Virus record (IMG/VR): IMGVR_UViG_3300025174_001715
Strand: one strand, 5' to 3'
DNA: 41,525 nucleotides
Source: a virus
Shown here: positions 1 through 41,525 of the stretch, in pieces
Layout of the letters: each line of letters begins with the position of its first letter
Position numbering within the stretch: the first letter of the stretch is position 1
Position numbers and translations under genes: made by a program
The notes under the pieces: generated by a model
The model's database searches: none
Seen by the model: the letters and a program-made list of their open reading frames with translations, nothing else
What the model was told of the DNA's origin: nothing

Positions 1-2
1 AT

Positions 3-95
3 GATAAGATTACTGTTGATTCAGAATTCGAGTTAATGAAAATAGCAAACGATTTTGATATTATTGAACCTATGAAAGTTGCAGTTATTAAGTAA
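3..95 (+). CDS. 3' end of a gene truncated by the window edge (…DKITVDSEFELMKIANDFDIIEPMKVAVIK*)
   Basis: Open frame from the window edge to TAA at 93-95, followed by a hairpin. Confidence 0.45.
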   Translation, partial: DKITVDSEFELMKIANDFDIIEPMKVAVIK

Positions 96-98
96 GAA

Positions 99-116
99 GG
101 TTTCCCGAAGGAAACC
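99..116 (+). terminator. Perfect 7-bp hairpin GGTTTCC-CGAA-GGAAACC, possible terminator or processing stem
   Basis: Inverted repeat directly after the stop at 95; no U-tract. Confidence 0.35.
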
Positions 117-230
117 AACGAGGATTTATTGTTTCCACAAACATAACTAGTTCTGCACATAATGTAAGTGCGTTCTTTATTATTCATGGAAAGTATAAAA
201 AGATTCGTAAAACTGACGAATAAATAAAGA

Positions 231-258
231 GTTATAAGTTTAAGTTATAAGTTTAATA
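231..258. promoter_or_regulatory. 28-bp element GTTATAAGTTTAAGTTATAAGTTTAATA (tandem GTTATAAGTTTAA with palindromic TTATAA boxes), copy 1
   Basis: Exact copy at 5696-5723; first TTATAA is about 25-30 nt before ATG 261, consistent with an archaeal leaderless promoter. Confidence 0.7.
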
Positions 259-260
259 CA

Positions 261-1253
261 ATGACATCAAATTACGAAGTCAAATACGCAGGTGGCAAAA
301 TCAAAGCCATCGTTATCGGAGTAATTTTAGTAGTAATAATCGCCATTGTCCTTTCAGCAGGAATTAAGATCGTTGATGCAGGGCATAGAGGTATTTTATT
401 GCACTTCCAACAAATTGACGGAGTTCAATGTGACGAAAAAACAGGCGACTGTATAGCAATCAAACCTCCTCTTAAGGAAGGGATGCACTTTGTTGTACCA
501 TTCCAAGATGATATAGTCCAGATGGAAGTCAGGACACAAAAGTTTGAAAAGACAACAGGTGCAGGTTCAAAGGACTTGCAGGGAGTTTCAACCACAGTAG
601 CAATTAACTATAGGGTTAGTCCTGAATCAGCAAACCTGCTTTTTGCAACAGTTGGGTTGGATTATACAGTTAGAATCATAACACCAGCAGTAGATGAAGT
701 AGTAAAACAGATCACAGCAAGGTACAACGCAGAGGAACTTATCACCAAAAGGGAAATTGTCAAAGGAGAGATTGTTCAGGCATTAGGTCAAAGACTAGCA
801 AGGTTCAATCTTCTACAACAAGAAGTCAGTATTACTGACTTTCAATTTTCGACACAATTCTCTAATGCAGTTGATGCCAAAGTAACAGCCGAACAAAATG
901 CAAAAACTGCTCAAAATGTAGTAGCGATCAAAGAAGCAGAAGCACAACAGGCTCAAGCTGTAGCACATGGAATACAGCTTGCAGCAATTGAAACAGCAGA
1001 AGGTGTAAAACAAGCACATATCCTTGAAGCAGAAGGTATAGCTCAAGCAATTACAATCCAAGCTCAAGCAAACCAAGAGGCAATTAGATTGCTAACAGAA
1101 ATGTTAAGAAACAACCCAGAGTATATTGAATATCTGAGGTTATTGCAGTGGAACGGTCATTTACCAGACACATTGATTATTACAGATTCGGAAGGAAACA
1201 ATCTACTATTACAAATACCGACAAAAACCATACAACAGCAATCGCAGGAGTAA
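261..1253 (+). CDS. SPFH / band-7 / prohibitin-like membrane protein
   Basis: N-terminal TM helix; motifs IVDAGHRGIL, GMHFVVPF, SKDLQ, INYRV, ELITKRE, ITDFQFS; Ala/Gln coiled coil; YIEYLRLLQWNGHLP end. Confidence 0.93.
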   Translation: MTSNYEVKYAGGKIKAIVIGVILVVIIAIVLSAGIKIVDAGHRGILLHFQQIDGVQCDEKTGDCIAIKPPLKEGMHFVVPFQDDIVQMEVRTQKFEKTTGAGSKDLQGVSTTVAINYRVSPESANLLFATVGLDYTVRIITPAVDEVVKQITARYNAEELITKREIVKGEIVQALGQRLARFNLLQQEVSITDFQFSTQFSNAVDAKVTAEQNAKTAQNVVAIKEAEAQQAQAVAHGIQLAAIETAEGVKQAHILEAEGIAQAITIQAQANQEAIRLLTEMLRNNPEYIEYLRLLQWNGHLPDTLIITDSEGNNLLLQIPTKTIQQQSQE

Positions 1254-1260
1254 TCTAATA

Positions 1261-1584
1261 ATGCCATCAGGCTTTATTATTGAAATAATTGTAATCGCTT
1301 CCTGCGGAGCTGGATTTTTTCTATTTTACAAATTTTGGTGGGAAAAAAGAATTGACAGAAAGGACTGTATCGAACTGCTAAGGTCTAAAGGAATTGCTGA
1401 TCATCCAGAATCAATTACAAAAAGATACTACAAACTTCAGGGAGATAATCTTTCAGAAAAAGATGTAAGAAAACTGACAAACCAATACATACATCTAAAC
1501 AAGGAATTCTTCCTAACAATGTATGATTTAGGTAAACGAGAAGATAAAGAGGATAAAGAGAATGAAAATAAAGAGAGTGATTAG
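1261..1584 (+). CDS. Hypothetical membrane-anchored protein
   Basis: N-terminal hydrophobic helix, charged tail, 7 nt after the SPFH stop. Confidence 0.7.
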   Translation: MPSGFIIEIIVIASCGAGFFLFYKFWWEKRIDRKDCIELLRSKGIADHPESITKRYYKLQGDNLSEKDVRKLTNQYIHLNKEFFLTMYDLGKREDKEDKENENKESD

Positions 1585-1610
1585 ATATTTCATATAGCTG
1601 GCGTGAACGC

Positions 1611-1976
1611 TTGCGTATTCGACTTGGTAAGCTTATTGAAAAATATAACCTAGAACCAAATGATCTTGATTGGGTAGAAGATCACATTGAGGAATTATGT
1701 AGGGTAGCAGATATTAGATGCAAGGCAATAGATCCAAACAAGGCAGTAGATCAGGTAATTGACGAGTTAGACAATGAGGCATTTGACAAGTTTTCCAAAG
1801 GGGTAATTGACGAAGTAAAGGCAAGAATTGACAAAAACAAAAGATTGGAGAAGAAACGTAAAAAGAAAAAGACTTTTGAGGAAGAATCAGTTGAAACTCA
1901 GATACCAATTGTATATCCAGACAACGTTGCACCATTTGAAAAACCACAAGCGATGGAGGCCACACCACATGGATGA
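1611..1976 (+). CDS. Hypothetical protein (TTG start)
   Basis: 121-aa charged helical ORF in the operon. Confidence 0.65.
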   Translation: MRIRLGKLIEKYNLEPNDLDWVEDHIEELCRVADIRCKAIDPNKAVDQVIDELDNEAFDKFSKGVIDEVKARIDKNKRLEKKRKKKKTFEEESVETQIPIVYPDNVAPFEKPQAMEATPHG

Positions 1977-2160
1977 TGTATTAAGAATTACATTACCAAG
2001 TTTTATTGGGATATTAATAAGTACACCAATAATGCTAATGATTGATTTATCAAAACAAGATCAAATAACTATGTTCTTTATACTACTTCCAATGATGGTA
2101 GGTGCGATGATAAGCATGGTTATAGCATTTAGAAGCATATCACCAAAAAAGGAAATATAA
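1969..2160 (+). CDS. Small two-TM membrane protein (MDDVLRITLP…)
   Basis: Internal ATG of ORF 1828-2160, GGAGG RBS upstream, two hydrophobic segments. Confidence 0.65.
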   Translation: MDDVLRITLPSFIGILISTPIMLMIDLSKQDQITMFFILLPMMVGAMISMVIAFRSISPKKEI

Positions 2161-2163
2161 AAA

Positions 2164-2787
2164 ATGAGTAGTGAAAATAAAAAGAAGACAAAAGAGGATT
2201 TAGAAAAAAAGATAGTTGAACTGGAAGACAAACTTTCAAGTCTAAGTAATATGTTGAGTGATGAATCATATCCACTAACACCATCTATGCTGAAAAAGAA
2301 TCCACCAACAGAACCAAGAGATCGACATACAGTTTTAGATAGATTGATGTCAGAAAGACATTCACTGCCCAGAATTTCAGAATTAGATCCAGATGATTTA
2401 GATCCTGACGGTTCTGCAAAAAGACAGTTATTAGCAATTGCACAGGAAAATTATCTAAAGCAACTTAAGAAACATGATACACGTGGAACAATGCCAAAAG
2501 GATTCGGTGTCGATCCGAAATCACCTTTTTCATTAATCATGTCATATGATAAAAAATATGCAAAAGGAATACTAAAATCAAAAAGATGCCTTGGTTGTAA
2601 AAAATTTCTAGATAAACAGCACGTAATACTTTGCCATGAATGTGCAACTAATAAACTAACAGAGCAAGAACTCAATCAAGTAATAAGGAGATTCACAACT
2701 TGGGGATTTTACAAAAAATCATTTTTAACAAATATTGCGTTAAAACTAAAACTTGCAAAAGTTATGACGGAAGAAAAACATGAGTGA
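2164..2787 (+). CDS. Hypothetical protein, coiled coil plus CxxC…CxxC zinc finger
   Basis: CLGC…CHEC; N-terminal heptads. Confidence 0.7.
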   Translation: MSSENKKKTKEDLEKKIVELEDKLSSLSNMLSDESYPLTPSMLKKNPPTEPRDRHTVLDRLMSERHSLPRISELDPDDLDPDGSAKRQLLAIAQENYLKQLKKHDTRGTMPKGFGVDPKSPFSLIMSYDKKYAKGILKSKRCLGCKKFLDKQHVILCHECATNKLTEQELNQVIRRFTTWGFYKKSFLTNIALKLKLAKVMTEEKHE

Positions 2788-3271
2788 TGTTCCACTTCAC
2801 ATAAAAATAATGGCTTCTTTAGGAATTATAAAAGTGACACAAAAACGATCACCACCAGAAAAAAAAGGAACACTGCCAAAAGGATTTAGTAACAAACCAA
2901 GTTCTTTCTCAAAACCACGAAGAAGTTTCAATCCAATGTCTTATATATCATATATTATTCCGTTAGGAATTATAATTCCATTAATATTTGCATTTTTACC
3001 AGTAATTAATGATGCAGATACAAATGCGAAAGTTAATGAAATACAGACATTACAGGGCAAAGCAAAAGTTGTAGCTGATAAGGAGGAAAAAGATAATTGG
3101 GAAAAAGAAGTTGAAAAGTATGATAACCCAGAAATATTACCAAAATTATTAAACTTAAAATCAGAAATAGATGTTGCAAGTTGCGAAAAATTAGGGCAGA
3201 TGTTAGAAAATGAAAGGTGGACACTAAGAGCCTATGTAGCTCACACAATATTGGAGAAAAACTGCATATAA
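2780..3271 (+). CDS. Membrane-anchored protein with C-terminal Cys pair
   Basis: Central TM helix; SCEKL…KNC end resembles ORF 9242. Confidence 0.7.
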   Translation: MSDVPLHIKIMASLGIIKVTQKRSPPEKKGTLPKGFSNKPSSFSKPRRSFNPMSYISYIIPLGIIIPLIFAFLPVINDADTNAKVNEIQTLQGKAKVVADKEEKDNWEKEVEKYDNPEILPKLLNLKSEIDVASCEKLGQMLENERWTLRAYVAHTILEKNCI

Positions 3272-3310
3272 AATAAAACCTTTTGTATTAGTACACAAAT
3301 AAACAAAACA

Positions 3311-3559
3311 GTGTCTATACAAAAATTCCTGAACTACAAACAACTGGTCTATGATATAATAGAGAAAAGCGGTTCAGTTGGATTAACACATCAAGAAATC
3401 GATAAAGAATCCAAGATCCATCACGACACAAGGCAGAAAATTCTCTACCGATTACGTGATGAAGGAAAAATCTATTTCAGCGTTCATGTGGCAAAGTGGA
3501 AGTTATTAAAGTATAAATCAAGATTTGAGTACGAGTCGATGGAATGGTGTGCAGGATAG
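3311..3559 (+). CDS. Winged-helix DNA-binding protein
   Basis: GLTHQEI…ILYRLRDEGKIY wHTH-like pattern. Confidence 0.6.
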   Translation: MSIQKFLNYKQLVYDIIEKSGSVGLTHQEIDKESKIHHDTRQKILYRLRDEGKIYFSVHVAKWKLLKYKSRFEYESMEWCAG

Positions 3560-3579
3560 CGATCTTAAATCTTAAAGAA

Positions 3580-3590
3580 TAATCTTATAT
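3580..3590 (+). promoter_or_regulatory. Promoter motif TAATCTTATAT
   Basis: Same 11-mer in four intergenic regions (3580, 13170, 15562, 28958), each upstream of a gene start. Confidence 0.7.
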
Positions 3591-3632
3591 TCAATTCATC
3601 TACATCACAAACGATACAGTTGGGAGAATCAA

Positions 3633-3998
3633 ATGCCTAGTCTTGGGTTCATTATGGCTATTATTGGTGCAAGTGTAGGTATGTTAATTGGAATCCTAAT
3701 TTTTAGTGAAGTAGCTGCTATACTTGATTGTACCACAGTAGAATCTGAAGCATTTAAGCAAGAATGTGAAAACGCAAAAGATGTTGGATGGACAGTAATT
3801 GCCATATTGCCAATTGTATTATTCTTCGCAATATTTGCAATATTTGGTGGGCTACAATTTGATTTTGGTAGTAAAATAAACAACATGCAAAAAATTCTAA
3901 GAATATCACAAAAAAATGGTAAAACTCAAATAGAGAATATAACAATCAGTCAGAAGTTGATGTTATTTTTTGGATTGGCAAAGGTGAAAAAGATATGA
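3633..3998 (+). CDS. Spindle-virus capsid-like two-helix hydrophobic hairpin protein
   Basis: Two long hydrophobic helices joined by a short Cys-flanked loop; clear paralog of the termini of ORF 22371. Confidence 0.6.
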   Translation: MPSLGFIMAIIGASVGMLIGILIFSEVAAILDCTTVESEAFKQECENAKDVGWTVIAILPIVLFFAIFAIFGGLQFDFGSKINNMQKILRISQKNGKTQIENITISQKLMLFFGLAKVKKI

Positions 3999-4216
3999 CT
4001 GAAACTGAAACTATAGAAGAATTAAAAAAGAAAATTCATGAACTAGAACTTGAAATTGCTAAATTAAAAGGTGCAAATGAAACCTTGATGGCTCTTTATC
4101 ATAGTCGTCCATCTACTACAATTATTGAAAAACATCACCCACCAAAACGATACCCACCTCCATTTCCAATGTGGCCAAACAAATATCCAAGTTATGAATC
4201 TAAATTATGGAGGTAA
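3995..4216 (+). CDS. Small coiled-coil protein with Pro-rich tail
   Basis: ATGA overlap with the previous gene; heptad pattern. Confidence 0.6.
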   Translation: MTETETIEELKKKIHELELEIAKLKGANETLMALYHSRPSTTIIEKHHPPKRYPPPFPMWPNKYPSYESKLWR

Positions 4217-4220
4217 TTTT

Positions 4221-4418
4221 ATGAATGGATGGAAATCAACTATAATATCAGTTTATTTAATCACATTTAAAAATAATGATACTCCTCACATGATAGTAAA
4301 AACAAAAGAAGACGCAGTAGAATATTGCAAAGTTCATCCTGAATATGATTGGGATTGTTGGGGTGTAGAAACCAGAATCCCACAACTTGCAGTTAAAATA
4401 AAGAGAAAACATAAATGA
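4221..4418 (+). CDS. Hypothetical protein
   Basis: Internal ATG of ORF 4125-4418 with GGAGGT RBS. Confidence 0.6.
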   Translation: MNGWKSTIISVYLITFKNNDTPHMIVKTKEDAVEYCKVHPEYDWDCWGVETRIPQLAVKIKRKHK

Positions 4419-4774
4419 AAACGAAATCTGTAACAAATCAAGTTTATTGTTGTGAAGTATGTACTTATGAATCACCTAATAGCACAATGTTCAACACTTG
4501 CCTAGTATGTACCAAAAATTACTGTGTTTTGAATTGCAAGAGTGATTTGTATTTCATTTACAATCAAAATGTATGTAGAATATGCAAGGATAACCCAATG
4601 GTTGAAGAACTTACAGACAAGTGGCTAAAAGAATGGCGTGAGAAACTACCATTTGTTAAAAAAAGTTACCAAGACATAAGTAAGGAGGCTCTAAAATTGG
4701 ATAAGAGATTTGCAAAAGACTGGAAAGAGAATTTGGAGAAATACGAAGAAGAACACAGAGATTTAACACCATGA
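4415..4774 (+). CDS. Cys-rich zinc-finger protein
   Basis: CEVC, CLVC, CxxxC, CRIC; ATGA-coupled at both ends. Confidence 0.7.
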   Translation: MKTKSVTNQVYCCEVCTYESPNSTMFNTCLVCTKNYCVLNCKSDLYFIYNQNVCRICKDNPMVEELTDKWLKEWREKLPFVKKSYQDISKEALKLDKRFAKDWKENLEKYEEEHRDLTP

Positions 4775-5220
4775 GTACATGCAAGTCAGACAATTCTTTT
4801 TTCTTTATATTTATTCCAGTTATGGTGATGATGCTTCTCATAGTTAATCTAAGCTCAATCTCAAATAATAATGAGGATAGTTTGTTGACAGATGAACAGA
4901 AATTAGCAAAACAAAAAGTAATGGCACTGGAAAAAGAAAAGGAGTTCATCAAAAAACAAGAGGAGGCAAAATGGTGGGATGATCAGATAACCTACGTGTT
5001 AAATGAGAAACCACTTCCGATAGTTGGGATTGGCGGAATGATAATTTTTCTCACGTTAATTAAGACATCACAAATGAAAAGTGAATTTGGTATGATCTTT
5101 GGTGGTAGATGGAGATGGTTAAACTGGTTAAACATGCCATCAATCATTGTAATTTTTACAGGAATGATATATCTTGCATGGTTAGCTGGGTATGTTAATC
5201 TTACAGGTGCAGAAATATGA
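4771..5220 (+). CDS. Multi-pass membrane protein
   Basis: Three hydrophobic segments. Confidence 0.7.
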   Translation: MSTCKSDNSFFFIFIPVMVMMLLIVNLSSISNNNEDSLLTDEQKLAKQKVMALEKEKEFIKKQEEAKWWDDQITYVLNEKPLPIVGIGGMIIFLTLIKTSQMKSEFGMIFGGRWRWLNWLNMPSIIVIFTGMIYLAWLAGYVNLTGAEI

Positions 5221-5435
5221 AAACAAGAACAAGTGGCCATTTTTATATATTTAAAACTAAAAAGGCGGAAATTGGTTTGAATGAAACGCCAAAAAAAACA
5301 ATTCACATATTTCCAAAAACTCAGAGGATGCAGATTAGAGTTCAAACATCCTGGGATTCAAAAGATGATATTGTAATTAAAGACGCTAGAAATGTAATAA
5401 TCGAAAAGACTTTAAGACATCCTAAATGGGGATAA
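5217..5435 (+). CDS. Hypothetical basic protein
   Basis: ATGA-coupled 72-aa ORF. Confidence 0.55.
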   Translation: MKTRTSGHFYIFKTKKAEIGLNETPKKTIHIFPKTQRMQIRVQTSWDSKDDIVIKDARNVIIEKTLRHPKWG

Positions 5436-5572
5436 ATCGAAATAGAAGGCTCGTTCTTGGATTAGCAAAAACGAACCAGCGTGGATTTATGGTTTCCACA
5501 AACATTACATTAGCATCATATCTAGATCGTAAAAATATAAAAATATTATGTATTAAAAAAAGAAAGGGGTAA

Positions 5573-5665
5573 TTAAATTTGTGAGAAAGCGAATAGAGCT
5601 CCTGCACCTGCGATCGCAGCAGAAAGGATCATACCAAACCAATCTGGTCTGCCTGATTTTGCCAT
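5573..5665 (-). CDS. Putative 30-aa membrane peptide MAKSGRPDWFGMILSAAIAGAGALFAFSQI
   Basis: Found by manual translation; one TM helix; ATG about 32 nt from the TTATAA box read leftwards. Confidence 0.5.
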   Translation of the reverse strand: MAKSGRPDWFGMILSAAIAGAGALFAFSQI

Positions 5666-5695
5666 TAGGTTATAGAAATTATGGGAGGTAATAAA

Positions 5696-5723
5696 GTTAT
5701 AAGTTTAAGTTATAAGTTTAATA
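5696..5723. promoter_or_regulatory. 28-bp element, copy 2, upstream of the TIGR array
   Basis: Identical to 231-258. Confidence 0.7.
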
Positions 5724-5746
5724 AGTTAGAATCCGATCCACTAACA

Positions 5747-7639
5747 ATGACAGGGGGAACGAGTCAAAACAAAATTGAAGAACGAAATCATAATCCGAGG
5801 CAAAACGATATTGAATTACAAAAAGATCGTCCGAGTCAGATTCCACTTGAAGAACACGCCAACTATCCGAGTCATTTTCATGTTGAAAAACACTACAAGA
5901 ATCCGAGTCATCTAGTAATTGAAAAACAGGAAAACGATACGAGCCATGATGGTTTTGAAGAACACATAAATGATTCGAGTCATAAAAAGCATGAAAAACA
6001 TAATACAGTTACGAGTCACAAACCACATGAAAAACAAGATTTGATTCCGAGTCACATAAATATTGAAGAACAAAAATTAGATCCGAGTCAATCAATATAT
6101 GAAACACATGATAAACTTCCGAGTCATAGGTTTGTTGAAAAACAAAGTAAAGATCCGAGTCAATGTAGAATTGAAGAACATAATCAGTATCCGAGCCAAA
6201 TGGAAGATGAAAAACGGAAAAAGCTTTCGAGCCAATCAATAATTGAAAAACATAAGATAGATTCGAGCCAAAAGAATGTTGAAATACAACATGTCAATTC
6301 GAGTCATGTAGACCTTGAAATTCAAAAGACGAATCCGAGTCACGATCCATATGAAAAACATGGTGTCATTACGAGTCAATATTTCGTTGAAGAACAAATC
6401 AATTATCCGAGTCATACCAACTTTGTAGAACAAAGTAACAATCCGAGTCAGTATTGGTTTGTAGAACAGAACAAAGATTCGAGTCAATTCATGCTTGAAG
6501 AACAGGAAAAAAATCCGAGTCAAATAATAATTGGAAAACAATTTTCATATCCGAGTCAATACTTGATTGAAATACAAAGAGTTGATACGAGTCAAAATAA
6601 AATTGAAGAACAAGCTAATAATACGAGTCACCAACTACATGAAGAACATGGTGTAATTCCGAGCCACACACCAGATGAAGAACATCGAATAGTTTCGAGT
6701 CACAGACCAATTGAAAAACATAATTATGATACGAGTCAAACCATATTTGAAATACAGAACGGTTATCCGAGTCATAGAACAGATGAAAAACAAAAGAATA
6801 ATTCGAGTCATTCATTTATTGAAAAACATAAATATAATTCGAGTCAAAGTTTAATTGGAATACATGACAAAGATCCGAGTCCTATCAAAATTGAAACACA
6901 TGGCAGGAATACGAGTCACAGTTTAATTGAAAAACAAAGCAGGGATACGAGTCACAGTGTAAATGAAAACCAAAACACTCTTGCGAGTCAAAAGAAAATT
7001 GAAGAACATGCGGAACTTACGAGTCTAAAGCATCTTGAAGAACAGAACAACTATACGAGTCATTTTCCAATTGGAGAACAATATTGGCATCCGAGTTATT
7101 TCTTAATTGAAAAATATGGCAAAGATACGAGTCAAAGTTTACTTGTAGAACATAAAAAAAATCCGAGTCATTGTACGATTGAAGAACAAAATCATAATCC
7201 GAGTCAAAATTTCTTTGAAGAACACTATGATAATACGAGTCACATAATAATTGAAAAACATGTTTCATATCCGAGTCAGTATTCTCTTGAAGAACAAGTC
7301 ATGAATTCGAGTCAAAGTTTATTTGGAATACAAAATGAACATACGAGTCATATGATGCTTGAAAAACAGGATGAGCATACGAGTCATCATGTAAATGAAA
7401 AACAAATGAAAGATCCGAGCCAAAACATTATTGAAGAACAAACTAATCATTCGAGTCAATTTCCATTTGAAGAACAATATGCGAATTCGAGTCATAGTAT
7501 AAATGAAAAACAAATAGTTGTTCCGAGTCATACAACCATTGAAAAACATATAGAATATTCGAGTCATCAAAAATTTGAAAAACAAGACACGCATACTAGT
7601 CCTAATCGCTTTGAAAAACAAATGGATGATACGAAATGA
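5747..7639 (+). CDS. Stop-free reading frame spanning the TIGR array (12-aa periodic PSH/Q-xxx-EE/KH/Q-xxx); protein status uncertain
   Basis: ORF track gives 5681-7639; ATG 5747 lies downstream of the promoter element; stop overlaps the tasA ATG. Confidence 0.45.
   Translation: MTGGTSQNKIEERNHNPRQNDIELQKDRPSQIPLEEHANYPSHFHVEKHYKNPSHLVIEKQENDTSHDGFEEHINDSSHKKHEKHNTVTSHKPHEKQDLIPSHINIEEQKLDPSQSIYETHDKLPSHRFVEKQSKDPSQCRIEEHNQYPSQMEDEKRKKLSSQSIIEKHKIDSSQKNVEIQHVNSSHVDLEIQKTNPSHDPYEKHGVITSQYFVEEQINYPSHTNFVEQSNNPSQYWFVEQNKDSSQFMLEEQEKNPSQIIIGKQFSYPSQYLIEIQRVDTSQNKIEEQANNTSHQLHEEHGVIPSHTPDEEHRIVSSHRPIEKHNYDTSQTIFEIQNGYPSHRTDEKQKNNSSHSFIEKHKYNSSQSLIGIHDKDPSPIKIETHGRNTSHSLIEKQSRDTSHSVNENQNTLASQKKIEEHAELTSLKHLEEQNNYTSHFPIGEQYWHPSYFLIEKYGKDTSQSLLVEHKKNPSHCTIEEQNHNPSQNFFEEHYDNTSHIIIEKHVSYPSQYSLEEQVMNSSQSLFGIQNEHTSHMMLEKQDEHTSHHVNEKQMKDPSQNIIEEQTNHSSQFPFEEQYANSSHSINEKQIVVPSHTTIEKHIEYSSHQKFEKQDTHTSPNRFEKQMDDTK
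5758..7638 (+). repeat. TIGR (tandem interspaced guide RNA) dual-repeat array, 52 units of 36 nt
   Basis: Exact 36-nt period (edge repeats at 5758+36n): TNCGAGTCA-N9-TGAARAACA-N9. Constraint is at nucleotide level: invariant NCG and AG(T/C) codons. Last units are degenerate. Directly upstream of a Nop-fold gene. Confidence 0.93.
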
Positions 7640-8538
7640 GTAATTCAAAAAAATCAAAGAACATAATGCGAGTGGAATATCAAGAACCACAACTTATTCC
7701 ACTTCCAATTATGCGAGGCTTGGTAGAAATTTTCTATGACTTTCAAGGACAGCGAATAGCTACTTTCAATAATGTATTGATGAATTGCGAACGAAATGGA
7801 ATCTCCGAAGAAGACTTGGAGAAAAAATATGGAGTAAAATCACTCATTGACGAGGCAAAAACTTTTGAAGATAAGATTAAGAAAAGACTCGATTCAGAAG
7901 TTGTTAATTATAAAATCTATGACAAATACTTGCAACATATCCAGGGTATAGGTTCAATTCTTTCCGCAGGATTAGTTGCTAACATTGGTGACATCGCAAA
8001 GTTTGATACTATATCAAAACTATGGATGTATGCAGGTTTAGGGTTTAACAAGTTTTGTCCAGAGTGTGAGCATCCTACTTTTGTAAACGTAGAATATGAA
8101 GATCGTGAAGGCAATATAACTAAAGGAAAGAAATTAAAACCATTTGAAAATTGTCCAGAATGTAATCACAAAACAAACCCAATAATTCAAAAGCGAACCA
8201 AAGGCTACCAAGATAATTGGAGTCCAAGATTAAGAGTTTTATGCTGGAAGATCGGTTCAAGTTTTGTAAAGCAAAAAGCAGCCAAGTCAGGCTATAGAAG
8301 AATTTATGAAAGTTTCAGACGAGATGATACAGAATTTCATCCAACAAAAGTGAAGGAAAATGGCAAGACAAAATACAATGACGGTCACATGTATAACCGA
8401 GCTGTAAGAAAAACTGTAAAGATTTTCATGAGTCACCTATGGATTACATGGAGAGAGATGGAAGGCTTGGAAGTAAAAGCACCCTATGTAGAAAAAGTTT
8501 TAGGCCACGATATAATTAAGCCATTCAAGGACAGATGA
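7636..8538 (+). CDS. tasA: TIGR-associated TasA-like protein (Nop/IS110 C-terminal RNA-binding fold, no RuvC/HNH), with Cys4 insertion
   Basis: LVEIFYDFQGQRI coiled coil; YLQHIQGIGSILSAGLVANIGDIAKF…SKLWMYAGLG; KRTKG…NWSPRL…WKIGSSFVK; GHMYNRAVRKTVKIFMSHLW…WREMEGL…PY…LGH; adjacent to the array. Confidence 0.88.
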   Translation: MSNSKKSKNIMRVEYQEPQLIPLPIMRGLVEIFYDFQGQRIATFNNVLMNCERNGISEEDLEKKYGVKSLIDEAKTFEDKIKKRLDSEVVNYKIYDKYLQHIQGIGSILSAGLVANIGDIAKFDTISKLWMYAGLGFNKFCPECEHPTFVNVEYEDREGNITKGKKLKPFENCPECNHKTNPIIQKRTKGYQDNWSPRLRVLCWKIGSSFVKQKAAKSGYRRIYESFRRDDTEFHPTKVKENGKTKYNDGHMYNRAVRKTVKIFMSHLWITWREMEGLEVKAPYVEKVLGHDIIKPFKDR

Positions 8539-8816
8539 CATTAGTAACTTGGAAAGACAGAATCGGTCTTGCACTAAAGAAAGGTAAATTCACAAAAGAA
8601 GATGATCAACTGGCAGTAGACTTTAACACATGTGCAATTAGTGAAAGAGTAAATAAAAAATTCGTCAATAATAATCAGGCATTTGAATATCTTACACCTA
8701 AAGCTGGTTCATTAGGTTCAAGATTTTATAATCATGTTCACTCAAACCAAGTAAAATCGGCATTAGCAATTTATAAAAAGATACAAAAACTAAAGCGATT
8801 AAGAAGAAGAAAATGA
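8535..8816 (+). CDS. Hypothetical basic protein
   Basis: ATGA-coupled to tasA. Confidence 0.65.
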   Translation: MTLVTWKDRIGLALKKGKFTKEDDQLAVDFNTCAISERVNKKFVNNNQAFEYLTPKAGSLGSRFYNHVHSNQVKSALAIYKKIQKLKRLRRRK

Positions 8817-8943
8817 AACAGGAAGTTAGATTCAACCCATACTTGGATTATAATGAAAAAAATTTTGGATTGTTAAAGCTTCGTGCAAGGTATCCAAAAG
8901 AAACCGAGGATCAGATTTATGACAGACTGTTTGGTAGAAGAAA

Positions 8944-9255
8944 ATGAAAGAACCAGAATTTCATCCAAAATCATTAAAAAGTAAGGATAAGATTATCAAA
9001 TTACATTATGAAACGCTGAAGAAATGTATCAAAATCACAAACCATTTCGTTGATTCAAAGATTAAGAGTATGACTTGGCATTTGGATAATGGATTTACAA
9101 TTACCTTTAGAGATAGAAAAAGGAATAGAATTAAGCCACAACTAAAATTATTAAAACCAGTATGGGATATTGAAAAAGCAGTTAAATCAATGAATACTAG
9201 AGAAGGAAAGAAACTGCAAAAGAAGTTAAGCGATAGTTATCGTGGGGATAGATAA
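8944..9255 (+). CDS. Hypothetical basic protein
   Basis: 103-aa ORF in the operon. Confidence 0.6.
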   Translation: MKEPEFHPKSLKSKDKIIKLHYETLKKCIKITNHFVDSKIKSMTWHLDNGFTITFRDRKRNRIKPQLKLLKPVWDIEKAVKSMNTREGKKLQKKLSDSYRGDR

Positions 9256-9520
9256 AATGAGCAACGTTGACGAATATGAACTTAGTAACTGGACATGGAT
9301 ATTAGCACCTATTTTTGTATTAATCATTCTTGGAGTAACAGTTGTTCCGTCATTATACTATGCTGAAGAAAAGGCCAAGGAAAAAGAAACTGTAATGAAT
9401 TTGGATTGCCAACAGTTAAAACAATTTATTATTGAACATATTGAAAGTGATTATCAAAAACACGACCATTGGAATTATCTAAAAGCAAAAGAATTACATG
9501 AATGGAAATGTGAAAAATGA
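9242..9520 (+). CDS. Membrane-anchored protein with Cys pair (LDCQQL…WKC)
   Basis: TM helix plus small Cys-bounded domain. Confidence 0.65.
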   Translation: MGIDKMSNVDEYELSNWTWILAPIFVLIILGVTVVPSLYYAEEKAKEKETVMNLDCQQLKQFIIEHIESDYQKHDHWNYLKAKELHEWKCEK

Positions 9521-9819
9521 AAGAAAAAATGTTTATCAAAACAAATTTGAATGAAATTATAAAACATTTACCAAAGGATTTAGATTGTTCATTATCAGAA
9601 ACAAAAACAAATGATGGATTTGATTTGGAAATAACAATACCATTTTTTGAAAGTAGAATTGAAGATTTAGCTTACAAATTACACAAAAAAGAATTTCTTG
9701 AATTTAAAAGGAATGAAGAATATAATGAAAAAGGCTTTCCGAAATGCTGGTTTTGTAATTTTGTAGCAAAAGATTACAACGAAATGGAATCACACCATAG
9801 GAGTAAACACCCACAATGA
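9517..9819 (+). CDS. C2H2-type zinc-finger protein
   Basis: C-terminal CWFC-x12-H-x4-H. Confidence 0.7.
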   Translation: MKEKMFIKTNLNEIIKHLPKDLDCSLSETKTNDGFDLEITIPFFESRIEDLAYKLHKKEFLEFKRNEEYNEKGFPKCWFCNFVAKDYNEMESHHRSKHPQ

Positions 9820-10028
9820 TTGAAGATATGCCTAAAGAAGTTAAAGAGGATTTATTACAAACAATGGAAATATTGATACCATTTACAAAATATACAAAAC
9901 TAATGCTTGATAAAATAATTTCTAGTAATCAAAACGATGATAAAAAAACATTAAAAGCAAAATTTTTGTTTAATTGTGGAGTAATGTTTGATGACTATTG
10001 GACAGATTTAAAGGGTGTAAAAAAATGA
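9816..10028 (+). CDS. Hypothetical protein
   Basis: ATGA-coupled. Confidence 0.55.
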   Translation: MIEDMPKEVKEDLLQTMEILIPFTKYTKLMLDKIISSNQNDDKKTLKAKFLFNCGVMFDDYWTDLKGVKK

Positions 10029-10192
10029 GTCGCAAACCATTATGGCAGACTGATAAAAGTAGACAAAAATGTGAAATCTCAGGATGTAACTATACCTCAG
10101 AAAGAGATTTTGGGGTGTGTTTCAAACATAGAATTATTGCTTTCAACGAGATAAAGGGATATGACATTCAGTTTATTCAGCATAAGGATTAA
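10025..10192 (+). CDS. Micro zinc-finger protein (C-x4-C…C-x2-H)
   Basis: Internal ATG of ORF 9998-10192; CEISGC…CFKH. Confidence 0.55.
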   Translation: MSRKPLWQTDKSRQKCEISGCNYTSERDFGVCFKHRIIAFNEIKGYDIQFIQHKD

Positions 10193-10194
10193 CT

Positions 10195-10668
10195 ATGAAA
10201 GTAGCTCTAGTTGGAACATCAATTGCATTAACTGAACAGGAAGAAAAGGATATGAGGCAATTCATTTCAATTGTTTTAAAACGATATGACATTAACAGTA
10301 CAATAATTATCAGTGGTGGTGCAAAAGGAGTTGATACACTGGCAATCGAAATTGCAGAGAGTATGGGATTCAAGACAGAAGTAGACAGATACAAACCCGA
10401 TACAAATCATTGGGAGGATCAGAATGGTAAAAAGGGATACAAGAGTAGGAATTTATTAATTGCTAAAGAGTGTGACGAGCTACATAGTTTTTCAGTTCCA
10501 TATCATAAGTTAAAATGTTATCATCATGAGGAACTTGAAGAACATGAAAGAACTGCTGCCTGTTGGACCTTACTGAAGGTAAAACAAATGGATAAGCCTT
10601 GCCAATTAATTGTAATGCCACCAGACGAATCAATAAATTACAAGGAGTTAAGGAAATATGAAGACTAA
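10195..10668 (+). CDS. SLOG-superfamily (YpsA/DprA-like) nucleotide-binding protein
   Basis: KVALVGTS, IISGGAKGVDTLA, YKSRNLLIAKECDEL. Confidence 0.75.
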   Translation: MKVALVGTSIALTEQEEKDMRQFISIVLKRYDINSTIIISGGAKGVDTLAIEIAESMGFKTEVDRYKPDTNHWEDQNGKKGYKSRNLLIAKECDELHSFSVPYHKLKCYHHEELEEHERTAACWTLLKVKQMDKPCQLIVMPPDESINYKELRKYED

Positions 10669-10873
10669 ATCACTAAAAATTTTTAAACTTACTGCATCAA
10701 GTCGAGAGGAACATGAAATGATGATGCCATTTGAAATGTGTACCTGTGGCCACCAAAGGCAGGATCATGGGGATTCATTTGCACTTGGTCATGGGATGTG
10801 CCTGTATGGAGAATTTCATGGAATATGTTCATGTATTAAGTTCACATGGAGTGGAAAATATGTCAAAGAATAA
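10658..10873 (+). CDS. Cys/His-rich micro zinc finger
   Basis: CTCGHQRQDH…C…CSC. Confidence 0.55.
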   Translation: MKTKSLKIFKLTASSREEHEMMMPFEMCTCGHQRQDHGDSFALGHGMCLYGEFHGICSCIKFTWSGKYVKE

Positions 10874-11066
10874 TCGACTATGTAACTTTAAAAACTGCAC
10901 TGGTGAACAACTAAAGGAATCCTGTGGTTGCTGGATCTGCCAAAAATGTAAAAGAACCGATGGAACTGATTGCAACTGGCTATGACTAATGAAAAATGTA
11001 TTTGTGAAATTCACAAGAAACACAAGCTTTGTCATGGAGATTGTCCATGTAATGACGGTGAAATAG

Positions 11067-11270
11067 GTGGGAGAAGGGTTTGGTAAAATGAAGTCTGAAA
11101 AAGAGATCAAAGAGATGTATGACAAACTGAAGGAGATAGAATTAATCACAAATCCATCTACTATTAAATTTGCAGAATGGATTCTTGATATTGGTGACAA
11201 GAAAGAAATAGAATTTTGGAAAGAGATCATTGATGGCATTGTCGATGCACGAAGGAGAAATAAGAAATAA
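11067..11270 (+). CDS. Hypothetical protein
   Basis: Charged helical ORF; start may be ATG 11088. Confidence 0.5.
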   Translation: MGEGFGKMKSEKEIKEMYDKLKEIELITNPSTIKFAEWILDIGDKKEIEFWKEIIDGIVDARRRNKK

Positions 11271-11272
11271 AT

Positions 11273-11455
11273 TTGTCATTAAGAGAAGGAGTGAAAGTTA
11301 ATTTTCATTGTAGTCATTGTGGTGCTAAGCAAATTGGTGAAGTCGTACAAATCCACTTAACCAAAGAGGCTATGATTTTAGACTTGCAAGCATGTGATCA
11401 ATGTCATGAATTACAACATTATAAAATATTTTGTGGTGGAATTAAAGTAAAATGA
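11273..11455 (+). CDS. Zinc-ribbon protein
   Basis: CSHC…CDQC. Confidence 0.6.
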   Translation: MSLREGVKVNFHCSHCGAKQIGEVVQIHLTKEAMILDLQACDQCHELQHYKIFCGGIKVK

Positions 11456-11991
11456 ATCACGATAAACTAAAGCAGGTAATCCAGGATCATGCAATAAAAA
11501 GGCAGACGGTAGTTCTAAGTTCGGGAAAGACTAGCGATATTTATTATGACATTCGAGAATTAATGTCAGATCCAGATCACATGTCATTAGTGGCAGAAGT
11601 CTTCCTATCTAAAATTAGAGAAATTGGTCACATAAGATCAATTGGTGGGCTAGCTACAGGCTCAATATCAATTGCCTGTGCAATACAATATCACGCATTA
11701 AGAGATTACAAATTTTTACTAAACACATTCTATGTAAGAAAAAATAGAAAAAAATACGGTTTACAAAAGCAGGTCGAGGGAATACTAAAGCCACCTGTAG
11801 CAATAGTTGACGATGTATTATATTCAGGAACATCAATTTCAATAGCCTTAACAGAACTTGATAAAATCAACGTGCCTGTTTCAGCAATTATTCCACTGAT
11901 ATTTCGAGGCGATGAAAAAAAATTACAGGAAGCACACGACATGTTTGGGAAAAAGATATATCCTATATTCATGGAAGAAGAATTAATTTAA
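11452..11991 (+). CDS. pyrE: Orotate phosphoribosyltransferase (type I PRTase)
   Basis: LSSGKTSDIYYD, VRKNRKKYG…VEG flexible loop, VAIVDDVLYSGTS PRPP-binding loop. Confidence 0.88.
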   Translation: MNHDKLKQVIQDHAIKRQTVVLSSGKTSDIYYDIRELMSDPDHMSLVAEVFLSKIREIGHIRSIGGLATGSISIACAIQYHALRDYKFLLNTFYVRKNRKKYGLQKQVEGILKPPVAIVDDVLYSGTSISIALTELDKINVPVSAIIPLIFRGDEKKLQEAHDMFGKKIYPIFMEEELI

Positions 11992-12422
11992 TGCCATTTA
12001 AAAATGATCGCGAATTTTGGACCTTTGTTCAGTCTGTATTACATACATCACAAATGGCAAAAAGTTTAGAACCGAAACAAATTACAGCATTAGCAGAATA
12101 TATCAGATCACAGAATTGCCCACAGTTGTCCTATGATGACTGGCTCGATATAGAAAAATCCATAATTGATTCAAAGTATGTTATAATGGGAAGTTTGGCA
12201 ACTGGACTCACACAAGCTCTAGGTGGAAAAATCTCAAATAAAGCATTTGAAGAAATAAGAAATCTTGACAGTGGATTTAGGGATACTGTAGAAAATATTG
12301 ATTTAGAAGACATAGAAAGAAAACTAAAGCAATCAAAAATTACAATACCCGATCTTACAAAAGTATTAGATTTAGCAAAATCATTTCAGAAAGAAAAAAA
12401 GGAGTTTAGAAATAAACCATGA
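11991..12422 (+). CDS. Hypothetical protein
   Basis: TAATG-coupled to pyrE. Confidence 0.65.
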   Translation: MPFKNDREFWTFVQSVLHTSQMAKSLEPKQITALAEYIRSQNCPQLSYDDWLDIEKSIIDSKYVIMGSLATGLTQALGGKISNKAFEEIRNLDSGFRDTVENIDLEDIERKLKQSKITIPDLTKVLDLAKSFQKEKKEFRNKP

Positions 12423-12679
12423 GTGGTTGTTGTCCTGAACTGCCTGAAACTAATAGACAAAAATGTATTCGGGCATGGGAAACTGCAAAAGTAATTGTAG
12501 CAAGTTTAAGAAAAGAAGGCAAGTTAAACGATATTCCAGAATGTAACACAAATGAGATTCAAATAGAACTAATCAGGAATGTTGTATGCAGAATAAACAG
12601 TATTGGTAAATTGTCATATGGATATGGATTAAGGTTTCATGGGCAGAAAAGTAAATTAGAAAAGAGGTTGAGGATATGA
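12419..12679 (+). CDS. Hypothetical protein
   Basis: ATGA-coupled. Confidence 0.55.
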   Translation: MSGCCPELPETNRQKCIRAWETAKVIVASLRKEGKLNDIPECNTNEIQIELIRNVVCRINSIGKLSYGYGLRFHGQKSKLEKRLRI

Positions 12680-12861
12680 AACTACAAACAGAAGTATCGC
12701 CTGAAGTAATGGAAAAGATACAAAAATGCTATAGAGAAAAAAAACCCTTTACTTGGAAAGGGAAAAAATATTTAATTAACTCAGGTGGGGAAATTAAATA
12801 TAAATATGATACAAAAACATGGCATACTGAATTACATTTATCAGAAATATCGAAGAAGTAA
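12676..12861 (+). CDS. Hypothetical protein
   Basis: ATGA-coupled; GAGG RBS. Confidence 0.55.
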   Translation: MKLQTEVSPEVMEKIQKCYREKKPFTWKGKKYLINSGGEIKYKYDTKTWHTELHLSEISKK

Positions 12862-12887
12862 TAAGGCATAATTAAATTTGATAGAAA

Positions 12888-13172
12888 ATGGCACGTGGAA
12901 AATCCCATTGGCGTATGTTTGCAATTGGCTGTGCCGATTGTCATACAGGTCTAAATCTAACTAGGCATCACTTAAAAGACAAGTATGGACTAAAGACAGG
13001 CGAGATACAAATTCTATGCAGAACATGTCACAACCTAGCCGAAGATAGATATAATGCCCAATTTTTTATCGAACTTACCCCAAACGAAAAACTCCAACTT
13101 GATTACATGAACGGTTTACTTCCATTTTATTCCTTATACGGTAATCATAAAACAGAACCGATCAAAAAATAA
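12888..13172 (+). CDS. HNH-like endonuclease with Zn knuckle
   Basis: CADC…LTRHHL…ILCRTCHNLAE. Confidence 0.7.
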   Translation: MARGKSHWRMFAIGCADCHTGLNLTRHHLKDKYGLKTGEIQILCRTCHNLAEDRYNAQFFIELTPNEKLQLDYMNGLLPFYSLYGNHKTEPIKK

Positions 13173-13180
13173 TCTTATAT
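13170..13180 (+). promoter_or_regulatory. Promoter motif TAATCTTATAT
   Basis: Repeated motif; extended AACCGATCAAA-N3-TAATCTTATAT shared with the copy at 15562. Confidence 0.7.
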
Positions 13181-13202
13181 GTTAAATGATTGAAGATAAT
13201 GA

Positions 13203-13565
13203 ATGATCTTATTATTAATTGGTGGAAATCCCAAAGGATATGGTGAACCATTCCATCCAAAAACACTTTCAGGTAAAAGGCTTTTAAAATTAATCGACAA
13301 ACATCATCTAATAACACAGTTAATGGACTTGTGGCAAACTGAGGAGGAAGAAGCGATAGGTACAGTAGATCCAAAAGGAATCTACTACTTGCAAAAACAA
13401 GCACAAGACAAAAGCATTAGAATCATAGCATTAGGTTACAAAGTTTATCATACACTACAAAACTGTAATGTTACTTGTGAATATCTACCTCATCCAGCAA
13501 GTAGAAGAAAAATCGATTTACAAACACTAGAAGCTGGTTTGATTAATAAAGGTGGTCAAAGTTGA
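13203..13565 (+). CDS. Uracil-DNA-glycosylase-like fold protein
   Basis: ILLLIGGNP (motif A-like), IIALG, LPHPASR (motif B). Confidence 0.65.
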   Translation: MILLLIGGNPKGYGEPFHPKTLSGKRLLKLIDKHHLITQLMDLWQTEEEEAIGTVDPKGIYYLQKQAQDKSIRIIALGYKVYHTLQNCNVTCEYLPHPASRRKIDLQTLEAGLINKGGQS

Positions 13566-14273
13566 ATTTCCTACAAAAATTTAACAATTGGTCGCAAAAT
13601 ACGAAAAAGAAGATTGATCCTAAATCCTATTGCAATAAATGTGGACATTATCATTTTTCAATGCTAAGTAAAAGATGTATGAAAGTTGGCTGTGATTGTA
13701 AAGTTCGGGATATGACAGGTAAATGACTTTTCTACTGATACTTGCTTTCGTTTTGTTTGGTGCTGGATTATTGGGATTGTTAGTTTTACCCCAAGCCCAA
13801 ATTTCTCCGAATCCTATAACTGGCTCTCATCGTTACATGAAATTGCATCCTTGATGATAGCTGCTGGTCTTATATCATTTACATTCTGGTGTGTAGAGTG
13901 TTTAATTTTTGCAAATCCTATAGATGATTCTAAATTAAAATCAAACAAGTATGAAAAAAGAGCCGAAGAATATTTTAAGAACAAAAATAAGGTAAAACAA
14001 TGATAACTTATGACGAGTTCTTAAAAGAACCAATACCAATAAACAAACAATATACACTGACAAGAGAAGAATACTATAAACAATTTATTCCAAACGGAGA
14101 TCCACGAGAATTCTATAATCAATTACTAAAAATTGAAGAAGATAAAAAATGAAAAACTATGGACGAACTGTATCTATGTGTGAAGTAGCTTGCAATTTTT
14201 TACTCTATGAAGAATGTAAAGGTAAATGTGTTAAACATAGGATTCTGTGGGGAATATGTGAGGAGGATAAAGT

Positions 14274-14537
14274 ATGGTAAATCAGTTAATGTTAAGTCTT
14301 CTCATCGGTGTTGTATCTGCGGTGTTAGGTTCATTATTTCTAGGAAATGTATTTGGTTGCGAACAATATACATCTGATGATCCAGCTTTTAAGGAAAGAG
14401 CAAAAATTATATTTGAAATGTGTCAACAAGCTCAATCAAGTTATATAACAATTTATTTTATTGCAGCATTACTAATTCCATTAATTGTGAACATGATATG
14501 GAACAAGTGGCCTCAAACTAAGGAAAAGAAATTATGA
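14274..14537 (+). CDS. Two-helix hydrophobic hairpin protein, distant capsid-like paralog
   Basis: TM-C…CQQA-TM layout as in ORFs 3633 and 22371. Confidence 0.5.
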   Translation: MVNQLMLSLLIGVVSAVLGSLFLGNVFGCEQYTSDDPAFKERAKIIFEMCQQAQSSYITIYFIAALLIPLIVNMIWNKWPQTKEKKL

Positions 14538-14691
14538 ACTTGATATTCTTCTTACCTGTAATTATTTGCATATCAGTTTCAACAGTATTTTTTTTATTAG
14601 GGAGTTATGATTATGGATTTATAATATTATTAATGGGGTTAGTTGTTACATTAATGACATGGGTTAGAGAACTAGGCCCACTTAAACAGTT

Positions 14692-14958
14692 ATGACTAAA
14701 AAAATTGAAACTGATTATTACGGTAGAGTAAAGGGCTGGCAGCCAATTAAAAAGAAACCTAAGATGTATTCAATAGGAGTAGGTGTTAAAGCTTGTTCAA
14801 AGTGCGGTAAATTATATTTTGATACATGGTCAATGTATTGTCAGCTAGATGGAAAATGGTTAGCAAATACAGACTTTCTTGATTTAAAACACAGAAAATT
14901 ACTAGGAATTAATGAGCCTTCAAGACAGCCAGGATGGTTATTGACTAATGCTTTGTAA
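14692..14958 (+). CDS. Zinc-finger-like protein
   Basis: CSKC…C. Confidence 0.55.
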   Translation: MTKKIETDYYGRVKGWQPIKKKPKMYSIGVGVKACSKCGKLYFDTWSMYCQLDGKWLANTDFLDLKHRKLLGINEPSRQPGWLLTNAL

Positions 14959-15151
14959 AGGGTTCTTATTGTTCTATATTGGTTCTTTAATGGTATTCAC
15001 CACAATAGCCATAATACTAATTGAACTTATTACAATCTCATTACCAGAATGGTTAGCATTTGTGTTGATGCCTGTCTTCCTTTTTGGCTTATTATTCATG
15101 CTTGTGGGAGAACACGCAATAGACAAAAGAGGGAAAGTAAATGCTTTGTAA
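14948..15151 (+). CDS. Small two-TM membrane protein
   Basis: Two hydrophobic helices. Confidence 0.6.
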   Translation: MLCKGFLLFYIGSLMVFTTIAIILIELITISLPEWLAFVLMPVFLFGLLFMLVGEHAIDKRGKVNAL

Positions 15152-15234
15152 TTCTAAACATCAAACTAAACCAATTTACTGCATTAGAAGGAAAGGACAT
15201 AAAGGTGCAGTGATGAAGAAAGGCATAGAGGGAT

Positions 15235-15444
15235 ATGAGTATAATAATTAAACCTATAAAAATTAAAACAGGCTTTTATCTATTGATACCAAAAACTATT
15301 GCAGAATTAATTAACTTAAAGGATAGTACAAAATTTAAACTAACGATCAAAAATGATGGCAAAAAAATAATACAATATATTGAAAATAAGTCAAAACGAA
15401 AAATAGTAAGAAAAGTAAGAAAAAAAACTAGGAGAAGGAAATGA
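15235..15444 (+). CDS. AbrB/MazE-like DNA-binding protein
   Basis: KIKTGFYLLIPKTIAELINL…FKLTIKNDGKKIIQY; basic tail; GAGGG RBS. Confidence 0.7.
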   Translation: MSIIIKPIKIKTGFYLLIPKTIAELINLKDSTKFKLTIKNDGKKIIQYIENKSKRKIVRKVRKKTRRRK

Positions 15445-15561
15445 ACTGTACTTATTGTACTAATGACTCTATTACCCACTGTGATGATTGTCATAAGGAA
15501 TTATGTAATTATCATGTCTTTGGACATCGATGTTATATGTATGAATAAACCGATCAAATAG

Positions 15562-15572
15562 TAATCTTATAT
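15562..15572 (+). promoter_or_regulatory. Promoter motif TAATCTTATAT
   Basis: Repeated motif upstream of 15633. Confidence 0.65.
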
Positions 15573-15632
15573 ACTAAGTTAAAGTTATCCCAAAGCGTGA
15601 GTTTCGTAACTTTAACTCAATTGGGGTTGTAG

Positions 15633-16250
15633 TTGGCTAAGTTTTCGTTAAAAGGACACTTTCCAATCCTCGAATTTAAATTAATGAGAGGACCAATTGT
15701 AATATGCAAAGTCGGAGATAGACAGATAGAAATTCGCAGAGCCATAAGACAGCAAGGAAAGTTTTGGATGACTTCCGATGCAGTGTTCGAGCTTGATGGT
15801 GAATATTCTTACGAGTTAATTGGCCAGCAGTGCTTGTTCTATAACATGTTTAACGCAAAACCAATCTCACTACAGGGAATTGAAAAGATCCAACAGTTGT
15901 ATCGTGAAAGAAAAGCAGGAACGATTGTAAGGGAAATCGAGAGAATTAATAATGCACTAGAAATGTCAGCAGATAAAAAATACACAGATCCGATTCACGC
16001 ACTATCCGAACTATACAAAGGAAAGATTGATGAAATATCCCAGCAGGACATGAAGTTTTTAATTGATTACAAGGTCTTTGACAAGGACGATCTCAAACTA
16101 TTAAACATCGCAAAAATGAACGCAAAGAAGAAAAATAGCGGTCTGTCAACCAAAGTTCCTACAGTTCTACCAATTTTAGTAATGATGGGCATAGTAATTC
16201 CAATCCTATTTCTAATGACTCAGTTCAATCCCTTAAGGTGGTTTTCATGA
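15633..16250 (+). CDS. Hypothetical protein with C-terminal TM anchor
   Basis: 205 aa; hydrophobic C-terminus. Confidence 0.75.
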   Translation: MAKFSLKGHFPILEFKLMRGPIVICKVGDRQIEIRRAIRQQGKFWMTSDAVFELDGEYSYELIGQQCLFYNMFNAKPISLQGIEKIQQLYRERKAGTIVREIERINNALEMSADKKYTDPIHALSELYKGKIDEISQQDMKFLIDYKVFDKDDLKLLNIAKMNAKKKNSGLSTKVPTVLPILVMMGIVIPILFLMTQFNPLRWFS

Positions 16251-16939
16251 AATTCCCAGATTGGGCTGAATATGGTTTAATTTTCTATGGAGGCCCACTG
16301 GCAATAATTATGACTTATAAAAACCATCTAAAACTTCGAAGAATAAACTCTATGAAAGACTATTTCATAAACGAGTTTGGATTATTTGACATTGATAGCG
16401 AATCCATGTATCGATATGGAAAGCAACTAGTCTTAATTTACAACTCACATGGAACATCAATCCCTAAAAAGATTGCAAGAAAGGTATACAGCTTGTATCA
16501 ACGTGGAAAATTCAATCAAATCAGGGTAGAGCTGGCAAAAATATATCCAGAAATCCAGTATATGAAGTTCAAGACGATCTATGACATGTTCAGTTTCATT
16601 GTGAAGAACACCCAGCACCGAACTATAGACATTGATACGGAAAAATTCCTTCCATATTATAGGTGCTATAACCCAATCTCAATTAAAAAATTAAACGAGG
16701 CTTGCTGGGCTGCAAGAAAAGCAGTTGAAGAATTGAATCCAAGCCTGAAACCACCATTTCCAATTATCGTAGCTGTAATAATTGGCATAGTTGCACTGGC
16801 TTTTATCCAGAACGGACCTAAATACGTCAGGGAAGCAGTGGCATATCTCGAAGATATTGGTAATGCAGCAGAAGGAAACTTCATCCTATGGCTAAAAACT
16901 CACATGATCCTTGGCCTACAAAGCCTATTTGGTGGTTGA
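16238..16939 (+). CDS. Hypothetical membrane protein, partly similar in layout to ORF 15633
   Basis: N- and C-terminal TM segments; YRYGKQLVLIYNSH resembles YELIGQQCLFYNMF of the upstream gene. Confidence 0.7.
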   Translation: MVFMKFPDWAEYGLIFYGGPLAIIMTYKNHLKLRRINSMKDYFINEFGLFDIDSESMYRYGKQLVLIYNSHGTSIPKKIARKVYSLYQRGKFNQIRVELAKIYPEIQYMKFKTIYDMFSFIVKNTQHRTIDIDTEKFLPYYRCYNPISIKKLNEACWAARKAVEELNPSLKPPFPIIVAVIIGIVALAFIQNGPKYVREAVAYLEDIGNAAEGNFILWLKTHMILGLQSLFGG

Positions 16940-16940
16940 T

Positions 16941-16954
16941 TTTCTTTTTTATAA
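16941..16954 (+). promoter_or_regulatory. Variant late-type promoter TTTCTTTTTTATAA
   Basis: 35 nt before the start, same spacing as the TTTCTTTTAAATAA copies. Confidence 0.55.
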
Positions 16955-16975
16955 CTCCTTGTTGGATGAATTACA

Positions 16976-17431
16976 TTGAATATTGAGATAAAATTTCGCA
17001 AACAGAATCTAATATCTAACATTGTCTTAATTCCATTATTTGTTTTTGCAGTTGGGTTACTCTGTTTAACCTATTCAGGCAGTTTGGAAATTAAATCAGT
17101 TTATAGTTTTGGTCCAGCAAACCCAGAACCATTTGAGCTTGGAAATGTTACAGGCTTTTTCCAAGATCCTTTCAATGAGATAATTGCACCATACGAGGCA
17201 ACGCTAGGTGACTTTACACTTGTAATAGCCTGGGCAATTATAATTGGTGTTTTATGGATTAGAGTTTCTAATACGATGATGGTAGGTGTTATCGGAGTTG
17301 CTTTGGCTGCACTTTTTACACAGGGATTTTCAGAAGATGCTCAACAGATTGGATATGCGTTATTGGCTGCTGCTGTGGCAGTTGCTTTGTTCCAAATACT
17401 CACAGTACGCATAAATTTTCCCACAAATTAG
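16976..17431 (+). CDS. Multi-pass membrane protein, probable virion/envelope component
   Basis: Four hydrophobic segments; late-type promoter. Confidence 0.65.
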   Translation: MNIEIKFRKQNLISNIVLIPLFVFAVGLLCLTYSGSLEIKSVYSFGPANPEPFELGNVTGFFQDPFNEIIAPYEATLGDFTLVIAWAIIIGVLWIRVSNTMMVGVIGVALAALFTQGFSEDAQQIGYALLAAAVAVALFQILTVRINFPTN

Positions 17432-17495
17432 GACAGTTAGACAATAATCCCACAATAATTAATTATATTTTGGTTAAAAAAATATAGATGTCGGA

Positions 17496-17750
17496 TTAAC
17501 ATCCAGACATTTTATAGATGAAATAACCTTTTGATTTTATTTCTTCTTCCTGATTTGGTTGAGCTTGTTGAATGTGGCAAAAACTACATTCTTCGGAAGT
17601 TACTTTTGCATTTTCCTGACCTATGGATTTTAGGAATTTTTTTGCAGAGTTAATTGCCTCATTCACTGATTTGCCTTTTGGCATGTAAACATCAAAGTGC
17701 ATTTGGCCTTTTGATCCCTCAACCCAAGTATCAAAAACTTGAATATCCAT
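17496..17750 (-). CDS. DUF2024-family protein
   Basis: VFDTWV…MHFDV…AKKFLKSIG…VTSEECSFCH…GYFIYKM family pattern recalled from memory. Confidence 0.75.
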   Translation of the reverse strand: MDIQVFDTWVEGSKGQMHFDVYMPKGKSVNEAINSAKKFLKSIGQENAKVTSEECSFCHIQQAQPNQEEEIKSKGYFIYKMSGC

Positions 17751-17795
17751 TAATCTAACTTAGAATCATACTTTTTAAGAATTTCGATTCCTCAT

Positions 17796-17807
17796 AAACC
17801 TTATAAC
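17796..17807 (+). promoter_or_regulatory. Promoter AAACCTTATAAC (BRE/TATA-like)
   Basis: About 30 nt before TTG 17833; CTTATAAC core also at 40636 and 40743 and reversed in the 28-bp element. Confidence 0.55.
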
Positions 17808-17832
17808 ATTGAAATTAAAATAAAAGAACAGG

Positions 17833-18168
17833 TTGACGCTTAATCGTTTTAAAAAAATACTTGAAGGAGATATTGATGCAAAGTGGTTTGTTTATGCAGT
17901 TGGACTCACAATTGGACTTTTTCCTGTGATCTTTTTCATATCACATATGATGGGGGTTGCCATCAAAATAATGCCCAATAAAGATACATATTTCTTTATT
18001 GGGGGATTTGGGGTAATTGCAATTATACTTTATATAATTACGTTTAATGAAACAATTCAATTATATTTTCCAGAAGCACCAATAATATTTACAATAATTG
18101 CTTATTTCAGTCTGTTAATCATATTTAACTATAAAGAAATAAAGGTGAATTTGCATGAGATGTTTTAA
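17833..18168 (+). CDS. Three-TM membrane protein
   Basis: Hydrophobic segments. Confidence 0.65.
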   Translation: MTLNRFKKILEGDIDAKWFVYAVGLTIGLFPVIFFISHMMGVAIKIMPNKDTYFFIGGFGVIAIILYIITFNETIQLYFPEAPIIFTIIAYFSLLIIFNYKEIKVNLHEMF

Positions 18169-18240
18169 TTGTAATTCAAATCATGTAATAATTGAAAAAG
18201 ATAGAACCATTACATGTAGACAATGTGGTGGTCATGAGGC

Positions 18241-18477
18241 ATGGTCAAAATGAAACAAAAGGATTTAGACAAAAAAATTAATCATATGTTAGATAGTGAA
18301 TTTTTAAAAGAAGAAGAAATGAATAAACTAAACAACGCGATAAATGACTGGATGAAAACACTAGATGATATTTTCGGAGATAATGATGGCGAACCATTAG
18401 ACGAAGATGGAATCAAGTTTGTTACTGACTTGCTCAAATATAGATTAATGGAACATAACGTGGTGTTACAAGAATGA
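18241..18477 (+). CDS. Hypothetical acidic protein
   Basis: GAGG RBS; ATGA-coupled to the next gene. Confidence 0.55.
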   Translation: MVKMKQKDLDKKINHMLDSEFLKEEEMNKLNNAINDWMKTLDDIFGDNDGEPLDEDGIKFVTDLLKYRLMEHNVVLQE

Positions 18478-18668
18478 AGATAAAAGAAAGCCCTGCATTG
18501 ACACGAATTCCAGTTTTAAGTTCAATAAAAGAAACTATTGAACTATTAGAAGAACAGATTTCAGAACTAATACAGCAGAAAAAATGCTATGATAAAATGA
18601 TATTGGATAGAAAAAAAGCAATAAAGCAATTGAAAAAGAGAGGCTTAAAGCGTGAAGATAAAAACTGA
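18474..18668 (+). CDS. Small coiled-coil protein
   Basis: Heptad pattern. Confidence 0.55.
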   Translation: MKIKESPALTRIPVLSSIKETIELLEEQISELIQQKKCYDKMILDRKKAIKQLKKRGLKREDKN

Positions 18669-19017
18669 ACGTTTTGAAAGAGGAACATTCTCATTTATGC
18701 GTGAAGTCTGGTGTGATGTTGAAAGCTGTAACAGAAGGGCAAGGCATTTTTATGGCGAAGATAAATATGGTAAGAAGATTGCCAAATGCGACAAGCACGT
18801 AAAGAGGATTTAGTTGGAATTCATTTCACTTAACAAGTTCTTAGAGATTGAATTCAAAGTTTGTTTTGTCTGTGGGAATGAGAAATACTGCGAGTTCTAT
18901 ATCAACGATCATCTTTACAGAGTATGTGCCAAGTGCCTGAAAAAAAGGAAAGTAAAATCATTTTTTCAAAAGAGCAATTAGATATGTTTATAACATATTT
19001 ATTCAAACCTAAATAAA

Positions 19018-19236
19018 ATGAAAGCAGACCTGAAAAATATCAGAGATGTTTTAGGACAACATGCAGAAGGCATCAAATTTACAAAAACTGATCTGAATAA
19101 TGGTTACAAACTTAGAGGCTTTTTATCAAGATACGCCTTGGAGGATTTAATGCAAATCTTCCACGTCTATGTCAATAAGCAAAATGACGTAGTTGTTATT
19201 ACAAAAGGCAGATTAAACGTAACGAGTAGAATTTGA
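19018..19236 (+). CDS. Hypothetical protein
   Basis: Follows a GTTATAAC-type TATA near 18987. Confidence 0.55.
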   Translation: MKADLKNIRDVLGQHAEGIKFTKTDLNNGYKLRGFLSRYALEDLMQIFHVYVNKQNDVVVITKGRLNVTSRI

Positions 19237-19502
19237 AACCTGAAACTAATAACAAAGTAAAGAAACTATACAATATCATTCATCCTGCGTTATGGATGTT
19301 GGTAGGTGCATCAATAATTTACGCTACTTCGGTAGTTGATTTAAATTTATCAACCATGTTTTTACAAGAATCTGATTACAAGTCAAACGGTAAGTTTGCC
19401 TGCTGGTATTTTGATGAGTTAGATTATTCAAACTTAAGTGAGTTTGAAACTGATGTAATCCAGGCTTTTCAAAAACACTGTATAGATATGCCAAAGCCAT
19501 GA
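19233..19502 (+). CDS. Membrane-anchored Cys-pair protein, paralog of 20860
   Basis: TM plus GKFACW…EFETDVI…HCIDMP. Confidence 0.7.
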   Translation: MKPETNNKVKKLYNIIHPALWMLVGASIIYATSVVDLNLSTMFLQESDYKSNGKFACWYFDELDYSNLSEFETDVIQAFQKHCIDMPKP

Positions 19503-19541
19503 CATCCAGCAAACTAATAAACTAGAATTCCAAGTTCAGAT

Positions 19542-19889
19542 ATGGCCAAAAAATACTGCCTTTTAATTATTTATAGAAACAAAAAGGGAGGAGAATGTAG
19601 CAGTAAACTTACAAGCATATATTGTTGCAAAAGACTGATAACAGCATTAAACAATAGAAAATTAAGACAGTCAATAGGCGGTATTTCTACATTAGAAAAA
19701 CACAATTGGTTGAGATATTATACATTAGAAAAACACAATTGGAATGATAAATGGCTGAGATACTGTCCATTCTGCAAATCAAAAATAAAAATGAGAAAGA
19801 TACTCATTGATGAAATTCCATATGATTTTATAGTTAAACAAGAGATAGTGGACGCTACTACACGAATAACACATTTGGGTAAATACTGA
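19542..19889 (+). CDS. Cys-containing protein with internal duplication
   Basis: TLEKHNW twice; CPFC. Confidence 0.55.
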   Translation: MAKKYCLLIIYRNKKGGECSSKLTSIYCCKRLITALNNRKLRQSIGGISTLEKHNWLRYYTLEKHNWNDKWLRYCPFCKSKIKMRKILIDEIPYDFIVKQEIVDATTRITHLGKY

Positions 19890-20125
19890 TGGCAGTACGT
19901 ATCACAATAGTAAAATGCACAAAAAAAGATTCAAACTGTTGTATGTGTGGTAAATTAATTCCAAAAGGCAGTAAAAGCATCAGTGCATTTGGTTATGATT
20001 ATGACAATGAAAGAGTAAACGAGAGAGTCCATCCAGTCAAAGATTGTTATGAAGAATGGTTTGGTAACATCGATATGGTTGAACCAAGTGATTTTCCTGA
20101 ACTAATGGAGATTAAAAATGGCTAA
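19889..20125 (+). CDS. Zinc-finger protein
   Basis: CCMCGKLI…H…C. Confidence 0.6.
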   Translation: MAVRITIVKCTKKDSNCCMCGKLIPKGSKSISAFGYDYDNERVNERVHPVKDCYEEWFGNIDMVEPSDFPELMEIKNG

Positions 20126-20354
20126 AGATAAGGAAGCTGTCAAGAAAATTTTAATGGATAATTTGGAGAAGATTGGTGAAGAATTAAATTTAGAAGTAGG
20201 CAAACCACTTAGCGGTTCAGAGTTTATTGATCTTATGCAACAAATGAAGAAGACATATGATGAAAAAGGCTGGGATGCCACGCAAAAAACCTTCCATGAT
20301 TTTTATCAGCAGAAAAATAGGAAAGACAAGGATTATAGGAAAAAATTACCATGA
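20118..20354 (+). CDS. Hypothetical protein
   Basis: GGAG RBS; coupled. Confidence 0.6.
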   Translation: MAKDKEAVKKILMDNLEKIGEELNLEVGKPLSGSEFIDLMQQMKKTYDEKGWDATQKTFHDFYQQKNRKDKDYRKKLP

Positions 20355-20770
20355 ACCTGAAAGGAAGACCAATGCACCTAATCTTAAAAGATGGAGTAAT
20401 GAAAAGTTATCGATGTGCCTACCGACACCACAAGAAATGTAAAAATCTATCTAAAGCATGTATATGTAAGTGTCATAAAATCATGAAAGTCGAAGCTGTT
20501 ATAGCAAAAATTATTGCATGGGAAGACAGAAAACATTTTCCTGTGATTGAAAGGATCGAGGCAGGTAATGGGATATATGATTTTTTAGTTCTAGCTATTC
20601 CAAAAGAAAAAACAAATATTCCACTAATTAAGAAATTAAGCAGTTTTGTAAAGGAAGAAATAATTACAGTTGAACAGACGGTAATTTACAACGGATTATG
20701 GATGCCTGTAAAAAGAACCCACAACTACAAACCAGGAGATCAAATTGTCTTATCCTACCAAGTGTCCTAG
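20351..20770 (+). CDS. Hypothetical protein with N-terminal Cys/His cluster
   Basis: C…HHKKC…CICKCH. Confidence 0.6.
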   Translation: MNLKGRPMHLILKDGVMKSYRCAYRHHKKCKNLSKACICKCHKIMKVEAVIAKIIAWEDRKHFPVIERIEAGNGIYDFLVLAIPKEKTNIPLIKKLSSFVKEEIITVEQTVIYNGLWMPVKRTHNYKPGDQIVLSYQVS

Positions 20771-20859
20771 ATGTGAATCAATAATGGTCAAAGAGCCAGC
20801 TTGCGAACTTCGGTGTTTAACCTGTGGTGGTCTGTTAGATTGCAGTGACATAATGACAC

Positions 20860-21153
20860 ATGGCACTTAGTAAAAAACAGATCATCATTTGTACCATAAT
20901 AGGGTTAACACTTGGCATTGTTACTGCTCATTATTCAGTAGACTTTGATTGGATAAGTGGTTGGTTTAAGAATGGTGAAATAGCAACAAGAAACGAGGAA
21001 GGCCGATTCTACTGCTGGGCAATAGATGGAATAATTAACTCCCCAGAATATCTCAATACAACTGATTATGAGAAAGACTTGATTAAACTTCACAAAAAAT
21101 GGTGCATAGATGAGCCAAGACAGAACGCAGGTCTGGTCATGCCATCCACATAA
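20860..21153 (+). CDS. Membrane-anchored Cys-pair protein, paralog of 19233
   Basis: TM plus GRFYCW…DYEKDLI…WCIDEP. Confidence 0.7.
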   Translation: MALSKKQIIICTIIGLTLGIVTAHYSVDFDWISGWFKNGEIATRNEEGRFYCWAIDGIINSPEYLNTTDYEKDLIKLHKKWCIDEPRQNAGLVMPST

Positions 21154-21234
21154 AACCTCAAATTAGTACACATTTTTATCAATAATTTTAAATAGTATAC
21201 AGTAAAGGTCTAAACTGTGAGTGAGTAAAGCAAC

Positions 21235-21606
21235 TTGTCCGATCCAAGTGGAGAGGTACGAAGTGTACTAGGCTTAATCACTTCGTCAGGTGGCAGTAAA
21301 GAAAATCGAGCAGATAGATTGCTCTATCGTACACTTGTTGGTCCAAAAAACCTGCCAAACGCTGTTGAAAAAATAGAACAGATTACAGCAGTTAAAGAAA
21401 CATTACCAATCACCATGCAGGATGTGGCTGATGAGGCTAAGGAAATTCTTACACGTGCATTAATCTCAACTACATCAATCAAAGGTCATATGTTACAAAT
21501 GTTAACAACCCAGAAATCTGAAATCAAGGTCAATGATCCAAGGGCAAGAAGACAGATTATGGGAGGATTATTACGAGGTGTTGGTGGAGGCGGTGACGAC
21601 TATTGA
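21235..21606 (+). CDS. Hypothetical protein, possibly structural
   Basis: TTG start after a TTTTAAATA motif. Confidence 0.65.
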   Translation: MSDPSGEVRSVLGLITSSGGSKENRADRLLYRTLVGPKNLPNAVEKIEQITAVKETLPITMQDVADEAKEILTRALISTTSIKGHMLQMLTTQKSEIKVNDPRARRQIMGGLLRGVGGGGDDY

Positions 21607-22334
21607 GCATTAGCATACAAAAACAGAAAAAGAAAATTATTGAATCCAAAGATGTCGGATGTCGGAAAATCCATTTTTCAATTCACTCACCAAACTTAAA
21701 GTTAGAGTTTTGTGCAAAGTGTGATGATTACGTTCAGTTAATTTCTGGTAACATATGTGCCTGTTGCAAGAGAGTCGTTCCAAAAACATTAAAGTATACT
21801 TGGTTGACACGCGTACTAAAGTTTGGTGTAAAACAACACCATAATTTTTTAAAGGACTGGATGCTGTATCCAGACTATTGTGAAGTAAGACCGCTTCAAA
21901 AACCCTATGTGTGGTATCAGGAAATTTTTGATGAAAATGGAAATCCACAAATCGATGAGAAAGGAAAAGTAAAGACTAGAAGAATTCTTGTGAAGGAAGG
22001 TTTTACAAAGCCACCAAGAAATTCTCAGTTCTTGGAGGTTCGTTATCGTGAAACAGTATACCAGATTCCTGTAAAGTATCTTGCACTAGCCCTAGTATCT
22101 AATGACGGTGATGTAGTTGATGAAAAAGGCAAAGTCGTTATTGAGGGAGGCGAGGAAGCCAAACTAAAGATTATAAAAAAACATACTGGAATCAAAGGAT
22201 TCAGAGTTCATTACCCAGAAGAAGAACAGATGGACTTGAAGTGTAAAAGATGCTGCGAGTTTCTAAAATATGACAAGGACGATAACATATTCTGCCCATC
22301 CTGTGATCGTAACAATAATCACGAATTACAGTAA
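21603..22334 (+). CDS. Multi-zinc-finger protein
   Basis: CAKC…CACC and CKRC…CPSC. Confidence 0.7.
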   Translation: MSISIQKQKKKIIESKDVGCRKIHFSIHSPNLKLEFCAKCDDYVQLISGNICACCKRVVPKTLKYTWLTRVLKFGVKQHHNFLKDWMLYPDYCEVRPLQKPYVWYQEIFDENGNPQIDEKGKVKTRRILVKEGFTKPPRNSQFLEVRYRETVYQIPVKYLALALVSNDGDVVDEKGKVVIEGGEEAKLKIIKKHTGIKGFRVHYPEEEQMDLKCKRCCEFLKYDKDDNIFCPSCDRNNNHELQ

Positions 22335-22335
22335 T

Positions 22336-22356
22336 TTTCTTTTAAATAAGTCAACT
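22336..22356 (+). promoter_or_regulatory. Late-type promoter TTTCTTTTAAATAAGTCAACT
   Basis: Identical 21-mer at 23632-23652; both 35 nt before a start codon. Confidence 0.8.
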
Positions 22357-22370
22357 TTTCAACAAATTCA

Positions 22371-23474
22371 ATGGTACTCAGCCTTTCATTTGTCCTAGCT
22401 TTGGTTGGTTCAGCAGTTGGATTGATAATTGGCATGGTAATTTATGGCGACATCTCAGAAGCCATTGAATGTCCTGTTGGTGAGATAATTGGTGGTGGGG
22501 GGGGTGGAGGTAATATAACAACAACTGCACCAAACACAGGAACATATGGTTCTGATGCAGATGGATTGTATTTTGAAGATAACGTTCAAATGGATTTTCA
22601 AGTTGCAAGTGGAATATTAAGCAACGGAGTTTACCAAGAAGGAACATCAACTCTTGAAGATCAGGGAGAGGTTAGATTTGGTAGCAATCTCCCACAATGG
22701 AATTTCTTACATGATGGAGATGCAGGTTCTAACCTTGTATCAATAAATTTTTGGATTAATGGAGATATAGAAGGTGGACCATCTTATCCAGTTATAGATA
22801 CACTTCATTGTAATTTTTATGATACAACTTGTGTTACATATGGATTTACAGTTCAAGGAGTAAACGATGATAATGGAGTTTTAGTTTATACTCAAAGTGG
22901 TAGCTTACAATTTTATGTATATAATGGAGGTTCTAACATTTTTAATGCTCAGTGGTTGGATGGTGCACCACCAGATGATAGTAATTGGCATATGATTACC
23001 CTAGTTTATGACAAAAGTGACAGTTCTGGAATTACGTGTACTGATGGATCATGCTCAAGTTTTTGGGTGGGTGCACCTACTGCATTTACAATATCAGGTC
23101 AAGATGCTGTTAGCACATTAAGTGTTGGTACAACACATGGTTGTTGTGGGGGTGTAACAGAAAATGGATTTCTTGTGGATGATTTTACAGTATGGAATGG
23201 ATACACACTAACACAAACAGATATTGATGATATGTGGAATAGTGGGGTAGGTTCTTCAGCAGGTGCAACAGGAGAAAGTATAGAACTTAGTAGTCAAGTC
23301 TTACACGTAACATTTGATGAAGGTACTGGAAGTCCAAGTAGTGAAGGACAAGTAGGTGCTGAACAATGCCAGCAAGCCAAAGATATTTCTTGGACAGTTA
23401 TAGGAATTATTCCAGTCGCACTTTTCTTTTCCTTATTTGCAATATTTTCCGCACTAGGTACAGGAAAGCAGTAA
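22371..23474 (+). CDS. Capsid-like hairpin protein with inserted LamG/concanavalin-like domain (putative adhesin/spike)
   Basis: Termini align with ORF 3633; insert has SINFWI, DDSNWHMITLVYD, VDDFTVWNGYTLTQTDIDDMWN; poly-Gly linker. Confidence 0.75.
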   Translation: MVLSLSFVLALVGSAVGLIIGMVIYGDISEAIECPVGEIIGGGGGGGNITTTAPNTGTYGSDADGLYFEDNVQMDFQVASGILSNGVYQEGTSTLEDQGEVRFGSNLPQWNFLHDGDAGSNLVSINFWINGDIEGGPSYPVIDTLHCNFYDTTCVTYGFTVQGVNDDNGVLVYTQSGSLQFYVYNGGSNIFNAQWLDGAPPDDSNWHMITLVYDKSDSSGITCTDGSCSSFWVGAPTAFTISGQDAVSTLSVGTTHGCCGGVTENGFLVDDFTVWNGYTLTQTDIDDMWNSGVGSSAGATGESIELSSQVLHVTFDEGTGSPSSEGQVGAEQCQQAKDISWTVIGIIPVALFFSLFAIFSALGTGKQ

Positions 23475-23626
23475 TGAAAAAAGTTAAAATTCCTGATCCA
23501 ATTGATATTGCAGATACGGTCAATGTATTCTTCTTAGGTCCAAATGCAGCAATAAAGGAATCAAACAGAAAAAAGGCACAAAAACAGTTTAAAGACGAGT
23601 TTAGAATGTTTGGTTTTAAGATTTAA
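23474..23626 (+). CDS. Small protein MKKVKIPDP…FGFKI
   Basis: TAATG-coupled; internal ATG of ORF 23366-23626. Confidence 0.55.
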   Translation: MKKVKIPDPIDIADTVNVFFLGPNAAIKESNRKKAQKQFKDEFRMFGFKI

Positions 23627-23631
23627 ACTAC

Positions 23632-23652
23632 TTTCTTTTAAATAAGTCAACT
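23632..23652 (+). promoter_or_regulatory. Late-type promoter, copy 2
   Basis: Identical to 22336-22356. Confidence 0.8.
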
Positions 23653-23666
23653 ATTCAAAAAAACCA

Positions 23667-23960
23667 TTGTCATACGAAGAATCTGGGGTGGATGCACCAC
23701 TTAACCCAAATAGACCTAAATCAGCAATTGCTTTACCACCATCCCCATCAGCAGCATTTGATACTTTAGTTGATCAGTCATATACACAGCCAAGACCAGA
23801 AAGGGAAATAATGTCTGACATTGAATCCAGTTTTTCATTTTCTGATACAGATTATCGAGGACAGCATGGAAGAAATGTTCAGGAATATTTTGGTATAAAA
23901 CAAAAGAAAACTTTTGGCCCTCAAAATTTACCACATCGTAAAAAGAGGTTTGGTTATTAA
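23667..23960 (+). CDS. Disordered hypothetical protein
   Basis: TTG start 35 nt after the promoter; TAATG-coupled to the giant ORF. Confidence 0.7.
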   Translation: MSYEESGVDAPLNPNRPKSAIALPPSPSAAFDTLVDQSYTQPRPEREIMSDIESSFSFSDTDYRGQHGRNVQEYFGIKQKKTFGPQNLPHRKKRFGY

Positions 23961-26900
23961 TGGCACAAGGAAGATCAGCTCCAAAGAAAGCTACACCTTC
24001 AAAACCATCTGCACCTTCAAAACCATCTGCACCTTCAAAACCATCTGCACCAGCACCAAAACCTTCTGCACCTTCAAGAACTGAACGTGGTCCTTCTACA
24101 CCAGCACCAGCTCCAAAAGCTGCACCAGCACCATCTGCACCAGCACCAAAACCTTCACCAGCACCAGCTCCAAAACCTGTATCCGCACCAGCAAAACCTG
24201 CACCAACACCAGTTTCAGTTTCAAGAACTGAAAGAGGATTTGCTGCTGCACCACCTTCAGCTCCAAAAGCTGCACCAGTTATTTCAATTCCAAAAGCAGC
24301 AGTTCCTAAAGTGCCAACATCACAACAGGCGTATGTTAGTGCTGCTGCACCTTCACCTCCACCAAAAGCTGCACCAGCTCCTTCAAGAACTGATAGAGGG
24401 CCAACAATAAGACCAACAATAATTTCACCCGAAGCTTTAGTAGAAGACGAATCTTTTGCACAACAAGCATTTGCAGAAGAACCATCTTATGAGCAGCCAT
24501 CATATCCACCAGGAACAACTCAATTCATAGAAGAACGAGAAGCAGTAACTCAATTCAGAGAAGAACGAGAAGCTGAAGAACCATTTACACCATCAATGGA
24601 AATTGATACTAGACAACCAGAAGTTGATCGAGCAATTATTTATGAACCAATTGCACCACCACCTCCACCTCCCCCACCAAAAAAAGAAGCTAAAAAATTA
24701 CCAGAACAACAATTTGCAATCGGTGCTGTAGATACTGAAGGGAAAGTAACAATATTACGAACATCAGGAGAGGTTGGAAAAGTTTCAGTTGCAACAGCAG
24801 AGAAGTTAGCAGCAGCAGGAAAAATTGCATCAGGACAAGATTATGATATTTTCCAAACCATTACAACAAAAGTAAAAGGTGCAAAACCTGGACCTGTAGG
24901 TGGCATACTGTCAGTTGGACCAGAAAAGCCATTGGTGTCACCTACACGATTAGAAATCGGTGAGCCACCAAAATCAAAAGAACAATTGCGAGAAGAAACT
25001 TTAGCATTTAGAGCTGGCATATCTCCAAACATAAGTCTATTTGATATATCACAAGCTAGATTACGAGAAGATGAAATTTATGGGCCAGGAGAAGTAATTG
25101 GCAAGCGTGATCTAAAAACAGGAGAGTTCGTACCATTAGCAGGTATAGAAAAAGAAGCTGTTGATATTATCAGACGAGAACAAGATATTGCAAGAGTAGC
25201 AAACGCATTACAAGCACAAAGATTCATGGACATTACAGGTGCAAAGTCTGGTATAGATGTTTTAGCAAAAGAGGAAGAACTTCAAAAGAAAGGCATACAA
25301 CAAATTATTGAACCACAGTTTACTTTTGGTGCATATCAAGCTCCGTCAGATGTTCCATACTTTGAGGAAAGACCAAGAATAGGAGGAGTTGATACGCCTG
25401 AAAAATTGGCAGCAATTAAAGAAAGAATTGAGAAAACACCACGAGCCTCACTTCAGGAAACATTAGGTTTTGGAGTTCCAGTAGTAACAACTGAAACTAT
25501 TGTTGAAACTGAATTCATACCAAAAGCAGGAGTAAGTAAAGCCCAACAACAGGAATATTTCCCACCTGTTTCAATCCCTGAAGACAAATTACCTACATCA
25601 ATAGAGAAAACAAAGACTGGAACAGCAGAAAAGTTACAACAGTTTGGTTTTGGTATTAGTCCAGAATTTCTAAAAGGTGTTACACAGCAAGAAATTAAAT
25701 ATGATGAACCAGGAAAAATTGCAAAGCCAGTACCACTTTCAGCCGAAGCAAAAGAATATCGTGCAACACTCAGCCTTGGTGATAGACAGATGTTGGAACA
25801 ATTAGAGGGCTATCCACGTGCAGGAATACCAAAAGCACAGGTTGATATTTTATCCCCAGAAGAAGCTTCAAGACGAGATGTATTTGGTGAAGAATCATAC
25901 TTAAAACCTACTTCACCATTTGGTTCGGTAGTACAAGGAATACTTACACCAGCACCACTACATCTTGCAACTGGCATTGAACGAGCAACAGGTGTTCAGA
26001 TTGTTCCAAAACAGGTAAGTGGATTCTTTACAGATATTGGTTCTGCATTTTCAGCAGACATTGAGAATGAAGCAATTGCAGTTGCAAATGTTCAAAAATT
26101 AGCATCAGGGCAAGCTCAACTAGAATACAACAGAACACCACAAGAAAGAGTATTTGGTGGAACAATTGAAAACGCATTTGGTTCTGCATTTCCAACTCCA
26201 CTGATCAGTGAACCAGATACACAGGGAATGGTTGATGCACAGTTAAAAAGTGGACAAATTGTAAAGGTGTCACAAACAAAAGCACAAGAACTTGCAAGTG
26301 AAGGCAGACTAGAAACAGTTGGTGGCGGTGGTGCAGCACAGTTCAAGGCAACAGAGTCACAGATTTTCAGTAATGAGTTAACATCATTTTTACAAAGACC
26401 AGGCTTAACGATTGGTAGTACAGCCGAATTTGTAGGATCTGCAATACTTGGTGGAAAGGTAATATCTGTTTCAGCAAAAGCAGTTTCAAAAGGAGTCAAA
26501 GCACTTAGAGGTATACCAGCAGCACCAGCAGCAGTAAGGGCTGCTGAAAAACCATTTGCACAAATTAGCCAAGAATTTATTCCAACAACTGAACCTACCA
26601 GTACAATTACAGGAAAATTATTAAAAGGATTTGGCTCAATTACAGAAAAAGTTTCAAAGACAAAGGAGAAAGTTACACAGTATTCAGCAATAACTGGACA
26701 GCCGATAGGAAAAACAAGAGAAATCTCAACAGTTGTAACAGGAAAAGAGATTGAAGATTTAAGAAAATATAACTTACAAAAAGGAATTAAAATTTCCTAC
26801 GATAGAGCAAAAGACTTAATCATTGAATCAAGAAAAAGAAAAGTTCCATTAGGTGAAGCATTAGCTAAACCATCTGATAAAGAGATTCAAGCATTTGCCA

Positions 26901-28942
26901 TTGATAACCGAATTTCCATCGAACAAGCAAAAACAGAATTAGCAAAAACAAAACTAGCTGATCGCTATGCCGATTTAGGTTTTAAAGTTGAGAAAAAAAT
27001 TACAAAGAAGGGAGTAGTAAATAAAATAGTTCCAGATGATGTTGCAAAACAATATGAGGCATTTGAAAATGAATTGGTAAAACAAAATAAAAAAGCATTG
27101 GAAGCAAGTGGAAGAAATATTCTAAGTCCAGAGCAAACAGCCGAGTCGGTTAAAATGGCAGCAAGCAAGGCTGCTGGTAAAGGTGTTAAAACAGAAGAAG
27201 AACTAGCAGAGGAATTTTATCACCAAGCAGGACATAAAAAAGAGTTCATTCCAGAATATTTACGAAAGGAATTATCATTAGGCGAAGGTGTGTATGGCAG
27301 AGCTCCAGGAACACTTGGTTCTCCAAGAATCAAAGGTTCTCCTGAACTAGCAATTAAAGCTACAACCGATGAACTTTTAAGAATTAGAATAAAAGAACTA
27401 ACAGGCGAACCATTAACAAAGTTTGAAGTGACAGCATTAGAATCGGCTGCATTTGAAGCTCCTAAAAAAACAGCAACACAACAAGCTGGTAGAGTTGGTG
27501 GAATTATCAGAGGAGATGATATTTATCGATTTGGTCAAAGAGCTGATGAAGGACTAGAAGGAGTAGGAAAATCTACAACAAAACGACCACCACCTGTAAG
27601 CCCAGCAGGAGGACAGCAAGTTAGACAAATCACAAAAGAACAAATTGCTAACTATGCAAAAATTCGTGGAGTTTCAAAAGAAAGTGCAGAAACAATTCTG
27701 ACAAAACAAGCTGAACGAGAAGCAGGCCGAACAACAGGTAGAGTTGCAGACATCTTTGGTGGACAACCAGATACAAGTACAAGGACATTATTACAAATGC
27801 AACGAGGCATACTTGATCCCGATACTGGATTAGATATTTTGCGTGGTGGCAGACAAGCAGGACAAGGAATAGAAGATTTTGGAGAAACTTTCTTAACACA
27901 ATCAGGACGATTAAGACAAGTATCAAAAGAAACTACAACATTACTTACACCAAAAGGAACATTAAAACAAGTTCCAACTGATGATCTTTCAAGAATCACA
28001 AGCGTTGGTGGACAGTTTAAGAGAGTTAAAAGTTTAGGACCAGCAGATGACTTTTCACGAATATCAAAAATTGCAGATGAATCATTATCAGGTGAATCAC
28101 TTCTTGGCAGAAGGGCTGTATCAAGAGGTGGACAGATTTTTGAAGAACTTGGAGAACAAGGTGGCAAACGAGGTGCAAGAACAGGAAGCCAAATATTTGA
28201 CGATTTAGGAGAGGCCAGTCTGAAAACTACATCAAAAGCAGATGATTTCACTCCATCTCTAAAAACTGTAACACCAAAGAAGGGAGTAAGGCCACCATCA
28301 TTAATACCAAAAATTGCTGTAGGTGGAGCTTCAAAGATACCTTTAGGTCTTGGGGAGGCAGACATATTTGGACAAGGAAGTAAAAGTGATCCCTTTGGTG
28401 CAATAATTCCAAAAGTCGGTCAGGATGTTTCACAAATTCCAGGAAGTATAACAGATATTTTTACAGGTACTAAACAAAAAGAAAAAGGCGGTCTACGAGG
28501 TGGAGTATTGCAAGAAACATTTTATGAACAAGCACAAGGACAACGAGGAAAACAAAAATTGAAAACCCAAACACCAACTACACAACCAACAGCATATGAT
28601 CAGATGTTTAGTCCAATTCAGTATCAACAATTCCAATATCCAGAAGGAGGAAAGCCAGCAGAACCAGGGGGAAGACGAGGGCCAATATTTGATTACTTTG
28701 GTGATAGCGAAAGATCAGGTGACGCATCATCAAGTGCAAGGAAGTTTTATCGAGTATTTGATGTTGGTCGTGATGTAAAAGGTAGGCCAACTCCATTTGG
28801 CAGAGTGTCACGTGGTTTAGGTGTCCAAGTACAAAGTTCACGCGAGATCGGTGAAATTGAAGATGTTTTAGGACCAAGAAAAAGAGGTAAAAAGCCTATT
28901 CAAGAAACATACTTTAATATTGACTTTCAGAATTATTTCTAG
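23960..28942 (+). CDS. 1660-aa low-complexity protein (Pro/Ala/Lys-rich N-terminus), probable virion or genome-delivery protein
   Basis: Long uninterrupted ORF in a late-promoter unit; no recognisable enzymatic motif or signal peptide. Confidence 0.8.
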   Translation: MAQGRSAPKKATPSKPSAPSKPSAPSKPSAPAPKPSAPSRTERGPSTPAPAPKAAPAPSAPAPKPSPAPAPKPVSAPAKPAPTPVSVSRTERGFAAAPPSAPKAAPVISIPKAAVPKVPTSQQAYVSAAAPSPPPKAAPAPSRTDRGPTIRPTIISPEALVEDESFAQQAFAEEPSYEQPSYPPGTTQFIEEREAVTQFREEREAEEPFTPSMEIDTRQPEVDRAIIYEPIAPPPPPPPPKKEAKKLPEQQFAIGAVDTEGKVTILRTSGEVGKVSVATAEKLAAAGKIASGQDYDIFQTITTKVKGAKPGPVGGILSVGPEKPLVSPTRLEIGEPPKSKEQLREETLAFRAGISPNISLFDISQARLREDEIYGPGEVIGKRDLKTGEFVPLAGIEKEAVDIIRREQDIARVANALQAQRFMDITGAKSGIDVLAKEEELQKKGIQQIIEPQFTFGAYQAPSDVPYFEERPRIGGVDTPEKLAAIKERIEKTPRASLQETLGFGVPVVTTETIVETEFIPKAGVSKAQQQEYFPPVSIPEDKLPTSIEKTKTGTAEKLQQFGFGISPEFLKGVTQQEIKYDEPGKIAKPVPLSAEAKEYRATLSLGDRQMLEQLEGYPRAGIPKAQVDILSPEEASRRDVFGEESYLKPTSPFGSVVQGILTPAPLHLATGIERATGVQIVPKQVSGFFTDIGSAFSADIENEAIAVANVQKLASGQAQLEYNRTPQERVFGGTIENAFGSAFPTPLISEPDTQGMVDAQLKSGQIVKVSQTKAQELASEGRLETVGGGGAAQFKATESQIFSNELTSFLQRPGLTIGSTAEFVGSAILGGKVISVSAKAVSKGVKALRGIPAAPAAVRAAEKPFAQISQEFIPTTEPTSTITGKLLKGFGSITEKVSKTKEKVTQYSAITGQPIGKTREISTVVTGKEIEDLRKYNLQKGIKISYDRAKDLIIESRKRKVPLGEALAKPSDKEIQAFAIDNRISIEQAKTELAKTKLADRYADLGFKVEKKITKKGVVNKIVPDDVAKQYEAFENELVKQNKKALEASGRNILSPEQTAESVKMAASKAAGKGVKTEEELAEEFYHQAGHKKEFIPEYLRKELSLGEGVYGRAPGTLGSPRIKGSPELAIKATTDELLRIRIKELTGEPLTKFEVTALESAAFEAPKKTATQQAGRVGGIIRGDDIYRFGQRADEGLEGVGKSTTKRPPPVSPAGGQQVRQITKEQIANYAKIRGVSKESAETILTKQAEREAGRTTGRVADIFGGQPDTSTRTLLQMQRGILDPDTGLDILRGGRQAGQGIEDFGETFLTQSGRLRQVSKETTTLLTPKGTLKQVPTDDLSRITSVGGQFKRVKSLGPADDFSRISKIADESLSGESLLGRRAVSRGGQIFEELGEQGGKRGARTGSQIFDDLGEASLKTTSKADDFTPSLKTVTPKKGVRPPSLIPKIAVGGASKIPLGLGEADIFGQGSKSDPFGAIIPKVGQDVSQIPGSITDIFTGTKQKEKGGLRGGVLQETFYEQAQGQRGKQKLKTQTPTTQPTAYDQMFSPIQYQQFQYPEGGKPAEPGGRRGPIFDYFGDSERSGDASSSARKFYRVFDVGRDVKGRPTPFGRVSRGLGVQVQSSREIGEIEDVLGPRKRGKKPIQETYFNIDFQNYF
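23994..24050 (+). repeat. 18-bp tandem repeat CACCTTCAAAACCATCTG x3 (PSKPSA)
   Basis: Direct reading. Confidence 0.85.
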
Positions 28943-28957
28943 ATCCAATTAATTCAA

Positions 28958-28968
28958 TAATCTTATAT
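28958..28968 (+). promoter_or_regulatory. Promoter motif TAATCTTATAT opening the integrase block
   Basis: About 35 nt before ATG 28994. Confidence 0.65.
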
Positions 28969-29141
28969 TCATTCACTTTTGAAGTTATAATCAATGAAGC
29001 GTGTACGATGTAAAGTATGCAATCAAGTTACATTTTCACTACGATACATGAACATGAATTTGTGGGGTAAACCAAAGGGCAATCCACAATATTGTAGTAA
29101 ATGTGATATATATTGGATCAAAGGCAAGAGGAGGTGAATAG

Positions 29142-29438
29142 ATGGAAAAATTAATGATAGCAACAGTAGTTTACAAATTTCTTGTAGATGAAGAAGATGA
29201 AGGAAAAATAGTTTCGGATCTTATGAGAAGAAGTCAAAACTTACATGTGTATTCAGTAAATCTAGCGGAAGCACCATACAATCTACAACCACAATACTAT
29301 AAAACATTAATAGCAATTGCAGACCGTTATCAAGCACAACTTGAAGCACAGCAACATCAACAATATTCAGAACCCACACAACCCCAACAAGAACAAGAAC
29401 AAGAAGCTCAGGTAAGACCAGAACTTCCACAGGAGTAA
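29142..29438 (+). CDS. Hypothetical protein with Gln/Glu-rich tail
   Basis: GGAGGTGA RBS. Confidence 0.7.
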   Translation: MEKLMIATVVYKFLVDEEDEGKIVSDLMRRSQNLHVYSVNLAEAPYNLQPQYYKTLIAIADRYQAQLEAQQHQQYSEPTQPQQEQEQEAQVRPELPQE

Positions 29439-29445
29439 ATAGAGA

Positions 29446-30867
29446 TTGGAAGTGCAACAACAACCAGTTCTTCCTTGGGATAATCCAAGAATAAATGACG
29501 AAAAGGCCAAAGAGTTACTAAAAGCTAGAGTTTTAGAACTTACCCTTCCACCTCATAATCTTACTAGAAAAAATATTGCTCTTTTTGTAAACAGGTCAGA
29601 AACTAAGGTATACCAGATTCAAAGGGAACTAGTAGAAGAAGGTAAACTGAATACATCGGTCACAGGCCATATTATAAAGGCAAAACCAGATAGGCAGGCT
29701 TCAAAATATCAGGATCTTACTCAGACTCAGTTCATGCAGATAGACAGTGTTCTGCGATGGAGAGATTCACTAATAAGATCAAATGTAAAAAAATACAAAT
29801 ATCTAATTGTAAATTTTTGGAAGGTATGCAAAACATTAGACGTGCATCCAGACGTATTTTTAATTGATGATTTTAAAGAGATCAATCCGCTTGTCGACAA
29901 GTTTATCCAACTGTTCAAGGACGGAAAAATCCACTATCTCAACAAGAATGTAAAAAAAAATCCATTAGAACAATCAAAGATGAACCCACAACATTACTTG
30001 GAAGCAATTAGAAGTTTTATCAAACGAAATGGACTTGAAGTACCAGATGGGGAGTTAGTAATACAAAGAAAGGCAGTTGATCGGTATGCACATTCAAAAC
30101 TTACGGACAGTGAACGACTACAGGGAATTACAATAATGTCACAATTAGATCATACTTTTGGGGATATTTTTACACTACACAATGAAATTGGAGTTCGTAC
30201 AAATACATTATTTACAATGAAGCCAACATTTGAAAAGTTTGTACGGTCATTGGACGCATCAGATGAAAACGATGAGATGAGATTGCCAGTAATATGTACT
30301 TGGTATAAGACAAGAATCTGGGAAGAAAAACAGGAAAAGGCAGGGAAGGGAGGTTATTTTGAAAAATATATCTTTACACCAAAAGCAAAGGCAGTAGTTG
30401 AAAGACTAAAGGACAATGAAGCAATACACAATTTCACAAACATCAACGAGGCAAAAAAAGATTATAATGAAAAATTACGCCAGCTCTATGCAACTCTTGG
30501 AATAATTAGTAAAAGTCCAATCGATCAAAAAAAATACGAGGAAGGAAGTCTGAAATATTATTTTGTGGAACAATCCACAGGAGTTATAAGGCATAGCTGT
30601 GTGCATTGGTTGATGCGTATCACAGGAAATAATGCAGCAGCAGTATCATCATTATTCTGGGAAAAGACAGAAACCCTTGACATCTATGCAAAACAAACGT
30701 TTGACGATCTATTGCAAGTAAATGACTGTGCATTTTGTAGACCACCTGTAGACAACGATAACAGGTATAGAAGATTTGATAATCTCAAACATGCACTAAT
30801 TTATTATAATAATGGAGGAAAGACTAAAAAACAGATGATAGAGGAGTACAAAAATGCTAGACCATAA
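29446..30867 (+). CDS. Divergent tyrosine recombinase/integrase with N-terminal HTH
   Basis: EIGVRTNTL (catalytic R), VIRHS (HxxR variant), FWEKTETLDIY (W…Y); N-terminal LTRKNIALFVNRSETKVYQI HTH. Confidence 0.65.
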   Translation: MEVQQQPVLPWDNPRINDEKAKELLKARVLELTLPPHNLTRKNIALFVNRSETKVYQIQRELVEEGKLNTSVTGHIIKAKPDRQASKYQDLTQTQFMQIDSVLRWRDSLIRSNVKKYKYLIVNFWKVCKTLDVHPDVFLIDDFKEINPLVDKFIQLFKDGKIHYLNKNVKKNPLEQSKMNPQHYLEAIRSFIKRNGLEVPDGELVIQRKAVDRYAHSKLTDSERLQGITIMSQLDHTFGDIFTLHNEIGVRTNTLFTMKPTFEKFVRSLDASDENDEMRLPVICTWYKTRIWEEKQEKAGKGGYFEKYIFTPKAKAVVERLKDNEAIHNFTNINEAKKDYNEKLRQLYATLGIISKSPIDQKKYEEGSLKYYFVEQSTGVIRHSCVHWLMRITGNNAAAVSSLFWEKTETLDIYAKQTFDDLLQVNDCAFCRPPVDNDNRYRRFDNLKHALIYYNNGGKTKKQMIEEYKNARP

Positions 30868-31276
30868 GGCAAAAATGGTATACCTGATAACAGTTTTCCG
30901 AATATCAGAACATGCAAAGAAACTGAAGCAGGAAGGCAAAACAGCTTTAATGGATTTTATTCGTAAGCAGATAGCTCCTACTGTCGATTACAGGGAATGG
31001 AGTCAGCTCGAACATGATATTTCAGAGCTGAAAAAAACAGTAAATAGATACATAATTGATGGTTTGATGACATCCTTAAAACCAGAAAAGATTTCAAGCG
31101 AGGCAGAAAAAATATTCCAGGATGACATTTCAGAATTGGATAACAAGGTCAGGGATGAGATGAAAAAAATCGATTTAAAGAAATTAAAAGAAACTATTCC
31201 TAAAGATCAGATGGAACAGTTAAATAATTTATTTGATATGGTCTTAAAAGAGAAAGGCGATGAGGAAAAGAGGTAG
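30854..31276 (+). CDS. Hypothetical helical protein
   Basis: GAGGAG RBS; overlaps the recombinase end. Confidence 0.7.
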   Translation: MLDHKAKMVYLITVFRISEHAKKLKQEGKTALMDFIRKQIAPTVDYREWSQLEHDISELKKTVNRYIIDGLMTSLKPEKISSEAEKIFQDDISELDNKVRDEMKKIDLKKLKETIPKDQMEQLNNLFDMVLKEKGDEEKR

Positions 31277-31421
31277 AACGTTAATTGATGATAGCACCAC
31301 CTGATGCTGGAAAAACAATTGGGCCATTATGCCCAATCTGTAAAAAACCATACAATGAACATTCATGGTTACAAAAACAGGACTGTAATCGTAGAATGAA
31401 AAGAGAAGACAGAGATCAAGT

Positions 31422-31733
31422 GTGGCAAAAAGAAAAGGAATCCTTCCGTTGATAAAGATGAAAAAATATTCAAATAAAATCCAGAGTCCTACAGCCAGCT
31501 ACAACAGCTACAAGAAAATTAATTGGACTGAACCTAAACCAACCAAATCAGGAAGAGATGCAGTTGAAATATGGAATGACTTAAAACATGCTTGGTCATC
31601 CTACAAAATGTACCTTATGTACGATGATAAAATTAACATGATAATAAAAGCAAAACTTATCAGAAAATTACAGGATGATTTGGGAATGACACAAGAGAAA
31701 TTTACAAATACAGAACTTCATGGAATATTCTAA
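31422..31733 (+). CDS. Hypothetical protein (WNDLKHAW…IRKLQDDLG)
   Basis: Motif resembles, from memory, small Nitrososphaerota hypothetical proteins; unverified. Confidence 0.55.
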   Translation: MAKRKGILPLIKMKKYSNKIQSPTASYNSYKKINWTEPKPTKSGRDAVEIWNDLKHAWSSYKMYLMYDDKINMIIKAKLIRKLQDDLGMTQEKFTNTELHGIF

Positions 31734-32116
31734 GATGGCTAGCGAACATAAACAGAAATTCAGATTGGATAAAAAATCATTTTTAATTGGATTAATGATT
31801 GGAGGAAACGCCTCATTATGGACAATCGTAGCAATTGTGAAACATTGGATATGAGTGAAGACGCACAAAAGCCAAAACATAGTGTAATGAAGATATGCAA
31901 GTATTGTAGTAACATTGAAGGAATTGCACGATCACTTTGTACTGAATGTGGTAATGATAAATTTTGGAGGCAAAGAGATGTCAAATCAATGTAATTGTCA
32001 TTATAAAAAACTAGCACCAATTTATAAATTCCTTTATGATGAATTTGGATTATTAAATTGCAGTAAGTGTGGGATGATAGTAAGAGAAAAAAATAGTAAA
32101 AAACATTGGAGTAAAC

Positions 32117-32365
32117 ATGTCAAATCCCAATAAACCAAAAAGTGTCCATGAGGCAGTGGCAAGAACATTTTATCCAGAAGATAGAATTTGTAAAAGATGT
32201 AATCATCATGCCTGTAAAGGATGTGAGGATTGGTGTGATATAATGGCAAACAATGAAGAAGAAGTAAAAGAATATGGTGTTTACATCTTAGACAGATTAA
32301 AAGATGGAAAAGGGAAATATGTCGATTTTCCTGTTTTATGTTGTGGAGGTTCGTGCGACTATTGA
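32117..32365 (+). CDS. Cys-rich protein
   Basis: CKRCNHHACKGC…C…CCGGSC. Confidence 0.6.
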   Translation: MSNPNKPKSVHEAVARTFYPEDRICKRCNHHACKGCEDWCDIMANNEEEVKEYGVYILDRLKDGKGKYVDFPVLCCGGSCDY

Positions 32366-32422
32366 CTAGAAAAAATCACATTGGCCCATTATGTGAAAAA
32401 AACAAACATGACGAATGTATGA

Positions 32423-33094
32423 GTGGTGTCTGTGTATGCGAGTGTCATAAAAATGATTAAGAAATTAAAAAAGAGAAAATTCATTCTAGGTGCTGGATCA
32501 AAATACAAACCCAAAGGCTACTTAGAAGCATATAATGTAAACACAAAGTCCTTACGAAAGAAAAAATATAAAATTATCTATGCAGATCCACCTTGGAAAT
32601 ATGGAGATATAAACACAGGTGGTAATTTCAAGAGTGGGAGTGCAAATCATTATCTAACAATGACAAAGGCTGAGATTGAAGATGTACTGCTGACAGTCAA
32701 AAAAGCCGATGATTGTGTTTTGTTCATGTGGAGTACATATCCGATGATTGAAGACGCTTTAGAGATTATAAAAAATTCAGGTTTTAAATTCAAGACAGTA
32801 GCTTTCACTTGGGTTAAAAAAACTGTAAATGGAAAGGATGTTTTTGGCATGGGAAGATGGACTAGAGGAAACCCTGAAATTTGCCTATTAGGGATCATGG
32901 GAAAACCAAAGGCGATAGATCACTCAATACCAAACCTTACCTATGCACAAGTAGGAAGGCACTCACAAAAACCAAAAATATTTTACGAAAAGATCGAAAA
33001 ACTTTGTGGTAAACTGCCTAGAATTGAACTTTTTGCAAGAAATACTAGAAAAGGTTGGGCTTCGTGGGGGAACGAAGTAGGGTTGACTCATTAA
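32423..33094 (+). CDS. MT-A70-family N6-adenine methyltransferase
   Basis: IIYADPPW, LFMWST, FTWVK, GMGRWTRGNPEICLLG, HSQKP, ELFAR, GWASWGNE. Confidence 0.93.
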   Translation: MVSVYASVIKMIKKLKKRKFILGAGSKYKPKGYLEAYNVNTKSLRKKKYKIIYADPPWKYGDINTGGNFKSGSANHYLTMTKAEIEDVLLTVKKADDCVLFMWSTYPMIEDALEIIKNSGFKFKTVAFTWVKKTVNGKDVFGMGRWTRGNPEICLLGIMGKPKAIDHSIPNLTYAQVGRHSQKPKIFYEKIEKLCGKLPRIELFARNTRKGWASWGNEVGLTH

Positions 33095-33097
33095 AAT

Positions 33098-33111
33098 TTT
33101 CTTTTAAATAA
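33098..33111 (+). promoter_or_regulatory. Late-type promoter TTTCTTTTAAATAA
   Basis: 36 nt before ATG 33134. Confidence 0.75.
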
Positions 33112-33133
33112 CCTGAGATTTTTCTATAATTAA

Positions 33134-33793
33134 ATGTCATTTGAAAAATACATGAATTTTGATCAATACTTGAACCCTAAATATGGCAAGAGTAAAAATG
33201 GCAAGAACGGAAATGGTCGAAACGGTAGAAACAGACATGCAAATCACCAATCAGGTGAATTTGATTTCGGTGATTTAGGTTTAGGTTTTAATGGTAGTTT
33301 CAAGAATCTTGGTGGAAATTATCTTGAAAAAGTAAATGCTAAACGTGGTTCTTCTTATGATTATATGGATAGTGGATTTGATGTTGGTGGATCACAAGGA
33401 TTTGATGTCGGTGGACAGCAAAGTGCTATTTCACCACTTTTTCAACAAGGTTTTGGTTATTCAGGTAAACGAACTCGATTAGAAAAAATTGCTGATAGAG
33501 AAACAAGAGAAGAAGACCGAGCTAGGAAAAAAAGACTAAAGCGAGAAGCCAAAGAATCTAAAAGTAGAAAATCCAATGGTAGTAGTGAATATACTGAACA
33601 TGGTACTCAAAAATTAGCTGGAATCAAGGGGGATACCATAGGTGGAAAAATAATTGGCAAACTTACAAAAAAACATTCAAAGTATTCAAAAGAAGACTTG
33701 AAGTCAGAAGATGAAGCTGACAAACAAACTAGAGCTAGACTACGAGAATTAATTGAAGAAGAAAAACAAAGAAAAGCGGAGGAAAGAAAGTAA
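33134..33793 (+). CDS. Gly/Phe-rich, then highly charged disordered protein
   Basis: First gene of a TAATG/TGATG-coupled operon. Confidence 0.75.
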   Translation: MSFEKYMNFDQYLNPKYGKSKNGKNGNGRNGRNRHANHQSGEFDFGDLGLGFNGSFKNLGGNYLEKVNAKRGSSYDYMDSGFDVGGSQGFDVGGQQSAISPLFQQGFGYSGKRTRLEKIADRETREEDRARKKRLKREAKESKSRKSNGSSEYTEHGTQKLAGIKGDTIGGKIIGKLTKKHSKYSKEDLKSEDEADKQTRARLRELIEEEKQRKAEERK

Positions 33794-34311
33794 TGGCAAA
33801 AAAAGGAAATGGAAATGGATTCTTTGGTGGATTTGACACAGTGCCAAAATCAAATGTTGATGACTTTGACAGAGGATTTGGATTGGACTATGACTTTGGT
33901 GGCAAGTTAAGCAAACAGGGTAGAGAAAAACCATTGTTTCAAGACGCTGGATTCACAGAAGAATACATGCGTTCAAGAGATAACAATGCACCTGAAGCCA
34001 TAAGTAATAACTATAATGATGAAGTGTCAGAGTCAGATATTATAGGTTCAGATTTCACCGATCCAAAAAATCAACAGGGCTTTCAAGACATGTTGTTATT
34101 TGATAAACTAGACAATGTTAATATCGGAAAAAAATCTACACGTGGAGTTTCAAAAGATGTAAAACTAAAACGAAGATTTTCACGAGCAAGAAAACAAGCA
34201 TTAGCAACTGGTGGAAATCCAATAGATCCTAATGAAGAACGAAGATACAGTCGTATCGGTCCAACAAGAAACTTTGGTCGTAGTGCTGGCGATGGAGATG
34301 ACTTGTATTGA
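33793..34311 (+). CDS. Disordered Asp/Gly/Phe-rich protein
   Basis: Coupled ORF. Confidence 0.75.
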   Translation: MAKKGNGNGFFGGFDTVPKSNVDDFDRGFGLDYDFGGKLSKQGREKPLFQDAGFTEEYMRSRDNNAPEAISNNYNDEVSESDIIGSDFTDPKNQQGFQDMLLFDKLDNVNIGKKSTRGVSKDVKLKRRFSRARKQALATGGNPIDPNEERRYSRIGPTRNFGRSAGDGDDLY

Positions 34312-34586
34312 AATCTAAACGTTCACCATCAATAACAAAGAGGGAAAAAGAACATGCTGCATATTATGTTCATAATAAGTTACGAAGCAAAAAAGCACAA
34401 GATGTTGACAATGGAACAACAAGAGGTGTCACAGATAATTTTGGTGAGTGGTGGGAAGATCCAATGCGACATGATTTACCAGGAATCGATACAATGATCA
34501 GAGGTGTTCCACTAGGTTATGATTCACGAAAAGGTAAGAAAGCACATGACGAAATTGTAAGCATATTTGGAGTGCCAAAATTATGA
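34308..34586 (+). CDS. Hypothetical protein
   Basis: TTGA-coupled. Confidence 0.65.
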   Translation: MKSKRSPSITKREKEHAAYYVHNKLRSKKAQDVDNGTTRGVTDNFGEWWEDPMRHDLPGIDTMIRGVPLGYDSRKGKKAHDEIVSIFGVPKL

Positions 34587-34777
34587 AATATCTAAAAGAG
34601 ATTCCAAAAAATGCAATACCAGATATTGCAGATGATTTTAACAAAAAATTATTTGGGGAAAAAGCTAGTTACAAGAACAGCAGTTTCTTTACTGATAAAA
34701 ATCTCGTAGATGCAACAAACAAACCATTTGGAAAAGGCTTGGAGAAAAAATTGAAAAAATCAAAGGAGTTACTCTAA
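34583..34777 (+). CDS. Lys-rich small protein
   Basis: Coupled. Confidence 0.6.
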   Translation: MKYLKEIPKNAIPDIADDFNKKLFGEKASYKNSSFFTDKNLVDATNKPFGKGLEKKLKKSKELL

Positions 34778-35034
34778 TGGCACTAAAATTTGGTAGAAGA
34801 TCAAGACCACCACCACCAGCAAGAGGATATGGGTATGGTCATGGAAAAGGAAAGCCACCAAAATTTCCTCCACCAATTGTACCAACACCACCGCCAATTG
34901 AACCATCACCACCACCAATAGATGACGGAATGGCAAAAGATTGTTTTGGTTCACCATGTCCACCCAAATCATTTAGAAAAAGAAGTAGGGTAACATTCGT
35001 TACACGCGGAGTTCAGGGGATAAGGAGATACTGA
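34777..35034 (+). CDS. Pro/Arg-rich small protein
   Basis: Poly-Pro runs; coupled. Confidence 0.65.
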   Translation: MALKFGRRSRPPPPARGYGYGHGKGKPPKFPPPIVPTPPPIEPSPPPIDDGMAKDCFGSPCPPKSFRKRSRVTFVTRGVQGIRRY

Positions 35035-35375
35035 TGAGTAATTTAGCTGGTGCAACAGGTGCAATTACAAACATTGTTGGATTAGGATTTACCTTGGGTG
35101 CATTAGGATTAGCATTAAATTTCACACAACGAGCATTTGATCAAGTTCCAGACTATAGAGGTAGAACAAGAAGAAGTAAACCAATCATGGATATGGGATT
35201 GCCAAAAAAGAAAAACCAAAACTCTTATGATTTCTATGGTGGCTATCAAACTGAGTCTGCTGTTCCATATGACTATGGTTCAGATTATGGCATGGGTTAC
35301 GGAATGAAAGAAAATGGAAAGAAAAAACAATCACTAAGTTCAGATGACATGTTTGATCTATCAAGGTATTTCTAA
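35034..35375 (+). CDS. Protein with N-terminal hydrophobic Gly/Ala helix and YG-rich tail
   Basis: Coupled. Confidence 0.7.
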   Translation: MSNLAGATGAITNIVGLGFTLGALGLALNFTQRAFDQVPDYRGRTRRSKPIMDMGLPKKKNQNSYDFYGGYQTESAVPYDYGSDYGMGYGMKENGKKKQSLSSDDMFDLSRYF

Positions 35376-36004
35376 TGGTTACACAAGAACAGATTATTCA
35401 AAGGCGAGTAAAGTTTGCAAAACAGTTTGTTGAACAAGGTGCGACAGTACCACAGGCTGTAAAATTATCTGGTGTAGCTGAAGCTACAGCACAACGCAGA
35501 GGTCGTGCATATGATCCACTTGCAGTTGTAATTGAAGCAGCAGTTGCACCACCTCCACCTCCTCCACCACCAACCTGTAAGCCTGATGAAATGCTTAGTG
35601 GAAATAGATGTGTTCCAAGAACAGTTCCAGGTCTAGGATGTTTCCAGTTATCACCTAAACAATCAATTGCAAGAGGAATTTCAATGCGTGGATGTCCTGG
35701 TATGCCAGGATTTGTTTACATAGCTGATTTTAATGAGCAAGCTAATTTAACAACTGACAGATATTTTTCACAAACTATCTCTAGCAATCAGGCAGCACTA
35801 AAGGCTGCTGGATATAAGTCACCACCTTCTAATGCAGGACTCTCTCGACTTGCATATGATATAGGCAAAGCACAGCAAGTTATGGTTAAACAGTGTAGAG
35901 GAAGTTTCACAAATTCACCTTCATGTAGAAGTGCAAGTAATCGAGTTGCTAGTTTACGAAAACAACAAGATGACATAAAGAACGCACCGTATGGTTGGTT
36001 TTGA
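35375..36004 (+). CDS. Tandem paralog A (conserved N-domain, poly-Pro linker, Cys-containing C-domain)
   Basis: Aligns along its length with 36013-36624. Confidence 0.8.
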   Translation: MVTQEQIIQRRVKFAKQFVEQGATVPQAVKLSGVAEATAQRRGRAYDPLAVVIEAAVAPPPPPPPPTCKPDEMLSGNRCVPRTVPGLGCFQLSPKQSIARGISMRGCPGMPGFVYIADFNEQANLTTDRYFSQTISSNQAALKAAGYKSPPSNAGLSRLAYDIGKAQQVMVKQCRGSFTNSPSCRSASNRVASLRKQQDDIKNAPYGWF

Positions 36005-36012
36005 GGATTAAG

Positions 36013-36624
36013 TTGGTCACACAAGAACAAATAATTCAAAGGCGAGTAAAGTTTGCAAAACAATTCACTGCACAAGGAGCTTCAATACCACAGGCTGTAA
36101 AATTATCTGGTGTAGCTGAAGCTACAGCACAACGCAGAGGTCGTGCATATGATCCACTCGCAGTAGTCATTGAAACAGCAATAGCACCTCCACCTCCACC
36201 AAAAATTGCACCTCCACCTATTGATTATAGTAAAATTCCAACAGTGTGTCGTGGCCCAAGAGTCCAACCACCACCACGAGGTAGAACAATTCCAAGAGGT
36301 GTTTCTTTTACTGGTTGTCCAGATATAGCAGGTTCACTAGGGCCATATGCTATGATACCAATAGATTATACTGAATCTAGGAACTTAACAACTGAAAGAT
36401 ATTTTGACACAGGAATTAGAGCAAATAGAAAATCCTTTATTGAAGCTGGAATTAATTTAGGACCAACACAATCTGAACGTAGTAGAGCAAAATATAATAT
36501 TGGTAAGGCTCAACAAGTTATGATCAAACAATGTGGAAAAACTGCTTACTATCAACAATCATCATCATGCCAGTCTGCAAGAAAGAAAGTTACTGACCTA
36601 AAAAAATTGTATGAGGGATTCTAA
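36013..36624 (+). CDS. Tandem paralog B
   Basis: TTG start after GAGGA; aligns with the ATG of paralog A (track start 35995). Confidence 0.8.
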   Translation: MVTQEQIIQRRVKFAKQFTAQGASIPQAVKLSGVAEATAQRRGRAYDPLAVVIETAIAPPPPPKIAPPPIDYSKIPTVCRGPRVQPPPRGRTIPRGVSFTGCPDIAGSLGPYAMIPIDYTESRNLTTERYFDTGIRANRKSFIEAGINLGPTQSERSRAKYNIGKAQQVMIKQCGKTAYYQQSSSCQSARKKVTDLKKLYEGF

Positions 36625-36625
36625 A

Positions 36626-36727
36626 ATGCCCTGTGCTTGTGACATTGGTTCAAAAATGTTGAAAGGTGCAAGACGCAAAGCTAAGAAAGCAGATGACTTT
36701 GAAAAAATTACAGGAGGCTTGATTTAA
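36626..36727 (+). CDS. 33-aa CxC peptide MPCACDIGSK…
   Basis: Fills the operon gap; TAATG-coupled to the next gene. Confidence 0.6.
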   Translation: MPCACDIGSKMLKGARRKAKKADDFEKITGGLI

Positions 36728-36858
36728 TGCACAAAAAAGGTCACTGTGGCTGCAACGACAAATCAGGCAAAATAAAAATTGACATTCCAATTGAGCCTTC
36801 AAAGGTAACAAACAAGAAACTTAAACCAAAAACTGCATTTGAAGGAGATTTCTATTAA
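36727..36858 (+). CDS. 43-aa HCGC peptide MHKKGHCGC…EGDFY
   Basis: TAATG-coupled at both ends. Confidence 0.65.
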   Translation: MHKKGHCGCNDKSGKIKIDIPIEPSKVTNKKLKPKTAFEGDFY

Positions 36859-37658
36859 TGCCTCGACCGATAACAACAAGAAGCACAATTGGAAAAAGAT
36901 ATGCACCTGTCAAAGAAGTTTCAAAAACAACCTTTAGAAATGGAAAAGTAGTTCGTACAACAGTAACATCAAGGACTTTACCATCAGGTGAAATCCAACG
37001 AGCTTCTTCACAACGAGTTACTTATGTCGCAGGACCAGTCAAACCACAATATCAAGCACCAAAAACATACGCAAGAATACCATCCTATCAACCTACACCA
37101 CCTATAAGACAAGGTATTCCAAGACCAAATAAAAGACAAATGCCAGTTAACAATATTGATGATGCTTATGGTGGGTATTTAGTACAAGCACCACCACCAA
37201 GAATAAGTTCAGCACCAAAACCAAGAACCTACATCCCACAACCTGTTGCAAGGCAGCCACAAAAGCCTTATGCTTATGATCTAGGCTCACAGGTAAAAAA
37301 GGCTGCTAAAAAGACAGGTGAAGTATTCTATAATGCAAGTCCATTTGGAGTTGCCGAAACAATAATTGATTTAGGTGCAAAAGAAGTAAGAAGACAAAGA
37401 GAAATTAAATTTGCTAAACAAGGTCGTGGTGGTATTTTTGGGGTTGGTGATGTGACACCAAAAGATACAAGAAGACTTACAGATGATTTTTATTTTGGTC
37501 CAGAGCCAAGTTACGATATAGCAGAAAATGCAACATTAAACAGACCAACACAAAAACTTAAAATTAAAACTGATAGTGAGGAGGCATACTACAGAAAAAC
37601 AGGAAAAATAAACAGAGGTGAAAAATATGATTGGTGGGAACAATTTGGACAAATTTGA
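36858..37658 (+). CDS. Basic Pro/Arg/Thr-rich protein
   Basis: Coupled 266-aa ORF. Confidence 0.75.
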   Translation: MPRPITTRSTIGKRYAPVKEVSKTTFRNGKVVRTTVTSRTLPSGEIQRASSQRVTYVAGPVKPQYQAPKTYARIPSYQPTPPIRQGIPRPNKRQMPVNNIDDAYGGYLVQAPPPRISSAPKPRTYIPQPVARQPQKPYAYDLGSQVKKAAKKTGEVFYNASPFGVAETIIDLGAKEVRRQREIKFAKQGRGGIFGVGDVTPKDTRRLTDDFYFGPEPSYDIAENATLNRPTQKLKIKTDSEEAYYRKTGKINRGEKYDWWEQFGQI

Positions 37659-37995
37659 TATGGAAAAGTACAATGAGGATTATGATGACGAAGTAACAGC
37701 AGACAAAGTAATCAAACGTGAACATGGTTTAATGAGAAAAGGTATTCCTGAAAAACAAGTACACAAAATTTTACGTAGTGAATTTAACGATGATGAAGAA
37801 GATGAAGATATTAACGAAGATAACTTATACATGAATAAAGATTATAAATTTAAAATGACTAACGATTACTACGACAAACCAATTAGGATGCCTGATTTTG
37901 ATTTTTCATTTGGTTCAAAGAGAACTGTAAAACCAAAGAAGACAAGAGATGTTATTAAAAAAGGCGTAAAAGTCTATGGAGGTGTTAAATACTGA
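37618..37995 (+). CDS. Acidic/basic bipartite small protein
   Basis: Start uncertain; TGATG-coupled to the next gene. Confidence 0.65.
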   Translation: MKNMIGGNNLDKFDMEKYNEDYDDEVTADKVIKREHGLMRKGIPEKQVHKILRSEFNDDEEDEDINEDNLYMNKDYKFKMTNDYYDKPIRMPDFDFSFGSKRTVKPKKTRDVIKKGVKVYGGVKY

Positions 37996-38243
37996 TGTAC
38001 GGAAATGGAAAGGCATTTCATAAATATGCAAAAAAGACTACCTTCAACAAATTACCAAAAGGTAATGTATATGGAGGCAAATTACCAAAAGGTAGTTTGT
38101 ACGGAAATATAGGCGACATGGACATCTTGGGTGGAAAGAAAAAGAAATTTGTTTCAATTGGACCAAATATGTCAGCTCTCAAAGATATTGGTTCAAGTGA
38201 AGGAAAAAAATTGCTAAAGAAATCAAGGAGTTCGCTAGGATAA
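37995..38243 (+). CDS. Lys/Gly-rich protein with KLPKG duplication
   Basis: CAAATTACCAAAAGGTA at 38048 and 38078. Confidence 0.65.
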   Translation: MYGNGKAFHKYAKKTTFNKLPKGNVYGGKLPKGSLYGNIGDMDILGGKKKKFVSIGPNMSALKDIGSSEGKKLLKKSRSSLG

Positions 38244-38383
38244 TGGTTCTTCTATCATTATTCTTATTGGCAGGATTGGATCAATCGTTAAACAAAAAGA
38301 AGGATCAAACTATCGGAAAAAGAGTACGAATAGGATTAACTGAAAAGGAATATCGCAATCTCACACGAGGTCTTAAGTATTGA
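38243..38383 (+). CDS. 46-aa protein MVLLSLFLLAG…RGLKY
   Basis: TAATG-coupled; manual translation. Confidence 0.55.
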   Translation: MVLLSLFLLAGLDQSLNKKKDQTIGKRVRIGLTEKEYRNLTRGLKY

Positions 38384-38496
38384 GCAAAGGTACAAGACGC
38401 AGAGCAAAAATGAAAAGGAAGAAAAAAAATCCAACTTCACTCAGTACGCCATTAGGTGACATTCCAGTTTCGAGTGGAGGTTTTGGAATTGGGTAG
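38380..38496 (+). CDS. 38-aa basic peptide MSKGTRRRAKMKRKKK…
   Basis: TTGA overlap; manual translation. Confidence 0.5.
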   Translation: MSKGTRRRAKMKRKKKNPTSLSTPLGDIPVSSGGFGIG

Positions 38497-38701
38497 AGGA
38501 AAGACTGGTGGAAGGAAAAAACCACGATTAGACATTCACCGTCCAATAAGAGATAGAGCTTATGGCCGAGTTCCAGGGATTGATCCTCATGCACTTTGTC
38601 CAATGTGTTTAGGAAAACATACACTTAACGAACATAGATTTCATGGTAAAGGTGCTTTTTGTAGAACCCATAAGAAAGCTCCAACATGTCGATCATTCTA
38701 A
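38489..38701 (+). CDS. Basic Cys/His zinc-binding small protein
   Basis: TTG after GGAGG; CPMC…H…H…H…C..H. Confidence 0.6.
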   Translation: MGRGKTGGRKKPRLDIHRPIRDRAYGRVPGIDPHALCPMCLGKHTLNEHRFHGKGAFCRTHKKAPTCRSF

Positions 38702-38721
38702 CTGATAGGTAGGTGAATCGA

Positions 38722-38769
38722 ATGAAAGGTAAGAGCAAAGGCAAGAAAGGTGGAAAGAAAAGAAGATAA
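38722..38769 (+). CDS. 15-aa protamine-like peptide MKGKSKGKKGGKKRR
   Basis: AGGTGA RBS; last ORF of the operon. Confidence 0.55.
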   Translation: MKGKSKGKKGGKKRR

Positions 38770-38783
38770 TTTCTTTTAAATAA
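38770..38783 (+). promoter_or_regulatory. Late-type promoter TTTCTTTTAAATAA with no downstream ORF
   Basis: +35 position falls at the start of two hairpins. Confidence 0.6.
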
Positions 38784-38844
38784 CTCAAAACAAAATACCC
38801 CTTGCCCACATCGACCAGATGTGCGATAAAGATTGGGGGAGAGG

Positions 38845-38870
38845 GGAGAGATCCTTTCGATCTCTCCTTT
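38845..38870 (+). terminator. Perfect 9-bp hairpin GGAGAGATC-CTTTC-GATCTCTCC plus T-tract, between convergent genes
   Basis: Inverted repeat read directly. Confidence 0.6.
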
Positions 38871-38888
38871 ATTATTTTATTAAATCTT

Positions 38889-39410
38889 TTAAACTATATT
38901 AAAACAATTTGGTCTTGATTCATAAATACTACATTCACGTAACATTCGTTTAATATAATTTTCAACTTCATCAGAAGTAAATTCTTTTGTCCATAACAAT
39001 CTGGTCATCAATCTATCTTTAGGCACAGCCATTTTGGTACTACCTTCCAAATAACGTAATGTATCCATGAACAATTGTATTTTATTATGACGCTGATCAA
39101 GCATTAAATTAGAACTTCTTAACTGATTAACTCGGATCTCTTGTTCTAATTTTCTTTGTTTAACCCACGTGGAACGATCATCCTTTAGCATTTCAAGTTT
39201 TTTAGTAAGTATAGAATGTTTTTCATTAAAAATTATTTTCAAACTCTTAATTTTTTTTGGCACAGTAAAAGTTTCCAACTTAGCATCATAGTCAATTTGT
39301 AACATTTTTATGTTTTTTTCAATCTTGCAAATCTCATTATTTAATGGATAACTTTCAAAGTATTCACGTTCAATTACATTTTCCAAGGATTCAGATTTTC
39401 CATCAGACAT
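38889..39410 (-). CDS. Coiled-coil protein with C-terminal winged helix (MCM-CTD-like ending)
   Basis: EVENYIKRMLRECSIYESRPNCFNIV. Confidence 0.6.
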   Translation of the reverse strand: MSDGKSESLENVIEREYFESYPLNNEICKIEKNIKMLQIDYDAKLETFTVPKKIKSLKIIFNEKHSILTKKLEMLKDDRSTWVKQRKLEQEIRVNQLRSSNLMLDQRHNKIQLFMDTLRYLEGSTKMAVPKDRLMTRLLWTKEFTSDEVENYIKRMLRECSIYESRPNCFNIV

Positions 39411-39411
39411 T

Positions 39412-39621
39412 TTAACTCACCGAAGAAAATAACAATGAACGTAATTTGGGTTTATCTAAATTCTTAAGAGTATCAATATATTCTAAAGCGGTTCTTCGGT
39501 TGAAAGCTTTATGACCAATAAGATATTTGTATACATCAGAATATGTCCATTTATTAATTGCAACTTGCCTAACTAAAAACTCTAATGTCATAATTCGATT
39601 AATCCTCTTTTGTGGCATCAT
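39412..39621 (-). CDS. Small HTH-like protein
   Basis: YSDVYKYL…NRRTALEYI. Confidence 0.5.
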   Translation of the reverse strand: MMPQKRINRIMTLEFLVRQVAINKWTYSDVYKYLIGHKAFNRRTALEYIDTLKNLDKPKLRSLLFSSVS

Positions 39622-40354
39622 TTAACTCCTTATAATAGACATCCAGATCAGATTGATGAGCTTGTGGGGGATGATTGATAATAATAAAGTGTTTATTATC
39701 TCCAAAATATTTATCACAATATTTACATTTGATGTTAAAATTAGAAATATCAATTAAATCCAACCTATTACCAATCTCTTGTTTAGAAGCCTCAACTAAA
39801 ACCTCTTGTGAACAATGAAGATTATCAGCATTAGAAGATAAGTTAATCATTTGATTTTTACAAACATGGATATGTTTTGTGCAGAGTTCAATTAACTTAT
39901 TGATAAATTTATCACGAACTAAGGATTTTTTTGCCTGCCATGTCATAGTTTTTTCATCAATGTCTTTTAATTCAATTGAGCCAAATTTTACATTACATGA
40001 ATAACAAGCTAATCTACAATTTCCATATGGAATTAAAGTTACAACACCATTCTCAACAACATAGTTATGAAATATGCCTTTGATTCTTTCATGTATTACA
40101 AGAATCGGCCTAATTCGTTTAGATCGTCCTTGTGATTCTCTAACAGCTTTATCTTCAATCACAAGCCTTTCAGCAGTTTTTTTACAAAAATCACAAAATG
40201 CACCATGCCTTCCTAGTAATATCAAAAATGCCTTATCTTGTTCGTTGCCATTTAATCTTGTTCTAGGCGAAAATGCAATATTAATTTCATCAATATCAAC
40301 CTCAGACTTCAAGGATATACTATCAAAAAGTAAAATAATATATGTGTTAGACAA
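39599..40354 (-). CDS. HNH-like / zinc-binding protein
   Basis: CDFC…LVIHE…NCRLACYSCN; second CKYC motif. Confidence 0.6.
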   Translation of the reverse strand: MSNTYIILLFDSISLKSEVDIDEINIAFSPRTRLNGNEQDKAFLILLGRHGAFCDFCKKTAERLVIEDKAVRESQGRSKRIRPILVIHERIKGIFHNYVVENGVVTLIPYGNCRLACYSCNVKFGSIELKDIDEKTMTWQAKKSLVRDKFINKLIELCTKHIHVCKNQMINLSSNADNLHCSQEVLVEASKQEIGNRLDLIDISNFNIKCKYCDKYFGDNKHFIIINHPPQAHQSDLDVYYKELNDATKED

Positions 40355-40664
40355 ATGTTTTGAACTAAATTGTTATAAAAATTTAAAATAAAAATCAATA
40401 GTGGTCTACCTCAAAATAGATTTCGACACCTACCAGACAAATGTGTGAATGGGAACTTTTGAATCTCCTAATCAAAGAAATTTTTAGGCACAAAATTTTT
40501 AACCGATTTTGGAAACATGAAATAATTACAACTTTTACTATAGATTTTACAAAAAGAATTCGACTCCTACTCTCCCCCCCCAGACAGACAAAGCGACAAA
40601 AAGGTAGACAAAACAGGATTAGTAAGTACATAATACTTATAACTTCGTTTTGAAATTCCAATTA

Positions 40665-40728
40665 GAGGGTGGACTCTCAGTGCCAAGCATTTGAAGACAT
40701 ATGCTTGTTCACGCCCAAACCCACCCTC
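40665..40728. ncRNA. Putative structured ncRNA 1 (long imperfect hairpin)
   Basis: GAGGGTGG/CCACCCTC outer stem and CAAGCAT/ATGCTTG inner stem; CTTATAAC box 28 nt upstream. Confidence 0.4.
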
Positions 40729-40782
40729 AGCTTAATTTGAAACTTATAACACTATTTTTATACAAGATACACTATTGTCTTA

Positions 40783-40901
40783 TTGCCAAGACCACAGTAC
40801 ATTTCATTTAAAGCCTAGTGATTGTACCAACATCCATTAAGCCAGTATGACTTTGTACCAAGTTGCGGAACTCACATTCTCAGGTGGCTTGGCAACTTTT
40901 T
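40783..40901 (+). ncRNA. Putative structured ncRNA 2 (terminal stem enclosing short repeats)
   Basis: TTGCCAAG-A-CCAC / GTGG-CTTGGCAA, then T-tract; AAACTTATAAC upstream. Confidence 0.4.
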
Positions 40902-40930
40902 ATATTACTTTAATTTAGATAAATTGCGGT

Positions 40931-40982
40931 GTTCCCAAGACTGACAGGAAACCTATTAGGTATGCTGGCGGTAACTTGGAAC
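40931..40982 (+). ncRNA. Putative structured ncRNA 3
   Basis: GTTCCCAAG/CTTGGAAC stem (one bulge) with inner ACCT-ATT-AGGT; TTTTTATA about 30 nt upstream. Confidence 0.3.
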
Positions 40983-41010
40983 TAACATCGTATTTGTTAT
41001 ATATCAGATA

Positions 41011-41298
41011 TTGAAATTAAAACAAGTGGCTAAAACCGAACTAATTTACGTGATGGATATTAGAAAAGGCCACGAAGAAATTAAATATGATCCTAATGAT
41101 TCAGAGGATCTTAAACGTGTTAAAAATTTAATTAAAGAAAAATTAAAAAACGGATTCTATCTTTATGGTGCAAACAAAGGTGGCGAGTATGAGGCTATCC
41201 ACGATATTTCAAAGATTACTGACAGTGATCTTACAAGGTTCTGTCTTTCAAAGGAGATGAAGAAACGGTTGATTAGCGTGCCTGCTGCCAGTGGTTAA
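41011..41298 (+). CDS. Hypothetical protein
   Basis: TTG start about 25 nt after TTATATAT. Confidence 0.6.
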   Translation: MKLKQVAKTELIYVMDIRKGHEEIKYDPNDSEDLKRVKNLIKEKLKNGFYLYGANKGGEYEAIHDISKITDSDLTRFCLSKEMKKRLISVPAASG

Positions 41299-41525
41299 AA
41301 TGAGTGATTCTTATCTTTGCGAGGCATGTAATTTGGATTTATGCCAGCTTGATCCAAATTATAGAAAACCAATACCGTTAGATGCAAATTGTGATTGTTG
41401 CAAACATAATCACAAACCAGGAGTTATGGTTTGAAGGAAAAGAAGGCTAAAACAAGAGAGGTCTTAGAGCCAGCAGGAAATTATCTAATCTTACAACCTA
41501 CACCAAAGTGCAGTATCAAGGGTTG

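Follow-up and report, generated by a model that had tools for sequence, protein, structure and literature searches.

Introduction

TIGR-Tas systems were described in 2025, and the demonstration that TasA represses followed in 2026; with 4,126 dual-repeat arrays catalogued (Faure et al. 2025; Xu et al. 2026, preprint 10.64898/2026.09.09.750476), the TIGR-TasA kind of system is already known. TaTIGR-TasR comes from the Thermoproteota archaeon LB_CRA_1 (PDB 9MTY; Faure et al. 2025, PMC12045711). Nuclease-less TasA proteins have been described as FpTasA (Faure et al. 2025) and MbTasA (Xu et al. 2026, preprint 10.64898/2026.09.09.750476), the latter of which binds DNA and represses transcription in a reversible, guide-dependent manner. 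SpTIGR-TasH was found in Salicola phage CGphi29 (PDB 9W03, 9W04, 21KL; PMC13421893), and residues Y289 and H296 of SpTasH are catalytic in a cleavage of pre-tigRNA that is independent of metal (PMC13421893). Intragenic tigRNAs, located within tas coding sequences, were reported for BlTasA and the TIGRFinder set by Xu et al., who already suggested that the maturation of tigRNAs and the translation of Tas are linked (10.64898/2026.09.09.750476). The architecture had been sighted earlier in Acidianus tailed spindle virus, which carries such an array of repeats (Hochstein et al. 2016, ref. 39 of PMC12045711).

Here we analysed a stretch of 41,525 nt (IMG/VR record IMGVR_UViG_3300025174_001715), referred to as the window, in which a preliminary description had proposed a virus-encoded TIGR-TasA system with a large array. 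The locus is very probably a dual-repeat TIGR-TasA system. What is new here is a stop-free array of 52 guides abutting the start of tasA and the conservation of its spacers as nucleotides. The putative promoter, the array with its open frame, and tasA are on the plus strand.

The TIGR Array

The dual-repeat array extends from 5758 to 7638 and is formed by 53 edge repeats enclosing 52 units with a period of exactly 36 nt, each unit being composed of the edge UNCGAGUCA, spacer A (9 nt), the loop UGAARAACA, and spacer B (9 nt). When the region was laid out as 36-nt rows, the register was perfect from 5746 to 7617, with 0 indels, and the 51 edge matches to TNCGAGNCA (at most 1 mismatch) were always spaced by exactly 36 nt. 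[quoted passage not shown] By column information, two conserved 9-nt blocks, U13 N14 C15 G16 A17 G18 U19 C20 A21 and U31 G32 A33 A34 R35 A36 A1 C2 A3, alternate with two variable 9-nt blocks in a 9+9+9+9 layout, and all 52 spacer pairs were distinct. The exact period and the alternation of two repeats with two variable segments, as claimed by the preliminary description, were thus confirmed. Tandem Repeats Finder recovered the 36-nt period only piecewise, because about 50% of each unit is variable. The organization is that of dual-repeat arrays, with 36-nt units, two alternating repeats of 8–12 nt, and two 9-nt spacers.

According to the grammar taken from 10.64898/2026.09.09.750476, the array fits the succession of box C (3 nt), spacer (9 nt), box D (2 nt), and a 4-nt gap, with C..G in the edge gap. 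The loop repeat carried UG in 52/52 units and ACA in 46/52; the edge repeat started with U-N, the second base being G in only 1/52, and carried UCA in 41/52. In the canonical scheme both repeats begin with box D (UG) and end with box C (CCA), with covariation between edge and loop; in comparison, the leading U and the terminal CA are kept here, whereas the G of the edge box D and the first C of box C differ. Since box C is UCA in the edge and ACA in the loop and the edge box D is UN, the published box C/D base pair is impossible at the edge. The core of the edge was CGAG in 51 of the 52 units, with complementary ends C..G, and the core of the loop was AARA-like, A-rich, and noncomplementary, which is the phase rule of TIGRFinder (4-nt core complementary at its ends in the edge and not in the loop). 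Homologues of ~50% identity bear canonical UG..CCA arrays; in one of them, L005, the repeats are TGCGAACCA and TGAAACCCA, with UG/CCA in both. A similar array occurs in a relative from bacteria, L009. This grammar, the C..G edge gap, and the conserved Tyr/His dyad described below bear out the proposed match to dual-repeat TIGR arrays. No covariation was seen between the final base of spacer A and that of spacer B, the pairs (A/T 31, A/A 9, T/T 8, T/A 2, and G/T 2) being those expected under independence, and this pair of positions was outside the top mutual-information pairs both in the window and in the related array L002. In Rfam the array had no family match even up to E 1.

The Tas Protein

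Directly after the array lies tasA (7636–8538), whose 300-aa product was compared by phmmer with the PDB; the best matches were TaTasR (9MTY, E 1.2e-34, TaTasR residues 114–318) and SpTasH (E 1.3e-9). The alignment with TaTasR begins at its residue 114, past the RuvC domain. Consistent with this, Pfam detected no nuclease domain (RuvC/HNH) in the 300-aa protein, in which about 22 residues precede the first long, coiled-coil helices. By the absence of RuvC and HNH, the protein belongs to the TasA subclass. The AF2 model (pLDDT 88.4) showed helices at 23–54 and 68–89 before a helical C-terminal domain, and in Foldseek ranks 1 to 10 were all Tas chains (9mty, 9w04, 9vzx, and 21kl at the top), with IS621 and ISCro4 below; the E values were 1e-12 for Tas structures versus 1e-4 for IS621. 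The effector is thus predicted to have a Tas-type Nop domain, that is, coiled-coil helices and a C-terminal RNA-binding domain. The claim of a Nop-fold protein without nuclease immediately following the array stood up in homology and in fold, the structural comparison of 7636–8538 giving TasR and TasH first and IS110 recombinases afterwards. The protein also matched phrog_4285 (E 2.6e-39), labelled "transposase" in PHROGs, and its sole significant Pfam match was Transposase_20 (E 1.7e-5), which covered positions 2–40 only of the PF02371 profile.

By alignment with SpTasH, Y284 and H291 (codons 8485–8508) correspond to its Y289 and H296, and in alignment A1 the Tyr was present in 32/33 sequences and the His in 33/33. 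These two residues are a putative dyad for metal-independent processing of pre-tigRNA. Within the Nop C-terminal domain there is a zinc-ribbon-like insertion with four cysteines (C141, C144, C173, and C176; 8056–8163), formed by CPEC motifs at residues 141 and 173 and by beta strands at 137–184 in the AF2 model. All four Cys were found in 27 of 33 relatives, and TaTasR has only 2 residues there.

The Carrier Element

The link to a host comes from a single contig, nearly identical to the window, that was binned with a Nitrosopumilaceae MAG. Among the ~25 ORFs of the window, Pfam and PHROG searches detected no capsid, terminase, or polymerase, and the only matches were SPFH, MT-A70 methyltransferase, LamG, SLOG, and PRTase-like proteins. 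Terminal repeats were not found in the window, a scan of IMG/VR gave no TasA relatives, and megablast of the neighbourhood against phage records gave no match. The carrier is a virus-like mobile element associated with Nitrosopumilaceae (ammonia-oxidising archaea), and likely a virus. Of the "archaeal virus" of the preliminary description, the archaeal link is this one binned contig and the viral nature is likely, with no virion gene among those found.

The Open Frame and Its Junction with tasA

The whole array is spanned by a stop-free frame from the ATG at 5747 to the TGA at 7637–7639. It contains 0 stops, against 18.9 expected by within-spacer permutation and 11.0 by column shuffle; in 2000 shuffles the minimum was 6 and 4 stops, respectively. 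The TGA overlaps the ATG of tasA at 7636 (ATGA), the two ORFs being in different frames. An alternative upstream ATG at 5681 is not conserved, as the 97%-identical copy in a Nitrosopumilaceae MAG (L006) reads ATG AGG TAA there. In L002, with 81 units, 0 stops were found against 14–29 expected (13.9 by column shuffle), and in the second part of L001, 0 against 4.1 (column shuffle). The frame of L001 remains open across an 8-nt register shift, beyond which the pre-shift frame carries 20 stops; identical repeats are there read in the other frame over 32 units, giving an unrelated IRD..LKN peptide. L006 showed three length anomalies, all multiples of 3 with an NN gap set aside, and L072, of 52 units, has only one TAG, with an ATG directly after it. 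At the tasA junction the sequence reads ATGA in four cases (the window, L006, L002, and L072); in L001 it is TAAATG, both ORFs there being in the same frame with the TAA between them. For this reason an intragenic TIGR array was discarded: in the window the array ORF ends at its own TGA with tasA in another frame, and in L001 the ORFs are split by the TAA. Relatives with an open array have 48–82 units; in the more distant L004 the downstream array is not open, and in L005, also more distant, it is too short for this comparison.

Upstream of the array there is a putative archaeal promoter (5696–5723), a 13-bp tandem with two TTATAA boxes. Taking into account that the second box is ~31 nt upstream of the ATG at 5747, the transcript would be leaderless or have a very short leader. 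A 28-bp copy identical to this element was observed at 231–258, in front of the SPFH gene; the element is conserved in L006, and L002 has TTATATA ~27 nt before the ATG of its array. Shine-Dalgarno-like motifs (GGATGAT, GGTGAT, and GGAGTGAT) were found upstream of tasA, which means that coupling may be dispensable for its translation. T-runs, which are archaeal terminator signals, were not depleted within the array, and an argument based on avoidance of termination thus receives no support.

Selection on the Guides and Search for Targets

The repeats were constrained as nucleotides. Codon 14–16 was CCG 23, ACG 15, TCG 12, GCG 1, and ACT 1 times, so that G is retained at the wobble position while the first position varies freely; the Ser codon was AGT 45 times and AGC 6 times, with one AGG; and the Glu codon was GAA 45 times and never GAG (GGA 4, GTA 3). 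This constraint, pointed out before, was strengthened by the comparison of the window with L006. Between both, 21.7% of tasA fourfold sites differ, and 22 of 50 units are orthologous, 11 of them with identical 18-nt spacers. Spacer divergence was 0.03–0.08 per site at all three codon positions (10 differences at position 3 versus 4 and 7 at positions 1 and 2), and two "nonsynonymous" positions of the repeats were changed in many of the orthologous units, N14 in 50% and R35 in 23%. To judge from these two sequences, purifying selection acts on natural TIGR spacers at the nucleotide level, for which the comparison is direct evidence, and the retained guides appear conserved while whole units turn over, cassette-like.

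The conservation of the guides implies real targets. A search for self-targets of all 52 guides, in both strand arrangements and in the whole window except the array, gave 0 matches with 0-1 mismatch, 1 with 2, and 19 with 3, equal to shuffled guides. The host search covered 666 kb (~55%) of the Nitrosopumilaceae MAG carrying the 97%-identical copy; there the guides of L006 exceeded nucleotide-shuffled controls, and the excess was gone against re-paired real spacers, which are a fairer control than nucleotide shuffling. Since neither the window nor the 666 kb yielded a target above controls, the proposal that the guides are directed to competing elements or host genes is unsupported.

Alternative Explanations for the Open Array

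Considered as a whole, the locus is best explained, with good confidence, by a dual-repeat TIGR-TasA system on a virus-like, Nitrosopumilaceae-associated element, whose array is kept open. As for the cause of this openness, we lean towards the passage of ribosomes through the array, as the sequences suggest: the open frames, together with spacers that are conserved and repeat positions that are free, indicate that selection maintains the guides and the transit of ribosomes rather than a protein. Against the explanation as a whole stand the box motifs, which depart from the canonical ones, and the lack of targets above controls in the window and the 666 kb; against ribosome passage stand the Shine-Dalgarno-like motifs of tasA, the T-runs, and the array of L004, which is not open. 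A true dual coding, in which the TIGR array would also encode a functional 630-aa polypeptide of 12-residue repeats ([PTSA]-S-[QH]-x-x-x-E-[EK]-[QH]-x-x-x), for example, a disordered acidic or polar scaffold or decoy, is unlikely. It agrees with an openness far above chance in five arrays, with the slightly higher variability of spacer codon position 3, and with the disordered Tas extensions encoded by intragenic guides that Xu et al. report; however, the frame change of L001 gives an unrelated peptide over 32 units, the residues at N14 (P/T/S/A) and R35 (E/K) change faster than tasA synonymous sites, and the array peptide has no Pfam or PHROG family match.

Quite unlikely as well is an array that is not translated, with a stop-free frame derived from a nonribosomal constraint such as spacer generation or composition. 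Just 4 codons per unit are able to become stops, because the repeats fix the remaining ones, and the first codon positions of the spacers are purine-rich, which by itself lowers the number of stops. Nevertheless, the column shuffles keep the position-specific composition and still expect the stops given above for the window, L002, and the second part of L001, with 0 observed in each; moreover, the openness of L001 tracks the actual reading frame and not the repeat register, the indels of L006 preserve the frame, and the stop/start junctions with tasA are conserved. It is highly improbable that no guide RNA is involved and that the locus is just a repeat-protein gene of the usual kind, with an IS110-type transposase, domesticated or decayed, behind it. 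The Transposase_20 match, the PHROGs label, and the fact that gene callers annotate the arrays of relatives as protein would speak for it; against it, nucleotides and not residues are constrained, and homologues carry like arrays in noncoding positions. An IS110-family transposase was itself rejected: the N-terminal DEDD (RuvC-like) domain is missing, only positions 2–40 of PF02371 are matched, and every Tas chain ranks above IS621 and ISCro4, the Tas structures matching far better than IS621.

Proposed Mechanism

In the TIGR-TasA system proposed here, the array and tasA would be co-transcribed from the double-TATA element at 5696–5723. By homology, TasA would bind the edge and loop repeats, and Y284/H291 would cut inside each edge, releasing 52 different 36-nt tigRNAs. 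A TasA dimer with one tigRNA would then recognize an 18-bp site through both DNA strands, one paired with spacer A and its complement with spacer B. Following the published work on TasA, the bound site would be blocked and not cut, since TasA has no nuclease. The array would be kept as an ORF with its AUG at 5747 close to the likely 5′ end and its stop on the tasA start codon (ATGA); ribosomes would have to cross it for the full-length transcript and/or the translation of tasA, the peptide itself being irrelevant.

We propose more tentatively, as a possibility we regard with some doubt, that in this archaeal clade the array must be translated: the ribosome would cross 52–82 units to reach tasA, keeping pre-tigRNA and tasA expressed, and cleavage by TasA would then uncouple them, feeding back on TasA synthesis. 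If true, the biogenesis of guide RNAs and translation would be linked in a new way, under selection for "openness" and not for the peptide. The coupling of translation, array transcription, tasA expression, and guide processing becomes a testable idea, and a dual-repeat array can stay open for translation whatever the peptide encoded. There is also a warning for annotation: guide arrays are what has been taken for 550–990-aa "hypothetical repeat proteins" upstream of these tas genes.

Comparison with Known Systems

Since the core system is known, the main contribution of the locus is to widen the range of TIGR-TasA to elements of ammonia-oxidising archaea, whose arrays are unusually long (52–82 guides). 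The closest solved relative is TaTasR (E 1.2e-34), with ~30% identity over the Nop part. Both systems have 36-nt dual-repeat units, 9-nt spacers and repeats, an A-rich loop, and a complementary pair in the 4-nt core of the edge. TaTasR differs in having an N-terminal RuvC nuclease (residues ~1–113), a W at the position of the processing Tyr, and no zinc-ribbon insertion; its boxes are UG/CCA versus UG or UN with UCA or ACA here, and its characterised array is downstream of the gene, whereas the present one is upstream of tasA. Compared by description, FpTasA and MbTasA share with our locus a Nop-only effector with an adjoining guide array, and the guide-dependent repression by MbTasA is the role we propose for it; 52 units and an archaeal host association are found here, versus a published typical size of 5–15 units. 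With SpTasH the C-terminal loop is shared, Y289/H296 aligning with Y284/H291, but SpTasH has an HNH nuclease domain, 8-nt spacers, and a bacteriophage origin. Acidianus tailed spindle virus, also compared by description, is an archaeal virus with a TIGR-like array, and its host is a hyperthermophilic crenarchaeon. In common with intragenic tigRNAs, the guide units would be read by ribosomes in an unbroken frame; intragenic ones are mostly stem-loop units in the tas ORF, as disordered Tas segments, whereas here a whole dual-repeat array of 52–82 units is a separate ORF that ends on the start of tasA, in another frame in the window.

TasA Protein and Its Relatives

The product of tasA (7636-8538, plus strand) matched the solved TIGR-TasR of a Thermoproteota archaeon (TaTasR, 9MTY; E value 1.2e-34) along residues 114-318 of the latter, which correspond to the Nop part past the RuvC nuclease, and with TasH of a Salicola phage (SpTasH; E value 1.3e-9). 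Pfam gave Transposase_20 alone, over the first 40 profile positions, and the PHROGs family was phrog_4285. An AlphaFold2 model was built from 33 homologues and reached a mean pLDDT of 88.4. Its ten best matches in the PDB were all TasR or TasH chains, followed by the bridge-RNA recombinases IS621 and ISCro4 (E value about 1e-4), in agreement with the Nop/IS110-like fold postulated in the preliminary description. Only about 22 residues are located ahead of the first long helix, leaving no space for a nuclease domain, and the 300-aa protein is therefore named a TasA, following Faure et al. (PMC12045711).

Y284 and H291 align with Y289 and H296 of SpTasH, the catalytic residues of metal-independent pre-tigRNA cleavage (PMC13421893); this dyad is considered a hallmark of dual-repeat systems (Xu et al., preprint). 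The tyrosine was found in 32 of the 33 relatives and the histidine in all 33, and we regard homology, fold, and dyad as established. It was also possible to see a Cys4 zinc-ribbon-like insertion at residues 137-184 of the Nop C-terminal domain, with CPEC at positions 141 and 173 (CPEC-x28-CPEC, residues 141-176, 8056-8163). This insertion is present in 27/33 relatives, whereas TaTasR has two residues at the corresponding place; dual-repeat Tas proteins normally possess a compact core (Xu et al., preprint). In two protein relatives, P0005 and P0007, the insertion itself contains a further helical segment of about 35 aa.

Altogether, 42 TasA homologues were found. The closest among those whose DNA was compared were the loci L006 (97% identical; its contig was binned with a Nitrosopumilaceae archaeon, UBA8516), L001 (72%), L072 (66%; 76% in the protein alignment of 33 relatives), and L002 (65%; 74% in the same alignment).

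Organization of the Array

Printed as 36-nt rows, the stretch 5746-7617 keeps a perfect register with no indels, and the information per column separates two conserved 9-nt blocks, U-N-C-G-A-G-U-C-A (edge) and U-G-A-A-R-A-A-C-A (loop), alternating with two variable 9-nt blocks. The edge repeat TNCGAGNCA was matched 51 times, always exactly 36 nt apart. Counting the degenerate first edge (5758) and the truncated last one (7630), the array (5758-7638) has 53 edges and 52 units, and the 52 spacer pairs are all distinct. The coordinates and the number of units had been correctly described from the sequence, as had the codon usage of the repeats (wobble G kept in the P/T/S/A codon, Ser always AG(T/C), and Glu always GAA).

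The dual-repeat grammar of TIGRFinder consists of box C (3 nt), spacer (9 nt), and box D (2 nt), with 4-nt gaps between intervals, the edge being the gap with complementary terminal bases. Here one gap is CGAG in 51/52 units and was assigned to the edge because its terminal C and G are complementary; the loop gap is AARA, A-rich as in the description of TaTasR. We regard the array grammar as established. Ahead of the loop gap, box D reads UG without exception (52/52 units). Unusually, at the edge the second base of box D is not fixed (C 23, A 15, U 12, and G 1), and the CCA of canonical arrays is replaced in box C by UCA at the edge and by ACA at the loop. In L005, a homologue of 50% identity, both repeats carry the textbook UG..CCA pair (TGCGAACCA / TGAAACCCA), and a bacterial relative (L009) has GAGCGAGCCA / GACAGAAACA. 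Judged by these repeat sequences, the window clade is a motif variant clearly belonging to the same family. In the register used here, the final base of spacer A and that of spacer B (columns 30 and 12) were independent of each other (A/T 31, A/A 9, T/T 8, T/A 2, and G/T 2), and in L002 both columns behave as ordinary variable spacer positions.

Selection on the Guides

Comparison of tasA in the window and in L006 gave differences at 21.7% of fourfold-degenerate sites, but at only 9 of 301 residues. The arrays (5758-7638 and L006 3104-5004) are partly collinear: for 22 of the 50 L006 units there is a counterpart in the window that differs at no more than 3 of 18 spacer positions, 11 of these being identical, and for the other units the nearest one is no closer than background. 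Shared units were also found displaced (L006 units 29, 47, and 17 are window units 11, 10, and 48), and it looks as if units were gained, lost, and shuffled in a cassette-like manner along the whole array and not at one end only.

In shared units, per-site divergence of the spacers was 0.03 at codon position 1, 0.05 at position 2, and 0.08 at position 3. These values are well below the neutral rate, although choosing pairs with at most 3 mismatches biases them downwards; with a looser cut-off (5 mismatches) they were 0.08, 0.07, and 0.12. Meanwhile 50% of the shared units (11/22) differ at N14, where the P/T/S/A codon begins, and 23% at R35, which switches E and K. Conserved spacers next to changing N14 and R35 are the opposite of what a protein-coding repeat presents, and the proposal that the repeats are constrained as nucleotides and not as amino acids holds. 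Selection on the spacers thus acts at the nucleotide level, and the sequence pattern is that of guide RNAs under purifying selection, with turnover of units. Column 14 (edge repeat base 2), variable here but kept as the G of box D in canonical arrays, outpaces in its changes the fourfold tasA sites (0.22 per site) and may be hypermutable or under diversifying pressure.

Open Reading Frame through the Array

A single ORF spans the entire array, and its TGA overlaps the ATG of tasA. Its start is likely ATG 5747, since the upstream ATG 5681 runs into a stop in L006. Only four codons per unit are capable of becoming stops. The window ORF has none, against 18.9 expected by permutation within spacers and 11.0 by column shuffle, which retains position-specific composition; the 81 units of L002 also have none (28.8 and 13.9 expected, respectively). 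L072 (52 units) has one TAG with an ATG directly after it. Three length anomalies were found in L006 (+3, -3, and +5); the last contains an NN gap and amounts to +3 without it, so that all three are multiples of 3. On the contig of P0003, a gene call of 553 aa, a gene call only, reaches the tas start.

The most informative case is L001, where a degenerate unit (4720-4800, net +8 nt) shifts the register, so that from there the repeats are read in the other permitted frame and the peptide is IRD..LKN instead of TSQ..EEQ. The 32 units in the new frame have no stops (11.1 expected within spacers and 4.1 by column shuffle), while the pre-shift frame has 20 beyond this point; in the third frame the loop repeat itself supplies a UGA stop. 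In L001, tas is in frame with the array ORF, with TAA alone between them. There is selection for an open frame, and the switch into a new open frame argues that the conserved property of the array is openness and not the peptide. Distant relatives have the array downstream of tas; that of L004 is not open, and that of L005 is too short to test.

Genomic Setting and a Probable Promoter Element

The window has 33% G+C and nearly all its genes on one strand, mostly coding for small uncharacterised proteins, together with SPFH, MT-A70, LamG, and SLOG-like proteins. This profile fits a virus or other mobile element of ammonia-oxidising archaea. Virion genes were not identified in the window, so that a virus is likely rather than proven. 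Tandem repeats rich in proline and alanine (23994-24212; periods 18, 33, and 57) lie close to the start of an ORF of 1660 aa (23960-28942), for which a weak match to the DUF5817 C-terminal domain was the only one; its product is possibly a fibre or envelope protein.

Two identical copies of a 28-bp element, built as a 13-bp tandem and containing two TTATAA boxes, are located at 231-258, ahead of the SPFH gene (ATG 261), and at 5696-5723, ahead of the array ORF (ATG 5747), and both starts read ACAATGACA. The array-side copy is conserved in L006. This element is probably an archaeal promoter or operator that the two genes share. In the window (261-1253) as well as in L003 (709-1569), whose TasA is 52% identical, tas is preceded at a distance of a few kb by an SPFH/Band 7 gene; a 36-nt array was not detected within the 9.9 kb of L003 examined.

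Proposed Mechanism and Targets

By homology to published relatives, the array and tasA would be cotranscribed, a TasA-dependent cut within the edge repeat would release 36-nt tigRNAs, and a TasA dimer would bind 18-bp DNA sites via both spacers, the target being repressed sterically rather than cleaved. To this we add that the double-TATA element at 5696-5723 may act as the promoter, that the transcript would begin at or close to AUG 5747, and that transit of ribosomes through the array might be required for full-length RNA, for translation of tasA, or for both. Shine-Dalgarno-like motifs upstream of tasA count against a strict coupling, as does the array, where depletion of T-runs was not seen. 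A speculative but natural consequence of ribosome passage would be an autoregulatory loop, in which TasA cleaves the RNA that brings ribosomes to its own start codon.

Guides against competing elements or host genes had been suggested, and this found no support: no guide matched better than controls in the window or in 666 kb of the MAG bearing the sister copy. Searches of whole databases are not meaningful because an 18-nt site is too short, and natural targets are reported as unknown in the published papers too.

Comparison with Known TIGR-Tas Systems

Descriptions of dual-repeat TIGR-Tas systems date from 2025 and cover examples from archaeal viruses too. Xu et al. (2026 preprint) catalogued 4,126 dual-repeat arrays, showed TasA to be an RNA-guided repressor, and noted guide units inside tas reading frames. 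The present finding is therefore the identification of a known type of system, and homology, fold, and array grammar agree that a TIGR-TasA array with a nuclease-less Tas protein had been correctly recognized. Beyond the published work consulted are the very long separate array ORF, kept open in whichever frame it is read and abutting tasA; the evidence from comparison that natural spacers are under purifying selection; the variant box motifs; and the zinc-ribbon insertion.

Follow-up and report, generated by a model that had tools for sequence, protein, structure and literature searches.

In a 41,525-nt stretch of viral DNA (IMG/VR record IMGVR_UViG_3300025174_001715; hereafter the window), a TIGR guide array of 52 units is at the same time a single stop-free open reading frame, which extends from its own ATG into the start of the adjacent tasA gene. 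Stop codons have been purged from the spacers in this frame, and comparison with related arrays reveals that the purge is independent both of which frame is read and of the protein sequence that results. The explanation that we favor, and regard as probable, is that a genuine guide array here doubles as the opening cistron of an operon chained by ATGA overlaps, and that ribosomes would translate it through to tasA.

The array and its neighbors are located in Table 1. Each unit is made up of a 10-nt edge repeat (ATnCGAGTCA, columns 1-10), an 8-nt spacer A (columns 11-18), a 10-nt loop repeat (TTGAArAACA, columns 19-28) that carries a fixed UGA within a conserved RNA motif, and an 8-nt spacer B (columns 29-36). 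Frame A reads these elements as a 12-amino acid repeat, xCG-AGT-CAn / GAA-rAA-CAn, i.e. P/T/S-S-Q/H...E-E/K-Q/H, with four codons per unit lying wholly within the spacers (columns 12-14, 15-17, 30-32, and 33-35). The initial annotation had counted no stop among the 208 codons of this kind and an out-of-frame stop triplet at the beginning of 14 of the 104 spacers, and our recount gave the same figures (0/208, and 6 at column 11 plus 8 at column 29). The remaining two forward frames of the array contain 31 and 79 stops.

Watson-Crick complementarity between column 19 and the next column 1 (also described as the bases preceding the loop and edge repeats) is present in 48 of the 52 units, a covariation that would lend indirect support to the array as a source of tigRNAs. 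When the window was searched for self-targets of its 52 guides, taken as spacer A and spacer B matches adjacent on opposite strands with ≤1 mismatch, 8 were found compared with ~9 in controls with reassigned spacers.

A longer ORF call reaches an upstream ATG at 5681. The ATG at 5747 is the more likely start, because a promoter-like tandem of a 13-mer falls inside the 5681 extension. The same 13-nt tandem is found at 229-254, upstream of an SPFH/Band_7 gene, and ACAATGACA stands at a start codon downstream of both tandem copies; the window holds 5 matches to the 13-mer versus 0.36 expected. The copy before the array is likely to be the promoter of the array-tasA operon.

Table 1. Positions of the array, tasA, and associated elements in the window
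Feature	Position	Strand	Description
Tandem 13-nt element (AAGTTATAAGTTT x2)	5694-5719	+	Contains TTATAA; putative TATA-type archaeal promoter for the operon of array and tasA
Array ORF	5747-7639	+	630 codons from ATG to TGA, 0 stops, frame A
Dual-repeat TIGR array	5757-7628	+	52 units of exactly 36 nt, from column composition and TRF (period 36)
Truncated terminal edge repeat (ATACGAAATGA)	7629-7639	+	Holds the ORF stop TGA (7637-7639) and the overlapping tasA ATG
tasA	7636-8538	+	Tas protein of 300 aa that has a Cys4 insertion and no nuclease domain; 42 homologues
Next open frames of the chain	8535-8947 (8535-8816 and 8813-8947)	+	ATGA overlap with the preceding frame in both cases

The shuffle test that the initial annotation had proposed led us to reject chance as the origin of the empty frame. 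Neither of two shuffling procedures gave a stop-free frame in any of 20,000 trials, with a mean of 10.8 in-frame stops when the spacers were shuffled so as to preserve the columns and of 18.4 when they were shuffled within each spacer, and the analytic probability of zero stops for the window array is 6e-6. Spacer triplets in the window are stops in 0/208 cases in frame versus 51/416 out of frame (Fisher p = 3.5e-10), and pooling seven related arrays (the window, L043, L044, L112, part 1 of L037, L039, and L040), with 269 distinct frame-A units, gives 0/1076 versus 236/2152 (p = 3e-44). The spacers are otherwise nearly random, stops occurring out of frame at ~11% per triplet. A codon-usage test on the spacer codons detected no signal other than stop avoidance, and avoidance of oligo-T, the archaeal terminator, in the array was not significant.

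The gene that follows the array encodes a Tas protein, the putative DNA-binding partner of the guides. TasA matches the Pfam family Transposase_20 (25.5 bits versus a cut-off of 21.3), and a profile of 23 TasA homologues matches PDB entry 9mty (E = 1.3e-41) as well as TasH entries including 9w03/9w04 (E = 6.9e-17). No nuclease family was found in TasA by Pfam at E ≤ 0.1, and the conserved N-terminal YDFQxQRI motif begins at residue 34, hence there is no space for an N-terminal nuclease. With homology to characterized Tas proteins and their Nop-type RNA-binding domain, no HNH or RuvC domain, and an adjacent dual-repeat array with a unit of ~36 nt, TasA has the features of the dual-repeat class of TIGR-Tas systems.

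At the boundary between the two genes, the array frame was originally described as ending ACG AAA TGA over the tasA ATG, and the sequence indeed reads ...GAT GAT ACG AAA TGA, with the ATG at 7636, a 4-nt ATGA overlap (7636-7639) from which tasA continues in a different frame. The suggestion that such overlaps are typical of this genome also holds: of the 122 ORFs of ≥40 amino acids on the plus strand of the window, 24 are linked by ATGA to the next open frame, and 1-nt overlaps are abundant too. The same ...DDTK* ending with its ATGA overlap recurs in L042, L043, L044, L098, and L112. The array ORF and tasA are thus co-directional and joined by a 4-nt stop-start overlap, the layout of a coupled gene pair, with the coupling itself putative.

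The proposal that translation filters spacer content gains further backing from the relatives of the window array, which contain different spacers, are likewise free of stops, and have a clean frame that tracks the register of the units. Three loci (L043, L044, and L112) encode TasA proteins 96-97% identical to that of the window, yet only 10-13 of the ~50 units are common, and all three arrays are open. Indels in these arrays measure +3 and -3 in L112 and +6 in L043; an NN at 4272 breaks the L112 array, and the frame is open on either side of it. Different loci have practically no spacers in common, the other frame-A arrays being those of L039 (81 aligned units, or 82.75 unit-lengths, in a 992-aa ORF), L040 (52 units), and L037 (13+33 units in a 596-aa ORF). 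The sole in-frame stop that we found is a TAG in L040 (3996-3998), with an in-frame ATG directly after it.

In three relatives the register of the units changes within the ORF. An 8-nt shift in L037 moves the purged columns from 12/15/30/33 to 13/16/31/34, and after the shift there are 0/132 stops in the new frame compared with 16/132 in the old one. The register of L047 shifts by +2 and then by +1 within one 323-aa ORF, where the open frame has 0 stops and the two alternatives 21 and 28, and L065 changes from frame B to frame A within a 224-aa ORF. Because the stop-free frame moves with the unit register in these three relatives, the purge reflects neither a constraint on RNA position nor a conserved protein; on this comparison of sequences, a reading-frame constraint alone explains it.

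The junctions of the upstream arrays with tasA are of several types. ATGA is found in the window, L039, L040, L043, and L044, TAAATG in L037, a 1-nt overlap in L065, and a gap of 1-2 nt in L050 and L086; in every one of these relatives a stop separates the array ORF from the tas coding sequence, as the TGA at 7637-7639 does in the window, such that the units are not inside tas. The test on other TIGR arrays that the initial annotation had proposed is thus passed by the homologous arrays, which have different spacers and coupling-type junctions. At P0003 loci, genes of 553 and 550 amino acids adjoin tasA, and P0012 loci have a gene of 301 and another of 38 amino acids; these are candidate array ORFs. 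The P0002 locus, where there is no more than a gene of 113 amino acids and a gap of 300 nt, is a possible exception.

Under the favored explanation, transcription would probably start at the TATA-like tandem at 5694-5719 and ribosomes would probably begin at the ATG at 5747, on a very short leader. They would then traverse all 52 units, terminate at the TGA, re-initiate at the tasA ATG with which it overlaps, and do so again at the subsequent ATGA junctions. Selection would purge any spacer or indel that puts a stop into the contiguous frame, so that about 1 in 3 random spacer pairs could not serve as a guide. What is probably gained is the transit of the ribosomes itself, by which 1.9-3 kb of otherwise non-coding RNA would stay coupled to translation and be spared polarity-type premature termination or decay, and by which ribosomes would be supplied to tasA, before which no Shine-Dalgarno-like 4-mer was found in the window. 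The peptide would be a disordered by-product. We put forward more tentatively, as an evenly balanced proposition at best, a wider form of this idea, in which translation serves as a processivity or anti-polarity device, the lineage can have long arrays only as cistrons, the ribosome filters the guides, and its transit competes with TasA processing for one precursor, thereby fixing how much guide there is relative to effector.

A related possibility, compatible with the favored explanation rather than exclusive of it and in our judgment unlikely, is an autoregulatory dual use in which translation and TasA processing compete for one precursor. Cutting of the edge repeats by TasA would sever the array ORF from tasA, output would drop as TasA accumulates, and the frame would be kept open since TasA synthesis needs ribosomes coming from the array. 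The coupling-type junctions by which upstream arrays adjoin tasA (in the window clade, L050, L065, and L086) are consistent with such a circuit, as are the missing Shine-Dalgarno-like motif of the window tasA, the requirement of array processing for dual-repeat Tas proteins (PMC12045711), and the suggestion, made in a preprint (bioRxiv 10.64898/2026.09.09.750476), that tigRNA maturation and Tas translation are linked. However, GGAG- or GGTG-like motifs precede tasA in L037, L039, and L040, which suggests that coupling of tasA to the array may not be obligatory, and L047 has its open array on the downstream side of tasA, behind a small ORF (6904-7092) whose translation reads like a ribbon-helix-helix protein. 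Given this arrangement in L047, the supply of ribosomes to tasA is not the whole story.

The initial annotation had also raised the possibility of a functional His/Gln/Glu-rich repeat protein, which the comparison of frames disfavors. If the protein itself were selected, it would be a long, disordered polypeptide of 12-amino acid repeats with hypervariable positions, which might act in trans in the manner of the disordered N-terminal tails that some TasA proteins have, or serve as a decoy. In favor of this are the open frame and its start codon, and array-encoded repeats do occur inside or at the N terminus of some Tas proteins (P0043-P0045, P0048, and P0049), with units also located inside the tas ORF of L014. 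Relatives, however, read the same nucleotide repeats in the other frame, and the acidic peptide of frame A (PSQxxxEEQxxx, pI 5.8, net charge -37) is then replaced by an unrelated and strongly basic one (frame B, LKNxxxIRDxxx, pI 11.2, net charge +77); some relatives even switch between frames in the middle of the ORF, and stop avoidance is the only coding bias in the spacer codons. Conservation also disregards codon boundaries, the invariant nucleotides including third codon positions (columns 5, 23, and 26) while a first position (column 3) varies, and the array ORF is without the amino acid-level conservation of an ordinary tandem-repeat protein gene. The conserved blocks are nucleotide blocks and not codons, and sister-clade arrays with stops in all frames have the same CGAGTCA / TGAAAnCCA cores. 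AF2 returned no confident fold for two versions of the peptide (mean pLDDT 48 and 33.5, single-sequence models and as such weak evidence), and neither Pfam nor a word-indexed protein search gave a match to the array ORF product. An exhaustive phmmer search with the same query gave 7 weak matches, 5 of them to Tas proteins with internal arrays. We consider selection on the repeat protein very unlikely.

Openness might instead be a historical relic, the array having grown from duplicated stop-free units in a coding region and the frame having persisted without present selection. Arrays inside tas coding sequences exist, and units do duplicate within arrays, as a few near-identical pairs in L039 attest, but a relic is highly improbable when near-random spacers have kept their stops in the unread frames and lost all of them from the read one, when spacer turnover is almost complete between strains with nearly identical TasA, and when, after register shifts, it is the newly read frame that lacks stops. 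Least credible of all is avoidance of UAA, UAG, and UGA at fixed tigRNA positions for reasons of folding or TasA binding, since, despite the fixed UGA of the conserved loop motif, the avoided positions form a strict 3-nt lattice that moves by one column with the register shift (L037, L047, and L065), and sister arrays with the same repeats have stops at all positions.

The open state is confined to part of the TIGR arrays that we compared. The arrays of one sister clade, which are short and lie downstream, have stops in every frame, and some distant Tas lineages contain dual-repeat arrays that are long and yet carry stops in all frames (L022, with ~38 units, L028, and L023). We rejected on this basis the proposition that long arrays are always open, and translation is therefore not generally required to express a long array. 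Upstream arrays tend to be open and downstream arrays closed (Mann-Whitney p = 8e-5), and these states are clade-bound on the TasA tree, which means that independent transitions were few, so we set this association aside as independent evidence. The predicted hosts are ammonia-oxidizing archaea of the Nitrosopumilaceae, an assignment based on one MAG contig (L112).

As a rule, guide arrays of the CRISPR and TIGR kinds are regarded as non-coding. In the clade described here, an array of 50-80 guides appears to be continuously selected for translatability, regardless of frame or peptide, and the stop filter is a previously undescribed cost on the guide repertoire. If the wider form of our proposal is correct, this would be the first guide-RNA array with a spacer repertoire shaped by the genetic code. 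Translation would be a simple possible answer to the problem of transcribing very long arrays to their end within dense viral operons. Gene callers label such arrays as hypothetical proteins of 550-990 amino acids, and they are consequently missed by array finders that mask coding regions.

Dual-repeat TIGR-TasA systems, for example FpTIGR of Flavonifractor plautii, were described by Faure et al. (Science 2025, PMC12045711), with arrays reported as non-coding, most often of 5-15 units, and with a terminator at the end. The systems studied here resemble them in having a viral carrier and, in L047 and L065, a tasParB neighbor, and differ in that the 52 units of the window (81-82 in L039) form a stop-free ORF from its own ATG to the tasA start. 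As to whether dual-coding arrays had already been reported, which the initial annotation left open, units inside tas coding sequences are known from the TIGRFinder preprint of September 2026 (bioRxiv 10.64898/2026.09.09.750476; BlTasA), and a stand-alone array ORF was not among the published cases that we found; such an ORF, coupled to tasA, is what is new. Like the array of the window, the intragenic units of the preprint are traversed by an undisrupted open frame, and our phmmer search with the array ORF recovered proteins of this kind (within P0043-P0049). The intragenic units are, however, few, belong for the most part to the stem-loop type, and fall in disordered loops of Tas, whereas in the window a whole dual-repeat array is a separate cistron with a stop-start overlap and a frame different from that of tasA, and the arrays of its relatives can change frame midway. 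We found no report in the preprint of the spacer stop purge or of its dependence on register. The link between tigRNA maturation and Tas expression is left open there, and the array ORF offers a direct handle on it.

Overlapping gene pairs coupled by termination-reinitiation are known in archaea and bacteria (Huber et al. 2019, PMC6728339; PMC10666635). The array ORF and tasA share with these ATGA/TGATG pairs the same-strand overlap of 4 nt or 1 nt and the overlap-rich genome, and are unlike them in that the upstream "gene" has no conserved protein product and is conserved as RNA. Coupled ribosomes are known to shield transcripts from factor-dependent termination (PMC13681488), and long CRISPR arrays require anti-termination through boxA/Nus, according to Stringer et al. 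(2020, eLife) as cited in PMC7862264. By analogy only, and in an archaeal host without Rho, the window array would face the problem that boxA/Nus addresses in the CRISPR arrays so cited, namely how RNA polymerase is to get across a long guide array that is not translated, and would solve it in a different way, by having the array translated.

By column statistics, each unit of the array has two 10-nt repeats, the edge repeat (ATnCGAGTCA) and the loop repeat (TTGAArAACA), each followed by a variable 8-nt spacer (A after the edge repeat, B after the loop repeat), which is the dual-repeat TIGR layout of Faure et al. (PMC12045711). Throughout the array, the base at column 19, preceding the loop repeat, is Watson-Crick complementary to that at column 1 of the next unit, preceding its edge repeat, in 48/52 cases (39 T/A, 9 A/T). 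This RNA-level covariation, of the kind by which the TIGRFinder method phases arrays (bioRxiv 10.64898/2026.09.09.750476), suggests that the two bases form a conserved pair in the tigRNA. The product of the adjoining gene matches Pfam Transposase_20 above the gathering threshold and has 42 metagenome homologues, and a profile of 23 TasA homologues compared with solved Tas proteins gave E = 1.3e-41 for PDB 9mty and E = 6.9e-17 for TasH entries. No nuclease domain was found in its 300 residues, and because of this combination with Tas homology we class it as TasA. A Cys4 insertion (CPEC...CPEC) is kept throughout the group of 43-100% identity; alignment places a short gap there in more distant TasA proteins, and the homologues P0005, P0007 and P0029 carry an extra ~40-aa Lys/Glu-rich insertion directly after it.

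Features of the window and of related loci
Feature	Sequence	Position	Strand	Description
Tandem 13-mer	window	229-254		AAGTTATAAGTTT x2, with TTATAA; ahead of Band_7/SPFH gene ATG 261
Small ORF	window	5582-5668	minus	roughly 30 codons by eye; small hydrophobic peptide MAKSGRPDWFGMILSAAIAGAGALFAFSQI
Tandem 13-mer	window	5694-5719		AAGTTATAAGTTT x2, with TTATAA; ahead of array ORF ATG 5747
TIGR array	window	5757-7628		52 tandem units, each exactly 36 nt
tasA	window	7636-8538		300-aa protein; next gene after array
Cys4 insertion	window	8056-8163		TasA residues about 141-176
Fifth 13-mer copy	window	40633-40645	minus	one mismatch
Array	L037			13+33 units
Array	L039			81 units in register, 82.75 unit-lengths
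Array	L040			52 units
ORF	L047	4707-5045		112 aa, starting with array units
ParB-like gene	L047	5076-5993		directly upstream of tasA or array ORF
Small ORF	L047	6904-7092		between tasA and downstream array ORF; reads like ribbon-helix-helix protein
ParB-like gene	L065	2297-3196		directly upstream of tasA or array ORF

The initial annotation had described 5747-7639 as a stop-free ORF coupled to tasA, and its counts were reproduced: none of the 208 codons encoded wholly by spacer (four per unit) is a stop, 14 stop triplets (6 + 8) begin at the first base of a spacer, and the frame ends ACG AAA TGA, overlapping the tasA ATG. Two kinds of shuffle, 20,000 of each, never gave zero in-frame stops; the mean was 10.8 when columns were preserved and 18.4 when bases were shuffled within spacers, and the analytic probability of zero is 6e-6. 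The cleanest test of the purge is internal to the array, where stop triplets in spacer columns number 0/208 in-frame versus 51/416 out-of-frame (p = 3.5e-10).

Gene calls place a long "hypothetical protein" beside tasA in the related loci L037 (596 aa), L039 (992 aa) and L040 (620 aa), and genes of 553 and 550 aa in the loci of the homologue P0003, known from gene calls alone. At the DNA level the first three ORFs are arrays, with the same repeat cores and unrelated spacers. Loci L043, L044/L098 and L112 encode TasA proteins 96-97% identical to that of the window but have no more than 10-13 of about 50 units in common with the window array; their arrays are open over 645-676 codons with the same ATGA end, L112 being broken only by ambiguous NN. 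When the 269 distinct units read in frame A (xCG-AGT-CAn / GAA-rAA-CAn) were pooled, stops numbered 0/1076 in-frame versus 236/2152 out-of-frame (p = 3e-44). Indels in these arrays are +3 and -3 nt in L112 and +6 nt in L043. The sole in-frame stop found in the clade is a TAG at 3996-3998 of L040, and the ATG directly after it, in the same frame, starts the 620-aa ORF.

In L037 the unit register changes at an 8-nt irregularity: upstream units read in frame A (xCG-AGT-CAn) and downstream units read ATT-CGA-GAC / TTG-AAA-AAC, which is frame B, shifted by one column. Across the 33 downstream units, spacer-column stops number 0/132 in frame B, 16/132 in frame A and 13/132 in frame C. The register of L047 (TasA 55% identical) is displaced by +2 at a 38-nt unit and later by +1 at a 73-nt double unit, and a 323-aa ORF spans both shifts with 0 stops, the other frames having 21 and 28. 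The array of L065, between a ParB-like gene and tasA, passes from frame B to frame A inside a single 224-aa ORF, which ends in a stop overlapping the tasA ATG. An open array that stops 1-2 nt ahead of tasA is also present in L050 (11 units, frame B) and in L086 (5 units); the L091 array is split between two overlapping ORFs. Since the stop-free lattice moves with the register, what is constrained is the reading frame; a fixed RNA position and a particular peptide are both rejected on this ground. Together the shuffles, pooled units and register shifts show selection for an open, contiguous frame in these arrays, which supports the earlier claim that spacer content is filtered by translation.

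That the array-encoded protein is itself the point of this frame is improbable. Conservation of the nucleotides takes no account of the codon, third positions being invariant and first positions variable, and with stops set aside no bias in coding usage separates the spacer codons from unread frames. The peptides also differ in charge, that of frame A being acidic (pI 5.8, net -37) and that of L037 frame B strongly basic (pI 11.2, net +77), and single-sequence AF2 models, which are weak evidence, have mean pLDDT values of 48 (coil) and 33.5. Columns 19 and 1, by contrast, show the RNA-level covariation given above.

The open frame is absent from a sister clade that comprises about 22 TasA sequences, most of them from sediment metagenomes. 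There, short arrays of 5-15 units lie downstream of tasA, with the same repeat cores, unit lengths of 35-38 nt and stops in every frame (the best frame still has 83 in 226 units). Long arrays that are closed occur as well, in distant Tas lineages (L022, about 38 units; L028; L023). On the TasA tree the closed state falls in essentially a single clade, and the open state occupies the window clade, L086/L091 and the separate branches L047, L050 and L065; because the states are clade-bound, the contrast between upstream, open and downstream, closed arrays is phylogenetically confounded and is not independent evidence. In L020 (9180-10466), near a distant tas gene, a strong periodicity of 36 nt was rejected as a guide array: it is a SVWASVRD-like protein-coding tandem repeat, a case that could mislead period-based array finders. 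The ParB-like genes near tasA correspond to the tasParB of Faure et al. (PMC12045711).

Both tandem 13-mers precede ACAATGACA at the start codon, and we predict that they are likely a shared archaeal TATA promoter with near-leaderless starts. The fit to such a promoter with a very short leader makes ATG 5747, rather than 5681, the likely start of the array ORF. The 245-nt gap just upstream of this promoter contains the small minus-strand ORF. The array ORF heads an ATGA-overlapping chain (5747-7639, 7636-8538, 8535-8816 and 8813-8947) in a window of many small co-directional ORFs, with 4- or 1-nt overlaps joining 36/122 plus-strand ORFs to the open frame that follows. No SD-like 4-mer was found at the tasA start in the window, where 39% of starts have one versus 12% for background, and no tRNA genes are present. 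A near-identical locus (L112, TasA 97% identical) is on a contig that binning assigns to a Nitrosopumilaceae archaeon MAG, and we read the window as a virus of ammonia-oxidising archaea, a host call resting on that one contig.

In archaea and bacteria, termination-reinitiation couples overlapping gene pairs (PMC6728339), ribosome coupling protects nascent RNA against factor-dependent termination (PMC13681488), and long CRISPR arrays are described as requiring anti-termination (Stringer et al. 2020, as cited in PMC7862264). Given these precedents and the ATGA chain, we propose that the array is translated. Translation would hold the 1.9-3 kb guide precursor coupled to ribosomes and would pass these on to tasA. 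TasA processing and translation may then compete for the same RNA, leaving room for the autoregulation suggested in the initial annotation.

Full-text literature searches returned no report of a whole long dual-repeat array as its own cistron, stop-start-coupled to tasA, of a demonstrated stop purge of spacers, or of a purge that follows register shifts; Faure et al. (PMC12045711) treated arrays as non-coding. A phmmer search with the array ORF recovered Tas proteins with arrays inside the coding sequence. In one locus (L113, 4001-5374) a dual-repeat array is translated as an N-terminal extension of TasA (P0044); its neighbours are cellular genes (SecD/SecF, guanylate kinase and a family-X-type DNA polymerase with PHP domain), and the locus apparently belongs to a chromosome rather than to a virus. 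The TIGRFinder preprint of September 2026 (bioRxiv 10.64898/2026.09.09.750476) describes arrays that can lie inside tas coding sequence with the frame intact, more often of the stem-loop than of the dual-repeat type, and suggests that maturation and translation are linked.

What the first reader, a model, noticed from the sequence alone, without database searches (positions are those of the whole stretch)
5767..7629. Last base of spacer A covaries with last base of spacer B in 48 of 52 units
Seen (manual count): A9/B9 is T/A in 39 units and A/T in 9 (units starting 5974, 6010, 6082, 6190, 6334, 6622, 6658, 6946, 7486). One unit is T/G and three are mismatched (6766, 6982, 7378). A9 is never G or C. 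Positions 1 and 8, spot-checked, show no such pairing. This fixes the functional unit as edge-A-loop-B. Inference: either an intramolecular base pair next to the box C/D-like motifs, both spacers reading one shared central base pair (like the IS110 bridge-RNA core), or a required TT/AA centre in targets.
Basis: partly seen in the sequence, partly recalled or inferred. Interest (0 to 1): 0.75.

Follow-up and report, generated by a model that had tools for sequence, protein, structure and literature searches.

The report
Paired spacer ends in TIGR guide array
The repeat array is a 52-unit TIGR guide-RNA array next to its TasA protein gene, and the last bases of the two spacers in each guide really are Watson-Crick partners, here and in 39 related arrays, which suggests the two half-guides read one shared central base pair, a rule the founding paper on these systems did not see.

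Summary
A9/B9 is T/A in 39 units, A/T in 9, T/G in 1, A/A in 2 and T/T in 1 (Fisher p = 1.4e-7). It is the strongest of all 630 column pairs.

The region is a dual-repeat TIGR array of 52 units of 36 nt. It lies directly upstream of a nuclease-less Tas gene (tasA, 7636-8538) on a virus-like contig linked to Nitrosopumilaceae.

The covariation is a property of the nucleic acid, not of a protein. It recurs in 39 independent related arrays that are not open reading frames (248 Watson-Crick of 471 units, against 146 expected, z = 11.5). There it uses all four pairs, including C/G and G/C. It is confined to the two spacers that flank one loop.

The best reading (about 0.4) is that the two 9-nt spacers, whose 3' ends meet at the target centre, overlap by one base pair, giving a 17-bp target. 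A direct RNA-RNA pair or a scar of spacer genesis remain possible. A required AA/TT centre is unlikely.

The whole array is one open frame of about 630-650 codons, ending in ATGA at the tasA start. Five variants keep it open (0 in-frame stops in 126 distinct units, only 3n indels), yet the amino acids are not conserved.

Verdict: a new variant of a known kind.

The parts
5694..5720 (+). Two tandem copies of AAGTTATAAGTTTA, a TATA-rich, promoter-like element just upstream of the array. The same pair precedes ORF 261-1253.
   Evidence: 7 matches in the window against 1.4 expected. The promoter role is inferred, not shown.
5747..7639 (+). Open reading frame through the whole array, from ATG 5747 to TGA 7637-7639 (the frame is open from 5669; the first ATG is at 5681). 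It reads as a 12-residue repeat [NDYH][PST]S[QH]xx[ILVF]E[EK][QH]xx.
   Evidence: 0 in-frame stops against 10.8-18.3 expected; the frame is conserved in L014, L015, L066 and L078
5758..7629 (+). Dual-repeat TIGR array of 52 units of 36 nt: edge TNCGAGTCA, spacer A 9 nt, loop TGAARAACA, spacer B 9 nt
   Evidence: same strand as tasA and adjacent to it
5974..6009 (+). Example of a swapped unit (A9 = A at 5991, B9 = T at 6009). The other swapped units start at 6010, 6082, 6190, 6334, 6622, 6658, 6946 and 7486.
6766..6801 (+). Mismatched unit (A/A). The same unit, with identical spacers, is T/A in L014 and L015, so this is a recent single mutation.
6982..7017 (+). Mismatched unit (T/T)
7378..7413 (+). 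Mismatched unit (A/A)
5794..5829 (+). Wobble unit (T/G)
7630..7639 (+). Truncated terminal edge (TACGA) running into ATGA, where the array-ORF stop (TGA) overlaps the tasA start (ATG 7636)
   Evidence: identical in all five close relatives
7636..8538 (+). tasA: a 300-aa Tas protein with coiled coil, Nop domain and an inserted CxxC...CxxC zinc-ribbon-like beta domain, and no nuclease domain. Y284 and H291 at the C-terminus are invariant.

Best explanation
SHOWN: The region is a dual-repeat TIGR array, a string of 36-nt dual-spacer guide RNAs, belonging to a nuclease-less TasA of an archaeal-virus-like element. Within each guide, the last base of spacer A and the last base of spacer B are held Watson-Crick complementary. 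This constraint acts on the nucleic acid. It is shared by related arrays that are not translated, it uses all four pairs there, and it links only the two spacers that flank one loop.

INFERRED (most likely mechanism): In solved Tas complexes, spacer A pairs with one DNA strand and spacer B with the other, and their 3' ends meet at the centre of the target. In this TasA clade the two half-sites overlap by one base pair. A9 reads the central base on one strand and B9 reads its partner on the other. The target is therefore 17 bp rather than 18 bp. This resembles the shared core read by both guide arms of IS110 bridge RNAs. In the window's own clade the central pair is restricted to A-T, and the T/A orientation is favoured about 3.6 to 1.

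Second layer, SHOWN: The same DNA is kept as one open frame of about 630-650 codons that ends in ATGA at the tasA start. Only openness is under selection, not the amino-acid sequence.

INFERRED from that: ribosomes read through the array so that tasA, which has no room for a promoter of its own, is expressed by coupling.
For: 1. Covariation in the window: 48 of 52 pairs, p = 1.4e-7, top mutual-information pair.
2. It holds in 76 further distinct units of close relatives (64 of 76 Watson-Crick, against 43.4 expected).
3. It holds in 39 independent arrays next to Tas proteins 39-56% identical to this one. A shuffle within each array gives 248 Watson-Crick against 146.1 +/- 8.8, z = 11.5. The pairs include C/G 41 and G/C 11. 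The controls A1-B1, Alast-B1, A1-Blast, A-1/B-2 and A-2/B-1 are all at expectation.
4. Most of those arrays have 35-37-nt units and are full of stops, so coding cannot be the cause.
5. The graded pattern is that of selection for pairing: Watson-Crick enriched, G-U at expectation, A-C depleted (z = -3.3), other combinations strongly depleted (z = -9.2).
6. The pair stays anchored at the spacer 3' ends when spacers are 8 or 10 nt long. It is absent across the edge repeat (z = -1.5).
7. Geometry: TasR leaves 8-nt 3' overhangs with cuts at spacer position 5, and the unwinding junction sits at the first spacer nucleotide next to box C. This places A9 and B9 at the target centre (my derivation). TasR tolerates half-site gaps of 0-2 bp, so the centre is flexible.
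8. Family membership: the Tas profile matches TaTasR 9MTY at E = 2.9e-42 and TasH at E = 4e-17. The AF2 model's best folds are TasR, TasH and then IS621. The known box C/D pair (edge position 7 with position 2 of the next edge; loop position 2 with position 7) is Watson-Crick or G-U in 447 of 471 units of relatives.
9. ORF layer: 0 in-frame stops in 126 distinct units, against 61 and 63 in the other two frames and 18.9 in column shuffles. The only indels are +3, +6 and -3. The ATGA overlap is conserved. Substitutions are spread evenly over codon positions (85/70/86). There is no terminator between the array and tasA.
Against: 1. No natural target was found, so the 17-bp spacing is not shown.
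2. Only about 53% of units in distant arrays are Watson-Crick, so the rule is a preference there.
3. Homologous units show many single changes (67) and few clean compensatory switches (2).
4. An overlap model does not by itself explain why G-C is absent from 126 units of the window's clade. It also does not explain why pyrimidine at A9 with purine at B9 is favoured (174 against 74 in distant arrays, 86 against 24 in the close clade).
5. Faure et al. 2025 state that spacers A and B show no obvious covariation and are unlikely to overlap. An overlap of -1 was not tested in what I read.
6. The placement of A9 and B9 at the target centre is my derivation from the text, not from coordinates.
Confidence: 0.4

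Rival explanations
1. Direct RNA-RNA base pair. A9 and B9 pair with each other inside the tigRNA or its precursor, as a protein-supported solitary pair like the box C/D pairs. The heteroduplexes would then be 8 bp each, and the pair would help folding, processing or loading.
For: Solitary protein-supported pairs are a known feature of tigRNAs (the box D2-box C1 pair). The Watson-Crick > G-U > A-C > other gradient fits RNA pairing. The pair is anchored next to the box D motifs whatever the spacer length. In the window's clade the canonical box C/D pairs are degenerate (loop G.A in 122 of 126 units; edge mostly pyrimidine-pyrimidine) while A9-B9 is strongest (87%), which could be compensation.
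Against: In the solved complexes the edge and loop motifs are held by the two different Nop domains, and each 9-bp heteroduplex spans between them along the coiled coil. A9 (next to the loop) and B9 (next to the edge) should therefore be about one helix length apart (my inference). All 9 nt of each spacer pair with DNA in TasR and PlTasA. The neighbouring positions give no helix (A8 and B8 show no purine excess). About 35% of units in distant arrays have neither a Watson-Crick nor a G-U pair.
Confidence: 0.2
2. Scar of spacer genesis. New units are made from one DNA fragment of odd length, or from a centre cut with a 1-nt stagger and filled in. Both half-spacers then inherit the central base pair. 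The complementarity has little function and decays by mutation.
For: How TIGR arrays grow is unknown. Complementarity is strongest in the window's clade and weaker in other arrays. Single-step mismatches are polymorphic between near-identical units, and single changes far outnumber compensatory ones.
Against: Neutral decay should give G-U-type and A-C-type mismatches alike, but A-C is depleted and G-U is not. No adaptation gene lies next to the locus. Even if true, the natural targets would still be 17 bp, so this rival overlaps with the best explanation rather than replacing it.
Confidence: 0.15
3. Targets are 18 bp with abutting half-sites and must carry a particular central step (AA/TT).
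For: In the window's clade only A and T occur at A9 and B9. With abutting half-sites the centre would read AA (39 units) or TT (9 units).
Against: Related arrays use C/G and G/C as well. The rule would have to be 'any homodinucleotide at the centre', for which there is no known reading mechanism. No sequence motif requirement was found for TasR or TasH.
Confidence: 0.05
4. By-product of protein coding. A9 and B9 are second codon positions of repeat residues 7 and 1, so the rule would mean 'exactly one hydrophobic residue (xTT) and one polar residue (xAT) per 12-residue repeat' of a real repeat protein.
For: The array is a conserved open frame. T/A gives I/L/V/F plus N/D/Y/H, and A/T gives the reverse. 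A9 and B9 are never or almost never G or C in this clade.
Against: The same complementarity, with G-C pairs, holds in 39 arrays that are not open frames. There is no amino-acid-level purifying selection in the spacers (85/70/86 substitutions over codon positions). Third codon positions of the repeat codons are invariant, while a first position (E2) is the most variable column. A second covariation involves a synonymous site: AGT or AGC at edge position 7 against position 2 of the next edge, with C followed by T in 16 of 17 cases. The spacer codons score +0.08 bit per codon, against +0.59 for the window's genes. No family or homologue exists for the product.
Confidence: 0.03

Closest known systems
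Dual-repeat TIGR-TasA systems (Faure et al. 2025, Science, PMC12045711; for example the Flavonifractor plautii FpTIGR-TasA)
   Same: The 36-nt units have the order edge, spacer A, loop, spacer B, with 9-nt spacers. The array is on the same strand as a nuclease-less Nop-domain Tas gene and adjacent to it. Repeats start with U(G) and end with (C)CA. Position 7 of the 5' edge covaries with position 2 of the 3' edge. The element is viral or mobile.
   Different: Spacer 3' ends covary as Watson-Crick pairs, whereas the paper reports no obvious A/B covariation and assumes abutting 18-bp sites. The 52 units compare with a usual 5-15. In this clade the box C/D pair is degenerate (loop UG...ACA, edge U-N...UCA). 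The array is upstream of tasA with no gap and forms one open frame. This TasA carries a zinc-ribbon-like insert.
TaTasR-tigRNA-DNA complex (PDB 9MTY)
   Same: It is the best sequence match (E = 2.9e-42) and the best fold match (Foldseek E = 1.9e-12, 31% identity) to this TasA. It is a dimer that uses one tigRNA, with each spacer pairing to one strand.
   Different: TasR has an N-terminal RuvC nuclease, which this protein lacks. TasR pairs 9+9 nt on an 18-bp site and tolerates gaps of 0 to +2 bp. An overlap was not reported.
Intragenic (dual-coding) TIGR arrays (Xu et al. 2026, bioRxiv 10.64898/2026.09.09.750476; for example BlTasA)
   Same: Guide units lie in an open reading frame without breaking it. 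The authors propose a link between tigRNA maturation and Tas translation.
   Different: Those arrays are mostly stem-loop arrays lying inside the tas coding sequence. Here a 52-unit dual-repeat array forms its own ORF in a different frame from tasA, joined to it only by an ATGA stop/start overlap.
IS110-family bridge RNA (IS621, PDB 8WT6)
   Same: The RNA-binding domain is homologous (Pfam Transposase_20 hit; the fold match ranks third). Two guide segments pair with opposite DNA strands and both cover a shared central core.
   Different: There is no DEDD/RuvC or serine recombinase domain, no donor loop and no transposon ends. The shared core here would be 1 bp and is inferred, not shown.
Archaeal box C/D sRNA-Nop5 RNP
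   Same: A Nop-domain dimer on a coiled coil holds a bipartite guide between two box C/D-type motifs.
   Different: There are no RUGAUGA/CUGA K-turn boxes, no L7Ae or fibrillarin, the target is DNA and there is no Rfam match.

Membership tests
TIGR-Tas (dual-repeat) | Adjacent gene encodes a Tas protein (coiled-coil dimerisation domain plus Nop domain) homologous to characterised Tas proteins | tested here: met
   The family profile matches TaTasR 9MTY at E = 2.9e-42 and TasH at E = 4.4e-17. The AF2 model (pLDDT 85.6) has TasR and TasH as its top Foldseek hits. Pfam Transposase_20 is above its cut-off.
TIGR-Tas (dual-repeat) | Array of two distinct alternating 8-12-nt repeats separated by spacers of about 9 nt, with a 36-nt unit, on the tas strand | tested here: met
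   52 units of exactly 36 nt, made of a 9-nt edge, 9-nt spacer, 9-nt loop and 9-nt spacer. The array ends 6 nt before tasA.
TIGR-Tas (dual-repeat) | Both repeats start with box D (UG) and end with box C (CCA), and D2 pairs with C1 with covariation | tested here: inconclusive
   In relatives the feature is met: edge position 7 with position 2 of the next edge is Watson-Crick or G-U in 447 of 471 units, and loop G-C is seen in 391. In the window's clade the loop is UG...ACA (G.A in 122 of 126). Edge position 7 and position 2 of the next edge covary strongly (z = 16.8), but mostly as U.C, U-A, C.U or U.U.
TIGR-Tas (dual-repeat) | Transcript processed into 36-nt tigRNAs by a conserved Y/H dyad on a C-terminal loop of the Nop domain | tested here: inconclusive
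   Y284 and H291 are invariant in 24 homologues and lie in a C-terminal loop of low pLDDT. That they are the catalytic dyad is inferred from Xu et al.. No RNA data could be obtained.
TIGR-Tas, subtype TasA | No HNH or RuvC nuclease domain | tested here: met
   The protein is 300 aa. The only Pfam hit is Transposase_20. The model shows an N-terminal coiled coil, the Nop domain and a beta insert with four invariant Cys residues.
TIGR-Tas (published targeting rule) | Spacers A and B are independent and read abutting 9+9 bp on opposite strands | tested here: not met
   The independence half of the rule was tested and fails: A9 and B9 are complementary far above chance here and in 39 related arrays. 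Whether the half-sites abut or overlap was not measured, because no natural target was found.
IS110 bridge-RNA recombinase | DEDD RuvC-like domain plus Tnp catalytic domain, and a two-loop bridge RNA with target and donor guides | tested here: not met
   Only the Transposase_20/Nop-like part matches. The fold match to IS621 is weaker than the matches to Tas proteins. The RNA is a tandem array of 36-nt units.
Protein-coding tandem-repeat gene | Purifying selection on the encoded amino acids (excess of synonymous change; conserved residues, not conserved bases) | tested here: not met
   Substitutions are even over codon positions (85/70/86). Third positions of the repeat codons are invariant, and a first position is the most variable column. 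Only openness is conserved.
CRISPR array | One repeat of 24-48 nt alternating with spacers of similar size, with cas genes nearby | tested here: not met
   There are two different 9-nt repeats and 9-nt spacers. No cas family was found among the neighbours.

The most novel reading that the evidence does not exclude
In a whole clade of virus-borne TasA systems, the two half-guides of each tigRNA read one shared central base pair, giving a 17-bp target with a 1-bp core. This is the same logic as the core of IS110 bridge RNAs, so these systems would be a living intermediate between TIGR guides and bridge RNAs. In the window's branch the guide array is also translated as a leader ORF that controls tasA expression.
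Probability: 0.35. Interest if true: 0.72.

Novelty: new variant of a known kind. Interest (0 to 1): 0.6.

Why it matters
TIGR-Tas systems are being developed as compact, PAM-free genome tools, and their targeting rule is currently stated as two independent, abutting 9-nt half-sites.

A clade in which the spacer 3' ends are tied together would change three things:
- how natural targets are searched for (17-mers with a shared centre);
- how guides for these TasA proteins should be designed;
- how TIGR relates to the core-sharing guides of IS110 bridge RNAs.

It also gives a handle on how dual spacers arise, which is an open problem.

The conserved open frame through a 52-unit dual-repeat array extends the recent observation of intragenic guides. 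Here the ORF is stand-alone and array-only, and selection acts on openness alone. This points to translation being used to regulate guide and effector production.

Tried and rejected
1. Protein-coding explanation of the covariation: tested and rejected (see rival explanations).
2. Natural targets: I searched all 17- and 18-mer arrangements of 126 close-clade units, and then split half-sites with gaps of 0-6 for 482 units, against 526 kb of the window plus fetched loci with arrays masked. The hits did not differ from scrambled-order controls.
3. One conserved unit was searched in 401 genomes of the family of the Nitrosopumilaceae MAG. It gave 5 hits, none with the expected centre. This was not pursued further.
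4. An exact array pattern searched in viral contigs gave 0 hits. The single protein query in viral contigs gave 0 confirmed hits. The alignment query then worked.
6. No whole genome is held for the window.
8. The array-ORF product has no Pfam or PHROG family and no homologue in the protein collection at E <= 1e-5.
9. There is no Rfam family in the region.
10. Gordonia phage Spooky, a distant Tas-like hit, has no separate dual-repeat array near the gene.
11. A 2-bp overlap register (A9-B8, A8-B9) shows no signal.
12. A short helix around A9-B9 has no support from the neighbouring positions.
Full report
**What is there**

Positions 5758-7629 hold 52 head-to-tail units of exactly 36 nt with no indel. 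Each unit has a 9-nt edge repeat (TNCGAGTCA), a 9-nt variable stretch (spacer A), a 9-nt loop repeat (TGAARAACA) and a second 9-nt variable stretch (spacer B). This is the unit plan of TIGR arrays as defined by Faure et al. 2025 (PMC12045711).

The gene that starts 6 nt after the array (7636-8538, 300 aa) is a Tas protein.
- It passes the Pfam Transposase_20 cut-off.
- A profile of it and 23 homologues matches the solved TaTasR (PDB 9MTY, E = 2.9e-42) and TasH (E = 4.4e-17).
- Its AlphaFold model (pLDDT 85.6) finds TasR, TasH and then IS621 recombinase as best folds.
- It has no nuclease domain, so it is a TasA. It carries a beta insert with four invariant cysteines.

Context:
- All larger ORFs of the window but two lie on one strand, and few have families.
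- Near-identical loci occur in marine metagenomes and on a contig binned as a Nitrosopumilaceae archaeon (L078).
- No whole genome is held for the window.
- I read the element as a virus or other mobile element of marine ammonia-oxidising archaea. That host assignment is an inference.

**The observation**

- Watson-Crick pairs number 48, against 34.4 expected from the column totals (Fisher p = 1.4e-7).
- A9-B9 has the highest mutual information of all 630 column pairs (z = 14.9).
- B9 of one unit and A9 of the next unit are unrelated.

The whole array lies in one open frame (open from 5669, ATG at 5681 and 5747, TGA at 7637-7639). Its stop overlaps the tasA start as ATGA.

In that frame A9 and B9 are second codon positions.
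- T/A gives a hydrophobic residue at repeat position 7 and a polar residue at position 1.
- A/T gives the reverse.
- The rule could therefore be a protein rule.

The frame is real.
- It has 0 stops, against 10.8 expected after column shuffles and 18.3 after within-spacer shuffles. Stop triplets are common in the other two registers of the spacers.
- Four more variants of the array (L014, L015/L066, L078 and a fragment, L013) differ by many units, yet all keep one frame of 585-676 codons that ends in the same ATGA.
- Pooling 126 distinct units gives 0 in-frame stops, against 61 and 63 in the other frames.
- The only length changes are +3, +6 and -3 nt. Related arrays elsewhere change by single bases in about a quarter of their units.

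**Why the covariation is not a protein effect**

1. Arrays were parsed next to Tas proteins 39-56% identical to this one, from 11 viral contigs, metagenome contigs and one further MAG.
   - Most of them lie downstream of tas, have 35-37-nt units and are broken by stops in every frame.
   - The last bases of the two spacers are nevertheless complementary in 248 of 471 distinct units, against 146.1 +/- 8.8 when B is shuffled within each array (z = 11.5).
   - All four pairs are used (T/A, A/T, C/G, G/C).
   - Seven other position pairs are at or near expectation; the largest, A-3/B-3 at z = 2.3 (p = 0.01), does not survive correction for eight tests.
   - Single arrays show it on their own: L018 28 of 41 (12.3 expected), L010 22 of 31 (9.6 expected), L079 18 of 27 (9.9 expected).
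2. Between orthologous units of the close variants, spacer substitutions are spread evenly over codon positions (85/70/86).
   - The third positions of the repeat codons are invariant.
   - A first codon position (E2) is the most variable column.
   - This is the opposite of amino-acid selection.
3. A second covariation involves a synonymous site. When edge position 7 is C (AGC rather than AGT serine), position 2 of the next edge is T.
   - This holds in 6 of 6 cases in the window and in 16 of 17 cases in the clade (z = 16.8).
   - There is no relation to position 2 of the same edge.
   - In the relatives the same two positions are Watson-Crick or G-U in 447 of 471 units. This is the published box C/box D pair that joins the two half-edges of a processed tigRNA.

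RNA-level rules therefore act on this array, and they confirm the phase edge-A-loop-B.

**What kind of rule it is**

- Against within-array shuffles, Watson-Crick pairs are enriched (z = +11.7), G-U is at expectation, A-C is depleted (z = -3.3) and other combinations are strongly depleted (z = -9.2). This is a pairing gradient, not neutral decay of a scar.
- The pair stays at the 3' ends when a spacer is 8 or 10 nt long.
- It is absent across the edge repeat.
- Mismatched units are young. Unit 6766 (A/A) is T/A in L014 and L015 with otherwise identical spacers, and unit 7018 (T/A) is T/T in L078 and L015.
- Clean compensatory switches are rare (2) next to single changes (67), so selection is not absolute.
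- Two features remain unexplained. In the window's clade G-C pairs are absent (0 of 126 units). Everywhere, a pyrimidine at A9 with a purine at B9 is favoured (86 against 24, and 174 against 74).

**Mechanism**

- Published work shows that spacer A pairs with one strand and spacer B with the adjacent stretch of the other strand.
- TasR cuts at spacer position 5 and leaves 8-nt 3' overhangs.
- The unwinding junctions sit at the first spacer nucleotide next to box C.
- Only the arrangement 5'-B1..B9 followed by the complement of A9..A1-3' gives 3' overhangs (my derivation). A9 and B9 therefore meet at the centre of the target.

Complementary A9 and B9 then mean one of two things. Either both read the same central base pair (a 17-bp site), or the centre must be a homodinucleotide (an 18-bp site). 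The second has no plausible reader once G/C pairs are included.

A direct A9-B9 RNA pair is the other option. However, the edge and loop motifs are held by different Nop domains, with each 9-bp heteroduplex lying between them. That should keep A9 and B9 about a helix length apart (inference).

TasR tolerates gaps of 0-2 bp between half-sites, so the centre is mechanically loose and an overlap of one is a small step.

My estimates are: overlap about 0.4, direct pair about 0.2, genesis scar about 0.15 (it would also imply 17-bp natural targets), homodinucleotide centre about 0.05, and protein by-product about 0.03.

**The open frame**

Only openness is conserved, so I infer that translation itself is what matters.
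- The array abuts tasA with no terminator and no space for a promoter.
- The stop and start overlap.
- A TATA-rich tandem motif lies about 25-50 nt upstream of ATG 5747.

Ribosomes reading through the array would deliver tasA expression by coupling. TasA's cleavage of the edges would then cut its own message, which would act as a feedback loop (speculation).

The next relatives with arrays abutting or near tas (L016, L017, L018) are also 73-91% open, but that is within what chance could give across about 50 arrays. More distant upstream arrays, separated from tas by 400-540 nt, are not open.

A stand-alone ORF made of a 52-unit dual-repeat array, in another frame than tasA, is a variant of that.

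**Known or new**

- Faure et al. write that spacers A and B show no obvious covariation and are therefore unlikely to overlap.
- None of the four primary TIGR papers I searched mentions a pairing of the spacer ends.
- The locus is a member of a known kind, TIGR-TasA.
- The spacer-end rule and its likely meaning are a new variant of the targeting rule, so far resting on sequence statistics only.

**Limits**

- No natural target was found.
- No RNA data could be had.
- My array parser was tuned to this clade's repeats, so I cannot say how far beyond it the rule extends.

Noticed in passing
window 229-255 and 5692-5720: The same tandem pair of AAGTTATAAGTTTA precedes both ORF 261-1253 (SPFH/Band 7 protein) and the TIGR array. 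There are 7 matches in the window against 1.4 expected. It is probably a shared promoter or operator of the element.
   Followed up: partly
window 5758-7629, edge position 7 against position 2 of the next edge: In this clade the canonical Watson-Crick box C/D pair is replaced. The loop pair is G.A (122 of 126 units). The edge pair is U.C, U-A, U.U or C.U, and never C.C or C.A. The pair still covaries (z = 16.8) although it is mostly non-canonical.
   Followed up: partly
L018:1306-1760, 4742-5000, 7158-8320: One metagenome contig carries three arrays around a single tas gene. The downstream array is open for 981 nt across two different repeat registers.
   Followed up: partly
L001, L005, L008, L027, L037, L052 (arrays): Several spacer pairs are shared, with a few changes, between arrays of different viral contigs. 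Examples are GGGGGCATT / AAAAAGGCGA, TCATACAGC / AAGACGGTG and CCCATCATG / AAAGAAGAT. This suggests conserved targets.
   Followed up: no
L009:2392 unit; sites about 300-320 nt into the tas gene in 18 loci (for example L005:8320, L010:8317): One spacer pair matches 15 of 16 bases of a conserved stretch inside the tas genes of many related contigs, with no base between the half-sites. Counted by distinct hits this is at chance level, but guides aimed at rival tas genes would be interesting.
   Followed up: partly
window 23960-28942: A 1660-aa ORF whose start is built of short tandem repeats (periods 6, 18 and 33-57 nt at 23994-24212). It has no family apart from a weak DUF5817 C-terminal hit.
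   Followed up: no
window 7636-8538, residues about 137-190: This TasA clade has a beta insert with invariant C141, C144, C173 and C176 (zinc-ribbon-like). It may sit near the wedge-loop insertion of other Tas proteins, but I did not align its position. It could change the geometry at the target centre.
   Followed up: partly
L012:6491-6868 (Microcystis phage Mvi-JY20): A cultured cyanophage has a small array (5 parsed units) behind a distant Tas homologue. There the bases before both box D motifs are fixed as A/A, so the complementarity rule does not hold in that array.
   Followed up: partly
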